IMG/VR virus record: IMGVR_UViG_2912723979_000001
Coordinates: 23,894-87,893 of that record
Length of the DNA: 64,000 nucleotides
Direction: 5' to 3' (one strand)
From: a virus
Lineage: Duplodnaviria; Caudoviricetes
Shown here: positions 1 through 64,000 of the stretch, one piece after another
How the letters are laid out: every line of letters begins with the position of its first letter
Numbering within the stretch: the first letter of the stretch is position 1
The notes under the pieces: model-generated
What the model saw: the letters and a program-made list of their open reading frames with translations, nothing else
Databases searched by the model: none
What the model was told of the DNA's origin: nothing
Position numbers and translations under genes: made by a program

Positions 1-182
1 TCGGGCTCGGCCTGACCGACGTGACCGCCGGCCGCCAGGTCGTCGTGGTCCGCTCCGGCGACACCACCAATGTGACCGTGACCCCGGTCCGCACCGGCGC
101 GACCGCGTCCGACATCGGCGCCCAGGTCGGCCGCAGCGTCCGACGCGCCCGCAGGGGAGGGGTGGCAGCCCGTGCCTTCTGA
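1..182 (+). CDS. C-terminal end of probable tail tape measure protein (partial)
   Basis: Open frame from base 3 (GLGLTDVTAGRQVVVVRSGDTTNVTVTP...AARAF*) ends TGA 180-182, overlapping the Dit-like start; call rests on position. Confidence 0.55.
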   Translation, partial: GLGLTDVTAGRQVVVVRSGDTTNVTVTPVRTGATASDIGAQVGRSVRRARRGGVAARAF

Positions 183-1071
183 CCTGAACGACTGGCAGTA
201 CGACCTGGGCGGCGTCCTCATCGGCGCCGGCACCAACGTGAACGTCATCGACGTGACCGGGCTGGGACGCCCCCCGGTACGGGACAACGACACCGACCAG
301 CCATCCATGGACGGATCCTTCGCCGGCCCCGACTACTGGGCCGCCCGGCAGATCCAGTTCGACGCCGCCATCACCATCCCCGGCAACCCGACCGCCTGCT
401 ACGACGCGGTCGCCGCGCTGCAGGCGGCCGCCGACAACACCAGCGTCCGCCTGGTCGGCGGGCAGGGCATGACCCTGCGGGTCAAGCGGCCCGGAAGCCC
501 CGTCAAGGCGCTGACCGTCCGCGCCCGCAAGCTCGACCCCGAGTACAAGCAGGTCATCCACGGCTATGTGCCACTGGACATGGAGTTCTTCGCACACGAC
601 CCCACCTTCTACGCTGACGAGGACTCCACCACCGAGATCCCCCTGGGCTGGCTGACCGGCGGAGGATTCGCCGCCCCCGTGGTGGCACCGATCTACGTCC
701 AGGACGGCACCACGGCCGCCGACCGGCCCGGCTGGGTCACCAACCAGGGAGACGCCGACGCCTGGCCCATCATCCGCATCACCGGGCCATGCGCGAACGT
801 GACCGTCACCAACGTCGCCACGGGCCGCTCCCTCGCATTCCCCTCCCTCGACCTGGACGCCGGCCGCTGGATCGAGATCGACACCCGTCCCGGCTACCGC
901 ACTGCCACCTGGGACAACGGCGGCAACGCAGCCGCCGCCCTGTCCCCGAGCAGCCGCCTCGACCTGTTCTCCCTGCCACCCGGCACCTCCGAGATGCGCT
1001 GGACGGCCTTCGACAACACCAACTCAGCCCGCCTCCGCCTGACCTGGCGCGACGCCTACATAGCCCTCTGA
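172..1071 (+). CDS. Distal tail (Dit-like) protein
   Basis: 299 aa; GPVxNPxxxNxxTG-type C-terminal segment and LPPGTSEMRW...LTWRDAY ending typical of siphovirus Dit; follows tape measure. Confidence 0.75.
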   Translation: MPSDLNDWQYDLGGVLIGAGTNVNVIDVTGLGRPPVRDNDTDQPSMDGSFAGPDYWAARQIQFDAAITIPGNPTACYDAVAALQAAADNTSVRLVGGQGMTLRVKRPGSPVKALTVRARKLDPEYKQVIHGYVPLDMEFFAHDPTFYADEDSTTEIPLGWLTGGGFAAPVVAPIYVQDGTTAADRPGWVTNQGDADAWPIIRITGPCANVTVTNVATGRSLAFPSLDLDAGRWIEIDTRPGYRTATWDNGGNAAAALSPSSRLDLFSLPPGTSEMRWTAFDNTNSARLRLTWRDAYIAL

Positions 1072-1086
1072 AGGAGAGCCGACACC

Positions 1087-2022
1087 ATGGCCTTGTTTCC
1101 TCGGCCCATCCTCACCAACGGGGCCACCCACTCCGCGCAGCAGTTCCGCATGCTGGTCCGCGACCTCGCCCGCAGCGCCGAAGGCATCACCGAAGGCGAC
1201 GACCTGAAGGTCACCCAGCGCGACACCCCCGGCGCCGGAGTCGTCATCGGCGACGGATCCGGCGTCATCCAGGGCCGCGCCAACGCCTTCCAAGGCCACT
1301 ACAGCATCTGCAACATCGGCAGCATCGACGTACCGATCGCCGCGACGGGCAGCACCCCCCGCTCCGACATGGTCATCATCCGCGTGGAGGACCCCGAGTA
1401 CGAGGGAAGCCTGAACCCGGCCGTCGACCAGATCGTCTACCCGCAGGTCATCTCCAACGTGTCCTCGTCGGCCACCGCGATCCCCGACGGGCGGACCGGG
1501 ATCCCACTGGCCCGGATCGACATCCCCGCCTCCACGTCCACGATCACCACCGCGATGATCACCGACCTGCGGAAGGTCGCCAACCCGCGCAGCCAGCGCA
1601 CGCTGCTCACCCAGTCACCCACCGCCCTGTCCACCGACATCAGCGGAACCAGCGGCGCGTTCACCAACTTCTCCACCGCCCCGGGCTGGAGCGTCACCAT
1701 CCCCACCTGGGCCACCAAAGCAGTGCTGAGCCTGGCCGTCGGGCAGATCCGCTACAACACGGCCGCCTACTTCGGGCAGATCCGAGCCACGTTCGGGCCG
1801 TCGCTGACCGTGCAGCCCGTCAACCTCGACGACAACCAGAGCGGCATCCGCCGCGGCACCGTCGTCCTCGGCGACACCCTCACCATCCCCTGGAACTACC
1901 CCGGCACCACCCAGACGCTGCGCTTCCAGGCCTGCGGACTCAGCCCCAACCCCGGCAAGGTCGGCGTGGACGGCTCCACCACCCTCATCGCCGACATCAC
2001 GTTCAGCGAGGCCCCCAAGTGA
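1087..2022 (+). CDS. Minor tail protein
   Basis: 311 aa, RBS GAAGGAG; PRSDMVIIRVEDPEY and IPLARIDIPA motifs of actinophage minor tail proteins. Confidence 0.7.
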   Translation: MALFPRPILTNGATHSAQQFRMLVRDLARSAEGITEGDDLKVTQRDTPGAGVVIGDGSGVIQGRANAFQGHYSICNIGSIDVPIAATGSTPRSDMVIIRVEDPEYEGSLNPAVDQIVYPQVISNVSSSATAIPDGRTGIPLARIDIPASTSTITTAMITDLRKVANPRSQRTLLTQSPTALSTDISGTSGAFTNFSTAPGWSVTIPTWATKAVLSLAVGQIRYNTAAYFGQIRATFGPSLTVQPVNLDDNQSGIRRGTVVLGDTLTIPWNYPGTTQTLRFQACGLSPNPGKVGVDGSTTLIADITFSEAPK

Positions 2023-3125
2023 CCGGCCCCGTCCCGGACCGGGTCCTCACCCAGAACGCGGTCACCGGCGAGTGGCTGTCCACCGCCCTGCCCTTGACTG
2101 ACCTGGAGTACGGCGACGAACTCAACGGGCCCGGCAGCCTGTCCGGGAAACTGTCCCCAAGGCTGCTCGCCTCCAACCCGACGCTGGCCGACCCCGGCAA
2201 CACGTTCATCTACGTCGAATCATCCGGGCAGCTGCAGTGGGGCGGCATCATATGGGACGTCCGCACCCAGGGCTCCGACTACGCCATCGAGGCCGCCTCC
2301 TGGTCGTCCTACCTGCAGCACCGCTACGACCTCGACGGGAACTACGGCGGCCGCGGCCCCTACACCTACGCCGACCGCTGCAACGTCATCCGCGACATCT
2401 GGGCCTACGCCCAGGCAGCCGCCGACGGCAACCTCGGCGTCCTCGTCGACACCACCACCTCCACGTCGACCATCGGCACCCCCCAGGACGTGTACGCCTC
2501 CAACGCCTGGGACATGAACTGCCTCGGCGACCAGATAGACAACCTCGTCTCCGGTGACGCCACCCCCGACTACACCTGCTTCACCTCCTGGAACACGGCC
2601 AAGACCGACGTGATCAAACGGATCCGGCTGGGCTGGCCACGCCTCGGAGCCCGCCGTACCGACATCACGTTCTCCTCCGGCGTCAACATCATCGAGGACC
2701 CCGAAGTCGTCCTCGGCGGCGACGACTACGCCCAGGTCGTCATCGCCAGCGGCGCCGGCGACGGATCAGCGAAACTCCGGCAGATCTCCGCCGTCCGCAA
2801 CGGCCGGCTCCGCATGGAAGCCGCGGTCGACGCACCCGAACTCAACGGCAACGACACCCTCAAGGCCCGCGCGGACGCCGAACGCGCGTGGCGGCAGGTC
2901 CTCGGCTCTGTCGACCAGGTCACCCTCCGAGACACCCCTGCCGCACCATTCGGCAGCTACCAGATCGGGGACGACGTCTACACCCGCGTCCACAACGCCT
3001 GGACCGACTTCACCGGCTGGTGCCGCATCACCGGCTGGTCCCGGAAGCCGGCCGCACAGGGCGGCCCGCAGACCGTCGTCACCCTCAAGCCAGCCAGCAT
3101 GTACAACTACGGGGGCATCGCCTGA
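2019..3125 (+). CDS. Minor tail / baseplate hub-like protein
   Basis: GTG at 2019 overlaps upstream stop (GTGA); C-terminal 368 aa of track ORF 789..3125; LNGPGSLSG, LQWGGIIW motifs. Confidence 0.7.
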   Translation: MTGPVPDRVLTQNAVTGEWLSTALPLTDLEYGDELNGPGSLSGKLSPRLLASNPTLADPGNTFIYVESSGQLQWGGIIWDVRTQGSDYAIEAASWSSYLQHRYDLDGNYGGRGPYTYADRCNVIRDIWAYAQAAADGNLGVLVDTTTSTSTIGTPQDVYASNAWDMNCLGDQIDNLVSGDATPDYTCFTSWNTAKTDVIKRIRLGWPRLGARRTDITFSSGVNIIEDPEVVLGGDDYAQVVIASGAGDGSAKLRQISAVRNGRLRMEAAVDAPELNGNDTLKARADAERAWRQVLGSVDQVTLRDTPAAPFGSYQIGDDVYTRVHNAWTDFTGWCRITGWSRKPAAQGGPQTVVTLKPASMYNYGGIA

Positions 3126-5041
3126 TGGACATCACTGACATCGGACGCACGCTGCAGAACCTCGCCAGCCGTCTGGCGAAAGTCGAACGCTCCGCCCGTC
3201 TGTCCCACGCGGCCATCGACAACACCGCGGTCGTCGTCAAGGACGGCACCGGAGGCCTTCGCGGCATCATCGGCGTCCAGGCCGACGGCACCACCGCGGT
3301 GAACATCGTCAACGGTGCGCCGCCGCCGCAGCCCTCCGCACCCATCGTCGCGTCCGTCCTGGGCGGCGTGACGGCCTCATGGGACGGCACATTCGCTGAC
3401 GGCAGCACGCCCCCGCTGGACTGGTCCCGGGTCGAGGTCCATGCCTCCACCAGCGCGGCGTACGACCCGGTGCCTGGCACGCTGCAGGGAACGATCGAGA
3501 CCGCACAGGGCGCCACCGTCGTCGTCCCCTGCGATGCCCCCGTCTACGTGCAGCTGGTCGCCCGCAATACGTCCGGCACAGCGTCCTCACCATCCGCGAT
3601 CATCGGTCCCACGGGGCCTACCAAGGTGGTTGCCGACGACGTAGTGGACGGCGTCATCACCACCGTCAAGCTCGCCGACGACGCGGTCACCCAGGCAAAG
3701 GTCGCAGCCGGAGCCATCGGAACCACCGAGATCAGCGACGACGCGGTCACCACCCCGAAGCTGGTAGCCGGCGCTGTACAGGCCGGGAAGATCGCTGCGG
3801 ACGCCGTACAAGCGGGAACCATCGCTGCGGGCGCCGTGACCGGCCGGGAAATCGCCGCTCTCGCTGTCACAGCAGACAAGATCGACGCCAACGCCATCAC
3901 TGCCGGGAAGATCCAGGCCGGCGCCGTGGACGCCACCGCACTTGCCGCGGACGCCATCACCGGGAAAACGATCACCGGTGGAACGATCAACGGAACCACC
4001 ATCACCGGCGGCACGATCCAGACCGCCACCAGCGGCGAACGCATCACCCTCAACGAGTCCGGCAACAACAAGATCTTCATCTACGACGGAACCGGCTCCC
4101 TCGTCTCCTCGGTGACCCCTACCGGGATCTCACTTCTGGGACCGAGCGGCAACGCCATCACCCTCAGCCCAGCCGTCACCGTCACCGGCTCAACGAACAC
4201 CTATCCGGCACTGCGATGGTTCAACTCCACCCAGACGAAGGTGGCAAAAGTCGTGGCTCCCGACGGCACGACCGGCGAGCTGAACCTGCAACTGCAGTCG
4301 AGCACCGGCAACATGCTGTCCATCGAAGACACCGTCTCCGTCTTCAACGGAAGCCGCCTCCAGGTACTGCCGCCCGCCTCCACCTTCAGCGCCCTGTTCG
4401 TACAGCCTGCCGCAGCACACACCGGATACCTGGCCCGGTTCCAGCGCAATTCCGTCGACTACTTCACCGTCGACGCGAACGGCAACACCGCCATCCAGGG
4501 CAATCTCAACGTCACCGGGAACCTGACGGTCACCGGGAACCTAACCATCGCTGGTATCGGCCAACGAGTCACCAAACGCCGCACCACCGACCTCTCCCGG
4601 GCCAGCACCACCACACTGACCGCCGACAGCCAGATCACCTTCACAGTCGACGCCAACGCCACCTACCAACTCGACGGCTACCTCAAGTACTCCGGCGCCA
4701 ACGACATCGTCTTCGGCTGGTCCTACCCCACCGGCACGCTCGGGGAATGGCACGGCCTCGGCAACGGCACCAGCGTCATCTCCGGCACCACCGCGGGCGG
4801 CACCCAACAAGACCAGATCAGCTCCTGGGGCTACACGCTGCGCACCGAATCAACCGACATCGCCAACGCCCGCACCTACGGAGGCGTCGGCACCACCGCC
4901 TTCGGCGTCCACATCCGCGGCCTCATCCGCGTCGGCTCCACCGGCGGCACCTTCGCCCTGACCTGGTCCCAGGGAACAGCCGGCACAACAGCCACCATCC
5001 TGTACACCGACTCCCACATCCGCCTCGAGAAAGTGACCTGA
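3125..5041 (+). CDS. Tail fibre / receptor-binding protein
   Basis: ATG 3125 overlaps upstream TGA; repeated AVTxxKIAAGAV units, GNLNVTGNLTVTGNLTI beta-helix-like repeat, distinct C-terminal domain. Confidence 0.75.
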   Translation: MDITDIGRTLQNLASRLAKVERSARLSHAAIDNTAVVVKDGTGGLRGIIGVQADGTTAVNIVNGAPPPQPSAPIVASVLGGVTASWDGTFADGSTPPLDWSRVEVHASTSAAYDPVPGTLQGTIETAQGATVVVPCDAPVYVQLVARNTSGTASSPSAIIGPTGPTKVVADDVVDGVITTVKLADDAVTQAKVAAGAIGTTEISDDAVTTPKLVAGAVQAGKIAADAVQAGTIAAGAVTGREIAALAVTADKIDANAITAGKIQAGAVDATALAADAITGKTITGGTINGTTITGGTIQTATSGERITLNESGNNKIFIYDGTGSLVSSVTPTGISLLGPSGNAITLSPAVTVTGSTNTYPALRWFNSTQTKVAKVVAPDGTTGELNLQLQSSTGNMLSIEDTVSVFNGSRLQVLPPASTFSALFVQPAAAHTGYLARFQRNSVDYFTVDANGNTAIQGNLNVTGNLTVTGNLTIAGIGQRVTKRRTTDLSRASTTTLTADSQITFTVDANATYQLDGYLKYSGANDIVFGWSYPTGTLGEWHGLGNGTSVISGTTAGGTQQDQISSWGYTLRTESTDIANARTYGGVGTTAFGVHIRGLIRVGSTGGTFALTWSQGTAGTTATILYTDSHIRLEKVT

Positions 5042-5045
5042 CCCG

Positions 5046-5267
5046 ATGGAATACCCCTTCAACCGGATCACCGGCCAGACCAACCGAGACGACACGACCG
5101 TCTACGTATCGATCTACGTGCAGGCCGAATACCTCACGATCGACGAAGCAGCCCTGACCGCAGCAGTCCAGCAGTGGCTCCTCGCCCAGGTCCCGGCCAT
5201 CACCTCCACCACCGCCGAACGCCGCGACCAGACCTTCCCCGTCACACCGCTGCCGCCGCTGCCGTAG
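5046..5267 (+). CDS. Hypothetical protein (possible fibre-associated)
   Basis: 73 aa directly after fibre gene, good codon usage. Confidence 0.55.
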   Translation: MEYPFNRITGQTNRDDTTVYVSIYVQAEYLTIDEAALTAAVQQWLLAQVPAITSTTAERRDQTFPVTPLPPLP

Positions 5268-5410
5268 CCGAGGGAACACGCCAACCATCACGTCTTAGCC
5301 TGAGATCACCGGGCGACCCTCCGCCCCTGCTTCACCCCGAGGGACGACCGCCCACAGCGGTACGCCACACCAGTCGGCCTGGGCGCGGGGAGATCCAGGA
5401 GCAAGGGCGC

Positions 5411-6238
5411 GTGCCCGACCTCGACATCAAGCAGTACGACGTGACCGGCCAGCTCGGCCGGCACATGGTCCTCGACGAACGCAGCCTCGCCTACACCAGG
5501 CGCTACGACGGCGAACGCATCAAGCCCGCCGAGTGGGCTCCGAAGGTGCCGGTCCTGGACCAGGAAGACCTGCTCGCCCAGGACATCCACACCTCACAGC
5601 TGTTCGAAGGCGTCGACGACGTGGACGCCCTCGGCTCGTGCACCGGCAACGCCGGCACCGAACTGATCTCCGTCCTCCACGACGCGGACACCCTCAAGAC
5701 GGCCGGCCTCGACGTCACCGACCCGGTGGCCGCCGAAAGGTGGGCTATCGGCCTCTACTCCGACGCCACCCACCGCGACCAGTGGCACGACGCCGCCTAC
5801 CCCTCCGACGACTGCGGCTCCTCCGGCCTCGGTATCGCCAAGGCACTGCGCTCCCGCGGCCTGATCGACCAGTACGGACACGCCACCAACGCCCTGGAAC
5901 TGTGCCGGGACCTGCAGACCGGCCCGTTCCTGATGGGAACCGTCTGGTACCAGGCCTGGTTCGAGCCGACCACCCCCTCCGCCCTCCTGGACGACATCAA
6001 GGGCTGGGAGAAGTCCCCCGTCGCGGGCGGCCACGAAGTATGCGTGACCGCCCTCGAGGACGTCGTCTTCGACTCCAGCGGCTCCCTCGACTACAAGCGC
6101 ACCATCCTGCGCCTGCGCAACCACTGGACGCGCTCCTGGGGCGACGAAGGCGAATTCCGCATGTCGCTCGCCCTCTACCAGCAGCTACGCGACGACATCG
6201 ACCTGATCCAGCCCCGCCTGGACGCCTACCACAAGTAG
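5411..6238 (+). CDS. Papain-like (C1-family) cysteine protease
   Basis: Probable GTG start 5411; LGSCTGNA (Cys), GGHEVCV (His), LRNHWTRSWGDEG (Asn) match the papain triad. Confidence 0.8.
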   Translation: MPDLDIKQYDVTGQLGRHMVLDERSLAYTRRYDGERIKPAEWAPKVPVLDQEDLLAQDIHTSQLFEGVDDVDALGSCTGNAGTELISVLHDADTLKTAGLDVTDPVAAERWAIGLYSDATHRDQWHDAAYPSDDCGSSGLGIAKALRSRGLIDQYGHATNALELCRDLQTGPFLMGTVWYQAWFEPTTPSALLDDIKGWEKSPVAGGHEVCVTALEDVVFDSSGSLDYKRTILRLRNHWTRSWGDEGEFRMSLALYQQLRDDIDLIQPRLDAYHK

Positions 6239-6266
6239 CCCCCGCCCCGCCCTCAAGGAGATCAGC

Positions 6267-6650
6267 ATGAACACCCCGAAGAAGTCCCCCGACCAGCCGG
6301 ACGCCGCCGCGCCCGAGCCGGCCACCGCCCCGGAGAACAGCCCGTCCTCGGAGCCCGCCACCGAACCACACGCCACCCACACAAGCGGCGGCGACTACGA
6401 GCCCTACCCGGGCGCCGCCTACTTCCACGGAGGCCGCACCAGCGACGTCATCGCCGTCATGGCACAGCGCCTGAACCAGGAAGGCTTCAGCGACTACCGC
6501 CTGGGCGCGGACTGGACGAACTCCCACCGCCGGGCGTTCAAGACGTTCCAGGAGTCGCTGCGCCCCAAGGGCGGCGGAGACACTTCCGGCATCCCCGACG
6601 AGGCCGCCTGGAACAAGCTGCGCGTCCCGCGCGTCACCCCGGAGGCATGA
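6267..6650 (+). CDS. Stand-alone peptidoglycan-binding-domain protein
   Basis: C-terminal YEPYPGAAYF...AWNKLRVP aligns by eye with endolysin C-terminus YEPFPGAGWF...TWDKLHVP. Confidence 0.7.
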   Translation: MNTPKKSPDQPDAAAPEPATAPENSPSSEPATEPHATHTSGGDYEPYPGAAYFHGGRTSDVIAVMAQRLNQEGFSDYRLGADWTNSHRRAFKTFQESLRPKGGGDTSGIPDEAAWNKLRVPRVTPEA

Positions 6651-7576
6651 CCATGGCCACCTGCCGCGGAATCGACGTAAGCGCCTACCAGGGCACCCAG
6701 GACTGGACAGCGTGGAAGAAGCAGGGCGTCGTCTTCGCCTTCGCCAAGGCGTCCGAGGGGCAGAGCACTCACGACCCGAAGTTCGCCACCCACATCAAGG
6801 GCATCAAGGCCGCCGACCTCGTCCCGGGCGGCTACCACTTCGCGTGGCCGAACCAAGACCCGCGCAAGGAGGCCGCGAACTACATTGCCGCGGTCAAGGG
6901 GGTCGCGGGCAAGGGCTTCTGTCACTGGCTCGACCTGGAGCGCTACAGCGACGGCCGGAACTACCGCGGTAAGAGCGACGCGCAGATCCGCGACTGGGTC
7001 ACCACGTGGCTCGCCGCTGTGCGCACGGCGTTCCCCGGGCAGCGCGTCGGCGTCTACACGAGCGCCGACGACCTCGCCAAGGGCCACGTGCCGTCTGGAA
7101 CGCCGCTCTGGTACCCGGCCTACCCGGGATCGTCCGTGGACACCTTCACGGAGGCGGAAGGACACTCGAAGCCCAAGCCCAGCGGCTGGACGCCGCTCAT
7201 CTGGCAGTTCACCTCGGATCCCGCGGGTCCCACCCGCATCGACCAGTCCATCGCCTACATGTTCGCGGCCGACTTCCGCGCCTGGGCCGGCAGCGCGTCG
7301 GCGCCCGCACCGAAGCCAGCCTCGAAGTACGAGCCGTTCCCCGGTGCCGGCTGGTTCACGATGGGCCGCAAGAGCCCGATCGTCGCCGCGATGCACGACC
7401 GGCTTGTCGCTGTGGGCTGCAACCACTACCAGTCCTCGAAGAACAAGGACGTCATCGGCTCCGGCGACAAGGCGAGCTACGAGGCGTGGCAGCGCAAGTG
7501 CGGCTTCACCGGTGCCGCCGCCACCTGGCCGCCCGGCAAGACCACCTGGGACAAGCTTCACGTCCCCAACGTCTGA
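6647..7576 (+). CDS. Endolysin, GH25 muramidase with C-terminal wall-binding domain
   Basis: GIDVSAYQG, KASEG, GGYHF, WLDLE, WQFTS motifs of GH25. Confidence 0.9.
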   Translation: MTMATCRGIDVSAYQGTQDWTAWKKQGVVFAFAKASEGQSTHDPKFATHIKGIKAADLVPGGYHFAWPNQDPRKEAANYIAAVKGVAGKGFCHWLDLERYSDGRNYRGKSDAQIRDWVTTWLAAVRTAFPGQRVGVYTSADDLAKGHVPSGTPLWYPAYPGSSVDTFTEAEGHSKPKPSGWTPLIWQFTSDPAGPTRIDQSIAYMFAADFRAWAGSASAPAPKPASKYEPFPGAGWFTMGRKSPIVAAMHDRLVAVGCNHYQSSKNKDVIGSGDKASYEAWQRKCGFTGAAATWPPGKTTWDKLHVPNV

Positions 7577-7613
7577 CCCCTCCGACACCACCCACCCGCT
7601 CTAGGAGACCACC

Positions 7614-7976
7614 GTGTCACCCACCAAACTGTTCGGTCGTGAACCGGCCGCCTGGCTGGCCCTCATCGCGGTCGCCGTGAAGCTTGCCGCCGCGTTCGGC
7701 CTGGACGTCACCGCCGACCAGCAGGCCACCATCAACGCCGTCGCCGCGGCCGCGATGGGCGTCCTGATCGCCGCCGTCGCCCACGACGGTGTCGGCGCCG
7801 CCGTCATCGGCCTCGCGCAGGCCGGCCTCGCCCTCGCCATCGGGTTCGGCCTGGACTGGTCCGCCGACCGGCAGGCAGTCGTCATGGCCGCCGTCACCGT
7901 GGTGGTCGGCATGTGGGACCGCACCCAGGTCACCGCCCCGATCCCGGCAGAAGCCGTGCGCCGCCGCACCGCCTGA
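7614..7976 (+). CDS. Holin
   Basis: 120 aa, several hydrophobic helices, KLFGREPAAW start, directly after endolysin. Confidence 0.75.
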   Translation: MSPTKLFGREPAAWLALIAVAVKLAAAFGLDVTADQQATINAVAAAAMGVLIAAVAHDGVGAAVIGLAQAGLALAIGFGLDWSADRQAVVMAAVTVVVGMWDRTQVTAPIPAEAVRRRTA

Positions 7977-8015
7977 CCCTTGTCCGCCCACTTACCCCCC
8001 ACACCGGAGCACACC

Positions 8016-8360
8016 GTGATCGATGAGCCGTCTCTGGGCGAGCTGGGGCGACTCATCCAGGCGCTCCGGGGCGATGTCCGAGACGACATGGCACAGATCA
8101 ACGCCCGTCTCGACCGGCTCGTCAGCATGGACGTCTACACCGTGGAGAAGGCAGCGATGACCAAGGACATCGCCGACCTCACCAAAGACGTAGAGCAGTT
8201 GGCCGCCAAGCAAACCCAGGACATCGCGGCCCTCCAGGACCAGCGGCAGAAAGACAACGACCGAGTCACCCAGACCAGACGGTGGGTCGTCGCATCGGTA
8301 GTCATCCCGCTGCTGGGACTCGTGCTGCCGATCGTTTTGTTCATGGCAGGAGGAAAATGA
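8016..8360 (+). CDS. Coiled-coil protein with C-terminal TM helix (lysis-associated)
   Basis: GTG 8016 after GGAG RBS; PSLGELGR start, [22 protein letters not shown] tail. Confidence 0.65.
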
Positions 8361-9034
8361 CTCACCCGAGGTCTGGCAGCCGGGTGGAGGCACGCAAGCG
8401 TCACCGGCGAGGGAACTGGATCGCTGCTGCGGCGATCGTCATCGCGGGCGGCGCCCTGGCGGCGGTCGTCACCGCCTTCTTCACGCTGTCTCAGCAACTG
8501 GAGCGGGCCAACCACGCCCGGGATCTACTGGCGGCTCAGGTGCAGCAGCTCGGCGGTACCCCGGTGGCCGGCCCACCAGGATCGCGGGGCACCCCCGGGG
8601 CTACCGGATTGGTCGGCCCGCCCGGCCCTGCGGGACCTTCCGGCCGGCCGGGGGAGTCCGGGAAGCCGGGCAAGCCCGCGCCCACCATCACCCCAAGCCC
8701 CGGGCCCTCAGGCCCGACGGGTCCGGCAGGGGCACCCGGAGCCGACTCCACCCTCCCCGGGCCGACCGGACCGGAGGGACAGCCCGGAGCCTCCGGAGCG
8801 CCCGGCCGCGACGGGGCGAACGGGGCGCCTCCGTCGTCGTGGACGTACAGCGACGAGTACGGGAATACCTACGAGTGCGTGCCGGTCAGCGACTTCGACC
8901 CGAGCGACCCGCGGTACCGGTGCACACAGACATCCACCGCGTCCCCCACCACGTCGCCGGCGCCACCAAGCTCGTCGGATCCTGCCCCGTCGCCCAGCTC
9001 ACTCGCTCCGCTGGGCCTCGCACCTCGGTTGTAG
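8357..9034 (+). CDS. Membrane-anchored collagen-like protein
   Basis: ATGA overlap; N-terminal TM, long Gly-X-Y run, small two-Cys C-terminal domain. Confidence 0.75.
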
Positions 9035-9067
9035 CGCGCGGACCACCACATCGTGCTGCCTGCAACA

Positions 9068-9103
9068 GAGGGAAGGCCCCCACCAGTGGTAGGGGCCCTC
9101 CTT
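9068..9103 (+). terminator. Probable terminator ending late operon
   Basis: GGCCCC-CACCAGTGGTA-GGGGCC hairpin between convergent genes. Confidence 0.5.
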
Positions 9104-9112
9104 GTGTGACTG

Positions 9113-9307
9113 CTAGTGGCGGCGCTCCCACATGAGGAGCAGGATGCTGACGGCGCCGCTCCCGAGGCTGTATGAGGCACCCCGGATGAACTGGCGCTTT
9201 GCGTCGCGACCGTAGCGTGCAGCCTTTCCTGCAGCCCACTCACGCATACGACGAGGGACACGAGACAGTTGGTGCCATGTCCGCCGGACATTGCTAGGCT
9301 GGCTCAC
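9113..9307 (-). CDS. Small membrane protein
   Basis: 64 aa, basic N-terminus, RGASYSLGSGAVSILLLMW hydrophobic tail; paralog at 15170..15340. Confidence 0.55.
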   Translation of the reverse strand: MSQPSNVRRTWHQLSRVPRRMREWAAGKAARYGRDAKRQFIRGASYSLGSGAVSILLLMWERRH

Positions 9308-9707
9308 GATGTTCCCTTCACTTCCTTTCAGTGCCTGATCGGATTTGGGTCATCACGCAGGGAGCCCTCCTGACGCTGGGCCTAGGAAACTTCGCGTCGG
9401 GGTTGGGCTCCTTCTGCTTCCAGCAGTCTAGTGAGGCATGCAAGCAGAACTGTCGACTTGTGGGTGCCATCTGACGGCCCGTCTCAACTGGTCGTAGTGG
9501 GTTGTACCGTCCGGTCCCGGCTGGTCCCCACTAGTCCCGTGAAACGCGGGATCAACCCGGAGGAATCATCCACTCCGAAACCGGTTGTGTGACGGTCGTC
9601 ACTTTCAAGAACAACGCGGCCCAGATAGTGAACGCGAGTCCTCAGCTACTGTGCATGACGGTGCCCCGGCTGCTTTCCTCAGCCGGGGCACCGTCACAAG
9701 CACTGGA

Positions 9708-9971
9708 TCAGGCGAGATCGCTACCATGCTCCTCGTTCATCTGCGAGGCTTCTTCCCACGTCAATGCTCGACGGCCGTATACGAGTTCAGCACCTCCGGA
9801 GTGGAGCTTGTCCAGGAGCCGCTGCGTCCGATCGCGCGCGTCCTGAGCAGCTTCCTCGGCGTACCACTCGACCAGCTCATCGGGCGTCGCATCTACGATG
9901 ACGAAGGCGTCGACGACGCTGGAGAAGACAGCTAGACGGCCGTCTGGCTGCTTGATGATCTGGTGTCCCAC
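9708..9971 (-). CDS. Hypothetical protein
   Basis: 87 aa, RBS, last gene of leftward cassette array. Confidence 0.65.
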   Translation of the reverse strand: MGHQIIKQPDGRLAVFSSVVDAFVIVDATPDELVEWYAEEAAQDARDRTQRLLDKLHSGGAELVYGRRALTWEEASQMNEEHGSDLA

Positions 9972-9982
9972 AGTAGTTCTCC

Positions 9983-10399
9983 TCAGTTCTCGGTAGCCGG
10001 TGCCTGAACGAGATGGGCGAATCGCTCGTCGGGGCCCGGACCGACCTGCACGCCCTCGGGGTATTCCATCCCCGCCGTTGCGTGGCAGATGACGTACATC
10101 TCGTCGCCGTCCCGGTGCACTGCCACGTACTGGCCAGCGAACCCGACGATCCGGCCCTCCCGGCCATCGTGCTTCACCTCCAGGCCGACACGGAGGTTCA
10201 GGCCGTAGTAGTTTCGGATGTGCTCGATGCTGTTCGCGACGCGGGTGCGGATGCTGCGGGCGTCCTCCCGTAGTTCCTCAACCCGGTCCTCGATCTCGAG
10301 CTGGCGCTCCAACGGCGAGGCCAGGTCCATGGTGTCGAGGAGTTCGCGGGCCTTACGCTCGAAGACTTCGGCGTCGGCGTAGATGGCGGCACTACTCAT
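9983..10399 (-). CDS. Hypothetical protein (coiled coil + SH3-like end)
   Basis: ATG 10399 after GAGGAC RBS in repeat. Confidence 0.65.
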   Translation of the reverse strand: MSSAAIYADAEVFERKARELLDTMDLASPLERQLEIEDRVEELREDARSIRTRVANSIEHIRNYYGLNLRVGLEVKHDGREGRIVGFAGQYVAVHRDGDEMYVICHATAGMEYPEGVQVGPGPDERFAHLVQAPATEN

Positions 10400-10410
10400 G
10401 GTCGGTGTCC

Positions 10411-10644
10411 TCACTTCTCGGTGGCGTGGCCGGCGGCCGTGACGGCGCGGGCAATCGCCAGTGCGTCCTTGACCGTGGTGGGCTCGTCTCCGACCAACTT
10501 GGCGTACACAGCCGAGGAACGCAGGAGCTTTGCGAGGGCCTGCCCAAGGTCGGGGGCGATCGTCTGTACGTCGAGCTGAAGAACCGCGTCGGCGCCGTCA
10601 ATCAACTCCTGCGCTACCTGCTCCCTGTGGCTCTTGGTTAGCAT
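10411..10644 (-). CDS. Hypothetical protein
   Basis: 77 aa ending ATEK*, start after repeat RBS. Confidence 0.6.
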   Translation of the reverse strand: MLTKSHREQVAQELIDGADAVLQLDVQTIAPDLGQALAKLLRSSAVYAKLVGDEPTTVKDALAIARAVTAAGHATEK

Positions 10645-10655
10645 GCTCAGTGTCC

Positions 10656-10913
10656 TCACTTCTCGGTGGAGTGGTCGGCAGGCAGGTGGGCGCGGCCGGC
10701 CTCGGTCAGCAGCAGCGGCTTCTTCAAGCTGACCTCCGGCCCCCACTTTGCCCAGCCGTGGCGGACGATCGCGGTGGCGGTGGCGGCGGTGATGCGTCCC
10801 CCGTTCGCGTAGACGTTGGTGTCGGCGAAGGCGCGGGCGCTACGGTAGGCGCTGCCGTCGGCGATGAGGACGAGGGCGTCCCGCTGTGCCTTGGTCGGCT
10901 TCGTAGCAGTCAT
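10656..10913 (-). CDS. Hypothetical protein (winged-helix-like, LTEAGRAHL)
   Basis: 85 aa ending STEK*. Confidence 0.6.
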   Translation of the reverse strand: MTATKPTKAQRDALVLIADGSAYRSARAFADTNVYANGGRITAATATAIVRHGWAKWGPEVSLKKPLLLTEAGRAHLPADHSTEK

Positions 10914-11113
10914 GGCCGGTGTCCTCGCTCCTCGGTGGCGCGGTCGGCGACGTTCACGACGGCGGCTACATCCAGCGAAGGGCCCGGGTTCGGCCCCTGG
11001 TAGTTGCCGCCGCAGGAGCAGTGCTGCCCCTCGTAGAGGTAGCAGTGCACGAAGTGCGGGCCGTCCGGCAGACGGTTGCCGTTGGCGATGACCTGATGCA
11101 TCAGGAAGTTCAT
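10910..11113 (-). CDS. Small Cys/His protein
   Basis: HFVHCYLYEGQHCSCGGNYQGP; paralog at 17938..18114. Confidence 0.65.
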   Translation of the reverse strand: MNFLMHQVIANGNRLPDGPHFVHCYLYEGQHCSCGGNYQGPNPGPSLDVAAVVNVADRATEERGHRP

Positions 11114-11125
11114 GGGCTGGTGTCC

Positions 11126-11428
11126 TCACTTCTCGCGGTGGTACCGGTTGACGTGGTTGTTGATGCTTTCGCGGGCGCCCCGGTAGCCGCAGCCGAGCGG
11201 GCACTCCTGCCAGAGTCCCTTGTCGACGGCTGCCTTGGTGACCGAGTTCTCGGCGTCGGGCCCGTAGCCGTGGGCGTGGAGCATCTGGGCGACGGTGCCG
11301 CCGTGGTGGATGGCGAGGAACGCGGCTTCGGCGGTCTTGTCGTGGCCGGCGGCGAAGTACCGGCCGTAACCGATCTCCCGGCCACACCCGCAATAGCAGA
11401 ACCCGGTGGGCTGAGCGGTGTCTGTCAT
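11126..11428 (-). CDS. Hypothetical Zn-binding protein
   Basis: CYCGCG, FAAGHD, CPLGCGY...NNH motifs; likely leaderless (TTGTCT-18-TAAGCT then 6 nt to ATG on minus strand). Confidence 0.7.
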   Translation of the reverse strand: MTDTAQPTGFCYCGCGREIGYGRYFAAGHDKTAEAAFLAIHHGGTVAQMLHAHGYGPDAENSVTKAAVDKGLWQECPLGCGYRGARESINNHVNRYHREK

Positions 11429-11462
11429 GCAGTCAGCTTAGCCACCCTTGCCCCATCAAGAC

Positions 11463-11484
11463 AACCCTTGGAGATCCAAGGGTT
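11463..11484. promoter_or_regulatory. 10-2-10 palindrome, probable operator
   Basis: AACCCTTGGA-GA-TCCAAGGGTT abutting the -35 of the leftward promoter in a divergent region. Confidence 0.55.
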
Positions 11485-11684
11485 TCGCGCGAAAGCCGAC
11501 CCTCAGAAAGGCCCCTAGGACACCCGAACCCAGAGCGGTCGGTGTGGCGCGACGTCCGGACGCGTCTCAGGCCGTCAGGCGGCCGTACAGCCGATCCGGC
11601 CTGTCCTGCGCCCCGTTGGAGGCAGTGCGCGCCGTGACTGGCGATAAGCTCACATATCGCGCACCAAAAGCGGTACAGTGAAGC

Positions 11685-11975
11685 ATGCCTGAAGCCTCGA
11701 CACATTCCCACGCAGCCCTCTCCGCTGCGGGCGCCGCTGAAGCCGAAACCCTCCGCTCCACCGCTGCGCGCCTCGCGGAGATCGATGGCCTGGCTGACAC
11801 CAGCGCCCTCCGCGAAGTTCTCCTCGACCTCAGCTACGCCCTTGCCAGCCTCACCGGCCCGGTCGGGGCTCTCCTTGATACCTGGAACGAAACCGCCGTC
11901 GAACCTGTCGATTCGGACGTGGACGCGCTCACCGACATCGCGGCTGTCCTCCGACACTGCGCCAACAACACCTGA
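11685..11975 (+). CDS. Hypothetical protein
   Basis: 96 aa; TACAGT 5 nt before ATG suggests leaderless mRNA; upstream of recombinase. Confidence 0.6.
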   Translation: MPEASTHSHAALSAAGAAEAETLRSTAARLAEIDGLADTSALREVLLDLSYALASLTGPVGALLDTWNETAVEPVDSDVDALTDIAAVLRHCANNT

Positions 11976-11990
11976 CCGGAGGAGGGCCGC

Positions 11991-13019
11991 GTGGCCGACA
12001 ACCTGCCTGCCAGACTCAGTGAACCCGCGCTCCTGCCCCATCAGTTCGACGACCAGCTCCGCGCCCGGCTCGCCGCCCTCGACGCCGCCTCCGACACCCA
12101 CGCCGACGACCAACGCCCCGGCAACACCACCCGCGCCTACAACGCCGACTGGAAAACCTGGGAAGCCTTCTGCACCCAGCTCCAGATCCCCACCACTGCC
12201 GCCACCCGCGGCACCCTCCGTGCGTTCGTCGACTACCTGTGGAACCGGGAACAGCGTGCCTACTCCACCATCGACCGCAAACTCGCCGGGGTCACCGTCA
12301 AGCTCCGCAAGGAGTACAAGGTCATTGTCGACCCCGAGGCCACGAAGGCGGCAAGGGAGTTGCTGAAGGACTACGCCAAGCAGGCCGCGGCCGCCGAGGA
12401 ACCCGCGCGCGGCCGCGGGAAGGCGCCCGCCCTCCGCCTCGTCACCCTCCGAGAGATCGTCGCCAAGTGCGACACCGACATCTTCGGCCTCCGCGACCGC
12501 GCCATGCTCCTCCTCGGCTTCTCCATCGCCGCCCGCCGCGCCGAACTCGCCGGCCTCCGCCTGCGGAACATCCGGCCCGACGACAACGGCCTCCTGGTCC
12601 ACGTCGCCGTCTCCAAGACCGCCCCCCGCACCGTCCCCGTCCCCTACGGCCAGAACCCCGAGACCTGCCCCGTCCGCGCCTGGCATGCCTGGGTCGACGC
12701 CGCCCGCATCACCGACCCGGACCGGCACGCGTTCCGCCGCATCCACCACACCGGGAAGGTGCAGCCCCAGGGCCTCAGCCCTCAGCGCGCCGGCGACATC
12801 ATCACCGCTGCCGGGCTCCGTGCCGGATGCGAGGACCTCTTCACCGGCCACTCCGTCCGCTCCGGCCTCGCCACCGAAGCACGCCGCGCCGGGAAGGACC
12901 GCAAGGCCATCGCCGCGATCACCGGCCACAAGAAAGGCTCGAAGGTCCTGGACGGCTACATGCAGATCGTCGACCAGTGGGACGAGAAGGACAACGCCCT
13001 GATCGGACTCGGCCTCTGA
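11991..13019 (+). CDS. Tyrosine recombinase (Cre/resolvase-like)
   Basis: NTTRAYNADW N-domain; RDRAMLLLGFSIAARRAEL (R), SKT (K), GHSVRSG (HxxR), TGH, DGY (Y) all present. Confidence 0.9.
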   Translation: MADNLPARLSEPALLPHQFDDQLRARLAALDAASDTHADDQRPGNTTRAYNADWKTWEAFCTQLQIPTTAATRGTLRAFVDYLWNREQRAYSTIDRKLAGVTVKLRKEYKVIVDPEATKAARELLKDYAKQAAAAEEPARGRGKAPALRLVTLREIVAKCDTDIFGLRDRAMLLLGFSIAARRAELAGLRLRNIRPDDNGLLVHVAVSKTAPRTVPVPYGQNPETCPVRAWHAWVDAARITDPDRHAFRRIHHTGKVQPQGLSPQRAGDIITAAGLRAGCEDLFTGHSVRSGLATEARRAGKDRKAIAAITGHKKGSKVLDGYMQIVDQWDEKDNALIGLGL

Positions 13020-13038
13020 GATACAGGGAGACCCAAGT

Positions 13039-13293
13039 ATGTACATCGACCCACGCCTTGTGGCGATTGACGCCACTGCCGATGAACGACACCCGACTGA
13101 GGTATTCGAGGCTCAGTTCACCGTCGTCGCCGACAACCTTTTCGCCGGCTACCTGCGCGACCCGCAACGCACAGACGCCATGCTGCGCCGCGATGGACTC
13201 ACCAAGACGGCTGACCGGCTGGTCGAAGTCCTCGGTTCCCGCTGGTGGGAGGACCTTCCGACAGAAGACGGCTCCGAGAACGCCCAGCACTGA
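13039..13293 (+). CDS. Hypothetical protein
   Basis: 84 aa with GGGAG RBS. Confidence 0.55.
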   Translation: MYIDPRLVAIDATADERHPTEVFEAQFTVVADNLFAGYLRDPQRTDAMLRRDGLTKTADRLVEVLGSRWWEDLPTEDGSENAQH

Positions 13294-13330
13294 TGTCGGC
13301 AGTCTCCAGCATTTGTTGGTAACTGACCTG

Positions 13331-13376
13331 GCCCGGTCGGCTCCTTCCTACACGCCGCGGAGCCGACCGGGCTTTC
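13331..13376 (+). terminator. Intrinsic terminator
   Basis: 14-bp stem GCCCGGTCGGCTCC/GGAGCCGACCGGGC followed by TTTCG. Confidence 0.8.
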
Positions 13377-13513
13377 GTGCGCCCGCGTCTGACCTGGAGT
13401 TCTCGTAGGAGCGGCGCCCATGCCGAGCCGGGAGTCCACGCCGTGTCTCCTGTCGGCCGACGGTCCAGCACTGCGAAGGGGTGAACAGTTCCCCTACGCG
13501 CTGGAGGCGCGCG

Positions 13514-13660
13514 ATGCCGATTCACGAACTGATCCACCAGGCCGAGGGCTTCCTGCACTGGTACGACCTCATCCGTGTGTTCGGAGGCGACCTGGTCCAG
13601 GTGGTCCGCTGGGTGCTGCTGCGCCCGGGCGCCGGCCGTCACCGGCGGCCGCGAGGCTAG
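13514..13660 (+). CDS. Small hypothetical protein (48 aa)
   Basis: GGAGG RBS; MPIHELIHQAEGFLHWYDLIRVFGGDLVQVVRWVLLRPG...; below track cutoff. Confidence 0.4.
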   Translation: MPIHELIHQAEGFLHWYDLIRVFGGDLVQVVRWVLLRPGAGRHRRPRG

Positions 13661-13980
13661 CCGGGCGCGGGGAGCGCGTCACGGAGGTAGACGGGGAGGG
13701 CCTCGCGTACCGCGGGGCTCGCCTCCCAGCTGCCGATGGCGAGTTCGTCGGCTGTGACGGTGACCCGGGTTCCGGTGTCGGTGTAGGCGACGGCCCGTAA
13801 CGTGTCCCCGGGCCGGGGTGGCGCCGCGGCAAGGTGGCCGGCGAGTACGGCGCGGGCGATGTCGGCGAGCGCCGCGGTGGTGGTGGCGCGCCCGTATCTC
13901 TGGCAGATCCACACGCCGCTGAACGGCTCGTGGAGTTCCACCTGCCAGGTGAGGCGGGTGGGGGTGTCTTCGCAGGTCAT
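13657..13980 (-). CDS. Hypothetical protein
   Basis: 107 aa, ordinary composition. Confidence 0.55.
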   Translation of the reverse strand: MTCEDTPTRLTWQVELHEPFSGVWICQRYGRATTTAALADIARAVLAGHLAAAPPRPGDTLRAVAYTDTGTRVTVTADELAIGSWEASPAVREALPVYLRDALPAPG

Positions 13981-14037
13981 GGGCTGATCTTGCCCTGTGC
14001 TGCGGGTGCTGGATGCGAGTACTGGCGGGTTACTTGC

Positions 14038-14649
14038 CTACCGCTTGATCTCGCCTGCGCTGGATGGGGAGCCGCCGAGTCTCCACGTGGACTGCTTGTG
14101 GGACCGGGTCGCGCCCGAGTCGATGACGTCATCAACCCATGAATGCCCAGGGACGCAGGCCAGGTGTGCCCATCCTCCGCCGGGCGCTGGCGCGACCTCG
14201 GCCCTTCGCCCGCGGGGCTTCTCGCACACCGCGCAGACGGCGAGGCCGCTGCCGCCTTGGCGGAACGGTGACGTAGGGAACGTGCGGAGGGAGAAGGAAG
14301 GCGGCGCATCGATCCGGACGACCTGCAGCATCTCGGGAAGCGGCTCGCTGCTGCGCCCCTGGCGCCTGCGGGTCGGCTTGTCGGGGGCGAGCTTGCGCAC
14401 GCCAGCGGTGTTTGCCCCTGCTGAGGCGGCCTTGGCCTTGGGCGTCTTCTTCGTGCCCGTCTGACGGCGCTGGGTCTGCTTCTGCGGTGCTCGCTGAGGG
14501 GGTGCTCCGGAACCTGCCTTGATGGCCTGGTTGAGGCATGCGGCGTGGCAGGTCTTTCCGGAACGGGCTTGCGCGGTGGGCTTGTTGCCAAGCAGCTTGC
14601 GGCAGATGGCGCAGGACCGTTCACCGGTGTGCGGCGTGCGGGAGGTCAC
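14038..14649 (-). CDS. Hypothetical protein with two Zn-finger-like ends
   Basis: CAIC...CHAAC and CAVC...WAHLAC separated by basic linker; GTGA overlap with XRE gene. Confidence 0.55.
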   Translation of the reverse strand: MTSRTPHTGERSCAICRKLLGNKPTAQARSGKTCHAACLNQAIKAGSGAPPQRAPQKQTQRRQTGTKKTPKAKAASAGANTAGVRKLAPDKPTRRRQGRSSEPLPEMLQVVRIDAPPSFSLRTFPTSPFRQGGSGLAVCAVCEKPRGRRAEVAPAPGGGWAHLACVPGHSWVDDVIDSGATRSHKQSTWRLGGSPSSAGEIKR

Positions 14650-15068
14650 GTCGGCAGCGTAGCGGCTTCGTTCTGCATACGGAGGGCGAGTTCTATACCG
14701 CTCATCAGCATGTGTCGGATGAGCGGGTCCGTAATGCCCAGTGCCTGTACCGCTCCATATGGCGTCAGCGCTTGAGGCTCATCCTGTTTTGGCCAGGCGT
14801 CCTCCGAGATCGTGCCAGCTGCCACGAAGAGATCCCGTACGTCGCATCGCACCTCGCGGGCGATGCTCTCAAACTGGGCGGGATGCGGGAGGGTTCGCCC
14901 GTTCAGCATGCGAGTGACTGCCGAGTGACTCATGCCGGTGCGCTCGGCAAACAAGATGCGGTTGCCGGTGCCAGGGGAGAGGTCAAGGCCGATTCTGCTG
15001 GCGAGGTCGGCGACAAGCTCACCGAAGCGTTGCGCAGGAGTCTCTTTGGTCTCTGCAGTCGGTTCCAT
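14646..15068 (-). CDS. XRE-family HTH regulator
   Basis: FAERTGMSHSAVTRMLNGRTLP HTH; ATG 15068. Confidence 0.85.
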   Translation of the reverse strand: MEPTAETKETPAQRFGELVADLASRIGLDLSPGTGNRILFAERTGMSHSAVTRMLNGRTLPHPAQFESIAREVRCDVRDLFVAAGTISEDAWPKQDEPQALTPYGAVQALGITDPLIRHMLMSGIELALRMQNEAATLPT

Positions 15069-15169
15069 GAGCCGAAGATAGCACGCGTGCAATCGGCAGT
15101 GCACGCGTGCGCTGTGTCACTTCCCGGCGAGTGCCGGGGCAGACCTCTCGGCTTGCCCCGGCCGTGCCC

Positions 15170-15340
15170 TTACCGGCTCGTCACCAGGAACACGGCAAAG
15201 CTGATCATGCTGCTGCCGAGGCCGTACGCCATACCCCGCACGAGGTGCTGCTGGACGCGCCACTCCAGCAGCTGGCGGAACAGCCTGGCCCATGGGCTCT
15301 GCTCGGGCCGGTTCTCGGCGTCGGTGTTGCTACCGTTCAT
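15170..15340 (-). CDS. Small membrane protein
   Basis: ATG 15340 after GGAG; RGMAYGLGSSMISFAVFLV tail; paralog of 9113..9307. Confidence 0.6.
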   Translation of the reverse strand: MNGSNTDAENRPEQSPWARLFRQLLEWRVQQHLVRGMAYGLGSSMISFAVFLVTSR

Positions 15341-15611
15341 GGCGGGTGTCTCCTCTGTCGTCGCTGAGTGGGCCCGCATGCGGGAGTCTCCGTCCGACAG
15401 GTGCCTGGCAGGGCGTCGGCCGGGGGCTTCCGTTGCATGAGGGGAGCGAATTGCTCTGCGGACGACGGTGCCTGACGGCCTGTTAGCGAAGCAACCACGA
15501 GATGGCCTAGCACTACCGGGCCCCAGACGGCGTACTGCGATGTCCCGCAGTGACATTGGTGGCCTACTGGCGGGCCGCGCGCTGTTACAGAACGGTGACA
15601 TAACCCGGCGC

Positions 15612-16487
15612 TCAGTCTGCCCGTCTGGGTTCTGGGGTGTCCCAGTAGCCGGTGTGGGCGATGGTGTCGGCGGTGACGGGCGGTTGCCGGTCGGCGAGGA
15701 GGGGATGGGTGGCGCACATCTGCCCGACGAGCTTGTTGACCCAGCGGGACTGGAGCGGCTGGCGGTCCTTGTTCAGCAGGAGCCGGTGCTCGGTGGGGTC
15801 GGCGGGTTCGGGCCGGACTTTCAGGTAGTCCTTCAGCGCGGCCCCGGTGAGCGGTTCGAGGGTGAACTGCTTGCCGACGTTCTCGTGGTCGTCGGGGGCG
15901 CGGATTTCCCAGGTGCCGTCGGGCTGGGGGTAGAGGTGGCGTTTGTCGACGCGGACGACCTGGGCGGGGCGGAGGCCTTCGAGGAGGAGCCAGACGGCGA
16001 GGCGGTCGCGTTGGTAGTGCCGGGAGTGGGTGGGTCCCCAGGAGCCGATGACGGTGAAGAGGACGGCGCGTTCCATGCGGTCGAGGCGGTTTTTGGCGCC
16101 GGCGGGGCGGGTGACGCCGGAGCGCAGGGCGGTGAGGTTCGGGGGGAGGGTGATGGCGCCGCGGTCTTTGGCGGCTTCGTAGTACATGGTGAGGGCGGTG
16201 ATGCGCCGGTCGTGGCTGCGGGCGACTTCGGGGTGCTGGTCTGCGAGGGTGGCGAGGCTTGCGGGGGTGAAGGCGAGGCCTGCGAGGTAGGGGTGGAGGA
16301 AGGTGGCGGCGGACCAGGCGGCAATGTCGACGGGCCGGGCGGTGAGGGCGTCGATGGGCGGGTGCTGCTGGCGGCACCAGGTGAGGAAGCCTTTGGGGCC
16401 GGCGAGTTCGCGTAGGTACTCGGCTCGGGTGGAGGGGCGCAGGGCTGAGCCGGCGAGCCAGGTGTGCAGGAGTTCCTCGGCGTCCAT
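15612..16487 (-). CDS. Tyrosine-recombinase-fold protein lacking catalytic C-terminus
   Basis: STRAEY N-domain and RDRLAVWLLLEGLRPAQ box I present; box II degenerate (VTADTIAHTG); ends soon after. Confidence 0.75.
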   Translation of the reverse strand: MDAEELLHTWLAGSALRPSTRAEYLRELAGPKGFLTWCRQQHPPIDALTARPVDIAAWSAATFLHPYLAGLAFTPASLATLADQHPEVARSHDRRITALTMYYEAAKDRGAITLPPNLTALRSGVTRPAGAKNRLDRMERAVLFTVIGSWGPTHSRHYQRDRLAVWLLLEGLRPAQVVRVDKRHLYPQPDGTWEIRAPDDHENVGKQFTLEPLTGAALKDYLKVRPEPADPTEHRLLLNKDRQPLQSRWVNKLVGQMCATHPLLADRQPPVTADTIAHTGYWDTPEPRRAD

Positions 16488-16770
16488 GCCGGTAGTCTGC
16501 CCGCCCTACTGACTAGTTACAAAACTTCCGGGCTGCCTCGGCCCTGGTAGCGGGTGGTTGCGGTACGGCGCGAGGGCGCGGGGTGGGGTCGCGCGGGCTT
16601 CTCTTAGTGGGTGGTGGGGCCGGAAGTTTTGTGACCTTGCCGATCATGGGGTGAGGGGTGTGGTGCCGCGGGGCTTCGCCGGTGGGATCACGCTACGGGC
16701 GATCCGCCGCGGTGTTCCCTCCGCTCCCGTTCCGGCGTGGCGCGGAACCGCGTGTGGCAGGGTGAGCCGC

Positions 16771-17499
16771 ATGTCGAACCCAGCACAGCCCGAGCGCCCG
16801 CGATCGCTCCTGGAAGCCTCCCTCGCCCTCGGCGACGGTCCCACCCTGCGCCAGCTCCGCGAGGCCATAACTGCCCCAGGGCCGGCCGCGATCAGCCAAA
16901 TAGCCGCCCTGGCCGGCCAGGGCGAACGGCAGCGCCAGAGCTGGAACAGGTTCCTGGCCGAAGCAGTACGCGCCCAGGACACATCCAGGCGCCTGCTGCG
17001 CGACACCGTGATGCACCAGTGGGGAAACGCCGCCGCCATGCGGCTGCTGCAATCCGCCGCGCCCACCCGGAGAACCCTCACGACCGAGGACGTCGTCCAG
17101 GTCCTGCGGGACATGGACGCCTGGCGCGGCATGCCGCCGGCTCAGCAGCTGGCCGCCTTCACCGTCGTGGACGAGACGTACGGGTCCGCAGCCGTCCAGG
17201 ACGACGAGCAGGTACCCGACGAGCTGGTGGACGAGTTCGAGGACACGGCCCGTACGTTCCTCTCCTCCAACGCCGGCCTGCTGCCGCCGAAGATGCAGCG
17301 GACCCTGTTCGTGTACTTCTGCGGGCTCATCGTTCTCGTCGCGCTCATGCAGGCGTCGTTCACCTCCGACGCTGTCGACGCCGTTCTCGGCAAGGCTGCC
17401 GACTTCGCACCGTTCGCCGGCGCTGCCATGCTGGCCGCGGGAAAGGCCTTCGACCGCTACACCGGCAACCAGAACGACGAGGATGACACGGACAGCTGA
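16771..17499 (+). CDS. Hypothetical membrane protein
   Basis: ATG 16771; helical N-part, C-terminal TM segments. Confidence 0.6.
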   Translation: MSNPAQPERPRSLLEASLALGDGPTLRQLREAITAPGPAAISQIAALAGQGERQRQSWNRFLAEAVRAQDTSRRLLRDTVMHQWGNAAAMRLLQSAAPTRRTLTTEDVVQVLRDMDAWRGMPPAQQLAAFTVVDETYGSAAVQDDEQVPDELVDEFEDTARTFLSSNAGLLPPKMQRTLFVYFCGLIVLVALMQASFTSDAVDAVLGKAADFAPFAGAAMLAAGKAFDRYTGNQNDEDDTDS

Positions 17500-17502
17500 C
17501 GC

Positions 17503-17703
17503 TCACAGCCCCGGTATCGGGTCCTGGTCGACGTCCCGCCGTTCCAGACGGGTCCGGTAGTCGGGATCGCATTCCGGCCCGTACCCGCGCCTGCGCGATT
17601 CCTCGTCGTGAAGCTCCCTGCCGCAGCCCGGCCCGCGGCACCACACACGCCGGCGCAGTCCGGACGGCTGCCCGGTGAGGGCTTCCTGCTCCTGAAAGGC
17701 CAT
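17503..17703 (-). CDS. Small Zn-binding protein (DUF6011-like)
   Basis: CRGPGCGRELHDEESRRRGYGPEC motif. Confidence 0.7.
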   Translation of the reverse strand: MAFQEQEALTGQPSGLRRRVWCRGPGCGRELHDEESRRRGYGPECDPDYRTRLERRDVDQDPIPGL

Positions 17704-17937
17704 GGCTCCAGTGTGATCCGTGAAAGGGGCTAGCGGGCTGCGGAGTACCAGAGTTAGCATGCGCTCACGCGCTCAGTGTCTCCATGGCCGCCAAGTCCCA
17801 CTCGGACTGGCGGCCTTCGTCATGTGTCGCGAGCGGGTCTTGATCGTTGCCGCGAAGATTTGCTACGCTGCGCGAGCGCGATCAGTACATCCAAGGCCAC
17901 TACCCACTATGGGCAGTGGCCTTCGTCATCTCCGGAG

Positions 17938-18114
17938 TCAGCGGGGATCGCTTGCCTTCTGCGGGGCGACCAGGTTGAACGGCCGGGGCGGCAGGTCGAG
18001 CCGCGGCCCGGCGTCTGGCCCCTGGTAGTTGCCGCCGCACGAGCAGAAGCTGCCCTCGTAGACGTAGCAGTGGACGAAGTGGCGGCCGTGCGGGTGGCCG
18101 GGCGTGGGTTCCAT
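17938..18114 (-). CDS. Small Cys/His protein (58 aa)
   Basis: AGGAG RBS; HFVHCYVYEGSFCSCGGNYQGP; below track cutoff. Confidence 0.7.
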   Translation of the reverse strand: MEPTPGHPHGRHFVHCYVYEGSFCSCGGNYQGPDAGPRLDLPPRPFNLVAPQKASDPR

Positions 18115-18122
18115 GGCTTCTC

Positions 18123-18539
18123 CTAGGCGGCGAGGTCGGTCTGGGACTGGGTGAGCTTACGGCGGGGCTGGTAGTCGGCGTCGTCCTTGTCGCGGGCCAG
18201 CTCGTAGAAGAAGAGGGCCTGGACGTCATCGGCGGGCTGCGGCTCGGGCCGCTCGTAGGTGGTGGGGGCCGGCCGCTCCAGGACGTATGCCATGCGGTGG
18301 ATCGTGTAGGCGGTCACCTTGCTGATCCGGAAGTTGCGCTCGTCGCCGCGGATCCGGCACATGGCGATGAGGATGACGTCGCCGTCGGCGGTGGTGCGCA
18401 GTTCGTGGCCTTCGACGGTGCGGACGGTCTCTTCGCCCTTGTCGTCGATGTAGGTGAGGGTCACGACATGCTGGCGGTCGATGGCCCGGTAGAGGTCGGC
18501 GATGGTCGTGGTGGTCGGCTGCTGGTGCGTCAGCTTCAT
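18123..18539 (-). CDS. WYL-domain protein without HTH
   Basis: AIDRQHVVTLTY...RTVEGHEL...ILIAMCRIRGDERNFRISKV; ATG 18539. Confidence 0.8.
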   Translation of the reverse strand: MKLTHQQPTTTTIADLYRAIDRQHVVTLTYIDDKGEETVRTVEGHELRTTADGDVILIAMCRIRGDERNFRISKVTAYTIHRMAYVLERPAPTTYERPEPQPADDVQALFFYELARDKDDADYQPRRKLTQSQTDLAA

Positions 18540-18570
18540 CGTGGGTTCCCCCTTGTGGTGCGGTGTGACC

Positions 18571-18617
18571 AAGGTAGCCGATACAGCATTGCAATGCAAT
18601 ACAGATGGGCGTAGGGT
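18571..18617. promoter_or_regulatory. Overlapping divergent promoters
   Basis: Plus: TTGCAA-17-TAGGGT; minus: TTGCAT-17-TACCTT; GCATTGCAATGC palindrome across both -35 boxes. Confidence 0.7.
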
Positions 18618-18771
18618 TGGCATCAGCCAAGGGCACCCCGCCCTGGCCGCCCGGTTCTCGTCGGGCATGGCGTTGCAATACAGATTGGAGGACGATGGCG
18701 TGGTAAACGCCCCCACGCGTCCGCCCGGCCATCCCTGGTCCGGGCGGCGCCCGCCGAGAGGACCCCGTCCC

Positions 18772-19278
18772 GTGCCGCTCAGCCGCCAGGACCAGAACCG
18801 TGTCGACCTGCTCAAGAAGGCGTCCGCGCACCTGCGGGAGACCGGAGCGCCGAAGGAACTCGCCGACGTGGTCGACTTCGTCATGACGGACGAGGGCGCG
18901 AACTTCGTGAACCGGCTGCGCTGGAAGGGCGCGGAGCAGGAGAACCCGAACCTGGCGATCCGGATGCCGCTGGCCCTGCGGGAGGAGATCAAGGCGGGTG
19001 CGCAGGCTGCGGGTAAGTCACTGACGACGCAGGCCGTGGCGGCGTTGAACGCGTTCCTGGACGGCAAGTACGTGCCGTTCGACCCGAAGGAAGAGGACGT
19101 GTTCCGCGGCGGCCCGCAGGCGATGTTGAACATCCGGGTGAACGCCGAGCTGCGCCGGAATGCCGACGAGTACGGGGCGAAGCTGAAGGAGGACGGTGTC
19201 CTGGACTGGGCGCCGCTGACTTCGCACGTGCTGAAGGCGTGGTTCGTGGAGAAGTTCACCGCTCACCGGGCCGAGTAG
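18772..19278 (+). CDS. Probable DNA-binding protein, two ribbon-helix-helix-like repeats
   Basis: NLAIRMPLALREEIKAGA and MLNIRVNAELRRNADEY; GTG after GAGAGG. Confidence 0.65.
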   Translation: MPLSRQDQNRVDLLKKASAHLRETGAPKELADVVDFVMTDEGANFVNRLRWKGAEQENPNLAIRMPLALREEIKAGAQAAGKSLTTQAVAALNAFLDGKYVPFDPKEEDVFRGGPQAMLNIRVNAELRRNADEYGAKLKEDGVLDWAPLTSHVLKAWFVEKFTAHRAE

Positions 19279-19364
19279 CCCTTGGGGTGGCGCGGCCGGC
19301 CTGACCTCTGATGCTGGCGCCGGCCCCGCCCCTACCGACTGCATAACCCCATAGGAGAGACCTC

Positions 19365-20333
19365 ATGGCGTCTGCCATTGAGGCCCCCGCCAGCGTGACG
19401 GCGGAGGGCCCGACCTCGCACACCCAAAACCAGGATGCACGCCTCTCGCCGTACCAGCTGCGGATGCTGCACGGCGGCATCAACGGCAACCGCGTCCAGA
19501 ACCTCCGCGGCATGTCCCACCTGGAAGCATGGGATGTACGCCGCCAGCTGATCCGGATCTTCGGGTTCGGTGGCTTCGACATCGAGACCCTGTCGCTGGA
19601 GCAGACCTACGAGCACAGCGAGGTCCGCCGGAAGAAGAACAAGCAGGGCCAGGAGTACGGCGATCCGTACACGGCGTGGACCATCGTCTACCGCGCTCAG
19701 GTCCGTCTCATCATCAAGGACACGGCGGGCCGTCCGATCGCGCACTTCGATGATGGTGCGGCAGGGGATGCGGTCAACCAGCCGTCCCTGGGTGACGCCC
19801 ACGATCTCGCGATGAAGACGGCGTTCTCGCAGGCGTTGAAGCGGTGTGCGGTGAACCTGGGTGACCAGTTCGGGTTGTCGCTGTACAACGACGGCTCGCG
19901 GGATGCGGTGGTGCAGTTCTCGGCGGCGCATCCGCCGGCGGAGTGGAAGCAGCAGGCTGCGCCTCAGCCGGAGCCGGAGGACCCGCCGGTGAAGCCGGAA
20001 CCGAGTGCTCGTGCCGAGGTGGACGAGGAGTCGGTTCCGGTGGCGGTTCCGGTGGCGGGTCCGACCGAGCGTCCTGCGGAGACGGCCCGCCCGGTGACCG
20101 GGCAGCCGAGTGAGCACCTGGCCAAGCTGCTGCGGCAGACGTCCGACTGCTGGAACAGCAACAACATCCTGATCTTCAACCAGATCGGGGAGGACGGTGC
20201 CCAGCACGGTGTCCTGGACGAGGAGTTCACGGACAAGCGCGGCGCGGTGACGACGCTGCGGAAGATCCTGGACGGGCGCGTCGCCGAGATCCAGGCCACC
20301 CAGAACGACCCCACAGAGAGGAGTGCCGCCTGA
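19365..20333 (+). CDS. Rad52/Rad22 (Sak-like) single-strand annealing protein
   Basis: SHLEAWDVRRQLIRIFGFGG, HDLAMKTAFSQALKRCAVNLGDQFGLSLY. Confidence 0.85.
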   Translation: MASAIEAPASVTAEGPTSHTQNQDARLSPYQLRMLHGGINGNRVQNLRGMSHLEAWDVRRQLIRIFGFGGFDIETLSLEQTYEHSEVRRKKNKQGQEYGDPYTAWTIVYRAQVRLIIKDTAGRPIAHFDDGAAGDAVNQPSLGDAHDLAMKTAFSQALKRCAVNLGDQFGLSLYNDGSRDAVVQFSAAHPPAEWKQQAAPQPEPEDPPVKPEPSARAEVDEESVPVAVPVAGPTERPAETARPVTGQPSEHLAKLLRQTSDCWNSNNILIFNQIGEDGAQHGVLDEEFTDKRGAVTTLRKILDGRVAEIQATQNDPTERSAA

Positions 20334-22036
20334 TGTACCGCAACGACGACAACGCGCTGACGGTCATGGACTGGTTCTGCGGCGCGGGAGGGTCTTCCCA
20401 GGGTGTCCACGCTGTTCCCGGCGTTCGCGTCGAGAGGGCGGCGAACCACTGGAAGCTGGCGATCGAGTCACACGCCGAGAACTTCCCCACGACCAGCCAC
20501 TACCAGGGCGACATCCGTAAGGCGCCGGTCTGGGACTGGCCCGTCACGGACATCTTCTGGGCGTCTCCGGAGTGCACCAACTGGTCCGTGGCCAAGGGCA
20601 AGAAGCGCGACTTCCAGAACGCGATGCAGGGCAGCCTCCTCGACCTCCTCGCCGGCCTGGACGACGAGGACGATGAGCCGACCGCTGAGGAGGAGTCCCG
20701 CGCGCTGATGGAGGAGGTGCCGCTGTACCTGCGCGGTGTCATAGAGCGCGGTGGTCTCGTCAAGGCGGGGGTCGTCGAGAACGTCGTCGATGTCCGCGCG
20801 TGGGACCAGTGGGACCGCTGGATCGGTGAGATCCACAAGCTCGGCTACCGGACCCGGATCATCGCGCTGAACTCGATGCACGCGAACCCGCGGGCGGTGC
20901 ACCAGGCCCCGCAGTCCCGTGACCGGCTGTACGTCGGCTACTGGCACGAGTCGCTGGGCCGCACCCCCGACTGGGACAAGTGGCTGAGGCCGCGCGCCTG
21001 GTGCTCCGGCTGCGACCAGTACGTGCAGGCGATGCAGGTGTTCAAGGACCCGAAGCGCGACATGGGCCGCTACCGGCAGCAGTACGTCTACCGGTGCCCG
21101 AACACGGCTTGCCGCAACCAGGTCGTCGAGCCGGAGGCCCTGCCGGCCGCGGCGGCGATCGACTGGTCCATCCCGGGGCAGCGCATCGGTGACCGTGCCA
21201 AGCCGCTCGCAGAGAAGACCATCAAGCGCATCGAGGCCGGGCTGAAGAAGTTCGCGCGGCCCGTCCCGATGATGGTCCCGGCCGGCGGAACGTGGCGGGA
21301 CGCAGCGGTCAGCGTGGGCGAGCCGATGCCCGCACGCACCACCCGGGAGAACGACGCCCTGATGGTGCCGCCGCTCATGGTCCCAGTCGAGGGACGTGAC
21401 GGGAAGGACGCGGCGTCGGCGAACGGGCCGCTGCGCACGATGACGACCCGCAACGAGACCGGCCTGGCCTGGTTGCCGTTCATCGCTGAGCTGCGGGGCG
21501 GCGGGTCGGTGGCCCGTTCGGTCGCGGAGTCCCTCGCTACGGTGACCGCGTCGGGGAACCATCACGGGCTCGTCGCTCCGGCGGCGATGGTGATGCGGAA
21601 CAACACGGCCCGGGGCAACCCGGGGCAAATGTGCACCCCGGCCAGCGAGCCGTTCCGCACGATGACGACGGCCGGGCACCAGTCGCTGCTGACGTGGGAG
21701 CACATGCTCGTCCCCTACTACGGCAACGGCGCCCCGCGCTCAGTAAGCGATCCGATCGGTGCGCTCACCACCCGCGACCGATACGCCCTCGTCAGAGGCG
21801 ACATCGACATCGACGACGTCCTCTTCCGGATGCTGGAGCCGCACGAGATCGGGCGGGCCATGTCGTTCGCCGACGACTACATCGTCCTCGGCAACAAGCG
21901 GGAGAAGGTCCGCCAGTACGGCAACGCGGTCACCCCGAACGCCGCCGAGGTCCTGGTGTGCGCGCTGGTGGAGGCCATCACCGGCGAGGAGATCGACCGC
22001 TACGCCGGCCCCGGCCCGCACGCACTCGCTGCCTAA
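20333..22036 (+). CDS. C5 cytosine DNA methyltransferase
   Basis: Motif I DWFCGAGG, IV SPEC, VI ENV, VIII QSRDR, X GNAVTP. Confidence 0.9.
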   Translation: MYRNDDNALTVMDWFCGAGGSSQGVHAVPGVRVERAANHWKLAIESHAENFPTTSHYQGDIRKAPVWDWPVTDIFWASPECTNWSVAKGKKRDFQNAMQGSLLDLLAGLDDEDDEPTAEEESRALMEEVPLYLRGVIERGGLVKAGVVENVVDVRAWDQWDRWIGEIHKLGYRTRIIALNSMHANPRAVHQAPQSRDRLYVGYWHESLGRTPDWDKWLRPRAWCSGCDQYVQAMQVFKDPKRDMGRYRQQYVYRCPNTACRNQVVEPEALPAAAAIDWSIPGQRIGDRAKPLAEKTIKRIEAGLKKFARPVPMMVPAGGTWRDAAVSVGEPMPARTTRENDALMVPPLMVPVEGRDGKDAASANGPLRTMTTRNETGLAWLPFIAELRGGGSVARSVAESLATVTASGNHHGLVAPAAMVMRNNTARGNPGQMCTPASEPFRTMTTAGHQSLLTWEHMLVPYYGNGAPRSVSDPIGALTTRDRYALVRGDIDIDDVLFRMLEPHEIGRAMSFADDYIVLGNKREKVRQYGNAVTPNAAEVLVCALVEAITGEEIDRYAGPGPHALAA

Positions 22037-22043
22037 CCGGTCT

Positions 22044-22067
22044 GGGGCCCGCAGCACGGCGGGCCCC
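22044..22067 (+). terminator. Hairpin after methyltransferase
   Basis: GGGGCCCGC-AGCACG-GCGGGCCCC. Confidence 0.6.
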
Positions 22068-22108
22068 ATCCTGTTTCCCGTTTCCCCGCCCTTGGAGGTG
22101 AGACCGCG

Positions 22109-22396
22109 TTGGCGGCTCGCGCGATACCGGCCGCCGCGGCCTTCACCGCGGCGGTTGTTGTTTACGCCCTGTACGTGTCCCGGCGGAACCGGCGGCTGCG
22201 GCTGGTGCTGGTCCGGGAGCGTGCCACGCATCATCTCGTGGCCGGCTGTCTGGCCCGGGATTTGGAGGAGTTCCGGAGCCGTCTGGGTGCGGCTGTTGCC
22301 CAGGACGCTGTGGCCGCGGCTGCTGGCCGGGGCCTGGGCGATGCTCTCGCCCACCACAACCCGACTGTCCCGCCTTCGGAGGGAGGACCCCGATGA
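22109..22396 (+). CDS. Small membrane-anchored protein
   Basis: GGAGG RBS, N-terminal TM. Confidence 0.55.
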   Translation: MAARAIPAAAAFTAAVVVYALYVSRRNRRLRLVLVRERATHHLVAGCLARDLEEFRSRLGAAVAQDAVAAAAGRGLGDALAHHNPTVPPSEGGPR

Positions 22397-23172
22397 ACCC
22401 GATGTCCCAGAGCAAGACGAGTGAGCAGCTGCGCCGCGCGTGGGTGGAGCACCCGCACTTCCGGTACCGCGGGTGCGCGCCGGATCCGGATGACCCGCTG
22501 CGGATGGTGGGCGATCCCGGCCTGCACGTCGGCGCGCATCACGGTCCGGACGCGTTCGCCCCAGAGGGGCAGAAGGAGCGGCGGGCCCGTGAGGAGCGGG
22601 CGATCGAGGTCTGCCTGAACTGCCCGGTGATGGTGCAGTGCGACCGGTACGCGTCGTCAGTGACGCCGGACGGCAGGCTGGCGGAGCCGGAGGGCGTGTG
22701 GGGTGGCCGGCGGTCGCTGGAGCGGCACAAGGCACTCATCCAGGCCCGGGTCGCAGTGACGGCGGCGCCGGACTCGGCATTCCAGACCGAGCAGAAGCAG
22801 GCCGTGCTCGCGGCGTTGGCGCGGTGCTGGGAGCCGCTTGCGGTAGCGGCGGCTGCCGGGATGGATGTGCGGACGGCGAACTGGCAGCGCTCCCAGCTGG
22901 TCCGGCTGCTGGGTCTGCCGAAGACCGTGTCGCGGATGCGGGTGCTGGCGGCCGCGCGGGAGCGGGGGCTGCTGGACGGTGTGCGGGTGATGCCGGATGA
23001 CGGCACGGTGCCGGCGCTGGCGCCGCCGACGAAGCTCCCCGCCCCGGCCCAGGCCCCGGCTGCGGGTGGTGTGGTCGTTCAGATGCGGCGGCCGCGCCGC
23101 TCCCACGCCGCGATGCCGGGCCAGTTGTCGTTCGAGTCTCTCGTCCCCACCACGTCTGGAGTTGCAGCATGA
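22393..23172 (+). CDS. WhiB-family Fe-S regulator with C-terminal HTH-like extension
   Basis: RGC...CLNCPVMVQC...GVWGG; internal insertion after first Cys. Confidence 0.8.
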   Translation: MNPMSQSKTSEQLRRAWVEHPHFRYRGCAPDPDDPLRMVGDPGLHVGAHHGPDAFAPEGQKERRAREERAIEVCLNCPVMVQCDRYASSVTPDGRLAEPEGVWGGRRSLERHKALIQARVAVTAAPDSAFQTEQKQAVLAALARCWEPLAVAAAAGMDVRTANWQRSQLVRLLGLPKTVSRMRVLAAARERGLLDGVRVMPDDGTVPALAPPTKLPAPAQAPAAGGVVVQMRRPRRSHAAMPGQLSFESLVPTTSGVAA

Positions 23173-23606
23173 CCGAGATCCCTACCGCCGGCTCCGTCGA
23201 GGGGAATGTCGTGGACGCTGAGGAGGCGGCCGCGTTCGAGGTGATGTGTGCGGACGCGGTGCTGGGGGGCCGTGCGGTGTCGTCGGGGCAGTTCCTGGCG
23301 GGGCTGTTGGCGGAGGCCGAGTTGGCGACGGTGGGCCGTCCGGAGAAGCTGCCCGCCGACCTGTTCCCGGACGCTGATCCGGCGGTGGTGCAGGCGGTGT
23401 GGGATCGGGCGCTCGCGGTCGGGTTCCACGCGGGTCGGATGTCGGCGGCGCCTCGGTTGTTCCGGGACCAGATGGACCGGGTGGCGGGCTTGTTCGAGGT
23501 GGCGGGGTGGCACGCGATGGCGGGGATGGTGCGCCGGTCGCGGGCGTTGGTGGCGCCGACCCGGAAGGGCCTGTCGGCGGACTCGGAGATAGAGCGAGAG
23601 CACTGA
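23169..23606 (+). CDS. Hypothetical protein
   Basis: 145 aa, ATGA coupling. Confidence 0.6.
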   Translation: MTEIPTAGSVEGNVVDAEEAAAFEVMCADAVLGGRAVSSGQFLAGLLAEAELATVGRPEKLPADLFPDADPAVVQAVWDRALAVGFHAGRMSAAPRLFRDQMDRVAGLFEVAGWHAMAGMVRRSRALVAPTRKGLSADSEIEREH

Positions 23607-23833
23607 TGACACGTCATGACCGGTGTGACAAGAGGCTCGTGAGACACGTGGGGAAGGACGGGGGACAGGTGCGGAGCCGAACCGGTAGGCTGGTGCCTGC
23701 GCCAGACGACCACTCAGATGCGGTCCGAGGCCCACGAGACATAAGGAACGGCCCCGCAGTAGTCCTGGTGCTGGTAACACCGGGTGCGGGGCCGGGCCGA
23801 CACCACGACCCTTGCGAAGTAGAGGTGCCGACG

Positions 23834-23959
23834 ATGGCCAAGAGTACCCGGGGACTCAACCCCGTAGACAGGGCAGCCCGAAGTTTCCGCGCATCCGGCG
23901 TGAAGATCACACCGCCGACGCAGCCGGGCCCTGTCCCCACTACCCCCGCAGTCGCGTGA
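23834..23959 (+). CDS. Small hypothetical protein (41 aa)
   Basis: GAGG RBS, stop overlaps next GTG. Confidence 0.4.
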   Translation: MAKSTRGLNPVDRAARSFRASGVKITPPTQPGPVPTTPAVA

Positions 23960-24426
23960 CCGCCCAGGGCGAGGATGTCCTCGCCTGGCTGGAGCAGGCC
24001 ATCAACGAGCGGGAAGAGACGGCGCGTCGAGCCTCACACCAGAAGCTGTGGCGCACGCATGACACCCATCTGGACCTTGGTGGCCACACGGCCACTGTCC
24101 TGACCGGTGAACGCAACGACACCGAGCTGCTGGCATGGGTCCCGACGATGAGCCACCAGCCCTGGGACGAGTCACGCAATGCCTGGAACAACGCTGAGCA
24201 CATCGCGCTGAACGACCCCGCGTCGGTTCTGTGTCGCTGCGCCGCTGACCGGAAGATCCTTGATCTGCATAGCCGGATCGAAGACGGTACTCAGCTCAGT
24301 GTCGACTTCCCGCAGTGCAAAACCTGCTGCGAGGAAGGCGGGTACGAGCGTGAGGCCGAGACCTTCCCCTGCCTCACGCTCCGGCTTCTCGCTGAGGGCT
24401 ACGGCTGGACGGGAGGCGAGCGATGA
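23956..24426 (+). CDS. DUF6221-like protein
   Basis: AWLEQAINERE, HIALNDPASVL...RKILDLH, FPCLTLRLLA. Confidence 0.75.
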   Translation: MTAQGEDVLAWLEQAINEREETARRASHQKLWRTHDTHLDLGGHTATVLTGERNDTELLAWVPTMSHQPWDESRNAWNNAEHIALNDPASVLCRCAADRKILDLHSRIEDGTQLSVDFPQCKTCCEEGGYEREAETFPCLTLRLLAEGYGWTGGER

Positions 24427-24734
24427 GCGCCCGCACCTGGCTGGCCAAGGTCACCAGTTTCGCGTTCCCGCGCACCTTTTCCACCGGCCCGCTCCCGAAG
24501 ACGGACGACATCGACGTCCTGCTGAAGGCCGGACGCCGTCACCATCACGTGTGCTTCACCGTTCAGATCACTGACGGAACCAAGCATGCCGTCGGTCGCG
24601 AGGTGGAGGTACAAATCCAGGCCGACGAGGCGATCAAACTGGGCCAGCAAATGGTCCGTGTCGCCACCACACTTCTCCCCGCACCCCGCGAGGGAGAACA
24701 GACCCCACCCACTGAGGGAGATCAAGTGACGTAG
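24423..24734 (+). CDS. Hypothetical protein
   Basis: 103 aa, ATGA coupling. Confidence 0.55.
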   Translation: MSARTWLAKVTSFAFPRTFSTGPLPKTDDIDVLLKAGRRHHHVCFTVQITDGTKHAVGREVEVQIQADEAIKLGQQMVRVATTLLPAPREGEQTPPTEGDQVT

Positions 24735-24961
24735 CGATTGCTGGGCGGGAGATTCCTCGACCGCCCTGGCCGCTTTCCCGGTCTGGTGCGCCAACACCTT
24801 CCGGGCCTTGCGGCCCCGTACCACGGCTCAGCACGCCAATGCCGAGCTAAGGCCCACCGGGCGCCAACCCGAGTGAGCGAACTTCCTGGTTCTGCCCGAA
24901 CCACTCCGGTCACCGAGGGGCTTTCGCATGCCCTCTCACTTATCCGAAGACGAGGTCCATA

Positions 24962-26293
24962 GTGCCGTACGCGCACCCTTCTTGTCAGCTTGGCGATCCC
25001 GCCACGGGCGATTCGCGGCTTATCTCCCCCCGCACGGGCGACACCCCGTGCCCCCACACGTCACACGACACGCACACCCCCACCACCAGAATCGAACAGC
25101 CGATCGATTACAGTGCAGACCAGGCAGCTCTCGTCCGCGGCACCTGCCAGGAGGTGTCCCACACTAAGTCGCGACGGAGCGGCCCGCGTCGGTGGCGTCG
25201 CGCGGTCCGGTGGCTGATCGCAGCCGGCCTCCACACCCGTGCGAACGCCACCACGCTCACCGTCGCCGACGACCTCGCTGACCGCATGGACTACGACACC
25301 GGGCACGTTCGCTACTGCCTGGACGAGATGGTCGCCCGCCTCGGCATCTCCCGGGCCTCCGTGAAGCGGCACATCGGGTACCTCCGCGAACTCGGCGCGC
25401 TCGCCTGGGTCCAGCACGGCACCCGGACGAACATCCGCCGCGCGATGGGGCTCAAGGGCTACGCCGCCACCGCCACCGTGTACGCCGCCGTCATCCCCCC
25501 CGTGTACGACCACGCCATGGGCCACCGCATCGTCGGCACCGGCTACACGGCCCGGATCATCATCGACCAGCGCGGCCAAGCCCCGGCCCAAAACCGGGTT
25601 TTGAACCACGTCCCGCGGCAGTCCAACCCTGTGGATAACCCGCCTGTGGAAAACCCCGCTCCGGAGGGCCTTGAGCCCCCTTCCCTTACCTGGGTAGAGG
25701 AAGAGGGAAAGCTGAAGGTAGTGGGGGGTAGTAACTACACCTCGCACGCTCGGCCGCCGAAACCGCGGATCCCCCACCAGAGCAGCTACATCAACGGCCG
25801 GCCCCGGACCGCACTCGACGTCCAGAAGGCCAGCAAGACGACCCGGCTGGTGCGTGCCCTCGTGCCCTGGGTCCAGTCGGTGCCGCTGCGGCCCTTGGAG
25901 TTCGTGCTCCGCCCGTGGACCGACCGCGGCCTGGACGCCTACCAGATCGCTGCCGACCTCAACGGCATGTGCTCCGGGATGCGCTGGCGGCCGAAGAACC
26001 CGATCGCGTTCCTCCGCGCCCGCCTCAACGCCGAAGCCGAGCAGCGGCAGGAGACGCAGGCCGCGCAGGAAGCCGCCGCCCGCTGGGAGCAGGAGCACTG
26101 CGCCGAGGGCGCCTTCCAGGGCAGCTACAGCACCCGCATCGACATCCTCGCCGCGAACCGGCAGGGCCTGGACCGCCTCGTCGCCACCAGCCGTGCCCGC
26201 GGCTGGGACGACCTGTCCGGCGCCAACGACGACACCGCCACCTGGGATGCCGAAGCGGACATCCTCGCCTTCCTCAACGGGAGCCCCTCATGA
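24962..26293 (+). CDS. Rep-like winged-helix protein (putative plasmid-type initiator); start uncertain
   Basis: YCLDEMVARLGISRASVKRHIGYLRELGAL wHTH; internal DnaA boxes; adjacent to DciA and par genes. Confidence 0.65.
   Translation: MPYAHPSCQLGDPATGDSRLISPRTGDTPCPHTSHDTHTPTTRIEQPIDYSADQAALVRGTCQEVSHTKSRRSGPRRWRRAVRWLIAAGLHTRANATTLTVADDLADRMDYDTGHVRYCLDEMVARLGISRASVKRHIGYLRELGALAWVQHGTRTNIRRAMGLKGYAATATVYAAVIPPVYDHAMGHRIVGTGYTARIIIDQRGQAPAQNRVLNHVPRQSNPVDNPPVENPAPEGLEPPSLTWVEEEGKLKVVGGSNYTSHARPPKPRIPHQSSYINGRPRTALDVQKASKTTRLVRALVPWVQSVPLRPLEFVLRPWTDRGLDAYQIAADLNGMCSGMRWRPKNPIAFLRARLNAEAEQRQETQAAQEAAARWEQEHCAEGAFQGSYSTRIDILAANRQGLDRLVATSRARGWDDLSGANDDTATWDAEADILAFLNGSPS
25630..25653 (-). promoter_or_regulatory. 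Two tandem DnaA boxes
   Basis: TGTGGATAA (25630-38, reverse TTATCCACA) and TGTGGAAAA (25645-53, reverse TTTTCCACA). Confidence 0.65.
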
Positions 26294-27087
26294 CCACTCC
26301 GCAGCCTTCCGGTGTCGACCTCGCCCGCACCGCCCTCGCAGCCGCCCGCGCGGCTGCGAAAACCCGCCCCACCCAGTCGCCGAAGAAAACCACCCGCAGT
26401 CGGCGAGAAGCCCGCCGCGGCGGCCGCGACCCCATGGCCCTCGGCACCGCCATCACCAGCCTCATGGCCGACCGCGGCTGGACCGCCCCCGAGGCCGGCG
26501 GCAGCATCCTCGACCAGTGGCCCACCATCGCCCCCGAACTCGCCAGCAAAGTTGCTGCGGTCCGGTTCGAGCACGACACCGGCACCCTCCACCTCCAGCC
26601 GGCGTCGGCTGCGTACGCCACCCAGCTTCGCTTGTTCCAGATGCAGATCCTGCGCCGCATCCACGAGAAGACCGGCGACCGCTCGGTCCACAGACTGCGC
26701 ATCCTGCCGCCCGGAGCAGGGACAGCGCACAGCAGCAGCCTGGCCGAGGAGCCACCCTCGGCAGCGGTGGAGGCGCCGGTGAAGACCCGGCAGACTGCCT
26801 CGGCCGGCTACCGGCAGGCACTCGCTGCAGCCCTTGAGCACCGGCGCCCCCACCAGCCCACCGACCCGTACACCCTCAAGGCCATGGCCCGGCAGGAAGC
26901 CGCGCTCCGTGCCGGACGGCAGGCCGAGGAGGAACACGTGGAGGGGCAGTGGGCGCAGGACGATGCCGAGCGGAAGGCGGGCCCGCGGCCGGGCAGCATC
27001 GAGGCCTCCATCGCCGCGGCCCGCGCCTTCAAGCGCCGGGAAGCCGCAGGGCTTATTCAGCCGCGGCGCGCGTTCGACGTCGCGTGA
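26290..27087 (+). CDS. DciA / DUF721-family protein
   Basis: ILDQWPTIAPELASKVAAVRFEHDTGTLHLQPASAAYATQLRL KH-like signature; ATG 26290. Confidence 0.8.
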   Translation: MTTPQPSGVDLARTALAAARAAAKTRPTQSPKKTTRSRREARRGGRDPMALGTAITSLMADRGWTAPEAGGSILDQWPTIAPELASKVAAVRFEHDTGTLHLQPASAAYATQLRLFQMQILRRIHEKTGDRSVHRLRILPPGAGTAHSSSLAEEPPSAAVEAPVKTRQTASAGYRQALAAALEHRRPHQPTDPYTLKAMARQEAALRAGRQAEEEHVEGQWAQDDAERKAGPRPGSIEASIAAARAFKRREAAGLIQPRRAFDVA

Positions 27088-27155
27088 GCGGAGGGAACAC
27101 CGCGGCGGATGTGGTGCACCGTGGACGCGGTCACCGAGCACGAACGGGAGCCGCC

Positions 27156-27335
27156 ATGCAGCCCACCACCTCCAGCACATACCCCGACGCCTGGCACGCG
27201 GCCGAAGCCGCGCAGGAGACCGCCTGGCTGAACGACTGGGTGCGCGGCCGTATCTGCCCCGCCACGCTCACTGCCCGACCTGACCGCACGCCGGCCGACG
27301 CCGTGCCCGCCCTCACCTCTGCCGGGAGCTACTGA
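27156..27335 (+). CDS. Small hypothetical protein
   Basis: GGGAG RBS, 59 aa. Confidence 0.45.
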   Translation: MQPTTSSTYPDAWHAAEAAQETAWLNDWVRGRICPATLTARPDRTPADAVPALTSAGSY

Positions 27336-27481
27336 TGACCGCAACCGCCACCGCCATGCCGCCGGGGCAGCGCATCGTCTACCCGCGGCCGCCGGTCACG
27401 GTCCTCCGCAGCGAGTTGTTCGTGGAGCCGGCCTACGAGGGCGGCGAGCCGTACGACCAGGACGATGAGGATGAGGAGTAG
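27335..27481 (+). CDS. Small acidic-tailed protein (48 aa)
   Basis: TGATG coupling; ends DQDDEDEE*. Confidence 0.4.
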   Translation: MTATATAMPPGQRIVYPRPPVTVLRSELFVEPAYEGGEPYDQDDEDEE

Positions 27482-27549
27482 GTGGTGACCATTGGTCACC
27501 ACCTTAGGGTCAGATAGACGACAAGGTGGTGACCATTGGTCACCACCTT
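27480..27549. repeat. Two perfect 25-bp palindromes (parS-like centromere candidate)
   Basis: AGGTGGTGACCA-T-TGGTCACCACCT at 27480-27504 and 27524-27548, 44-bp period, just downstream of par operon. Confidence 0.85.
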
Positions 27550-27575
27550 TGAGACGCCGGTTCGGGCAGACCCGG

Positions 27576-28529
27576 CTAGCTGGCGTTGCCCTCCAGCTCT
27601 TCCAGAAGTTCGCGCACCGCACTCTCCAGCTCCGCGGCCTCCCTGCGCGCCTGCTCCAAATCGTTCTGCGCGAGGGACCGGATACGCTCCACCGCCTTCA
27701 GTGACTCGCTCGGCGGAGCCGTCACCTCCTTCGGCTTCGCGGGTTTGCTGACCTCTAGCACCGACTCCAGCACCTTCGGCGGCGCGAACCCGAGGAACGT
27801 TGCCGCCTCCTTCAACGCCGTGTCGGTGACGTTCCCGTGCCGAGCGGCCTCCTGCCAGGTCTGCCGCACCGCGTCCACGCCATGGGTGTCGAGGATCGGC
27901 ACCAGCACACGCAGCGGCCGCTCCTTTAGCTCCTGCGTCGTGATGTCCTCGAGGGCCTGGGCGACACCGAGAACTCGGATGATGTTGTTTGCCTGGTGCT
28001 TCTTGATCCCGAAGCGGGCATCGGTCAGTTCACCGAAGGTGTCGAAGCCGGCCGTCTTATGCAGCTCCTCGTCCTTCAGAGCTTGCAGTCGCAGACCCAG
28101 CCCGATCAGCTTCTGCTGCTCGGCACGCTCATGGTTGGCGCGGGCCGCATACTGCACGGCAAGGATCCCGCGGGAGTAGAACTCCAGGCGCTCCTGCGGG
28201 TCACTGCTCTCCGGCTTGGTGAACTCCGGCATGGGCAGATACCCGGAAGCAGTTGCCCGGGCAGGTGCGGCAGGACGAGCCGCGGTCCCTGCAGCCGCTG
28301 CCGGCTCTGAGCCGAGCTGTGCGCCTTCTGCCGGCTCTGCGGCAGCAGGTGCCGGAACGAGGGGAACGGGCGCGGCTGCGGGTGTGGGTGGTTGGGCCTG
28401 CGCCTGACGGCGTTGCGCTTGTTCCTCCTCCCACCTCCGCATCTGCTCCTCACGGTCACCGGTGGACGAGGTAACCGCTCCGCCGACAACTGGTACGACA
28501 GGGGCGTCCTTCGGTTTGTACTTGCTCAC
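27576..28529 (-). CDS. ParA partner / centromere-binding candidate (non-canonical ParB)
   Basis: Coupled to parA; disordered N-terminus, GFDTFGELTDARFGIKKHQANNII HTH-like, C-terminal coiled coil; no GxxR CTPase motif seen. Confidence 0.6.
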   Translation of the reverse strand: MSKYKPKDAPVVPVVGGAVTSSTGDREEQMRRWEEEQAQRRQAQAQPPTPAAAPVPLVPAPAAAEPAEGAQLGSEPAAAAGTAARPAAPARATASGYLPMPEFTKPESSDPQERLEFYSRGILAVQYAARANHERAEQQKLIGLGLRLQALKDEELHKTAGFDTFGELTDARFGIKKHQANNIIRVLGVAQALEDITTQELKERPLRVLVPILDTHGVDAVRQTWQEAARHGNVTDTALKEAATFLGFAPPKVLESVLEVSKPAKPKEVTAPPSESLKAVERIRSLAQNDLEQARREAAELESAVRELLEELEGNAS

Positions 28530-29671
28530 GCCGTCAGCTCCTTCGCCAACGCCCGCATCACTTCGGCGTGCTGGGAGTCCGGCGCGTAGTCCAGCAGCGG
28601 CACCTCATAGTCGGACGCTTCACGGCCCTCGACTGCATCCTTCAGCGTGGCGAGCGTGCCCGGCGTGGTTAGTTCCTGCCAGCCCTCGTAGAAGGCCCTC
28701 ATCACGGTGCCCTTGCGGGAGTCGTAGGCGTTGACGACGAAGCCAAGCTGGTCGACGACCGCGCCCGTGCGCTTCTCGACGGTGTCGATCTGCCGGGACA
28801 GCAGCCCGTACGCCTTGAAGCTGGACTTGTCCGACCACACCGGGATCAGGATCCCGGATCGCTCGATCAGCTCGCCCGGCCGGCGCTGCACGTAGTGGAT
28901 GGCGAGGTCCATGGCGAGACCCAGGTTCGGCGGGCCGTCCAGGACGATGACGTCGTAGTCCTGCTCGATCGGGGCGAGCGCGTTGATGAGGGCGCGGTCA
29001 CGGCCGATCTGCATCACGGCCAGGTCGGCATCCATGAGGAAGGCGTCCTCGTCCGCGGGCAGCACGTGGAGGCGTCCGCCGAACCGGTCGTGAGGGAGTG
29101 CGACGAGGGAGCGGGCGATGTGCTTCTCGGCCTTGCCCGTCATGTGCCGCAGCAGGGACTCGCCGCCCTCGGGGATGCCCTCGATCTGCAGCCGGGACGA
29201 CAGGTGGCCCTGGGGGTCGTAGTCGACCAGGAGGACGCGCTTGCCGGCCTCTGCGCACGCCTGGGCGATGCCGGAGGAGACAAACGTCTTGCCGACGCCG
29301 CCCTTCTGGTTGCCGACCAGGATGCGCTGGACGGGCTGCTCGGTGAGCCGTTGGTCCGGGGACGGGTAGGCGTCCAGCCATACCTTGATGGCCTGGGCCA
29401 TGCCCTGGACCTTGGTGATGTGCCGTTCCTCGCAGGCGTCGATGAACCGTCCGGGCAGACCGACGGGCAGGAAGACGCCCCACGACTTGGCGCCCTGGAC
29501 GTCCGCTTCAGGGGCATTGGGTGTGTCGAGCCAGAGGCTGATGGCCGATGCTGCGGCGTCCTGCATGTTCAGGCCGTGCTCGGCGGCCCGGATGCGGAGG
29601 TCGCGCCGGAGGTCTGGCGCCAGATTGACGAGCAATTTTTCGCGTGATGCATCCGCGCTGGGGTGGGTCAT
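28526..29671 (-). CDS. parA: ParA-family ATPase with N-terminal tandem RHH-like domain
   Basis: NQKGGVGKT deviant Walker A, LLVDYDPQGHLS, YDVIVLDGPPNLG. Confidence 0.9.
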   Translation of the reverse strand: MTHPSADASREKLLVNLAPDLRRDLRIRAAEHGLNMQDAAASAISLWLDTPNAPEADVQGAKSWGVFLPVGLPGRFIDACEERHITKVQGMAQAIKVWLDAYPSPDQRLTEQPVQRILVGNQKGGVGKTFVSSGIAQACAEAGKRVLLVDYDPQGHLSSRLQIEGIPEGGESLLRHMTGKAEKHIARSLVALPHDRFGGRLHVLPADEDAFLMDADLAVMQIGRDRALINALAPIEQDYDVIVLDGPPNLGLAMDLAIHYVQRRPGELIERSGILIPVWSDKSSFKAYGLLSRQIDTVEKRTGAVVDQLGFVVNAYDSRKGTVMRAFYEGWQELTTPGTLATLKDAVEGREASDYEVPLLDYAPDSQHAEVMRALAKELTA

Positions 29672-30405
29672 GGCGAGCAAATTACCAGTCGCCTGGTGGA
29701 GGTTCGTGCACTGGTGCCGTGTTCAGGGAGAGGCCCACCCGAACGGCGCAGCTCGCCAGGGGAGTTGACGTCATGCCGTATTTGCCGTGGCTGCCGGGGT
29801 CTTCTGGTCACCCGTTCGAGTGGTCGCGGCCCGCGCGACTTCCCCTGGGCTGCGCTTGCCTGTTGGGGTGAAGGAGCCGCACCCGCCAGGGTGGCCGGCC
29901 GCCCGGCCGAGGACTGCCAGGGGGCACCCGGGCCGACAGCCGAGGTGCCCCTCCTCGGTCCCGGGTGGCCACTCAGCGACTCTCCGCCCGCGGCGGCAGC
30001 GACTTCCCTCAAGGGGCTATACCGCTGCGGAGTACCGCGCTTACACTGCCGTCACCAGACGGGTGCGCCAGGAGCGCATCTTGAGGTCTCACAGCCCCTG
30101 CAGCCCAGACGATGTTGTCGGCACTCCATCTGTCTGGGCCGTAGGGGCTGACCCATATCCGGGCAAACAAGATCAACGTGCTTATCATGCTGATACACAC
30201 ATCAGCACCTCAAAATTCGCCACACCCGTTAGGAATCCGGTCACAGGGCGGTGAAAACCACCAGCCGCCCTACGCGACCAAACGAATCGGTGCGAGAGTG
30301 GCAGACCCGAGACGTGGACTGGCAGCTGCGCCGAGGGAAAGGACCTGCGGGCCGACCACCCGCGGGTGATTCGAGGACCCTATCTGCCGGAGGAGCGGAG
30401 ACTCC

Positions 30406-30819
30406 ATGTCCGCAGCAGAGCCGGCCACCCCCCACACGCCCAAGCCCGCAGTGAGCGGCGAAGGCGCGGCCGTGATCCCCATCCGTACGCTGCGTGCCCG
30501 ACGCGGCACACCGACCATCCCTCGGGGGCGGAACACCGTGGACGAACCCCCCGCACTAGCCCCTGACCCATCCACCCCGCCTGAGCCGGCGGCTCGGGAC
30601 GCCGCGCTGCGGCTCGTCGCCGACGACATGGAGCGCGTGTTCAACCGGAGCGGGCGGACCCTCACCGACGACGAGACCGCCGCGGTGTACGTACTCACCC
30701 TCCAGCTGGTCGAGCACGCGCTGAAGGGCTCAGCCGCCAGCGGGATCATCAGCGAGGAGCAGCGGCAGGAGCTGGCCGTGCTGATAGAGGGCATGAGGGA
30801 AGCACCACGCCTGACGTGA
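30406..30819 (+). CDS. Hypothetical protein
   Basis: 137 aa, GGAG RBS. Confidence 0.6.
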   Translation: MSAAEPATPHTPKPAVSGEGAAVIPIRTLRARRGTPTIPRGRNTVDEPPALAPDPSTPPEPAARDAALRLVADDMERVFNRSGRTLTDDETAAVYVLTLQLVEHALKGSAASGIISEEQRQELAVLIEGMREAPRLT

Positions 30820-31045
30820 TGTCCGCATATGCCGGGGGTTCTTGCCGTTTGGTGACGGGCCGCCCGGCTCCCTCTCTGCACGATCTGTTGATCATCTCTT
30901 GCAGAGCGTTCAACTAACGCCTGCCACATGCCATGATGGGGCGTCCGGAATCACCCGGCGTGACACATCCGGTCTCCGGCGCGCGCCCCTGCACCACTGT
31001 CCAGGACGCCCCGCGCCCGGGGGCCACCGAGGGGACAGGGGACAC

Positions 31046-31600
31046 ATGGCCCACGGGGACACCACGGACGAAGCCGCAGCACGCCTCGGCGAACTCCACC
31101 AGTACTTCCGCGAATACCAGGCCACCGGCCCCCGCGAGGGACACGCCAGCACCGCGTCGGCGAGCGCACCGATGAGCCTGGGCGCCCTCGACCACATCAC
31201 CGCCTCCGTCCGCGAGATCGCCGAGCACACCCGGGCCGCCAACCCGGACGCCGGCCCGCTCCCGGAGCGCGTACAGGACTCCTACGCCTGGATGCACGAG
31301 AACCTGGCAGGCGCCGACGAGGCCGACCAACTGCGGGCCGCCGCCCTCGAGTACCGGCACTTCCTCGAGCACTGCCTGGAGCAGAACGACACCGAGACCG
31401 TCCGCAAGACGGTCCGTCAGCAGTCCTGCCCCAAGTGCGGATGCTGGGGCCTGATGTGGGTACCTGAGACGCGGCGTGCCTGGTGCACCAACACCGAGTG
31501 CGTCGACAAGGACGGTTTTTCGACCAGCCTGTCTCTGGGGAGGCTCGCCCATGCGCGTGCGGTGGCTCAGCAGGAAATCCGTCAGGTCCGTGCAACCTGA
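31046..31600 (+). CDS. Zn-ribbon protein
   Basis: CPKCGCWGLMW...AWCTNTEC. Confidence 0.65.
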   Translation: MAHGDTTDEAAARLGELHQYFREYQATGPREGHASTASASAPMSLGALDHITASVREIAEHTRAANPDAGPLPERVQDSYAWMHENLAGADEADQLRAAALEYRHFLEHCLEQNDTETVRKTVRQQSCPKCGCWGLMWVPETRRAWCTNTECVDKDGFSTSLSLGRLAHARAVAQQEIRQVRAT

Positions 31601-31732
31601 TGCGCCTGACGCGTGTCGTATCTAGCAGCACCCACAACTGAACACACTTTCAGCACAAGCGGGCCCGTGCGGTCCGCCCCGTATCGGCCGCCGGAGCTGC
31701 GAACGATGGCCGCCGACCCTCGGGAGGCCGTT

Positions 31733-31960
31733 ATGGCCGTTAGCCTCATCAGCCCCTACGTTGCCGCCGACGAGATCAAGCTCAAGGAAGCGGCCGACCT
31801 CCTCGCCGAGACCGGGCACCCCATCTCGGTGAGCACCCTGGAGCGCCTGTGCCGCCGGCAGGGCGTGCCGATGACGAAGCATGGTCGCGCCAACGCGGCG
31901 TCCTGGACCGAGCTGCTCAAGCTCCACCGCAACTGGGTCAACTCACGCCCCGGTAGCTGA
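31733..31960 (+). CDS. Small HTH DNA-binding protein (excisionase-like)
   Basis: GGGAGG RBS; IKLKEAADLLAETGHPISVSTLERLCRR. Confidence 0.65.
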   Translation: MAVSLISPYVAADEIKLKEAADLLAETGHPISVSTLERLCRRQGVPMTKHGRANAASWTELLKLHRNWVNSRPGS

Positions 31961-31973
31961 CCTTCTTGCCGTT

Positions 31974-32014
31974 GGCCCCACCCCTTAGGAAGCAGGGGGT
32001 CCGGGGCCTTTTTC
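31974..32014 (+). terminator. Intrinsic terminator
   Basis: GGCCCC...GGGGCC stem followed by TTTTTC. Confidence 0.6.
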
Positions 32015-32042
32015 ATGCCTGGATGCAGCTCCACCCGACAAG

Positions 32043-32080
32043 TGCATTGCTAAGCAATGCATAGAGCGGTACGGTAGAAC
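32043..32080 (+). promoter_or_regulatory. Promoter with palindromic operator (copy 1)
   Basis: TGCATTGCT-A-AGCAATGCA over TTGCTA-17-TACGGT. Confidence 0.85.
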
Positions 32081-32146
32081 CACTGGGAGGGCAACAACCC
32101 CTCCACCAGGGCCGTTTGCCCACCCACCACCTTCCCTGGAGCCACC

Positions 32147-32506
32147 GTGGCCGTGATGACGCACGCCTTCGCACGCCCCCAGACCGCCAACTACGGCGAC
32201 CTCACGGAGGCCCAGCAGGACCGCTTCGACGCCCTGCTCCGACAGGCCGACACCGCTGGCACCGGCCACGCCTACCAAGAAGCCATGGTCGAAGCCGCCC
32301 TCGTCGCCGGCCTGCCCGTTCCGAAGTCGAAGGACATTGCCCGCTGCTCCTGCTACACGGATGCCGGCGGCTGCGGCTGCGACGCCATCTTCGACTCGCA
32401 CCAGGACGGCGTGGTCGTCACCGCGGTCAACGACCCGGGCTTCAACCTCTCGCAGCTCCAGTGCCCGACCTGCGGCCACGACCACCCCCGGCCCATCGCC
32501 GACTGA
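32147..32506 (+). CDS. Cys-rich hypothetical protein
   Basis: RCSC...GCGC...CPTC. Confidence 0.6.
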   Translation: MAVMTHAFARPQTANYGDLTEAQQDRFDALLRQADTAGTGHAYQEAMVEAALVAGLPVPKSKDIARCSCYTDAGGCGCDAIFDSHQDGVVVTAVNDPGFNLSQLQCPTCGHDHPRPIAD

Positions 32507-32578
32507 CCCCGCCACCAGCCCCCGGCCGCGTACCGATACGGCTCTGCGCGGCCGGGTGACCACCCGAGGGAGAACCCC

Positions 32579-32995
32579 ATGAACAGCACCGCCCGGATCC
32601 TGCGCACTGCGGCCCGCTACATCAGCCAGCACGGCCTCCACACCGGCGAGCAGTTCGCAGAGGGCGCCACCCTCGACATCTGCGCCGCCATCTACATGGC
32701 CGCCCAGGCACCCGGCGCCAGCATCCCGGCCGCCTTCTACACCGACCAGGCCGCATCCATGGACATCCTCGAAGCCAGCGAGGACGCGATGGCCGCGCTG
32801 CGCGCCCTGTCCGCGTCGATCACCAACTACGCGGTGCCCGACACCAACGGGCAGCCCGACGTGATCGAGCACGTCTTCAACTGGACGGCCACGAGGGCCA
32901 TCAACTGCGCCAAGCCGCCCACGCTCACGGAGGTCATCGGTCGTATGACCCGTACCGCCGACGACCTCGACCAGACCACCGCCCACGCCGCCTGA
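32579..32995 (+). CDS. DUF6197-like protein
   Basis: ILRTAARYISQHGLHTG...DICAAIYMAA...VFNW. Confidence 0.65.
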   Translation: MNSTARILRTAARYISQHGLHTGEQFAEGATLDICAAIYMAAQAPGASIPAAFYTDQAASMDILEASEDAMAALRALSASITNYAVPDTNGQPDVIEHVFNWTATRAINCAKPPTLTEVIGRMTRTADDLDQTTAHAA

Positions 32996-33007
32996 AAGGC
33001 CACCGCC

Positions 33008-33307
33008 ATGACCACCATGACCACCGAGACGATCACGCCCAGCCCCTTCACCAACGACCCCTTCTACGCCCTCGGCGCCGCCGACGCCTACGACGAGTAC
33101 AACGCGGGCGAGAACGTCCACGACCTGGTGCGCCGCGCCGACGAGATGCTGGACGTCGCCCCCTCCGGCCGGGTTCCCGCGAACCTCTACGTCTGCGGCT
33201 ACGCCAACACCGTGCGCGGCATCCTCAACGGGCACATCACGCAGATCAACGCCCAGACCGAGGTCGCCCACCAGTGGCTGCAGAACACGCAGGGAAGGGC
33301 TGTCTGA
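33008..33307 (+). CDS. Hypothetical protein
   Basis: 99 aa, RBS. Confidence 0.6.
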   Translation: MTTMTTETITPSPFTNDPFYALGAADAYDEYNAGENVHDLVRRADEMLDVAPSGRVPANLYVCGYANTVRGILNGHITQINAQTEVAHQWLQNTQGRAV

Positions 33308-33738
33308 TGCCCGTCACCGTCTTCTCTTCCGTAGGAAGTCGGAAGTACCACTTCGACGAGGGCTGCAAGGCATTCGAGAACGCTCGGATACTCAATGGCC
33401 TGGACTGCGGCTGTGACAGCTACTGCTCCCACCGCGTCCCATTCATGCACGCTCGGACCTGCATGAGCATCACTAAGGCCGCCATGGACGGCAAGCTGCC
33501 TTGCCTCGTCTGCGTTCCGGAGCACCTGCGCGAGGTGCGCACGGCCGACGACTTCGGGCACAAGCCCATTCCGTGGCTGGCTGGGCAGACCGTCTGCGCC
33601 CGCTGCAAGACCCGCAGCCGCCGCTACTCACTCGACGAGTGGGGCAACGACCACAGCCACGGTCCGTACCTCGACCCTGTTCTCTGGCCGTGCACCAGCG
33701 CGATCGTCCTCGGCCTCGTACCACGGAACACCGAGTGA
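33307..33738 (+). CDS. Cys/His-rich hypothetical protein
   Basis: TGATG coupling; KYHFDEGC, PCLVC, CARC, WPCTSA. Confidence 0.6.
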   Translation: MPVTVFSSVGSRKYHFDEGCKAFENARILNGLDCGCDSYCSHRVPFMHARTCMSITKAAMDGKLPCLVCVPEHLREVRTADDFGHKPIPWLAGQTVCARCKTRSRRYSLDEWGNDHSHGPYLDPVLWPCTSAIVLGLVPRNTE

Positions 33739-33849
33739 CCTGGCCGGACGGCCTCGCCATCACCCTCGGCGTCACCACCATCGCCCTCCTCACTCACCCC
33801 CACAGCAGACGGAGCACCACCAAGACCCTCCCCAGGACGGAGGCCGACC

Positions 33850-34467
33850 ATGGCCACCAGGACCCGCAAGACCACCACCAAGCAGCCCCCGGCCCCCGCG
33901 AAGAAGACCGCCCGGAAGCCCGCGGCCAAGAAGACGCTCCCAACCGTGGCACCGGTCAACCGGGCCACCGTCGTTGACCTCCGCCGGCCCCTCCCGGTCC
34001 GCCGCCGCGCCATCGTCGGCCCCATGGGCTCCGTCGAGCAGGCCGCCATACGCGCCGCCCTCGCCGCCGCAGCCGCCCGCCTCCCCGTCCCCGTCCGCGC
34101 CTGGCACGGCCCCACCGCCCACCTCCACGACGGCACCGTCCTCACCCACACCCCCGCCCACGCCACCACCGACCAACAGCCCGCGTTCCACGCCGCGATC
34201 CGCTGCCCCCACGGCGCCATCCACGCCTACACCATCCACACCGCGCAGGAACTCACCCAGGCCCGCCAGCTCACCGCCGACTGCAACCAGCGCACCACCC
34301 CCGAGCCGACGGCACTGAACCCGGCCGTGCGAGCCCTCGGCGACGCCCTCACCCGCGCCAAGACCGCCAGCGCCGACACCCAGCCCCTGGACACCACGGA
34401 GATCGCGGCCGGCCTCACCGTTCGCGCCGACCACGAGAACCCGAAGGAACACCCTCACCGTGACTGA
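33850..34467 (+). CDS. Hypothetical protein with histone-like basic N-terminus
   Basis: KKTARKPAAKKT; GGAGG RBS. Confidence 0.6.
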   Translation: MATRTRKTTTKQPPAPAKKTARKPAAKKTLPTVAPVNRATVVDLRRPLPVRRRAIVGPMGSVEQAAIRAALAAAAARLPVPVRAWHGPTAHLHDGTVLTHTPAHATTDQQPAFHAAIRCPHGAIHAYTIHTAQELTQARQLTADCNQRTTPEPTALNPAVRALGDALTRAKTASADTQPLDTTEIAAGLTVRADHENPKEHPHRD

Positions 34468-34936
34468 CATCGACCCGATCGAAGAACTCTCCGACACCCT
34501 CTACGACGCGCTCTACGCCATCACCCCCTATGCCGAGCCCTACTTCGCCGACGAGGGCGAGGGCCTCAAGAACGCGGTGCGGGCCGTCCTCGGCCAGGCC
34601 GCTGCCCAGCAATGGATCGACAAGCAGCTCGCCGAAACCGGGATCCGCGCCATGGACTTCCGGAACGGCATGCAGATGGAGCTGGAGCCCGCCCGGGAAC
34701 TCCTCGCCGCCCAGGTCGCCGCCGCGCGCGCCATGCTCGGAGACGCACCGAACTACACCGAGACCAAGCTTGAGTTCGACGTCAAGGTCGCCGAGTCACC
34801 CGAGCTGTACACCATCGTCATCCAGCGACACGCTCCCGGCGCCCTCACCCCGCACGAAGCCCGGCAGAAGGCCGAAGCCAGGGTGGCTGAGTTGGAGGAG
34901 GAGCTGCGCCAGCTCCGAGGTGGGGCCCATGCCTGA
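34460..34936 (+). CDS. Hypothetical protein
   Basis: 158 aa, overlapping neighbours. Confidence 0.6.
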   Translation: MTDIDPIEELSDTLYDALYAITPYAEPYFADEGEGLKNAVRAVLGQAAAQQWIDKQLAETGIRAMDFRNGMQMELEPARELLAAQVAAARAMLGDAPNYTETKLEFDVKVAESPELYTIVIQRHAPGALTPHEARQKAEARVAELEEELRQLRGGAHA

Positions 34937-35162
34937 CACCGAGCAGCCCTACGTCGACACGCTCGCCAACCAGCTCCACACCCGGCACCCCGACCTACTC
35001 GCCACCGCGGAAAACGACCTCGCCGTCCTCCGCACCCGCATCGCCCTCACCGTCGCGTTCATCCACGACCCCACCTACGACCACAACGCACGCACCGCCC
35101 TCGCCCAACGCCTCGGCCTCCCCGGACCCGCCCACCCCAAGACGACCCCGGAGACGACATGA
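34929..35162 (+). CDS. Hypothetical protein
   Basis: GAGG RBS, ATG 34929. Confidence 0.55.
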   Translation: MPDTEQPYVDTLANQLHTRHPDLLATAENDLAVLRTRIALTVAFIHDPTYDHNARTALAQRLGLPGPAHPKTTPETT

Positions 35163-35761
35163 CCCTCACCTCCACCGCCCCCACCACCACCGGCCTCAGC
35201 ACCCCCGTAGTCATCGGTATCGACCCGTCCCTCACCGGCACCGGCATCGCCTCCAGCAACGGCTGGTGCGACGTCATCGGCTACAAGAAGACCCGATCCA
35301 AGGATCCCGGCATCACCCAGCTCCCCCACGCGGAACGCCTCACCGCCATGCGCGCCCTCGTCGACCAGGTCACCACCACCATCGGCAGCCCGCACCTGGC
35401 CGTCATGGAACTCCCCGCCCCCTCCCGCAGCGGCGGCGGCGCACACGAACGCGGCTGGTTCTGGTGGCAGATCTACAACCACCTCACCGCCAACGAGATC
35501 CCCGTCGGGCTCCTCACCCCCAACGCCCGCGCTCTGTACGCCACCGGCAAAGGCACCGCCGCTAAGGGAGCCGTCATCGACTCCATCACCCGACGGTTCC
35601 CCGACTGGGCCACCGAAGGCAACGACAACGCCGCCGACGCCGTCGCCCTCATGGCTGCCGGCCGGGACTGGCTCGGCCACCCCATCACCGATCTGCCCAA
35701 GACCCACCGGGCCGCCCTCGACAAGGCGGTCTGGCCGACCCTGACCGGAGCCCCCCGATGA
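35159..35761 (+). CDS. RuvC-like Holliday junction resolvase
   Basis: VIGIDPSLTGTG, AVME, YATGKG.A.K, DNAADAVAL. Confidence 0.85.
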   Translation: MTLTSTAPTTTGLSTPVVIGIDPSLTGTGIASSNGWCDVIGYKKTRSKDPGITQLPHAERLTAMRALVDQVTTTIGSPHLAVMELPAPSRSGGGAHERGWFWWQIYNHLTANEIPVGLLTPNARALYATGKGTAAKGAVIDSITRRFPDWATEGNDNAADAVALMAAGRDWLGHPITDLPKTHRAALDKAVWPTLTGAPR

Positions 35762-35979
35762 CCTGGCTGGCAGCCGCCGGACTCCTCCTCTACCTCGCCG
35801 GCATCGGACTCCTCGCCCACGCCTGGCAAGCCGGCATCCAACGCCACCCCGACATCCAGCGCTACGCCGACCTCAACCCCACCGGCGTCTCCCTCTGGCT
35901 CGCCATCGTCACCGTCGCATGGCCCGCCTTCCTCACCTACGCCCTCATCACGCACCTCACCCGACGGAGCCCCCGATGA
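35758..35979 (+). CDS. Small membrane protein
   Basis: Two hydrophobic helices. Confidence 0.55.
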   Translation: MTWLAAAGLLLYLAGIGLLAHAWQAGIQRHPDIQRYADLNPTGVSLWLAIVTVAWPAFLTYALITHLTRRSPR

Positions 35980-36407
35980 CCGCCACCACCAGCCACGCCA
36001 CAACAACCGCCGCGCCCAGGTGGGAGTACGCGCTGTGCGCCCAGACCGATCCCGACCTGTTCTTCCCTGAGGGAGGCGCCAAGATCAGCAACGCGGTGCA
36101 GCAGGCCAAGCAGGTCTGCGGCCGGTGCCCGATCCGGCGGGCGTGCCTGTCGTGGGCGCTGGAGACCCGGCAGCCTGCCGGTATCTGGGGCGGCATGTCG
36201 GAGAAGGAACGCCGGGTGCTGCTCGGGGTCCGGCTGTCGCAGACCGAGGTGTGCATGGAGCACCAGGAGTGGATTGAGAAGCAGATCGCTGCGGGGGTGT
36301 CGCAGCAGAAGATCGCTGACCGGCTGGGTGTAGCAAAGGCGTCGCTGTACCGGGCGCTGATCCGGTTCGAGGAGGAGCGGGTCGAGAACGCGATGAGGGC
36401 GGCATGA
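35976..36407 (+). CDS. WhiB-family regulator with C-terminal HTH
   Basis: ALCAQTDPDLFFP...VCGRCPIRRAC...GIWGGMSEKER. Confidence 0.9.
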   Translation: MTATTSHATTTAAPRWEYALCAQTDPDLFFPEGGAKISNAVQQAKQVCGRCPIRRACLSWALETRQPAGIWGGMSEKERRVLLGVRLSQTEVCMEHQEWIEKQIAAGVSQQKIADRLGVAKASLYRALIRFEEERVENAMRAA

Positions 36408-37216
36408 GCACCCTGTCCCCTGAGCAGCGCGGCGAACTCGCCGAGCAGATGCTGCCCGTGGCAGCGAACCTGGCTGTACTTGTCCATGGCGACGGAGGGC
36501 CCGAAGACGTTGCCGAGGTACTGGGCAGCTTGGACAGCACGCAGAAGGACGCCCTGCTCGTCGTTCTGGCTGGTCTGGTCGATCCGGACCAGCCGGTTGG
36601 GAAGGCGCTCGGCTGGCTGGACTTCGACGAGCACGGGAGTCTGACGGTGCCGTCGTGGTCCGAGCAGCGTTCGGTCCGCGACCTCGTCCCCGAGCCGAGT
36701 GAGGACCTGGATGGCGACTACGTGGACCAGGTCGCCGTCAGCAAGTTCGTTCACGGGTTCCGTGTCGACAGCATCACCGATGCGGAGTTCCTGACCGCGG
36801 TACAGCAGTGCGTGGCACAGGGGATGACCCTGGCTGATGTGAACCGGTTGCGGCGCTGGCCGGCGAAGACGGCGGAGAACTGGGTGCACCGGCTGCGGAA
36901 GCAGTATCAGCGCAGCGGCCGCGTCTTCCCGTCGTTGGCACAGCAGAGTCAGCAGGTGCTCACGGAGGCGCAGGTGGTGGCGATCCGGGAGAGGTCCCAC
37001 GCTGGGGCGACGGATCTCGAGGTGGCGATGAGCTTCGGGATCACGCAGAAGGCCGTCGGCGACATCTGCCGCGGGAAGAGGTATCCGCGTTTCGGCGGGC
37101 CGATCCGTCAGCCGAAGCAGGTGCACCGCTTGCCGGCGACGCGGGAGTTCATGTGCGGCCATGCGGACAACTCGCGGGCCGGACGACGTAACCAGACGAA
37201 GGAGAACGCGGCATGA
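36404..37216 (+). CDS. Putative DNA-binding protein
   Basis: C-terminal [12 protein letters not shown]...[19 protein letters not shown]. Confidence 0.6.
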
Positions 37217-37740
37217 GCGGCGAGACCGTGATCACTGTTGTCGGCAACCTGGTCGATGACCCCGAGCTGCGGTTCACGCCCGCTGGCGCGGCGGTCGCGA
37301 AGTTCCGGCTGGCGTCCACGCCGAGGACGTTCGACAAGCAGACGAACCAGTGGCAGGACGGCGAGAGCCTGTTCCTGACGTGCTCGGTGTGGCGGCAGGC
37401 CGCGGAGAACGTGGCCGAGTCCTTGCAGAAGGGGATGCGGGTCATCGTTCAGGGCCGGTTGAAGCAGCGGTCGTACGAGGACAAGCAGCAGGTGAAGCGG
37501 ACGGTGTACGAGCTGGATGTCGATGAGATCGGTCCGTCTCTGCGGTCGGCGACGGCGAAGGTGCAGAAGGCGTCGGGCAGCAGGTCGGGGTCGGGGCAGC
37601 GGGATGCGCGTCAGGCAGCGCAGCGGGCGGCGTCGGGGCCGGCGGATGATCCGTGGTCTTCCGGGGCGGCGGGTGGTCAGCAGGGTGCGTGGGGTGCTGG
37701 TGGCGGGCAGGGCGGCTACTCGGACGAGGCTCCTTTCTAG
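37213..37740 (+). CDS. ssb: Single-stranded DNA-binding protein
   Basis: [21 protein letters not shown]..., acidic DEAPF tail. Confidence 0.95.
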
Positions 37741-37797
37741 GGCGTCTGTTCAGCGAGGGGTCTGGTCTTCGGGCTTGGCCCCTTACTCAGACCCGCA

Positions 37798-37836
37798 ATG
37801 CATTGCTAAGCAATGCATATAGCGGTACGGTGGAGC
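37798..37836 (+). promoter_or_regulatory. Promoter with palindromic operator (copy 2)
   Basis: ATGCATTGCT-A-AGCAATGCAT over TTGCTA-17-TACGGT. Confidence 0.85.
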
Positions 37837-37871
37837 CCATCAAGTCCCACCGCTCTAGCCCAGGGACCCCC

Positions 37872-37988
37872 ATGCCCACATGCGACTGCGGCGTCACCCC
37901 CGAAGAAGCGGCCGCCGGCATCCACCAGCCCGGCTGCACCAGCCACGACGGCACCCCGGACACACCGTCCGACCACTACGGCCAGTAG
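37872..37988 (+). CDS. Small hypothetical protein (38 aa)
   Basis: First ORF after promoter, CDC/H..C. Confidence 0.4.
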   Translation: MPTCDCGVTPEEAAAGIHQPGCTSHDGTPDTPSDHYGQ

Positions 37989-38016
37989 GAGCCGACACCC
38001 GCACCGAGGAGACCGC

Positions 38017-38580
38017 ATGAACACCCAGACCGATGCATGGCCGTTCGGCACCGACGCCGTCCAGGACGACCCGCTCACCGCGCTGCGCATCCCGGTGGTG
38101 GGCAGCTTCCGCCCGATGTGGCGGTACGTCGCCGCCTATCTGAACACGGCCGCGCCCGGAGTCCCGGACTACCTCACCGGCCCGCCGTTCGCCAGCGTGG
38201 AGCGGCCGACGGAGGCCGAGGCACAGATGCTTGCCTCGTTCATCCGGGAGTACATCACCCGTTGGTTCCACGAGGGGTACCAGCGCCGGCTCGCCCGGCG
38301 CCCCCTGGACGTCGACTCCGGATGCAACACGACCGTATTCGTCAAGTACGGCCCGGACGACTGGGGGTACGGCCGCGTCTCGTGGGAGTACGGCCCGACG
38401 TTCATCCCCGGCCCTCCCCGGGCACGCGGCACCGAGTACGCCCACCCGAAGCACCCCGGGCCGCTGTCCCTGGTTCAGGTCATGGACCTGGCGCACACGA
38501 TCTGCGACGAGCCGATGGAGCGCTGGACGCGATGGAAGGCCGACCACCCGGAGATCTTCGGAGCGGAGGCCGCCCAATGA
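38017..38580 (+). CDS. Hypothetical protein
   Basis: GAGGAG RBS, aromatic-rich. Confidence 0.65.
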   Translation: MNTQTDAWPFGTDAVQDDPLTALRIPVVGSFRPMWRYVAAYLNTAAPGVPDYLTGPPFASVERPTEAEAQMLASFIREYITRWFHEGYQRRLARRPLDVDSGCNTTVFVKYGPDDWGYGRVSWEYGPTFIPGPPRARGTEYAHPKHPGPLSLVQVMDLAHTICDEPMERWTRWKADHPEIFGAEAAQ

Positions 38581-39014
38581 CCGCCCGCAAGCGCGGCGCC
38601 CTCATGCCCAACAGTCTCCGCGCCCTAACCATCCGACAGCCGTGGGCAGGCGCGATCGCCCACCAGACCAAGCGGGTCGAGAACCGTTCCTGGAAGCTGC
38701 CCGCCAAGTACGAGGGCGCTCGCATCCTCATCCACGCCGGCGCCCAACTCGACCCTGCCGCACGGGTGTACGGCCCAAACCTCGGCGTGTACGGCGCGGT
38801 CGTTGCCGTCGCCACCCTGTCCGGCTCCCACTGGTCGGACGACGGCACCTGCTGTGGCCCCTGGGGCTTCGCCCAGAGCTACCACTGGACGCTTGCCGAC
38901 GTTGTCGCCCTCGACGAGCCGGTGCCTGCGAAGGGCCGCCTCGGGATCTGGGCACCTGATGGCGAGCTGGTCGCGTCCGTGACCGAACAGATCAAGGAGG
39001 GCAACCACGCATGA
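38577..39014 (+). CDS. ASCH-domain protein
   Basis: ALTIRQPWAGAIAHQTKRVENRSW...ILIHAG. Confidence 0.85.
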   Translation: MTARKRGALMPNSLRALTIRQPWAGAIAHQTKRVENRSWKLPAKYEGARILIHAGAQLDPAARVYGPNLGVYGAVVAVATLSGSHWSDDGTCCGPWGFAQSYHWTLADVVALDEPVPAKGRLGIWAPDGELVASVTEQIKEGNHA

Positions 39015-39394
39015 GCCAGACACGCATCCAGCGCAAGCGCACCCCCGGTTGGCGGCTCGCCGACGCCACCACGAACCCCCTCGGCGCTGTCATCGTCAGC
39101 AGGCCCAGCCGCTTCGGCAACCCGTTCACCATCAAGGACGCCATCGAAGCCGAGTGGTCCGACCCACACAGCGCCTGCGCCGAGATGTACGGCGAGTGGC
39201 TCCGGGTCGGCACCGAAGGCGGCTGGTTCAACGAGACCTACCGCATCGGTAAGCAGGCCTTCGACCGCCGCCGCGTCCTTGCCGACCTTCATCTGCTTCG
39301 CGGGAAGGACCTCGCCTGCACGTGCCCTCTCGACAAGCCCTGCCACGCCGACGTTCTGCTCAAGCTCGCCAACCAGCCGGAGGGTGTCGCGTGA
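39011..39394 (+). CDS. DUF4326-like protein
   Basis: RIQRKRTPGWR, SRPSRFGNPF, LRGKDLACTCP...CHADVL. Confidence 0.85.
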   Translation: MSQTRIQRKRTPGWRLADATTNPLGAVIVSRPSRFGNPFTIKDAIEAEWSDPHSACAEMYGEWLRVGTEGGWFNETYRIGKQAFDRRRVLADLHLLRGKDLACTCPLDKPCHADVLLKLANQPEGVA

Positions 39395-40191
39395 CTGTTT
39401 CTGCTCAGGTGGGCCCGTCGTCTGCGCACGGCGGGCCCGACCCGTATTCGGCCCGGTATCTCACTCCCCGCCAGCAGCAGGTCCTCCAGCTCGCAGCGAA
39501 CGGCCTCAGGAACAGGGACATCGGCAAGCGGCTCGGAACGTCGGAAGACGCCGTTAAGTACCAGATGGCGGCGATCCTCAAGCGGCTGCACGTCGAGGAC
39601 CGGGCACAGGCAGCGGCTGTAGGCATACGGCTTGGACTGGTCAGGCTGGAGACCGTCACAGTCCCACCGAAGCGGACCCCGGTAGAGCGGCCGGCGAAGC
39701 CACGAGCGAAAAGCAAGCTTGATGAAGAGCTGGACGAGCGAGTCGCGGACCTGGGCGATCGTGTCCGTGCAGAGCGTCAGGCCCGTGGCTGGTCCCAGCC
39801 GGAACTCGGCAAGCGCGCCGGTCTCGCCCTGGTCACGGTGCAGAGGCTGGAGAGCGGGCAGTCCTCACTTCGCACGTTCCTGATGGCGTGTTCTGTGCTC
39901 GGCGTGGACCTGGCGCATCTGCTGTCCAGCCAGTGGCAGATGCCCGTGCCGCGTCCGACCCTGACTCGGCGGCAGGCGCAGGTGCTGCGTGAGGTGGCGT
40001 CTGGGGACTCCCTGTCTGTGGTGGGTGCACGGCTGGGTATGGCTCAGACGACGGTGGGCGCCTATCTGTCGCAGGCGTACCAGAAGCTCGGGGTTGCGGA
40101 CGTGGCCGTGGCGAAGCGGCGTGCGACGGCAGTGCGGGTGGCTACGGAGCACGGCTTGCTGGGCCCGCAGGGACGGGAGGACGCCCGGTGA
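39391..40191 (+). CDS. Three-HTH regulator (LuxR-XRE-LuxR)
   Basis: LTPRQQQVLQLAANG; ERQARGWSQPELGKRAG; LTRRQAQVLREVASG. Confidence 0.8.
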   Translation: MTVSAQVGPSSAHGGPDPYSARYLTPRQQQVLQLAANGLRNRDIGKRLGTSEDAVKYQMAAILKRLHVEDRAQAAAVGIRLGLVRLETVTVPPKRTPVERPAKPRAKSKLDEELDERVADLGDRVRAERQARGWSQPELGKRAGLALVTVQRLESGQSSLRTFLMACSVLGVDLAHLLSSQWQMPVPRPTLTRRQAQVLREVASGDSLSVVGARLGMAQTTVGAYLSQAYQKLGVADVAVAKRRATAVRVATEHGLLGPQGREDAR

Positions 40192-40808
40192 CCGCGGGTG
40201 GGTCGGCGGCTCGGTGGGGTGAGGAGCAGCGTCGGGCGGCCCGTAAGGGTGTGTGGCAGCGTCTCCTCGCCGCGCTCGGGCTCAGCCCGGCGGCACGCCG
40301 CGCGGATGCCAAGGCGGCCCACTGTGTGGCCGGCTCGGTCGGTGAGCAGCGCACCGCCGCCCTGTTACAGCCCCTCGAAGCCGCGGGATGGCTGGTCCTG
40401 CACGACCGGGCGATACCCGGCGCCCGCAGAGCGAACGCCGACCACGTCCTGGTGTCGCCCGGCGGCCAGTTGTTCCTGGTGGATTCGAAGCTGTGGTCGG
40501 GTCGGTACCCGGTGTATGAGCGGGGCGGGACGCTGTGGCACGGCTCTGCTGACCGTGGCCAGTCGGTGCGCAGCGTCCTGTACGAGGCGGATCTGGTGGC
40601 CCGCGCGGTGGGAGCGGCGGTGCAGCCGGTGATCGCCATGCACAACGCTCCGGTGGCCGGCCACGGCTTCTTCGTGCAGGACGTTCCGGTGGTGCCTGCT
40701 GCCCGGCTGGTGGAGGTGCTGCGGGGGAACGACGGCCCTCGGAACCGGGTGGCCGCGGCCGCGCTTGGGTGGAGGGCTGCCGCGGTTCTCCCTCCGCACC
40801 TGGGGTGA
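40188..40808 (+). CDS. NERD nuclease-related domain protein
   Basis: GSVGEQRTA, VLHDRAIPG, NADHVLVSPGG.LFLVDSK; in-frame TTA at 40365. Confidence 0.8.
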   Translation: MTAGGSAARWGEEQRRAARKGVWQRLLAALGLSPAARRADAKAAHCVAGSVGEQRTAALLQPLEAAGWLVLHDRAIPGARRANADHVLVSPGGQLFLVDSKLWSGRYPVYERGGTLWHGSADRGQSVRSVLYEADLVARAVGAAVQPVIAMHNAPVAGHGFFVQDVPVVPAARLVEVLRGNDGPRNRVAAAALGWRAAAVLPPHLG

Positions 40809-40892
40809 GCCCTGGTGGCGGTTCCAGGCGCTGAGGAGGGGTCGGGCGTGGCCGGGCGGGTGGGGTGGCGAGGGCGGCATAGGATCGACGGA

Positions 40893-41135
40893 GTGGCACA
40901 CACCTTCGAAGACCTCGTGAAGCTCGAACAGTCCGCTGAGGCGGCGCACGCCCGCTACCTTGCCGCCGACACCGGCCTCGACGCTGCCCGGCAGGCCTGG
41001 GTGGAAGCTGCCGCGGTGTTCCAGGCCGCGGTCACCGAGCACGCGGAGGCCGAGGGCAGCAGCCGGTACGAGGTCGAGATGGCCGTGAAGAAGGCCGTCC
41101 GGCATCCGGCTGAGGATCCGGGCGTCGACTCCTAG
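40893..41135 (+). CDS. Hypothetical protein
   Basis: TFEDLVKLEQSA...RYEVEMAVKKAVRHP. Confidence 0.6.
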   Translation: MAHTFEDLVKLEQSAEAAHARYLAADTGLDAARQAWVEAAAVFQAAVTEHAEAEGSSRYEVEMAVKKAVRHPAEDPGVDS

Positions 41136-41377
41136 CCGCCGACCTGGGCATCGTCGGCGGTGTCCTCGTCGGGCCAGGCGGCCATCTGCACGCCGGTCTC
41201 GCCGTCGGTGAGGGTGATCGTGGTGCCTGGCTGTCCCCAGCTGCCGATCCAGGCGGCCAGTTTCCGGCGCGCGGTCGTCTCGCTGTTCCACCAGCCGCGG
41301 GCCACCGGCAGGCCGTCGGTGGTCAGCAGGAGGCGGTATCGGCCGGGGCTCAAGGTGCTGGTCACAGCCCTAAGCAT
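41132..41377 (-). CDS. Hypothetical protein
   Basis: GRYRLLLTTDG.PVARGWWNSE.TARRK. Confidence 0.6.
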   Translation of the reverse strand: MLRAVTSTLSPGRYRLLLTTDGLPVARGWWNSETTARRKLAAWIGSWGQPGTTITLTDGETGVQMAAWPDEDTADDAQVGG

Positions 41378-41389
41378 AGAATCGAACGT

Positions 41390-41701
41390 ATGCCCGATCT
41401 TTCGCCTGCTGAACGCCTTGCCAAGCTGCACACTCTGGAGGAGTGGTTGGCGTGGCAGCTGGAGACGACCCGGCGGAAGATCCGCGACCTCGAAGCGCAG
41501 GCGGTCGAGTACGTGGTGGAGGGCGAGATCCACAAGGGGCACCCGCTGGGGGCGACCGTCCATGTGGCCGGCTGCACGGCGATCCGGCGTGAGGTGCGGT
41601 CGTTCACCGCGGAGGAGGCCCGGTTCGCGCTGACGAAGGACAAGCGGTTCTTTCACGGGTGCGAGGACTGCGAGCCGGGGAAGAGCCTCGGGATCGGCTA
41701 A
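41390..41701 (+). CDS. DUF6233-like protein
   Basis: VHVAGC...AEEARFAL...CEDCEP. Confidence 0.7.
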   Translation: MPDLSPAERLAKLHTLEEWLAWQLETTRRKIRDLEAQAVEYVVEGEIHKGHPLGATVHVAGCTAIRREVRSFTAEEARFALTKDKRFFHGCEDCEPGKSLGIG

Positions 41702-41704
41702 CCC

Positions 41705-41733
41705 TTGCGCTTCCTAAATTAGGAAGCTACTCT
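41705..41733 (+). promoter_or_regulatory. Promoter with 9-1-9 operator in spacer
   Basis: TTGCGC-17-TACTCT; GCTTCCTAA-A-TTAGGAAGC at 41709-41727. Confidence 0.8.
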
Positions 41734-41787
41734 GTTTGGTGTCGGGTCAAGGGGAACAGCCCCGGACCCAGGTCGGAAGGAACCGAC

Positions 41788-42783
41788 ATGACCGAGCGCC
41801 ACTACACCGCCTGGATGACCAACGACCCCAGCTGCGTCGTCGACGACTTCATGGACATCACCGTCATCGAGGACGTCGCCATCTCCTACAAGGAGGAGGT
41901 CGTCTCCGAGGAGGACGACCCCGAGACGGGCGAGGTCACCCGGGAGACCGTCGAAACCCCCGTCTGGGAGTCCCAGGGGCAGCAGATGTTCTACGCCGAG
42001 ACCAGTGTCGACGTCCGTGAGGGTGACGCCGAGGACGGTATCCGCGAGGCCGAGTCCCTGATGGAGAAGGCCGGCTGGAAGGTTGTCGGGGACTGGGAGG
42101 CCACCGACAACAGCTACACCGCCACGGTGGAGTACGTCGGCGAGTACCGGCACGTCATTGAGGCCACCGACAACGCCGAGGACCCGACCTGGTACGAGAT
42201 CGTCCGCGGTGACCAGGCCGAGGAGCACGACGACATCCCGGAGGAGTACGGCCTGCTGGTTTTGGAGAACTACTGGCCGGACAACGGCCTGGAGGTTCCG
42301 CCGCTGGCTGACGAGTACGGCAACCCTTACTACCGGGTGCTGGTCCGAACGCAGAACGATGACGCCACACTCGCCGTGGTGGAGTCCAGCGCTGCGGGCA
42401 TGACGCCGGCCGCGTTCAAGACGACCCGCGAGATGCTGGGCCTGTCGGACGGATGGCTTGCCGATCACCTGGGAGTGTCGTCCCGCACGGTCCGGAACTG
42501 GGAAGCCGGCAAGTACCCCGTTCCGCACGGTGTGGAGGTTCAAATGGACGCGCTGAAGCGGGAGACGCGCGCCGAGGTGGATCGGTTGGTTGCCAGCCTG
42601 CACGGCAAGCCGGCCCCACAGTTGGCCACCTACCGCAACGACGCCGACTACCAGGCAGCGAACCCTGAAAGCAAGTTCCCCGCCTCGTGGCACCGAGCGG
42701 TAGTGGCGCGGGTGGCGCTTCAGATGCCTGCCGTCGGCATCGTCTACGCCGAGGAGAACGCCGGCCTAAAGGACGGCGAGTGA
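41788..42783 (+). CDS. Acidic N-terminal domain fused to Aca2/DUF1870-like HTH
   Basis: ATG 41788 after GAAGGA; C-terminal MTPAAFKTTREMLGLS...LGVSSRTVRNWEAGKYPVP...ATYRNDADY. Confidence 0.8.
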   Translation: MTERHYTAWMTNDPSCVVDDFMDITVIEDVAISYKEEVVSEEDDPETGEVTRETVETPVWESQGQQMFYAETSVDVREGDAEDGIREAESLMEKAGWKVVGDWEATDNSYTATVEYVGEYRHVIEATDNAEDPTWYEIVRGDQAEEHDDIPEEYGLLVLENYWPDNGLEVPPLADEYGNPYYRVLVRTQNDDATLAVVESSAAGMTPAAFKTTREMLGLSDGWLADHLGVSSRTVRNWEAGKYPVPHGVEVQMDALKRETRAEVDRLVASLHGKPAPQLATYRNDADYQAANPESKFPASWHRAVVARVALQMPAVGIVYAEENAGLKDGE

Positions 42784-43781
42784 CGACGAGGCAGACACTT
42801 TCGGCGCGGATGCTCCCCGAGATCCGCGCCGAGCTGGTGCAGTGGCTCGCCGACACCGGCCCCGAAGGCGGGCAGGCTCGGTGGGCACAGGGCTTCGACC
42901 CGCACACCGCGCGCGAGGAACGCCAGGCCGCCGCCGACTGGGCGGTGGCCTTACGCGCTGCCGAGCTGTTCTTCGTGTCCAAGGACATGACCCGCATGGC
43001 CGTCTCGGCTGGTCTCGCACTCCCCTCCTACCGTCTCCACCCTGAGGACCTGCCCGCCACACATGGGCTGCTGCTGTGGGAGGAGTACGCCACCGACTCC
43101 TACGAAGGCGGCGAGTACACCGGCTGCCCCATCATCGGCGTCTCCTGGGCACAGCAGGGCAGCGGCGTGCAGTTCCGCACCTGGTGCCTGCGTGAGGACT
43201 GGGTGACGTTCATGGCCAAGGGCGACCCAAGGGCCGGGCTGAAGGATCTGACGCCCACGGAGGTGCGAGCGCTGCGGATGGCGTATCCGCAGCAGATCGT
43301 GTGCATGTCCCGCGGGTTCCTGCCGTTCGGCAAGGTTCCGGGCTGGCTGTCGTCGATGCCCGACGACACCAGCGGCATGGCCCTCGCAGAGCTGGAGGAC
43401 CACTCAAGGTCTGCTGGCCGGCAGGAGCAAGCCGAGCGCGCCTTGGTCGTGACGTGGCTGCTGATGGGGCAGACGTTGGCGCGCGAGGAGGAGACTGCGC
43501 CATCGAAGGCCTCGGCGAAGCACCTGCGCCGGATCGACCCAGGCCTGCTGACGAGCGTGCGCTACGTCCGGCTCCGTCATGCAGGAGCGGCGTCCCAGGT
43601 GGGCGGGAACGGCGGTGGACGGGCCTACCAGCACAGGTGGATTGTCCGTGGGCACTGGAGGAACCACTGGTACCCGTCCCGGCAGTCGCATCGCCCTATC
43701 TGGATCGACTCGCACGTCAAGGGTCCGGATGGGGCGCCGATCCTGGATCCGGACAAGCTGGTCAACGTACTGCGCCGCTGA
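42780..43781 (+). CDS. Conserved-looking phage hypothetical protein
   Basis: GTGA coupling; C-terminal HRWIVRGHWR...PIWIDSHVKGP; in-frame TTA at 42951. Confidence 0.7.
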   Translation: MTTRQTLSARMLPEIRAELVQWLADTGPEGGQARWAQGFDPHTAREERQAAADWAVALRAAELFFVSKDMTRMAVSAGLALPSYRLHPEDLPATHGLLLWEEYATDSYEGGEYTGCPIIGVSWAQQGSGVQFRTWCLREDWVTFMAKGDPRAGLKDLTPTEVRALRMAYPQQIVCMSRGFLPFGKVPGWLSSMPDDTSGMALAELEDHSRSAGRQEQAERALVVTWLLMGQTLAREEETAPSKASAKHLRRIDPGLLTSVRYVRLRHAGAASQVGGNGGGRAYQHRWIVRGHWRNHWYPSRQSHRPIWIDSHVKGPDGAPILDPDKLVNVLRR

Positions 43782-43788
43782 ACACACG

Positions 43789-43827
43789 ACCGCCCGCCTC
43801 GACGGGGGACGTAGCGAGGCGGGCGGT
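43789..43827. terminator. Terminator between convergent genes
   Basis: 13-bp stem ACCGCCCGCCTCG/CGAGGCGGGCGGT. Confidence 0.75.
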
Positions 43828-43985
43828 TCTGTGAGCAGTGTGCCACGCGGGGCCGACATCGTTGTGGTGGCTGTCGGCGTGGGTTGGTAGCGTGGGTGCA
43901 TCGTCAGTCGCCGCGGGCGGCTGGAAGACGTGGAGCCAGGTGACCCGGGGCAGACCGGGAGCCTGGCTCGGCGCTTTTCCGGGGG

Positions 43986-45032
43986 CTAGTTCGTCCAGGT
44001 TCCGTGGAGGGCGGAGACGCTGAAGCCGGGCCCGTAGGCGACCATCAGGGCCTGGGCGCCGTCGGCCGGGGGCTGGCTGTGGGTGCGCTCCAGGACGCGG
44101 AGCACGGAGACGCCGCCGAGGTTGCCCTCTTCGCTCAGGGTGTCGAGGGAGTGGCGGGCGTCGGTCTCGGTGAGGTCGAGGGCGGTGGCGGTGTCCATGA
44201 TGATCGGCTTGGAGCCGGGGTGGATGACCGGGACGGTGACGGGGCGGCCGTCGAGCCAGTCGAGGACGGCGGGCATGACGTGGCGGGCGCCGCCGGCGGC
44301 TTGCTTGGTGGAGTCGAAGTGCAGGCCCGTGGCGTCGATGCGGCCGGCGTAGAAGTCCAGCGAGCCTGGGAGCGCGTACTCGAAGAGGCCGTCTGCGTCG
44401 ACGGTGAGGCCGGGGCCGAGGGGGTCGCTGGAGACGATGGTGGCTGCGCCGCTGTCGCCGAAGAGGGCCTTGTAGATCATGTGCTCGATGGCGGTGTCGG
44501 CGTGGTTGTAGCTGGTGGAGAGGACTTCGGCGGCCACGACGAGGATGCGGGAGCCGGGGTACAGGAGGGCCTGTTCGGTGGCGCGGATGAGGGCGTGGGC
44601 TCCGCCAGCGCAGGCCGCGGTGGTGAGGGCGGTGCGCCGGATGCCGGGGTTGAGGCCGAGCCGGGCCACCAGGTGGATGTCGAGGTTGGGGACGCTCCAG
44701 CCGGTGGCGTGGGTGGTGATGAGGCCGGTGATGTCGCCGGGCTGGAGGCCGTGCCGGGTGAGGGTGGTGCGGGCGGCTTGTTCGGCCATGGTCAGGCCGT
44801 CGTTGAAGGCGCGGGCGGCGCGCTGGCCGATGTCGGCGGTGCCGTTGATGGTGGGGGAGTTCAGGGGCTGGGTGAAGTAGCGGGAGTCGACGCCGCAGTT
44901 GCCGAGGACGCGGAGGATCGCGCCGAGCCGGGGGTGGTTGGGGTGGTGGGCGCGGATGTCGTCGGCTATCTCCGGGGTGGTGATTTTGTGCGGGGCGAGG
45001 ACGGTGGTGGGGTGGGCGATGTGGACGGGCAT
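43986..45032 (-). CDS. Type III polyketide synthase (RppA/Gcs-like)
   Basis: Cys in TAACAGGA, His in IHPGSKPI, Asn in EGNLGG, plus LFGDSGAA and YGPGF; ATG 45032 after AGGGGG. Confidence 0.9.
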   Translation of the reverse strand: MPVHIAHPTTVLAPHKITTPEIADDIRAHHPNHPRLGAILRVLGNCGVDSRYFTQPLNSPTINGTADIGQRAARAFNDGLTMAEQAARTTLTRHGLQPGDITGLITTHATGWSVPNLDIHLVARLGLNPGIRRTALTTAACAGGAHALIRATEQALLYPGSRILVVAAEVLSTSYNHADTAIEHMIYKALFGDSGAATIVSSDPLGPGLTVDADGLFEYALPGSLDFYAGRIDATGLHFDSTKQAAGGARHVMPAVLDWLDGRPVTVPVIHPGSKPIIMDTATALDLTETDARHSLDTLSEEGNLGGVSVLRVLERTHSQPPADGAQALMVAYGPGFSVSALHGTWTN

Positions 45033-45164
45033 GGGTCCCCCCTTGGGCGCGCGACCTGAATTGCAGTCAAGGTACGGCAAAGTGGCCGGTTTGTTTCCCC
45101 TGCCATCGAAGCCATGGTCTCTCACGGCTCGTCAAAGCAGGGCAAAAAGCGCCTTCAAGGGGGT

Positions 45165-45980
45165 TCAGCGGGCTTGAAGCATTCCCGGGTTGGGGTGCGG
45201 CTGCCGCGGCCCCGGCCGAAACAGGAGCATCATGAACCGGGACCCGGGGGCCGTCAGGGGCTGTGCCACGCACATCGTCACCCAGCCCGGTCCTTCGACC
45301 GCGTGCCGGATGGGGCGTTCGTCGCCGTCGGGGTGGATGCTGGCGCCGCCGGCCTCGTACAAGGGGCGGGCGGCGGGGTCGGCGAGGACTTCGTCCTCGA
45401 TCTGCCGGAGCACCTTGTCGTCTGGGCGCTGGGCGAGCGCGGCCCGGAGCTGGGGCATGACGAGCGGGGCCCAGGCGGTGGCCCAGTCGGTGAGCTGGTC
45501 GCGGCCGTCGAGGAGCATCCACCGCATCGTGTTGCGTGGTGCTGTGCCGGCGTCGAACAGGGTGTGGAACGCGTTGTTGCAGGTGAGGAGGTTCCAGGAG
45601 GCGTCGGTGACGTAGGCGGGGTAGTTGACGGCGGCGACCGCGTCGGCCCAGGCTCCGGGGACGGCGTCGCCGGCGGTTTCGTGGAGCGGGCCGGGCGGGT
45701 CCTCGCCGCGCGCGTACCGGCACAGACTGGTCCACTCTTGCTCGCTCATGCCGTAAAGATGGGCGACATCGCGCAGGAGTTCAACCGGGGGGTTGGGGTA
45801 GTTCCCGGATTCGAGGCGCTGGTAGGTGCGGGTGGTGTAGCCGAGGAGCTGGTCGACCTGGTGCTGGGAGAGGCCGGGTGCGCGTCGGCCGCGGCCGGTG
45901 GGGCGGGGCAGGCCGTGGCTTTCGGGTGCTATCTGTTCGCGCCGTTGCCGGAGGAGCTTCTGGAGTGCTGGGCGGTTCAC
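45165..45980 (-). CDS. MmyB-like regulator (XRE HTH + PAS-like ligand-binding domain)
   Basis: LQKLLRQRREQI, GRRAPGLSQHQVDQL, PAYVTDASWNLLTCN, NTMRWML. Confidence 0.9.
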   Translation of the reverse strand: MNRPALQKLLRQRREQIAPESHGLPRPTGRGRRAPGLSQHQVDQLLGYTTRTYQRLESGNYPNPPVELLRDVAHLYGMSEQEWTSLCRYARGEDPPGPLHETAGDAVPGAWADAVAAVNYPAYVTDASWNLLTCNNAFHTLFDAGTAPRNTMRWMLLDGRDQLTDWATAWAPLVMPQLRAALAQRPDDKVLRQIEDEVLADPAARPLYEAGGASIHPDGDERPIRHAVEGPGWVTMCVAQPLTAPGSRFMMLLFRPGPRQPHPNPGMLQAR

Positions 45981-46380
45981 TGGTTTGCTATCCCCCCGAT
46001 GCTTGTTGACAAGACGTCAAGTGTAATTACTGTTACGCGTTTTTGCTGTAAAAGATTCGCTGTAGATATGCGGCCGTTGCGTGGTGCATGCTCTGTGACG
46101 CGTGGTCGCTGGCCTGCGGGTGTGCTGATCAGTGACGACGTGGATACACCCCTCCGCAGGGTCCGTCCGGGTCCCCTCGAATAACCGGTCGGTATCCAGC
46201 AGAGGGGCCGGGAACGGAAAGTCGACAAGTTTCCGGTTTTGGTGTCGTTTCCCCCAGCAGGGAATCGCAGCGCGACGCCCGGACCGGAGCAGGCCGGCCG
46301 TGGTTCCCTGGCTGCCAGGTTGCTGCGGCCGGTGCCCTCCCGCCCCATACCAGGGGCCTCGGTACCGGCCGCCCGCGCAC

Positions 46381-46608
46381 TCACAACACCTGGCCTTCGA
46401 CGTGCTGGTGCTCGTCCCGGTGCGCCCCGCACAGTGTCCCGAACAGGTCGGCCCGGCAGGCTCCTGGCCCCTGGTAGACGTGGTGCCCGATGTGGCCGAC
46501 GTTGATGGTCTGCTGCCCGGTGAGCGGCGGCGGGGTGGGCTGCCGGTGTAGCGCCTCGAGGGCTTCTATCCGGCGCAGCAGGTCCCGCTTGGACACTCGC
46601 TTCCTCAT
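46381..46608 (-). CDS. Small Cys/His protein
   Basis: GAGG RBS; GHIGHHVYQGPGAC...LCGAHRDEH. Confidence 0.5.
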   Translation of the reverse strand: MRKRVSKRDLLRRIEALEALHRQPTPPPLTGQQTINVGHIGHHVYQGPGACRADLFGTLCGAHRDEHQHVEGQVL

Positions 46609-46720
46609 GAGTCCTCGTGGTCGGTCGCTTGGGTAGCTGCTGCCGGCGCAGGTTGCGCCGTGTTCCAGGGGGCGCCCGGCCGGGGCGAGTGCTCCGGCCG
46701 GGGTGAGGATGAAGGACTGG

Positions 46721-46942
46721 TCACGGCTGTTCGTCGTCCCCGTCACCGCTGTCCCGGCGTTCGATGGAGACGATGGATTCGGGCCGAATCTCGGCTTCTC
46801 CGCCGCCTGCGAGGGAGAAATCAGCGAATTTGCCCAGGGTGGCAAGATAGGCGACCCGCTCGGCGTGCTCGGCGATGGAGTAACCGCAGGTGAGGGCTTC
46901 GACGGTGTGTTCGGTGGCGCCGACGGCGTATCGGATGGTCAT
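46721..46942 (-). CDS. Hypothetical protein
   Basis: 73 aa in leftward operon. Confidence 0.5.
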   Translation of the reverse strand: MTIRYAVGATEHTVEALTCGYSIAEHAERVAYLATLGKFADFSLAGGGEAEIRPESIVSIERRDSGDGDDEQP

Positions 46943-47029
46943 GGTGCTGGTGGTCCAGTTGGCGATGGCAGCGCGGGCTTTCAGGTCTGCGTCCCGGTCG
47001 GTGGTGATGACGGTTCTCCTTCGATCAGG

Positions 47030-47170
47030 TCAGCCGTTGAAGTTCGGCGGTTCGGCCCAGTAGTTCTCGTTGGCCTGGTTGATCCCGTCGCAGTAGCAGT
47101 GCGGTGCGGTGCGGTCGCTGTACTGCGGGCAATCCTCGTAGTGGTCGGGGGTGTTGGTCTGCTCGATCAT
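47030..47170 (-). CDS. Small hypothetical protein
   Basis: AGGAG RBS; HYEDC...HCYCD. Confidence 0.5.
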   Translation of the reverse strand: MIEQTNTPDHYEDCPQYSDRTAPHCYCDGINQANENYWAEPPNFNG

Positions 47171-47199
47171 GCTGTTCTCCTTCTTGGGGGGTGTCGTGG

Positions 47200-47487
47200 T
47201 CACTGCTGCTCCTCGTCGCGGTGCGGGGTGGCGCCGGGACTGCTGTCGTTCCACACGTACCGGCCGAGGGGAGTGTTGTAGGGGCTGGCGTGCCAGTCGC
47301 CGTACTCGCCGCCTGTGTGTCCGACGCGGAACGCGCAGGTGTACAGGCCGCCACTCTCGGGGTTGAGGCGGGCAGTGCAGGGCGGGATGCCGGCGTGGGT
47401 GGTGGTGATGTGCTGATCCATGCCGCCTCGGGGCTGCGGCTGGCCGCAGTGAGGGCATGGCGCGGGGATGAGGTCGCTGAGGGTCAC
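47200..47487 (-). CDS. C2H2-like Zn-finger protein
   Basis: CPHC...MDQHITTTH; second C/H cluster. Confidence 0.55.
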   Translation of the reverse strand: MTLSDLIPAPCPHCGQPQPRGGMDQHITTTHAGIPPCTARLNPESGGLYTCAFRVGHTGGEYGDWHASPYNTPLGRYVWNDSSPGATPHRDEEQQ

Positions 47488-47973
47488 GGTGGCGTCCTGT
47501 CTGCCGTGTGCCTGTGTGGGCACTGGGGCGGGGTCAGGCGTTGATGGCTCGCGCGACGGCGAGGGCGGCGGATAGGGCGCAGGTCTCCGGGCTGCACCAG
47601 TTGTCGCATTCCTCGTGGGCGGGGCTGGCTTCGCGGGCGCTGGAGAGGACGCCTTCGAGCAGGGTGGCGAGGGCGAGGCCGAGGGTGGGGTCCATGGTGG
47701 CGATGTAGTCGCCTACCGGAGCTGATACGTAAGCGGGCGGCCGGCCTCGTCCACCGCCGCCTCGAAGAAGTGTCCGACTTCCGGTCGCCCACAGGGCGGT
47801 GAATGTGGAGTCGGGCTGCTCGGGGAAGTGCCGGGTGGTGTGCCAGGCGGTGCTGCCGCTGTCGTCGGCTGCCGCGGTGGCGAGTGCCCGCAACTTGCTG
47901 GCGGCGGTGCGAATCTCGTCGGCGGGTGTCACGGTGGTGTCCTGTCTGTCGCGCGCCTGTGTGGGCGCTGGGG
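47484..47973 (-). repeat. 45-bp imperfect direct repeat at two gene starts
   Basis: 47484-47528 and 47929-47973, 5 mismatches. Confidence 0.8.
47534..47932 (-). CDS. Hypothetical protein
   Basis: MTPADEIRTAASKLRALA...ALAVARAIN. Confidence 0.65.
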   Translation of the reverse strand: MTPADEIRTAASKLRALATAAADDSGSTAWHTTRHFPEQPDSTFTALWATGSRTLLRGGGGRGRPPAYVSAPVGDYIATMDPTLGLALATLLEGVLSSAREASPAHEECDNWCSPETCALSAALAVARAINA

Positions 47974-48089
47974 GCTGTGTGGCGGGCGCGGTGTAACGCG
48001 GGTGCCTGCGGGGCCTGTTCGTCCGCGAGAGGCCCGCTCAAGCCCCGCCGTGGACCCCGGCCGCGCGGGGGCAGCCGGGGCAGAACGAG

Positions 48090-48821
48090 TCAGGGGCGCG
48101 GGGTGAATGGGTGGTACCACGAGCGCTCGCCGTCCTCGGGGCAGAGTCGGCACTGCGGGTCGGCGTACTTCGCGTCGTGATACGCCCGACCGTGACCGCA
48201 CCGGCAGAGTGTCTCCTCCCCGTCGGCTGCCGCGGCCTGCTGCCCGTCGTCCTCGCGCCGCTCATCGTGCGCGTCGCACGGGATGTCGTCGGCCGCGTGG
48301 ATGTCGTAGCGGCAGGGCGGGGCACTGCACGGGGTACGCACCTCGGTGTCGGGCTGCTGCTGCGCCCCGGAGCGCGCCTCGACGGCCAGACGGCGCAGCT
48401 CGGTCTCTGCGCGCTCGATCCCGGCCAGGTACTTCCCGGTGGCGTCCGGAGCAGTGATCAGGCTGTCGCGGAGGGCCAGCATCTTGTCGGCTGCCTCCTC
48501 CAGCACGGCGGCCCGGTCGGCGGGCTCGGGGAGCACGGCCAGCACCGCGTCCACGTCCCGCATCAAGCCCTCGGGGTACTGGCCGCTACGGTCACGGCTT
48601 CCAGGGCGGAGCGCCTCGGCGATGCGGTCGCGGAGTGCGGCCCGGCTCGGCGGCGGGGACACCACGGCAGGGGGAGCGGCGCGCAGGCGGGCTACCTCTT
48701 CACGCAGTGCTACCACCTGCGAGAAGAGCCAGACGACGCCATCGGAAATCACCCTTCCGGTAGAGGCGTACTCAGCACGTAGCTCAGCAAGACGGTCGGC
48801 GGTCGGGTCGGTCTGGTTCAC
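48090..48821 (-). CDS. Hypothetical protein
   Basis: ALRDRIAEAL, ADRAAVLEEAAD, C-terminal CRCGH. Confidence 0.6.
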   Translation of the reverse strand: MNQTDPTADRLAELRAEYASTGRVISDGVVWLFSQVVALREEVARLRAAPPAVVSPPPSRAALRDRIAEALRPGSRDRSGQYPEGLMRDVDAVLAVLPEPADRAAVLEEAADKMLALRDSLITAPDATGKYLAGIERAETELRRLAVEARSGAQQQPDTEVRTPCSAPPCRYDIHAADDIPCDAHDERREDDGQQAAAADGEETLCRCGHGRAYHDAKYADPQCRLCPEDGERSWYHPFTPRP

Positions 48822-48833
48822 GGTGGTCTCCAG

Positions 48834-49013
48834 TCAGTGAGTGGCGGCGTGGTCAGCGGCCTGCGTCTCGGCGTCCGCCTCCGACACGGCCAGCCCGCGG
48901 GCCTGGCAGCGCACCGGACGCGGATCAGCACCGACCTGACGGGTGTGCAGGCACTCCCACCGCCACAAATAGGCGGCGCTGTGGGGGTTGGGGCGTACTC
49001 GGTAGGTCGTCAC
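48834..49013 (-). CDS. Small hypothetical protein
   Basis: GAGG RBS, GTG 49013. Confidence 0.45.
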   Translation of the reverse strand: MTTYRVRPNPHSAAYLWRWECLHTRQVGADPRPVRCQARGLAVSEADAETQAADHAATH

Positions 49014-49084
49014 GGGTTCCTCGGTAGGGTTCGGGGTGCCGCGGCCGGCCCTGCTTCTCTCAGGGCCGGCCGTGGCGTTGGTGG

Positions 49085-49306
49085 TCACGCGCCCGTGCTG
49101 GCGGTGAAGCAGGCACGGCAGTTCCGGTCACCGCACGGTTGGCCCGCGGTGTGCGAGGCGGCGATGCGGTCGAGTTCGGCGCGGATCTCCGGGTCGTCGA
49201 CGATGGCCCCGGCGATGAAGAACGCGAGCTTCCAGGTGTCGACGTGGCAGTTGATCCGCTGGGCGAGCAGATGGCGGAGGCGGTCGTCGGCGGGCGGGTA
49301 GGTCAC
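49085..49306 (-). CDS. Hypothetical protein
   Basis: 73 aa, C-terminal CGDRNCRAC. Confidence 0.55.
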   Translation of the reverse strand: MTYPPADDRLRHLLAQRINCHVDTWKLAFFIAGAIVDDPEIRAELDRIAASHTAGQPCGDRNCRACFTASTGA

Positions 49307-49316
49307 GTGTGTCTCC

Positions 49317-49649
49317 TCAGACGGCGTCGGACCGGACGGCTTCGCAGCCGGGGCAGTCGTCGGTGGCGGGCGGGTTGATGCCGAGCGCGCGGAGGACGGC
49401 GTTCAGGACAGTCCCGGGATCGGCGCCCTCCTGGCCGGCGGCGCCCTCGATGGCGTGCCAGGCCCGGTTGTGCTCGGACTCGGTGAGGGTGCGGGCGCGG
49501 CAGCGGCGGACTTCGGCGACGAGCGCGGGCACGTCGGCATCGGTCAGCTGGCCGAAGTCGGGGTGCGCGTTGGGGTCGATGGTGGCGGTGCGCTCGTAGA
49601 GGCGGGCTGCGCGGGCCTGGATGGCGTCGAGGTCGAGCTGGTCGGTCAT
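49317..49649 (-). CDS. Hypothetical protein
   Basis: LDLDAIQARAA, DVPALVAEVRR. Confidence 0.6.
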   Translation of the reverse strand: MTDQLDLDAIQARAARLYERTATIDPNAHPDFGQLTDADVPALVAEVRRCRARTLTESEHNRAWHAIEGAAGQEGADPGTVLNAVLRALGINPPATDDCPGCEAVRSDAV

Positions 49650-49698
49650 TGCTGACTCCTGAGTAAGTAGGTGCTGTGGTTGTGGTGCGGCAGAGCGG

Positions 49699-50103
49699 TC
49701 AGGCGGTGGGCTGGGTCGCGGCGGGGTCGACCTCGGGGTGGGTGAACGTGACCGGCTTGCCGAGGCTGCGCGCGTACTCGATCTCCGCGCGGGTGGAGTC
49801 GCCGATGTAGTTGCCGACGACGAGGATCTGGTGGGCGAGCCGGATCTTGGCCCGGTGGAGGGCGTCCAGGCGCTGCTTGCCGGCTTCGGCTTCCGCGGGG
49901 TCGGACCACAAGGGGTGCGGGTTCTTCATGTCGCAGCCGGGGCGCACGACGATGTGGCCGCGCCAGGTGAGGTCGCGGTCGGCGTCGGCCATCTCGGTCA
50001 TGAAGCGGGTGCTGCCGCAGATGGCGACGATGGTGGGGATGCCGAGCCGGTCCAGAGCGGTGGTGAGCATCTCGGCGGGGGTGAGGGCCTGCGGGTAGGT
50101 CAC
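49699..50103 (-). CDS. Rossmann-like (nucleoside deoxyribosyltransferase/SLOG-like) protein
   Basis: IVAICGSTRF, LHRAKIRLAHQILVV, YIGDSTRAEIEYARSLGKPV. Confidence 0.65.
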   Translation of the reverse strand: MTYPQALTPAEMLTTALDRLGIPTIVAICGSTRFMTEMADADRDLTWRGHIVVRPGCDMKNPHPLWSDPAEAEAGKQRLDALHRAKIRLAHQILVVGNYIGDSTRAEIEYARSLGKPVTFTHPEVDPAATQPTA

Positions 50104-50119
50104 GGGTTCTCCTCGGGGG

Positions 50120-50692
50120 TCAGGCGGTGTTCGGCAGTGCTTCGTTGGCCTGCCAGAGGGGGCAGTGGAGGACGGGGAACCGGTACTCCTCGTACTCGGG
50201 GCCGTCGGGGTGGGTGCAGGCCTCGTTGTCTTCCGGGCCGGCGTCCTGGTGGTGGGTGCAGGTCTTGCAGCAGCGGAGCCGCGGGTTGGACCAGCAGCGG
50301 GCCATGTGGTCCTTGACGGCGGCTTGGTCGGCGCGGGTGAAGCGGCGGCAGAACGGGCACTGGTGGCGGGACACGATGATGGGCAGGGGCAGGTCGATCG
50401 TGAGGCTGGCGTGGTTGGTGGGCTTGCGGGTGATCCGGTAGGCGGCGTGGAGGGTGGCTGCGGCCTTCGCGGTGTTGACGGGAGTCCAGGGGGCGTCGGT
50501 GTTGGGGGTGGATGCGATGCAGTTGGCGATTTCGTGCCGGTTGTTGAGGCTGGGGCCTTCCTTCGCGGCGAGGTCGAAGGTGCGGAGGAGGTGGCTGGCG
50601 GTGTCGTAGTCGTTGTGGATCTCGGGGCCGAACTGGTGGGTGAGCCAGTCGGTGAGTTCGGTCTCGGTGATGAGGGTCTGCACGGTGGTCAC
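50120..50692 (-). CDS. Cys-rich hypothetical protein
   Basis: CPFC...H..RC, CCKTC.H, CPLW. Confidence 0.6.
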   Translation of the reverse strand: MTTVQTLITETELTDWLTHQFGPEIHNDYDTASHLLRTFDLAAKEGPSLNNRHEIANCIASTPNTDAPWTPVNTAKAAATLHAAYRITRKPTNHASLTIDLPLPIIVSRHQCPFCRRFTRADQAAVKDHMARCWSNPRLRCCKTCTHHQDAGPEDNEACTHPDGPEYEEYRFPVLHCPLWQANEALPNTA

Positions 50693-50782
50693 GGGCGGCT
50701 CCCGGCTCGGTGCGTGGTGGTGGTCTAGCGTGCCGCGGTTTGGCGCGGGTGTTCCCTCGGCGTGGGGGCGGGGACTTCAGAC

Positions 50783-50820
50783 GTTCTACTGTACCGCCCT
50801 ATGCATTGCTAAGCAATGCA
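50783..50820 (-). promoter_or_regulatory. Promoter with palindromic operator (copy 3)
   Basis: Minus strand TTGCTT-17-TACAGT under TGCATTGCT-N-AGCAATGCA. Confidence 0.85.
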
Positions 50821-50878
50821 ATCGTGACGTCCGAGGGAAAGTAATAGGACTCCCCAACACACCGCCCACCACGGCAAG

Positions 50879-51460
50879 ATGCCCGCCATGAACGAAGCAT
50901 GGGGGACCGTCGTCGCGGCCGTAGCGGCCGGCGTGTTCGGCATCGGTGGAATCCTCGCTGGCATCTATGTCGGCCGACGGCAGACCGCCTACCAGGCCAC
51001 CGTCGAACACCAACAGTGGCTACGAGGACAGCGCCAGCAGGCCTTCGCTACCTTCCTAGAGGCGTGGGACTGCGCCTACCAGCGCATCCAGGACATTCTC
51101 GAGGGCCTCGACGAGCACACCTTCCCAGGCAACTTCCATCCGCAGAACTACGAGGCGGAGATGGCAGAGAACATGGACAGACTGCTCGCCGAAGCCGTTG
51201 CCCCGATCCAGAAGCCGTACGAGCAGCTGATGCTGATCGTTCCGGATGAGGTGGTAGGGCTGGTGGAGCAGGCAGTGGGCCAGTTGCGCCGGATGAGTGA
51301 TCGACTGCGCGCGTGGGCTCTGTGCGGCTCGGGTGCGGAGATCAACAGCGTGCGGAGAGACGAGTACTGGGCTGCCGACAGAGAGGCGGCGCCGGCGCGG
51401 GAGAAGTTGTTCCAGGCGTCCAGGGAGGTTCTACTGTCGCCGCCTGCCCCAGCCGGCTGA
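50879..51460 (+). CDS. N-terminally membrane-anchored helical protein (moron-like)
   Basis: Lone plus-strand gene, TM AAVAAGVFGIGGILAGIYVG, more AT-rich codons. Confidence 0.65.
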   Translation: MPAMNEAWGTVVAAVAAGVFGIGGILAGIYVGRRQTAYQATVEHQQWLRGQRQQAFATFLEAWDCAYQRIQDILEGLDEHTFPGNFHPQNYEAEMAENMDRLLAEAVAPIQKPYEQLMLIVPDEVVGLVEQAVGQLRRMSDRLRAWALCGSGAEINSVRRDEYWAADREAAPAREKLFQASREVLLSPPAPAG

Positions 51461-51900
51461 CGGCATGTGTACCGGCCCGGTCGGCGGCCACGTTCATCCT
51501 TCCGGGCAGCGGCCGCAGTCGTTGGAGCTGGTGTGAGCGACGAACCCACCACTGACATCGGCGCCGGCGACTTCCCGGACCCGGCCGCGGCGCTGCGCCG
51601 TGGCCTCGTGGCCCGCATGCCGGGCGACCCGGCGGGCATGGAGAGGGCGTTCGGGAACGCTGTGCGGGCCGCGTGGGTGCGCGGGGAGCCGTGGGCGGTG
51701 GAGTGGGTGGAGCAGACCGCGTTCGGGCGTCCAGGCGGTGCTGGAGGGCGCGAGTAGGCCCCAGGGCGGGGACATCGCCCTGGGGCCTTCCCAGCTCTTC
51801 CGCTCCCCGGCCGGTGGCTGGATCGTGGCGGCGCTTCACGGAGACTCCCGGAAGGGAGCACACCCAGCATCACCCGGAACCGCAGGGTTGTTCCCTCGGC

Positions 51901-52236
51901 TCAGCCCTCGGGGCCTTTCCGCCACGCCGGGCCAAGGGTGTCGTACCGGCGGCCGGGCTCCCGGTCCTCTGGCCACGGGGCCTTCATCTCGTCCCTGTCG
52001 CGGTGACGGCGGCCGGCGTCCTGCCGTGCCGCGTGGATGAGCTGGGACGGATGCCACTCCACCTGGCCCCGGCCCGCGCGCGCCCGGGCGCCGGTGCGGT
52101 TGTCGAAGTCGGCTTCCTTCCGCGGTGCGTCGCAGGGGACGCCGGGCTCGGCGCCGCAGGTGGTGCATCGGTGGGCGAGTGCGTACACGTGCGGGGGCGG
52201 GAGTTCCGTGGTGCTGGGTGGGGTGTCGCTGCTCAT
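51901..52236 (-). CDS. Zn-finger protein
   Basis: GGAGG RBS; RCTTCGAEPGVPC...IHAAR. Confidence 0.6.
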   Translation of the reverse strand: MSSDTPPSTTELPPPHVYALAHRCTTCGAEPGVPCDAPRKEADFDNRTGARARAGRGQVEWHPSQLIHAARQDAGRRHRDRDEMKAPWPEDREPGRRYDTLGPAWRKGPEG

Positions 52237-52439
52237 CAGACCTCCATGCGAGTGCTGGCGGTACGTGCTGGGCGGCAGTGAACACCCGAACCGCGTTCTC
52301 GCAAAACGGCGTGGCCCAGCCGCTGAAGCAGGGTTGCTGGGGCTTCTGCTGGGTGCCGTGGCGAGTTGCCGTCCTCGAGCGCCTGTGCGCCTGCCACGCC
52401 CTCTCCACGGCTTGGGCCGGAACACCGCACGGTCGACGC

Positions 52440-52655
52440 ATGGGGGCTACCTGGGAAGCGTGCGCGGGCCGCGGGGACGGGACGGACTGCCCGAACGGGG
52501 AGGACGAGGTCCTGGTCGACGGGGTCCGGTGCGAGGAGTGCCGGCACTACTGGGAGCTGGACGAGACGGAGCCGGGCCGGCGGGCGGCCGCGGGTGACGG
52601 GCTGACCCGGCCGCTCGGGGACCCGGGGGAGGCAGGGCCGGGGGCGGCGGCATGA
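52440..52655 (+). CDS. Possible small Cys-rich protein
   Basis: CAGRGDGTDC...RCEECRH. Confidence 0.35.
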   Translation: MGATWEACAGRGDGTDCPNGEDEVLVDGVRCEECRHYWELDETEPGRRAAAGDGLTRPLGDPGEAGPGAAA

Positions 52656-52743
52656 GTGACTGAAGCGATCAACTTTCCCGGAGGCGCGCACGGGGCGGGC
52701 TTGCGCCCCTGAACCCCGACATGGGGCTGGGGCGCCACATAGG

Positions 52744-53463
52744 TCAGCTGGCGAGCCCCTTGTCGTTGCCGATGTGCCGAGCCCGCGGGGTTCCGGTGAA
52801 CCGGGCTGACCTGCCTGCCGGCGCCTGACGCATTGTCCTCTCTGCAGCCGTCTGCTTCTCTTCGCTGTCGCTCACCATGTCGACGTCCGTCCAGTAGAAG
52901 TCGAGCATCGTGCGCAGCGTCGTCGGCTCCTGCTGCGGCCCGCACGGCACCGTCAGATGGTCCAGCATCTGCCACAGCTCGTAGTCCTCCTGTGCAGCAA
53001 CCTCACCGGACTTGGCGTGCCGGGCCTGGTGGCGGTGGACGGCGACTGCGAGCTTCCGCAGGGCGTCGCGGGCCGCATGGCCGCCTTGGTTGGTGACGGC
53101 TCGGTTCTGGGAGCGCTGGATCTTGCTGAGTTCGGAGATGGCGGTCTGCACCGTCTGGTGGAAGCCGGCCGCACCGCGCCGCCACTTCTCGTACTCGGGC
53201 CGGCTCTCGAACCACTCCTTCTTGCCCTGGGCGCCACGGGCGTGGCAGTCCAGGTGGAACTGCTCGCGTTCGGCCTTGCGGCGACGTAGTGCGGCTGCGG
53301 TCCTGGCGTGGACGTTGGTGAGGATGGTTCGGGTGCGGTCGATGTGTTCGGGGCTGGCGAGCAGGGCCCAGAGTTCGGGATCGCGGCTGCGGGGGTGGGC
53401 CTGGGAGATGGCGATGTCTTCGAACTGGTCGTCGTCGATGGCGGAGAGGTCGGGTACGTCCAC
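52744..53463 (-). CDS. Helical hypothetical protein
   Basis: 239 aa, GGAGG RBS. Confidence 0.65.
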   Translation of the reverse strand: MDVPDLSAIDDDQFEDIAISQAHPRSRDPELWALLASPEHIDRTRTILTNVHARTAAALRRRKAEREQFHLDCHARGAQGKKEWFESRPEYEKWRRGAAGFHQTVQTAISELSKIQRSQNRAVTNQGGHAARDALRKLAVAVHRHQARHAKSGEVAAQEDYELWQMLDHLTVPCGPQQEPTTLRTMLDFYWTDVDMVSDSEEKQTAAERTMRQAPAGRSARFTGTPRARHIGNDKGLAS

Positions 53464-53598
53464 TACTGGCCTCCAAGCCGGTGTTGGGCGGTATCTGTGC
53501 TACATGGTGGGGGATGGTACTGACAGCGGGGCCGGGAAATGGGAAAGCCCGGCCGCCGGGGGGAGACGGCCGGGCTGCGGTGGTGCTCGGTGGTGCGG

Positions 53599-53769
53599 TT
53601 ACCTCCTTTCCAGTAGGCGGGGGAAGAGGGGGAGGAAGATGTCCGCGAACTGCTTGGCGGAGTCGGGGTCGTGGGTGAGCTGGCCGGCGAGCCAGACGGC
53701 TGTTGCGGTCAGGAGCATGAGGGTGGTGGGGTCGTAGTTCCGGTCGTTGTTGAGGTCGTTTCCGGTCAT
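53599..53769 (-). CDS. Small hypothetical protein (56 aa)
   Basis: First ORF after promoter copy 4; below cutoff. Confidence 0.45.
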   Translation of the reverse strand: MTGNDLNNDRNYDPTTLMLLTATAVWLAGQLTHDPDSAKQFADIFLPLFPRLLERR

Positions 53770-53902
53770 GGTGTGCCCCCGTGAGGTGGTCGGCGTGATG
53801 GTCGGTGGAGACTGCGCACGCCGGACACTCCTGGTGGGTGCACGGTTGTTGGCCCGCAGCGGGGCTGGCTCGGTCGAAGGTTCCGGCCTCGCTGCGGTAC
53901 CT

Positions 53903-53939
53903 AGAACTGTACCGTCCTAAGCATTGCTAAGCAATGCAT
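53903..53939 (-). promoter_or_regulatory. Promoter with palindromic operator (copy 4)
   Basis: Minus strand TTGCTT-17-TACAGT with GCATTGCT-N-AGCAATGC. Confidence 0.85.
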
Positions 53940-54004
53940 TCGCGGGATTGGTTACGGCAACGCCCCCAGACCCACGGGGAGTCCAGGGGCGGCCGGTCTG
54001 TAAT

Positions 54005-54325
54005 TCAGCTGTTCTTCCCGATCTCCCACTCGCCAGTGAGCACTGGATCCGCCACGGCTTGGCCGAGGTTCAGGTCCCAGGTCGACTCGCCACCGTCGTA
54101 GAAGCCGTCATGGCGTTCCACGATCGCCTGGACCTCGTGGTGACGTTCCACCATGTGATCGATCTCCACGTCCCGGCCGGCGAGCAGCAGCCACTCTGCG
54201 ATGTCTTCCTGCGGCGGCCGAATTCGGATGACGAAGTCCGGCAGGTCCTCCGCGCAGCGCCGGGCGCTGGCTTCGTCCTGGAAGTACGCCCAGTGCGTGT
54301 ACGGGATCATGCTCATCTCGGTCAT
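54005..54325 (-). CDS. RraB-like (RNase E inhibitor fold) protein
   Basis: HWAYFQDEASA...W.L.A...VERHDGFYDGGES. Confidence 0.6.
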   Translation of the reverse strand: MTEMSMIPYTHWAYFQDEASARRCAEDLPDFVIRIRPPQEDIAEWLLLAGRDVEIDHMVERHHEVQAIVERHDGFYDGGESTWDLNLGQAVADPVLTGEWEIGKNS

Positions 54326-54332
54326 CCTTCCG

Positions 54333-55718
54333 TCAGGTCTGCGCCATGTCCACGAAGCGCGAGTAGTGGAGTTGCGCGGCGACGGTTACGCAGGCAGTGG
54401 GCCCGAACCTGTTCTTCTCGACGACGAGGTCGACTTCACCCGACCGCGGCGACTCCTTGTCGTCCGCGTCCGGCCGCTCGACCTTGATCACAACGGACGC
54501 GTCGTTCTTGATCGCCCGCGACTCGCGCATGAGGCCGTCGTCGTTGAGCTGCGACAGGGCGATGACGTGGCAGCCGAGCTGGGTGGACAGGTTCTTCAGC
54601 CCGCGAGAGACGGCGGCAACGGCCTGCTCGCGGGTGACGTTGCGGGACTGCTCGACCTCGACGAGCTGGACGTAGTCCACGACGAGGAGGTCCAGGCCGT
54701 CCGCGCGGGCGCAGGCCCGCGCCGCTGAGGCGATGTCACCCAGCGATGCGCCGTCGGGCCTGTAGACCCGCAGGGGAAGCGTCTGGAACAGCTGTGGGCC
54801 GAGGCGTCTGACGGTCTCCCAGCCTTCCGGGGTGAGGCCGTTCTTGTGCGTCAGGTGGTGGAGGGCGATTTTCCCTTCGGCGGCGGCGATCTTCTGCATT
54901 AGCTCGGTCGCGCTCATCTCCAGCGAGGAGAACATCGTCCTGGCGCCGGTCTTGGCTGCGGCGACGGCAGCGTTGAGCGCGAGGGTGGACTTGCCCACGC
55001 CGGACTGCGCCGCCACGACGGTCACGTTGCCCGGCTGCATGCCGGAGGTCAGCGTGTCCAGGTCGGCAAACCCGTATGGCAGGCCCATCTTCTTGCCGTC
55101 CTGGATCTCCTCGAGGTCCGCAACGAAGTCGAGGTAGAGGTCGCCGACCGTGGGAGGTGCCTCGTGCAGTCCGGGGGTGCCCGCGATGATCTCGGTGAGC
55201 TGCTGTTCGACCAGGTCGCGGATCTCGTTCTCGTCGCCTTCCTCGCTGTAGGCGTACTGGAGGATGCGCTGCGCCGACTCGATGACCGCGCGTCGGTATG
55301 CCTTCGCCCGGACGATCTCGGCGTAGTGCGGGCCGTTGGCCGCGGTGGGGGCAGCCTGCACACAAGCGTGCAGGTAGGCCCTTCCACCGACACGGCCGAT
55401 CTCACCTTGCTCGGTGAGCCGGTCGGCGACCGTGACCGGGTCTACGGGCTCGCCGGCCTTGTGGAGGTCGCAGATCGCACGGTGGATCGTCTGATGCGTG
55501 GGCCGGTAGTACTCCTCGGCAAGGAGGCCGGTCTCGAGGGTCTCGGCGAAGTACCGGTACGACGCGCTGCTCGGACTCCCGGACAGCAGCAGGGATCCGA
55601 GGACGGACTGCTCGGCGTCGAGATCCTGTGGCGGAACGCGGTTGAACGCGGCCGGCTCAAGGCCCTCGCCAGCGTCATCGGGGGCGTTGTGGTGCTGGGC
55701 GGGGATGCGGGTGGACAC
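54333..55718 (-). CDS. dnaB: Replicative DNA helicase, DnaB family
   Basis: PPQDLDAEQSVLG N-domain, GFADLDTLTSG, AAQSGVGKS, VVDYVQL, LSQLN, KNRFGP. Confidence 0.9.
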   Translation of the reverse strand: MSTRIPAQHHNAPDDAGEGLEPAAFNRVPPQDLDAEQSVLGSLLLSGSPSSASYRYFAETLETGLLAEEYYRPTHQTIHRAICDLHKAGEPVDPVTVADRLTEQGEIGRVGGRAYLHACVQAAPTAANGPHYAEIVRAKAYRRAVIESAQRILQYAYSEEGDENEIRDLVEQQLTEIIAGTPGLHEAPPTVGDLYLDFVADLEEIQDGKKMGLPYGFADLDTLTSGMQPGNVTVVAAQSGVGKSTLALNAAVAAAKTGARTMFSSLEMSATELMQKIAAAEGKIALHHLTHKNGLTPEGWETVRRLGPQLFQTLPLRVYRPDGASLGDIASAARACARADGLDLLVVDYVQLVEVEQSRNVTREQAVAAVSRGLKNLSTQLGCHVIALSQLNDDGLMRESRAIKNDASVVIKVERPDADDKESPRSGEVDLVVEKNRFGPTACVTVAAQLHYSRFVDMAQT

Positions 55719-55795
55719 TAGGGGTCTCCTGTTCGGTCAAGCGTGCAGGGGATCGCGGGCCGCTCCCCGGCATCGGAGCGGCCCACACCGCGTGG

Positions 55796-56887
55796 TTAGG
55801 ACGGCACAGCCATCGCGCACTCCACACACCGGCCCCGGATACGCCCTGGGTGGTCGGGGCACCGCTCACGGCCGTCAGCCCCCCGCGCGGCGCCCGGGCG
55901 GGTCCGCACACGGTCATAGCGCCTCAGGTCATCGATCCAGCCGGGAAGACACCTCACCCAGGACTTCGCACCGACGGTGTTGCGGAAGATCTCCGCCTCG
56001 AGCTGGGAACGCTGTTCCTCGTCCAGTTCGGCCAGCTTCGGCCAGCCCTGGGCCCGCAGCGCCCGCAGCAGCCGGGGGGCGTTCTTCTGGGCGGTTGCAC
56101 CGCCGGCCTGCCAGCGCTTCATCTGCTGCAAGAAGTCCTCGGCCTGGCTGATCTCTTCGGGGAGGAACTCCCGCCCCTCCTCCGTCTGTGACGGGTGCGG
56201 CCGCGTGTTGCCGGTGAGGGGGTAGGGGGAGGAGGAATCCTCCTCCTCCGGGGGGTGTGGGGGGAGAGGCATTCCGCGTCCCGGAACGCCGGAAGCGTCC
56301 TGACCTGCGGGAACGTACCGATTGACGCTTCCCGGAACGCCGGATCCGTCGTTACCGCTTCCGGCGTTCCGGGAAGCGTTCCCACCTGCGGTTTTCCCAG
56401 CTTCCCCGAACGACGGATCCGGCGTTCCGGGAAGCGTTCCCACCTGCGGTTTCCTATCCGTCTCGGTGAGCGGATCCGTGCCAGCCTGGCGGGCCTGCCA
56501 GTCAGGATTCCAAGCCGGGTTGTCGAACGTCTCGTACACCACCGGACCCTTACGCCCGGGAAGATCCGGGTGCGGCAACTGCGTCCGACGCAGGTACCCC
56601 GCGTCCACCAGGCGGGCGAACGACTCGTACACCGCGTTCTTGCCCACCAACTCCTTGGCGTTCTTCGCCGACCGGATCCCGCGGCCATGGAGCTGCTTCC
56701 ACACCGTCATGGGGGTCGACTGCATGCCGGATGCCAGGTTGAACATCACCTGGAGCATCACGACGTAGTCCAGACTGTGTACGAGGTCAGCGCCTACGCC
56801 GAGATGAGCAGGCACAGAGATGCCGCTCGCGGGGGCCTGCGCCCGGACGATCCGCCCAGACTCATCAATGCCGGGCTGCTGCGTCAC
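55796..56887 (-). CDS. Phage replication initiator (wHTH) upstream of helicase
   Basis: GKNAVYESFARLVDAGYL wHTH, repeat-rich linker; initiator-helicase gene order. Confidence 0.75.
   Translation of the reverse strand: MTQQPGIDESGRIVRAQAPASGISVPAHLGVGADLVHSLDYVVMLQVMFNLASGMQSTPMTVWKQLHGRGIRSAKNAKELVGKNAVYESFARLVDAGYLRRTQLPHPDLPGRKGPVVYETFDNPAWNPDWQARQAGTDPLTETDRKPQVGTLPGTPDPSFGEAGKTAGGNASRNAGSGNDGSGVPGSVNRYVPAGQDASGVPGRGMPLPPHPPEEEDSSSPYPLTGNTRPHPSQTEEGREFLPEEISQAEDFLQQMKRWQAGGATAQKNAPRLLRALRAQGWPKLAELDEEQRSQLEAEIFRNTVGAKSWVRCLPGWIDDLRRYDRVRTRPGAARGADGRERCPDHPGRIRGRCVECAMAVPS
56280..56452. repeat. Iteron-like origin inside initiator gene
   Basis: 35-bp perfect direct repeat at 56360-56394 and 56418-56452 plus two inverted CCGGCGTTCCGGG cores at 56280 and 56327. 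Confidence 0.8.
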
Positions 56888-57126
56888 CGGTTCACCTCCG
56901 CCGTGCGGAGGATCATGCCTTGCCCACTTGCCGATACGCCAGCAAGTACGGGTACCCTCATCGCTGAGGCCCTTCTGCTCTGGTGGGACTCGAAAATCCA
57001 GCGGGCTGGCACCCGCTGTGACTTGCTAGGACGGCCGGCTAGAGGTTGCTGCGACCTCGATGACCCGGCCGTTCGTGCTTTCAGGGACCGGCGCTGCAGT
57101 TCCGGTGCCCGTAACGCGGTGGTCAC
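56884..57126 (-). CDS. Hypothetical protein
   Basis: Couples neighbours by GTGA overlaps; weak composition. Confidence 0.35.
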   Translation of the reverse strand: MTTALRAPELQRRSLKARTAGSSRSQQPLAGRPSKSQRVPARWIFESHQSRRASAMRVPVLAGVSASGQGMILRTAEVNR

Positions 57127-57434
57127 GACTCGGGGCCGCTAGCGCGCGGCTTCAGAGCAGGTCCGCGGCCTGTCGGTGGGTGTCTCTCGAGGTACTCCAG
57201 GAGCCGCTCAGTGCGCATCATCCGGGTCCGGCCCGCGATCAGATACGGCTCTTGGTGGGGTCCATTGCCGAACGGCCACGCCTCTTCCTCGGGTGTGGTT
57301 TTGCTGCTTCTGGCGGTTGCCATGTAGCGCAGGCCACGCGGGGTCATGCTGCTGGCGAGCCCGTGGCGGACGATGAGCGCGGCAGCGTCGGTGAACGAGA
57401 CGTAGTCGGGGTAGTCGCGCTTGGTCATCGGCAC
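57123..57434 (-). CDS. Small DNA-binding protein (AlpA/excisionase-like)
   Basis: YVSFTDAAALIVRHG...LRYMA; TACTTCC-7-GGAAGTA palindrome just upstream (57448-57468). Confidence 0.6.
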   Translation of the reverse strand: MPMTKRDYPDYVSFTDAAALIVRHGLASSMTPRGLRYMATARSSKTTPEEEAWPFGNGPHQEPYLIAGRTRMMRTERLLEYLERHPPTGRGPALKPRASGPES

Positions 57435-57600
57435 GCCCGACGTGGATTACTTCCGTTGAAAGGAAGTAGGCTCATGCTGAACTCCTTGACTGGGGTTCCC
57501 CACCGACGAAGATTTCGCAGGTCAGCGTCGCGTGGGGCGGCCGGCTGGCCCCTCGGGGCTGGTCGGCCGTATTGCTCTCTCGGTGTCTAACGCCAGCGGT

Positions 57601-58866
57601 CTACTCCAGGGCATCAGCCCTATCTGCCAGCGCCATCAGCTCGGGCGGGGCACCAGCTCCCTCGACAAGGACCAGCTCCCGGATTGCTTTCCGGGCGGCT
57701 ACGTGCGTGCGCACCGTCTCGGGGGTCAGCTCCTCGGCCCGCAACAGGCATGCCAGAGCCTCGCCCGTGTGGCGACGCTGCGCGTGCGCTCGCCCCAGGT
57801 CCATCAGCAGCCGTCCCTGTCGCTCCGGTGACAGCGCCTCGGCGTTGATCCCACGACCGATGTCCAGAGCCTCGCCGGCGTCACCCAGCTCCACCGCGGT
57901 GGACACGGCCTGGATCTCGACGTTGGTGGCGCCGAACTCCAGGTTGAAGTCGTTACGATCTTCCCCGATTCGCGCTGCCAGGTCGCGGGCCTTCGCCAGT
58001 TCATCTCGGGCCTCGGTGCGCTGTGCTGCACGGGCATGGACCAGGGCAAGAGCCAGATGAAGCGAGCCCAAGACGGACATGCCCTGCACGGCGAGCTTGC
58101 CCTGGCCGTCGATGGCCTCAAGAGCCGCGATAGCCGTGTTGGCCGCATGCTCGGCCTGGTTTAGGCGCTTGAGCCGGACGAACGCCTGAACCATGCGGAA
58201 GACGCCGGCACCCACATGCAGTGGGTCACCGGACTTCTCCGCAGCCCAGATAGCCCGGTCAGCAGCGACCCAGGCAGCATCGGCCTCGTCCTGCCGGACG
58301 AACGCCGCAGCCAGCGCCTGATAGGTGCGGGCGAGGAGCAGGTACGCATCAGCTTGCCGATCCTCGCTGACGACTCTGACTGTCTGCTCCAGGTCGGGAA
58401 GCAGATCGGTCAGACGAGCGCTGACGTCGGCGAAGTTGCCCTCGTGGGTCTCCTGCCACATCGTCTCTACTTCGCCAGCCAACTCCTCGATGGAGCGCCG
58501 CGGCGTAGGGCGGACAGCACCCAGCAGGGTGCCGATCGCAGGGTGCCCGGAGATCAGCTTTCGGGCCTCCTCCAGATCGTTGGACCGGTACTCGGGCTGC
58601 GGCACGGCTCCGTTCGCCGCACTCGGCAGGGGAGCACCCGGCCGGAGCTGCTGGACGGACACACCGAGGGCATCAGCCAGGTCCTGGAGAACGTCTATCC
58701 GCTCAACAGGCTGCACACCGCGCTCCACCTGAGACATCCAGCTGGACGTCTTCTGCAGCTTTGCGGCGAGTTGCTGCTGGGTTAGGTTCCGCTCCTTCCG
58801 GAGCCGCTGCACATGCCGACCGAAGGCGCGATCCTTCGGCTCGACCTCCTTTCCTGTGGGCTTCAC
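57601..58866 (-). CDS. XRE HTH + TPR-like helical repeat repressor
   Basis: GRHVQRLRKERNLTQQQLAAKLQKTSSWMSQVERG; ~300 aa all-helical C-terminus. Confidence 0.85.
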   Translation of the reverse strand: MKPTGKEVEPKDRAFGRHVQRLRKERNLTQQQLAAKLQKTSSWMSQVERGVQPVERIDVLQDLADALGVSVQQLRPGAPLPSAANGAVPQPEYRSNDLEEARKLISGHPAIGTLLGAVRPTPRRSIEELAGEVETMWQETHEGNFADVSARLTDLLPDLEQTVRVVSEDRQADAYLLLARTYQALAAAFVRQDEADAAWVAADRAIWAAEKSGDPLHVGAGVFRMVQAFVRLKRLNQAEHAANTAIAALEAIDGQGKLAVQGMSVLGSLHLALALVHARAAQRTEARDELAKARDLAARIGEDRNDFNLEFGATNVEIQAVSTAVELGDAGEALDIGRGINAEALSPERQGRLLMDLGRAHAQRRHTGEALACLLRAEELTPETVRTHVAARKAIRELVLVEGAGAPPELMALADRADALE

Positions 58867-59189
58867 GGTGCCTCCGGTGATTGGGGCCGCTTGCCGGCCG
58901 TCTCGTTGAGGAACTGCACGTCCACGCCGACCAAGTACTGCTCGCGTTCGGCCAGCATCCGCTTCGTGTGGGGCTGGTTCTCATGGGCCTCGAAGGCGTT
59001 CTTGTCGGCGTACAGCTCGTAGAAGACGCGCACCAGGGGCTCGTCCACGGGGGTGTGGCTTACGTAGACCAGCGTTCCGGGTTCGGTGCGGATGCCCTCG
59101 AGCGTGCGGGCGACCAGGGCGTCGAACTGCTGAGCTGCATCGGCGTCGCGGCACTTGAACCGCACGGTGAGTGCGTATCCGCTTGTCAC
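58863..59189 (-). CDS. ABM-family (antibiotic biosynthesis monooxygenase-like) protein
   Basis: GTG 59189 after GGAGGAG; EPGTLVY, FYELYADKNAFEAHENQPH; stop overlaps repressor start. Confidence 0.85.
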   Translation of the reverse strand: MTSGYALTVRFKCRDADAAQQFDALVARTLEGIRTEPGTLVYVSHTPVDEPLVRVFYELYADKNAFEAHENQPHTKRMLAEREQYLVGVDVQFLNETAGKRPQSPEAP

Positions 59190-59231
59190 TGCTCCTCCAT
59201 TCGTCATGCGCACAGTCTCACATGTGAAGTG

Positions 59232-59295
59232 ATTGTGCTACCTCGCACTAAAACTTGCAAGGACTGTTGACTCGCACTGCCAGTGCGAGTAGCTT
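59232..59295. promoter_or_regulatory. Divergent promoter switch with operator
   Basis: Plus TTGACT-17-TAGCTT with ACTCGCACTG-C-CAGTGCGAGT (59270-90); minus TTGCAA-17-CACAAT with CTCGCACT half-site in spacer. Confidence 0.85.
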
Positions 59296-59403
59296 CATGG
59301 GTGTCGCCCCAACCGGGGCAGCAAAAAGGGCCCGGTGCGCGAACACCGAGCCCATGCAGCACCAGACATAGCCCTGCCTGACGTAACCAGGAGGCCGATC
59401 CGA

Positions 59404-59793
59404 ATGCAGCGCACCCAGGATCGCACACGTACTGCCAGTAAGTCCCCCGCCATCTCTCAGGCCGACGAGGCTCTGCGCCGAGTCCGCGCCACCACCCCGC
59501 AGGACTCCACGGCCCGCGAGATGCTGGCCCGCCGCGCCGGCCTCCAGCTCCTCCGCGGCCTCACCGACATCACGCGCAACCACCCCCACCCCCACGGCAC
59601 CACCCTTCGGGTCACCGTCACCGTCATCGACAGCGGCGAGGACCTCGGCTCGGTCGACGTGGACTCCACGAACGCCAGCGACATCGGCTGGCTCGCGTCC
59701 CGCCGTAACAGCACCGTCCGCACCGCGGCGGCCCCCGCCCCGGCACCTGCCGCGAACGGCCGGCCCAGCCTGCACATCGTGAGGGGCGCCTGA
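59404..59793 (+). CDS. Hypothetical protein
   Basis: GGAGG RBS, first gene of rightward operon. Confidence 0.6.
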   Translation: MQRTQDRTRTASKSPAISQADEALRRVRATTPQDSTAREMLARRAGLQLLRGLTDITRNHPHPHGTTLRVTVTVIDSGEDLGSVDVDSTNASDIGWLASRRNSTVRTAAAPAPAPAANGRPSLHIVRGA

Positions 59794-60194
59794 TGTTCAA
59801 CCCGACGCCGGGCGACGACCGCCCCACCAACGACCCCACCACGGTCATCCTCGACCTGCTGAACGCGTTCCTCGGCCTGTCCGACGACACCGAGAACGCC
59901 GGCCGGCTCATGCTCCTCGGCCCCACCGGCGCCTTCATCGGCGACGCCTCCCTCTCCACCCAGGACATGCAGATCGCCATCAAGGCCCTCGCCGCGGCGA
60001 AGGCCCTCACCGAGGCCACCAAGGGCATGGACCTGCCGGGCGACACCCCGCTCGACCCCGCCCTGGAGAACGAGCTGGAAGAGCACTGCATCGGCCTGGA
60101 CACCGAGTTCCTGATGGAACTGGCCGCACAGGACCCGAACAGCGCGGTCGCCGCGTTCGACGAGATCACCACGCAGTGGGACGGCGAACTCTGA
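59793..60194 (+). CDS. Acidic hypothetical protein
   Basis: TGATG coupling. Confidence 0.6.
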   Translation: MFNPTPGDDRPTNDPTTVILDLLNAFLGLSDDTENAGRLMLLGPTGAFIGDASLSTQDMQIAIKALAAAKALTEATKGMDLPGDTPLDPALENELEEHCIGLDTEFLMELAAQDPNSAVAAFDEITTQWDGEL

Positions 60195-60667
60195 TGACCA
60201 CGCACCACACGTCCGTGCTGGACGGGACCGAACTCGGTGACCTTCTGGCAGATCTCGCGGACGGCAGCAATATCCACCCCGGCATCCGCTTGATCGCCGC
60301 TGGCTACCGGGCCATCGCTGAAGACCAAAGCCTGAGCATCCCCGCTACTCAGCTCCTCATCGCGCAGCTTTCCGCAGCAGCTGATGGCGTCACCGTCGTT
60401 GCTGCCGCAGGACGCCTCATCGAGTGGCTGACCTCAGAGAACCCGGTGCTCGCCTCACTGCCGGACGCCATCCGGAAGACGGTCCAGCGCCAGGGCGAAC
60501 TCGCCTGCAGTGCACTCCGTGACACCGAACTCACCGCCCTGGCCTCCGAGGCCTGCGCCGCCCTCGACACCCGGAAGGAGGTGCACCCCGTGACCGACAC
60601 CGAGCGAAAGGAGCTGTCTCAGAAGGTCGCCGACGCCAACCGGCAGTCCACCAACCGACCCAAGTAA
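60194..60667 (+). CDS. Hypothetical protein
   Basis: TGATG coupling. Confidence 0.6.
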   Translation: MTTHHTSVLDGTELGDLLADLADGSNIHPGIRLIAAGYRAIAEDQSLSIPATQLLIAQLSAAADGVTVVAAAGRLIEWLTSENPVLASLPDAIRKTVQRQGELACSALRDTELTALASEACAALDTRKEVHPVTDTERKELSQKVADANRQSTNRPK

Positions 60668-60756
60668 CCACCCCTCACCGGGGCCGGCGGTCGATGCAGA
60701 CAACGATCCACCGGCCCCATCCCGGACTCCACACCCACCGAAAGGACCGCCACCCC

Positions 60757-61035
60757 ATGACCACCACTCAGACGACCGCCTGGCCGGAGGGTGTTCTCGC
60801 CCGCTACCTGACCATCGGCGAAGCCACCGTGGACATCTGGTACGACAGCGGCGACGTCAAGGCCAAGTGCCAGGGCGAGCGCTGCCCGTGGACGGACCGC
60901 CAGATCACCGAGGTCTTCTACACCGACACCGACGAGGTGCGGGACCAGAAGATCGCCGACGCGCTGCCGAGCCTCCAGCGTGCCGCCCAGGCCCACGCCG
61001 GGAAGTGCCGCGCCATGCCTCGCCCCACCGCCTGA
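60757..61035 (+). CDS. Zn-binding hypothetical protein
   Basis: WPEGVLARYLT...ATVDI...C..C.W...AQAHAGKC; paralog at 61552. Confidence 0.65.
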   Translation: MTTTQTTAWPEGVLARYLTIGEATVDIWYDSGDVKAKCQGERCPWTDRQITEVFYTDTDEVRDQKIADALPSLQRAAQAHAGKCRAMPRPTA

Positions 61036-61174
61036 TCCAACTGGCTGGCCATCAGCCAGCCCACCGGGCCACTGGCCCGGCCTGAGGCCGCCCCGCCCAC
61101 TCCATCCCCCGCCACGGCGGGACGGCCCCAAGCCCGACCAGCACCCACCACCCCAACCCGCGAAAGGAACCACC

Positions 61175-61378
61175 GTGAAGCAGACCACCAAGACCCAGAC
61201 GGTGATGTGGGCCATCACCATCCTCCTCACCGCCCGCCTCATCTACGCGGCCATCCAGCACCACCTGGCCGTCCTCGACACCGCGGCCATCGCCCTCACC
61301 GCCAGCTACGGCTTCAAGGCCGCCCTGGAGAACGTGACCACCTCCATCTGCCGCGCCCGCACCGGAGGCACCCGATGA
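61175..61378 (+). CDS. Small two-TM protein
   Basis: AAAGGA RBS, hydrophobic helices. Confidence 0.55.
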   Translation: MKQTTKTQTVMWAITILLTARLIYAAIQHHLAVLDTAAIALTASYGFKAALENVTTSICRARTGGTR

Positions 61379-61527
61379 CCGGCCCCGAGTTCGCCGCCGC
61401 CCACGGCAACGACAGCAGCACCTGGACCACCGCCGACTTCGAGACCGAGATCAACCTCGCCGAGATCGACGCCTACCGCGCCAACCCCACCACCACCGAC
61501 ACCCCCAACCACGACCTCGCCGCCTGA
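61375..61527 (+). CDS. Small acidic protein
   Basis: MTGPEFAAAHG...WTTADFE. Confidence 0.55.
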   Translation: MTGPEFAAAHGNDSSTWTTADFETEINLAEIDAYRANPTTTDTPNHDLAA

Positions 61528-61551
61528 CCACCAGAAAGGACACCACCCCCC

Positions 61552-61941
61552 ATGACCACCACCAGCGACCTCATCCAGCGCGCCACCACCCTCCTGCGCC
61601 CCGCCGACATCCCCGCCCGCGACCTCACCAAGGCCGACACCCTCGCCCGCATCGCCACCGCCCAAGCCCTCAACACCCTCGCCACCCGCGACACCACCCC
61701 CCAACCCACCGAGCCCTGGCCCACCGGCGTCACCGCCCGCTTCCTCACCCGCGCCGCCATCCTCACCGGCAACAACACTGCCACCGTCGACATCCACGAC
61801 GACACCAGCCGCTCCCACGCCCGCTGCACGTCCTGCGGCTGGACCAAGAGCAACGGCATCGCCTACCGGAGCGAGGTCATCGAGTGGGCGCAGGACCACG
61901 CCACCCAGTGCACCGCCCTCCCGCAGCCCACCACCGTCTGA
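61552..61941 (+). CDS. Zn-binding hypothetical protein
   Basis: WPTGVTARFLT...ATVDI...CTSCGW...AQDHATQC. Confidence 0.65.
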   Translation: MTTTSDLIQRATTLLRPADIPARDLTKADTLARIATAQALNTLATRDTTPQPTEPWPTGVTARFLTRAAILTGNNTATVDIHDDTSRSHARCTSCGWTKSNGIAYRSEVIEWAQDHATQCTALPQPTTV

Positions 61942-61960
61942 CCAGGAAGGACAACCACAC

Positions 61961-62341
61961 GTGGCCACCATCCAGATCATCTCCTTCGGCTACGGCCACA
62001 ACCCCGCACCCACCGCCCACATCACCCTCGACCTCCGCCACCACTTCCGCGACCCCCACATCCAGCCCAGCCTCCGCACCCTCACCGCCAACGACCGAGC
62101 CGTACGCCGAACCGTCCTCAACACCCCCGGCATCCGACCCCTCCTCACCGCCACCACCCGGCAGATCAACGCCTACGCTGCCGGCCCCTCCGGCGGCACC
62201 ATCACCGTCGCCACCGGATGCGTCGGCGGCCGGCACAGGTCAGCAGTCACCGCCAACGCGCTCGCCCGACGGCTCCGCCGCCGCGGCCACACCGTCACCG
62301 TCGAACACCGCGACCTCCACCGCCCCCTCATCAACCACTGA
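61961..62341 (+). CDS. Stand-alone RapZ C-terminal-domain protein
   Basis: IISFGYGH, DLRHHFRDP, VATGCVGGRHRSA, VEHRDL. Confidence 0.85.
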   Translation: MATIQIISFGYGHNPAPTAHITLDLRHHFRDPHIQPSLRTLTANDRAVRRTVLNTPGIRPLLTATTRQINAYAAGPSGGTITVATGCVGGRHRSAVTANALARRLRRRGHTVTVEHRDLHRPLINH

Positions 62342-62365
62342 CCCCTAGAGCGGACACCGATCCCG

Positions 62366-62590
62366 ATGCTCAAGACGCTCCATAAGCGCCGCACCGCCCG
62401 CCGCTACCGCATCGCCCTCGCCGCCGTCTGGCGAGCCCACCTCAGCACCCTCGACTCCCAGGCCGAGCCCACCACCAGCGACGTCATCGCGGCCGCCTAC
62501 CAGCAGCACGGCACCCGTCTTACCGAGACCGAAGTCCGCACCGCACTCACCAACTTCGGCCGTCGCCGCGCCACCCCTGTCGCCGTCTGA
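62366..62590 (+). CDS. Hypothetical protein
   Basis: 74 aa basic. Confidence 0.55.
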   Translation: MLKTLHKRRTARRYRIALAAVWRAHLSTLDSQAEPTTSDVIAAAYQQHGTRLTETEVRTALTNFGRRRATPVAV

Positions 62591-62621
62591 CCTGACCCCA
62601 CACCACCGGAAGGACCCTGCT

Positions 62622-63779
62622 GTGACCACCGTCCAGGCCCCCCAGGCCACCACCGAACGCGCACCCGTGCGCTCGCTGACCGGCGGGCAGATCACGGTGC
62701 TCACCCTCGCCACCATCCCCATGATCGCCGTAGGTGCCGCTGGCGCAGTCGGCACCTACGGCAACGCCAAGGCAGTCCTGCACCGCTCCGAGACTGCCCT
62801 CGGTGTCGTTGCCGCCGGCGAAGGTGCCACCCTCGTTGCCGCCCTCGTCATGATCGGCGTCACCATGCTCGGCCAATCCGCCCCCCGCGTCGCCCGCACC
62901 GCACTCTGGCTGCTCCCTGCCGCCGCCTCCACCATGGGCCTCGCCATCGCCCCCACCGCCCGCGAAGCCGTCGTCTACGCCCTCACCCCCCTCGCCATGA
63001 CCGCCTCAGCCGAAGGCATCAGTTTCCTCGCCCGCCGCATCGTCTCCCACACCACCGGCATCGACGTCGAAGCCCACCGCCGCAACGCCGAGACCATGCG
63101 CCGGATCGCCTTCCACGCGGCTCAGTCCGAGCGCCACCCCGACGAGAAGGTACGAGCCGACTCAGCGCTCAAGGCATGGAAGCTGATGCGGGAGATCGGC
63201 GAGGGAGACGCACAGCTCGGCTCAGGACTCATCACCGTCCAGCGAGACCGGCTCACCCAGGGAGCCGACGCTGCCCTCATGGCCATGCTCACCGGCACCC
63301 GTGAGCCCCGTGAGCCCATCCCGGCTCACCCCGAGCCGCGGGCCATCGAGCCCAGCGAGACGACCCCTGAGCCGCTCGCTGAGCCGACCGGGAGCACCGT
63401 GATCCTCAGCCAGACAACCGGCTCAACCTCCCCGGCTCACACCCCGCACCTCCCCGACACCCGGCCGATCATCCAGCCCTCTGACCAGGTGATCCGCCGT
63501 GAGCCCGTCTTGAGCCCGGCTGAGCCCGCCTTCGCCAAGCCCCACCAGGCAGCCAGTGAGACGGCCACTGAGCCGGTCCCCGCTGAGACGGATGAGCCTG
63601 AGCCGGGAGCCGACGAGAAGGAACAGCAGATCGCCACCCTGGCTCACCGGCTCAAGACCGGCGAGCGGCTCACCAAGAGCACAGCGGCTCAGCTCCTCGG
63701 AGTGAGCCCGGCGACCGCCGGACGTCGGCTCAAGGACGCCCGCGACCGGATCGGTGAAGGGACCGGGTTCTACGCATGA
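62622..63779 (+). CDS. Multi-TM, Pro/Glu linker, C-terminal HTH protein (Spd/DUF2637-like plasmid spread protein)
   Basis: About four N-terminal TMs, coiled region, LTKSTAAQLLGVSPATAGRRLKDAR HTH. Confidence 0.7.
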   Translation: MTTVQAPQATTERAPVRSLTGGQITVLTLATIPMIAVGAAGAVGTYGNAKAVLHRSETALGVVAAGEGATLVAALVMIGVTMLGQSAPRVARTALWLLPAAASTMGLAIAPTAREAVVYALTPLAMTASAEGISFLARRIVSHTTGIDVEAHRRNAETMRRIAFHAAQSERHPDEKVRADSALKAWKLMREIGEGDAQLGSGLITVQRDRLTQGADAALMAMLTGTREPREPIPAHPEPRAIEPSETTPEPLAEPTGSTVILSQTTGSTSPAHTPHLPDTRPIIQPSDQVIRREPVLSPAEPAFAKPHQAASETATEPVPAETDEPEPGADEKEQQIATLAHRLKTGERLTKSTAAQLLGVSPATAGRRLKDARDRIGEGTGFYA

Positions 63780-63782
63780 GCC
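63119..63782. repeat. Array of 23 TGAGCC/GGCTCA hexamers
   Basis: 11 GGCTCA and 12 TGAGCC counted by eye, in mixed frames and both orientations. Confidence 0.8.
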
Positions 63783-63919
63783 GCACCCAACCGGAGACCA
63801 AGCCGCGGGTGGTAGCCCCGCCTGCGGCCCCGGCCCGCACCCCCCACACCAGCCCGGCGCCGGCCACCCGGCTACCGCCCACCGAAGCCCCGAACCCGAA
63901 GCCCGAGAAGACTGCCTGA
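63776..63919 (+). CDS. Small Pro-rich protein (47 aa)
   Basis: ATGA coupling; followed by AGGAGG and an open frame running off the window. Confidence 0.4.
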   Translation: MSRTQPETKPRVVAPPAAPARTPHTSPAPATRLPPTEAPNPKPEKTA

Positions 63920-64000
63920 AAGGAGTGCAGGAGGTGGCCGCAGAGACGATCAACAGCTTCTCCCTCAGCCCTTCAACGACAACCCCGGACACTACGGTGA

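Follow-up and report, generated by a model that had tools for sequence, protein, structure and literature searches.

The gene of a membrane-anchored HTH protein of 385 aa (WP_180333973.1; 62622–63779, + strand; delimited from ORF and annotation) carries an array of one hexamer, GGCTCA, that is real, is maintained at the level of the DNA, is conserved with turnover of individual sites, and strictly co-occurs with one HTH module. Judged from sequence, the array is a candidate cluster of cognate sites for the protein's own HTH, by which plasmid DNA would be tethered to a membrane spread or transfer complex; it is toward this reading that we lean, with moderate confidence. All positions are those of the window, i.e., the whole stretch of DNA analyzed (64 kb), which is the end of an 87.9-kb Streptomyces phage-plasmid of the pZL12/pSLE1 type.

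Counted on both strands, GGCTCA occurs 58 times in the window: 23 times within 664 bp (63119–63782) and 35 times in the other 63.3 kb. Exact word counting placed 11 copies on the + strand (at 63119, 63219, 63250, 63323, 63420, 63434, 63641, 63649, 63667, 63686, and 63727) and 12, appearing as TGAGCC, on the − strand (at 63302, 63311, 63368, 63380, 63500, 63511, 63521, 63569, 63593, 63599, 63703, and 63777), which reproduced the counts and coordinates of the original prediction exactly. The expectation of less than one copy by chance was borne out as well: from the density outside the array (45 copies in 87.2 kb of plasmid), 0.34 copies are expected in 664 bp (Poisson P = 5.5 × 10⁻³⁴). Across the whole 87.9-kb replicon, k-mer enrichment, which had been proposed as a check, returned the array as the strongest cluster by far. 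The core of the site is the hexamer alone, with added information only at positions −1 (C or G in 86%) and −2 (C in 54%), and one-mismatch variants of GGCTCA are enriched only mildly. Outside the array the word is slightly rare; this depletion is uninformative because pZL12, which has no array, is equally depleted.

The copies lie on both strands and in all three frames, encoding G-S, R-L, A-Q or A-H, x-E-P, and V-S-P, and even the TGA stop codon of the gene falls within the last copy. That the signal belongs to the DNA rather than to the protein, as had been claimed, is borne out by protein-preserving null models, which yield 1.8–2.9 copies compared with 22 in the gene. Specifically, back-translation with the codon usage of the plasmid gave 1.84 ± 1.29 copies (maximum of 8 in 1,000 trials), and the more conservative null, shuffling of synonymous codons within the gene, gave 2.9; in 300 such shuffles, the highest count of any 6-mer did not exceed 12. 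In the 3′ part of the gene, codons end in A or T in 36% of the cases where the third base belongs to a hexamer versus 14% elsewhere. At hexamer positions, 12 of 12 or 11 of 12 relatives retain the same rare codons, TCA (Ser, 3% usage) and GCT (Ala, 9%).

The predicted architecture of N-terminal TM helices and a C-terminal HTH is backed by AlphaFold models and by weak HTH profile matches. Four TM helices are predicted by AlphaFold2 (residues 21–53, 56–83, 89–109, and 113–145; 62682–63056, + strand) in a hydrophobic region rich in family-invariant residues, including the invariant motifs GEGATL and TPLAMT; in the DNA encoding this region, one copy of the hexamer was found, in two relatives only. 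From the positive-inside rule, we infer a probable N-in/C-in topology. Three predicted cytoplasmic helices follow (residues 149–224; 63066–63293, + strand), which belong to the conserved N-terminal module and in whose coding DNA the array starts. The next segment, rich in Pro, Glu, and Thr (residues 226–326; 63297–63599, + strand), is predicted to be a disordered linker (pLDDT <50); its protein sequence is poorly conserved while its hexamer count is kept, and the DNA encoding it contains most of the variable hexamer sites. The C-terminal HTH (helices 330–345, 352–359, and 363–378; 63609–63755, + strand) is modeled with a pLDDT of 87–92, and its recognition helix, SPATAGRRLKDARDRI, is invariant in the family. 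Foldseek searches with this domain retrieved only generic HTH DNA-binding domains, none significantly, and the best sequence and fold matches bearing on its class were likewise nonsignificant (LacI-type, E = 0.5; DeoR DNA-binding domain, TM 0.65). RefSeq names the product “hypothetical protein,” and no Pfam or NCBIfam family matched the 385-aa protein; owing to its position beside a DNA translocase, it is assigned here as a putative spread protein of the Spd/SpdB2 type.

More than 120 full-length homologues were found (58–84% identity), some of them named “conjugal transfer protein” in RefSeq. In total, the homologues number ∼1,200. The array follows the C-terminal module: all 19 homologues with a T[AG]GRRL recognition helix (57–84% identity) carry 15–26 copies of GGCTCA, whereas genes with a homologous membrane domain (44–72% identity) and another C-terminus have 0–1 copies in 34 of 34 complete cases, N-terminal homology between the two groups reaching residue ∼220–250. 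The 19 array-bearing genes include chromosomal, metagenomic, and IMG/VR copies, and large chromosomal contigs are also among their carriers. The contrast of 19 versus 34 represents few independent evolutionary events, and because the array lies within the DNA encoding the linker and the HTH, its coinheritance with the latter is physically forced. Over 12 genes, 42 distinct site columns were discerned, ∼14 of which are conserved and the others gained or lost, while the count per gene stays at 17–22. Whether the word changes together with the HTH had been suggested as a further check: it does between subfamilies, but neither the recognition helix nor the word varies inside the GGCTCA clade, which leaves no finer covariation to be seen. 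A distant relative (L058) has additional GGCTCA arrays within downstream genes; in it, 22 consecutive copies share a single orientation, and the word recurs in tandem as (TGAGCC)n, where it encodes EP repeats. Residence in the HTH gene itself is, thus, not a requirement. Distant homologues (small plasmid L005, phages Mischief19 and TP1604, and loci L019–L028) showed no array above the synonymous-shuffle null; five copies of CGGACGTC in L005 were considered as an array and rejected, as D-V dipeptides account for them. One locus from an unpublished genome (L038, G133) was excluded from all analyses.

In a sister subfamily that has another C-terminal domain, the linker DNA carries a different word, CGTSACG (6–12 copies versus 1.5–2.5 expected). 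There, the Thr codon is ACG in 54 of 62 V-T dipeptides compared with 60 of 162 other Thr residues (P = 4 × 10⁻¹²). The “spdB2-like” gene of SLP2 combines the C-terminal domain of this subfamily and a CGTSACG cluster with an unrelated membrane domain, and comparison of its product with the array-gene protein detected no similarity. CGTSACG is also a half-site of sps, the known site of SpdA; an SpdA-like origin of the sister C-terminal domain was rejected, the N-terminal domain of SpdA2 being Cys-rich and without similarity to it.

Of the tether or transfer-loading locus that was originally proposed, what stood is that the array follows the HTH module only and that a sister domain–word pair exists; binding by the HTH and the mechanism are inferred. 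According to the favored reading, the protein would be an integral membrane component of the actinomycete apparatus for transfer or spread of dsDNA, made up of four membrane helices and, beyond a flexible linker of ∼100 residues, a three-helix HTH in the cytoplasm. The ∼20 GGCTCA copies would be the cognate sites of this HTH, one monomer per hexamer; one hexamer is a plausible footprint for a single HTH recognition helix. Because Spd membrane proteins oligomerize, many tethered HTHs could engage the clustered sites with high avidity. The stretch of DNA carrying the array would, in this manner, be pinned to the membrane complex that holds the FtsK-like translocase, and the tether might load the DNA for transfer, help it to spread across hyphal cross-walls, and/or secure its stable inheritance. 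Placing the sites in the 3′ half of the gene would prevent frequent module shuffling from separating the DNA-binding domain from its target, and might also favor capture in cis during synthesis and membrane insertion of the protein. A generalization, which we regard as tentative and rather doubtful, is that actinomycete conjugative elements and phages contain modular “self-addressed” cassettes: membrane DNA receptors whose specificity sites are written with codons into their own linker, which are swapped among membrane domains and translocases, and which would select DNA for the spread or transfer pore. As to the words that such cassettes, with their different DNA-binding domains, may contain, GGCTCA is present here, CGTSACG in the SLP2-type subfamily, and possibly GCAACG near the phage homologues.

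Nucleotide similarity to pSLE1-type plasmids is restricted to ∼62640–63865, i.e., to the gene; nucleotide comparison places a mosaic junction at 63865–64000 (no strand assigned), and from position ∼1–15 of the record onward, the plasmid resembles another plasmid group, not the pSLE1 type. Its translocase is of the type found in the pZL12/pSP90 group and is broken by apparent frameshifts, which affect two large transfer genes downstream of the array gene (NZ_CP058980.1 positions 447–4357). The transfer system of this phage-plasmid may be decaying, and the intact array has perhaps not had time to erode. The repeats GAAGGAC and GACCCGA, located in a 650-aa gene of pZL12-group plasmids, were considered as TRS-like and rejected: they are in a single orientation inside a coding repeat, and only one copy of each is present here.

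In the relatives (pSLE1, QHH-9511, S. chartreusis, NBC_01422, S. californicus, S. anulatus, and a 15-kb conjugative plasmid), a GntR regulator and small genes precede the array gene, and an FtsK-like translocase follows it; in the phage-plasmid studied here, the regulator is an XRE-type HTH protein instead, and phage homologues adjoin FtsK-like genes, too. A translocase of the TraB type could read the array via its own C-terminal winged helix, the location in a spd gene being incidental. In the clt loci described so far, short repeats are clustered close to tra genes (PMC4447253; PMC3583192). Furthermore, the pSLE1-type translocase gave weak signals both for an FtsK motif and for a winged helix at its C-terminus, and the k-mer cluster scan of the 87.9-kb phage-plasmid found no further clt-like cluster. 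In pZL12, the positional equivalent of the array gene adjoins the translocase, and, according to a secondary account, transfer depends on the major tra gene together with two of its neighbors (PMC3583192). Yet the identical hexamer array stands beside three downstream translocase modules: type A (pSLE1 TraB-like, 774 aa), type B (in NBC_01259 and S. anulatus), and type C (present here; 80–85% identical to the pZL12/pSP90 group). Types A and C differ in their C-terminal helices, and no similarity between them was detected beyond the Walker A motif. Conversely, pZL12, pSP90, and NBC_01590 have the type C translocase but neither the gene nor the array, despite the common backbone and terminase, and the hexamers are in mixed orientation, not direct. 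Binding of the array by TraB is, therefore, disfavored, and a translocase as its reader appears unlikely. The same three plasmids, with homologous terminase, portal, and Par but no array, argue against a backbone site of the phage-plasmid, whether for packaging (a pac site recognized by the small terminase), for partition (a centromere), or for replication. The pac sites of P1 and P22 do lie inside genes, that of P1 being made of hexamers, and the HTH of the TerS-like protein contains a similar stretch, TAAQ..G(I/V)SPATA. However, this protein shares only 29% identity between the phage-plasmid and pSLE1, both of which bear the array, array-bearing genes also reside on large chromosomal contigs, and the replicons have separate repeat clusters, detected in the k-mer scan; a backbone site is, all in all, highly improbable.

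Another protein acting in trans might read the array, either a small plasmid binder of the Spd type or a conserved factor of the host, in which case the HTH encoded by the gene would have some other target. Since the word of the sister subfamily is a half-site of sps, for which SpdA2 is a demonstrated binder (PMC4170104), the arrays in spd membrane genes could have such a separate reader, and interaction with conserved host functions has been proposed by the authors who studied SpdA2 (PMC4170104). On the other hand, none of the upstream operon proteins is common to all array-bearing plasmids, neither an SpdA2 homologue (tblastn with pIJ101 SpdA2 against the phage-plasmid and related loci) nor, in the phage-plasmid, the sps palindrome CGTCAC(N)GTGACG was found, and the strict tie to one HTH helix would have to be coincidence; we give this possibility a small chance. 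A still smaller one is left to action at the level of RNA or ssDNA, where pairing of GGCUCA with UGAGCC would control stability or translation of the gene or the overlapping next gene, or where rare codons would pace translation. The 664-nt array RNA is indeed more stably folded than dinucleotide shuffles, by 5 sd (z = −5.0), but a structure can form without one and the same 6-mer in each stem, sites are gained and lost without keeping fixed partners, and the 22 consecutive same-orientation copies in L058 cannot pair together. In addition, it is double-stranded DNA that is moved in Streptomyces-type conjugation (PMC4170104). Finally, the array might have no function and have arisen as a side effect of peptide repeats of low complexity (EP, RL) or of expansion driven by slippage, as the tandem EP-encoding form of the word in L058 could suggest. 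Dispersal of the copies over three frames, both strands, and five peptides (including conserved, folded HTH residues), their excess over both protein-preserving nulls, and retention of the array across elements at 57–84% protein identity despite site turnover make this barely credible, and it is strongly disfavored.

The only characterized SpdB2 reportedly binds DNA nonspecifically (PMC4447253). The locus described here is a sequence-specific candidate for recognition of plasmid DNA by Spd proteins (one HTH, one hexamer, and ∼20 sites), for which the >120 variants and a second domain–word pair provide natural controls. It is also a clear case of a cis-acting DNA signal that shapes both codon usage and the amino acid make-up of a disordered linker. 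The same membrane module stands beside FtsK-like pumps in phage-plasmids and in some lytic or temperate Streptomyces phages. If the tether selects the DNA to be moved, the cassette might be a portable address tag for transfer between hyphal compartments. Were the notion of self-addressed cassettes true, recognition of the cargo would be outsourced from the translocase to a membrane partner, which would explain how the spread machinery locates plasmid DNA.

Fastening of DNA to an envelope-associated structure through many short sites, bound multivalently, is known from RacA/ram of Bacillus subtilis and from ParB/parS. RacA is soluble, reaches the pole via DivIVA, and has 14-bp sites over hundreds of kb of chromosome; spreading of ParB starts from 16-bp palindromes. 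Both are unrelated in sequence to the protein described here, and neither is known to have its sites in its own gene. The comparison with RacA drawn originally is, thus, apt as a loose functional analogy and not beyond. The locus also resembles TraB and clt, as Streptomyces plasmids there, too, employ clusters of short repeats and a membrane-associated, plasmid-encoded reader by which dsDNA is addressed to a transfer pore. TraB of pSVH1 recognizes 8-bp TRS repeats through a C-terminal winged helix (PMC4447253), the clt clusters of pSVH1, pJV1, pIJ101, and pWTY27 (TraA/clt) comprise 3–9 copies of 5–9 bp repeats (PMC4447253; PMC3583192), and clt of pWTY27 partly overlaps the tra gene (PMC3583192). 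In these systems, the reader is the translocase itself and the repeats are few and mostly direct, whereas the array described here is independent of the type of translocase, mixed in orientation, two- to fivefold richer in copies, and wholly contained in coding sequence. Nor does it have the format of TraB–clt repeats (∼4–9 mostly direct repeats of 7–9 bp, usually at or beyond the end of tra), as it consists of ∼20 6-mers over ∼660 bp in another gene.

With SpdB2 of pSVH1, a membrane protein that forms oligomers, binds dsDNA, and has TraB as an interaction partner (PMC4447253), the protein shares its nature as an integral membrane protein, a spread operon controlled by GntR/Kor, and an adjoining FtsK-like translocase. 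SpdB2 is needed for intramycelial spread and has a stabilizing effect in SLP2 (Thoma et al, 2015; PMC4447253); its DNA binding in pSVH1 is reported as nonspecific, and no site array is described (Tiffert et al, 2007, via PMC4447253). SpdA2 of pIJ101, finally, recognizes the palindrome sps, which lies within the coding sequence of SpdA2 itself, and has an effect on stability (Thoma et al, 2014; PMC4170104); SpdA is also present in pSN22, pJV1, and pSVH1 (PMC4170104). SpdA2 is small and soluble with a Cys-rich N-terminal domain (∼40–50 aa are conserved at this end in SpdA-type proteins), whereas the present protein, which has no sequence similarity to it, has four membrane helices and ends in an HTH; sps is a 12-bp palindrome (CGTCACGTGACG) in 2–3 copies, as opposed to an asymmetric hexamer in ∼20 copies and both orientations. 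Synonymous recoding was the decisive test for SpdA2 and sps (PMC4170104). What both cases have in common is the gene of a Streptomyces spread or stability protein that contains a site in its own coding sequence, the binder being a candidate in the present case, and a peptide motif imposed by that site: SRDD/E there, and EP, RL, GS, and AQ here.

The array gene is carried by plasmid unnamed3 of Streptomyces sp. NEAU-sy36 (NZ_CP058980.1), a single circular record of 87,893 bp that contains terminase, portal and capsid genes beside plasmid functions and is a member of the pZL12/pSLE1 family of 85–91-kb Streptomyces phage-plasmids; the window makes up the final 64 kb of this record. It is the final annotated gene ahead of the record origin (62622–63779, + strand, 385 aa, annotated 'hypothetical protein'). 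GGCTCA occurs 58 times on both strands of the window, and 23 of these copies, 11 on the + and 12 on the − strand, fall at 63119–63782, which reproduces the count of the original prediction; the density outside the array would yield 0.34 copies in 664 bp (Poisson P = 5.5e-34). The array is real also by the replicon-wide k-mer enrichment that had been proposed as a check: when clustered 6- to 9-mers were sought without bias across the entire replicon it ranked first by a wide margin, followed by iterons and a group of four TGGTCACCA within 55 bp (27483–27537), a possible site of partition or iteron function for the plasmid replicon.

The hexamers lie in both orientations and all three frames, encoding G-S (GGC TCA), R-L-x (cGG CTC Ann), A-Q or A-H (GCT CAn), x-E-P (nnT GAG CCn) and V-S-P (gTG AGC Ccn), and one copy contains the stop codon of the gene. 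Back-translation with plasmid codon usage (1000 trials) produced 1.84 ± 1.29 copies (maximum 8), compared with 22 observed in the gene; shuffling synonymous codons within the gene, which keeps its own biased usage, produced 2.9, and no 6-mer exceeded 12. Codons ending in A or T made up 36% where the third base falls in a hexamer and 14% elsewhere in the 3′ part. Thus, as had been claimed, the signal is in the DNA and not in the protein.

The proposed architecture of N-terminal transmembrane segments and a C-terminal HTH agreed with structure prediction (AlphaFold2 with 12 homologues), in which residues 21–145 form four long hydrophobic helices, followed by three more helices that reach residue 224, a disordered region (226–326) and a confident three-helix bundle with classical HTH spacing (330–378). 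Pfam/NCBIfam profiles gave weak HTH matches only (ISL3-type HTH, Xre-like, Fis, sigma-70 region 4), and PDB sequence and fold searches with the protein returned generic HTH DNA-binding domains, none of them a significant match. The positive-inside rule predicts a cytoplasmic location for N-terminus, second loop and the segment past helix 4, and the HTH should therefore face the cytoplasm. The array starts at codon 166 and runs through cytoplasmic helices, linker and HTH, leaving the part that encodes the membrane helices free of hexamers.

Nucleotide similarity (78–81%) between the plasmid and nine sister plasmids (pSLE1 group) does not extend beyond the array gene (∼62640–63865), and neither the small genes upstream nor the genes downstream are conserved at this level. 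As the similarity stops at its borders, the array gene behaves like a discrete cassette with unusually strong conservation. Every examined homologue with the same C-terminal HTH contains GGCTCA: 17–22 copies in nine sequenced plasmids, 18–20 in three draft genomes, 15–18 in a more distant clade (metagenomes, IMG/VR) and 26 in the most distant member (57% identity). In the latter, an IMG/VR contig of 88,390 bp (L058), the word is partly tandem, (TGAGCC)n coding for EP repeats, and two extra arrays are found in downstream genes (4666–5178, 6830–7098 and 8555–8634 for all three; 52 copies in 9.3 kb). When 12 genes were aligned by codon, 42 distinct site columns were seen. About 14 of them are present in at least 10 genes and the remainder in 1–9, the other genes often having a one-base variant; the total per gene is still 17–22. 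Where amino acids are invariant, pairwise codon identity is 0.94 within conserved hexamers versus 0.79 outside, and two rare codons, TCA and GCT, have become fixed. Selection acts on the array at the level of DNA, and the turnover of sites at a maintained count indicates that it acts on site number and not on particular positions.

The array is linked to the HTH. The DNA-level comparison took in 19 HTH-bearing genes; the unpublished genome G133 (locus L038) was left out of all analyses. All 19, over all loci, share the recognition helix T[AG]GRRL and have 15–26 copies, whereas all 34 complete genes with a different C-terminus on a membrane domain 44–72% identical have 0–1, a contrast between phylogenetically non-independent groups. 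Because the identity ranges of both groups overlap, the C-terminal module has been swapped among genes with closely related membrane domains. The expectation that homologues enrich different words as the HTH changes was borne out in a sister subfamily and not within the GGCTCA group, in which helix and word are unchanged. Six sister relatives (L042:1459–2751; L033, L035, L036, L037 and L041) share a different C-terminal domain (…LVVVLRHLRY..DPPLSYRQAVAAFREAGF…), and their linker DNA contains 6–12 CGTCACG/CGTGACG (CGTSACG), compared with 1.5–2.5 expected. These copies code for V-T dipeptides, with GTC ACG giving one orientation of the word and GTG ACG the other; threonine is encoded by ACG in 54 of 62 V-T pairs, compared with 60 of the 162 remaining Thr codons (P = 4.5e-12), and C precedes the V-T codons in 53 of the 62. 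On the linear plasmid SLP2, the 'spdB2-like' gene joins the sister C-terminal domain to an unrelated membrane domain and has four to five CGTSACG within 130 bp (L051:5888–6018) just upstream of the sister domain. The sister case supports the idea of cassettes made up of a domain and its array.

More than 120 full-length homologues (58–84% identity) were found, many on 85–92-kb contigs and some on chromosomal ones; a few are named 'conjugal transfer protein'. In related plasmids, a run of small genes starting from a divergent GntR regulator ends in the array-gene homologue, 3′ of which large genes follow, including an FtsK-like translocase. The N-terminal module alone is far more widespread: it lies directly upstream of the large tra gene in 15-kb conjugative plasmids, and occurs in chromosomal elements and, adjoining an FtsK-like gene, in Woodruffvirus Streptomyces phages. 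In two of these, GCAACG is clustered (12–14 copies in ∼1 kb versus ∼0.7 expected) shortly ahead of the homologous membrane-HTH gene and over its 5′ part, with further clustering inside the neighbouring FtsK-like gene (Mischief19, L012:3415–4497 and 7007–7871; TP1604, L013:3328–4267 and 6222–6574); this local excess may reflect a third domain-word pair.

Just past the window end (L002, the plasmid record in its own coordinates), G-rich and C-rich runs (GGGGCGGGGCGGGGGG … CCGCCCCGCCCGCCCCGCCCCC; L002:14–110, ∼100 bp beyond) form a long inverted repeat exactly at the mosaic junction where pSLE1-type cassette and pZL12-type transfer genes meet. The two large transfer genes that follow (L002:447–4357) correspond to those for the 650-aa and 717-aa FtsK-like proteins in the pZL12/pSP90 group; each is broken over two or three reading frames, and RefSeq annotates fragments only (265, 167 and 409 aa); the frameshifts may reflect pseudogenisation of the transfer system or assembly indel errors. 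The small terminase is probably the product of L002:6470–7009, a gene that immediately precedes the large terminase gene, overlaps with it and is annotated as coding for a sigma-70 family factor; there is a resemblance between the N-terminal HTH of this protein (TAAQIAEHYGISPATARSDL) and the HTH of the array gene (TAAQLLGVSPATAGRRL).

What reads the array was judged by what accompanies it. It adjoins three downstream modules: type A (pSLE1 TraB-like, 774 aa, weak FtsK and C-terminal winged-helix matches), type B (NBC_01259 and S. anulatus) and type C (NEAU-sy36 plasmid, 80–85% identical to the pZL12/pSP90/NBC_01590 group), types A and C having no detectable similarity apart from the Walker A motif. 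The plasmids pZL12, pSP90 and NBC_01590 share phage-plasmid backbone and type C translocase with the NEAU-sy36 plasmid, but have an unrelated 398-aa membrane protein at the array-gene position and no GGCTCA cluster (in pZL12, the 38 copies in 90 kb never exceed 2 per 700 bp). With three translocase modules, array-less backbone sisters and a TerS-like protein only 29% identical between the NEAU-sy36 plasmid and pSLE1, the functions of translocase, terminase and backbone are poor reader candidates. It is therefore unlikely that the array is a clt site read by the translocase, and highly improbable that it serves as a pac, partition or replication site. A separate trans-acting protein, SpdA-like or from the host, is likewise an unlikely reader: CGTSACG is a half-site of the sps palindrome CGTCAC|GTGACG, to which pIJ101 SpdA2 binds within its own gene (PMC4170104), a warning that such a reader could exist; yet SpdA2 has a Cys-rich N-terminal domain unrelated to the sister C-terminal domains, the loci compared yielded no SpdA2 homologue, and no upstream small protein was common to all array-bearing plasmids. 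Only one DNA-binding element accompanies the array in every case, the HTH of the gene itself, with its invariant recognition helix. A role in RNA or single-stranded DNA structure is very unlikely: the array RNA does fold 5 sd better than shuffles, but complementary words do so automatically, and one identical word, site turnover and the one-orientation runs of L058 would be left unexplained. That the array is a neutral by-product is barely credible given 22 copies versus 1.84–2.9 expected and a count maintained despite turnover.

On balance we lean towards the array being bound by the HTH, with the plasmid avidly captured by membrane oligomers and fastened to the translocase complex; binding, stoichiometry, topology and biological role are what we infer here. 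The HTH would bind single GGCTCA hexamers, and oligomers of the membrane protein would present many HTHs on tethers of roughly 100 residues, to be captured with high avidity by about 20 sites in 660 bp. Capture would fasten the plasmid to the translocase-containing membrane complex and might be used for loading, spread across cross-walls or stable inheritance. Sites inside the gene would keep domain and site together through module exchange; more speculatively, the coupling of synthesis to membrane insertion might allow capture in cis. SpdB2 is known to form oligomers, to bind DNA and to interact with TraB (PMC4447253), SpdA2/sps influences stability (PMC4170104), and an SLP2 spdB2 mutant is less stable (PMC4447253, PMC4170104).

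By position and architecture, the array-gene product is an Spd/SpdB2-type membrane protein; Pfam/NCBIfam profiles and comparison with the SLP2 'spdB2-like' protein established no link to a characterised SpdB2 family. The papers searched contained no mention of GGCTCA arrays or of a sequence-specific SpdB2-type protein. Like SpdA/sps, the locus has its site in its own gene, but it has neither the SpdA domain nor sps; like SpdB2, its product would be a membrane DNA binder of a spread complex; and as with TraB/clt, short repeats would address plasmid DNA to a pore, but the array occurs independently of the type of translocase. The locus combines features of all three and is, by the tests run, a member of none.
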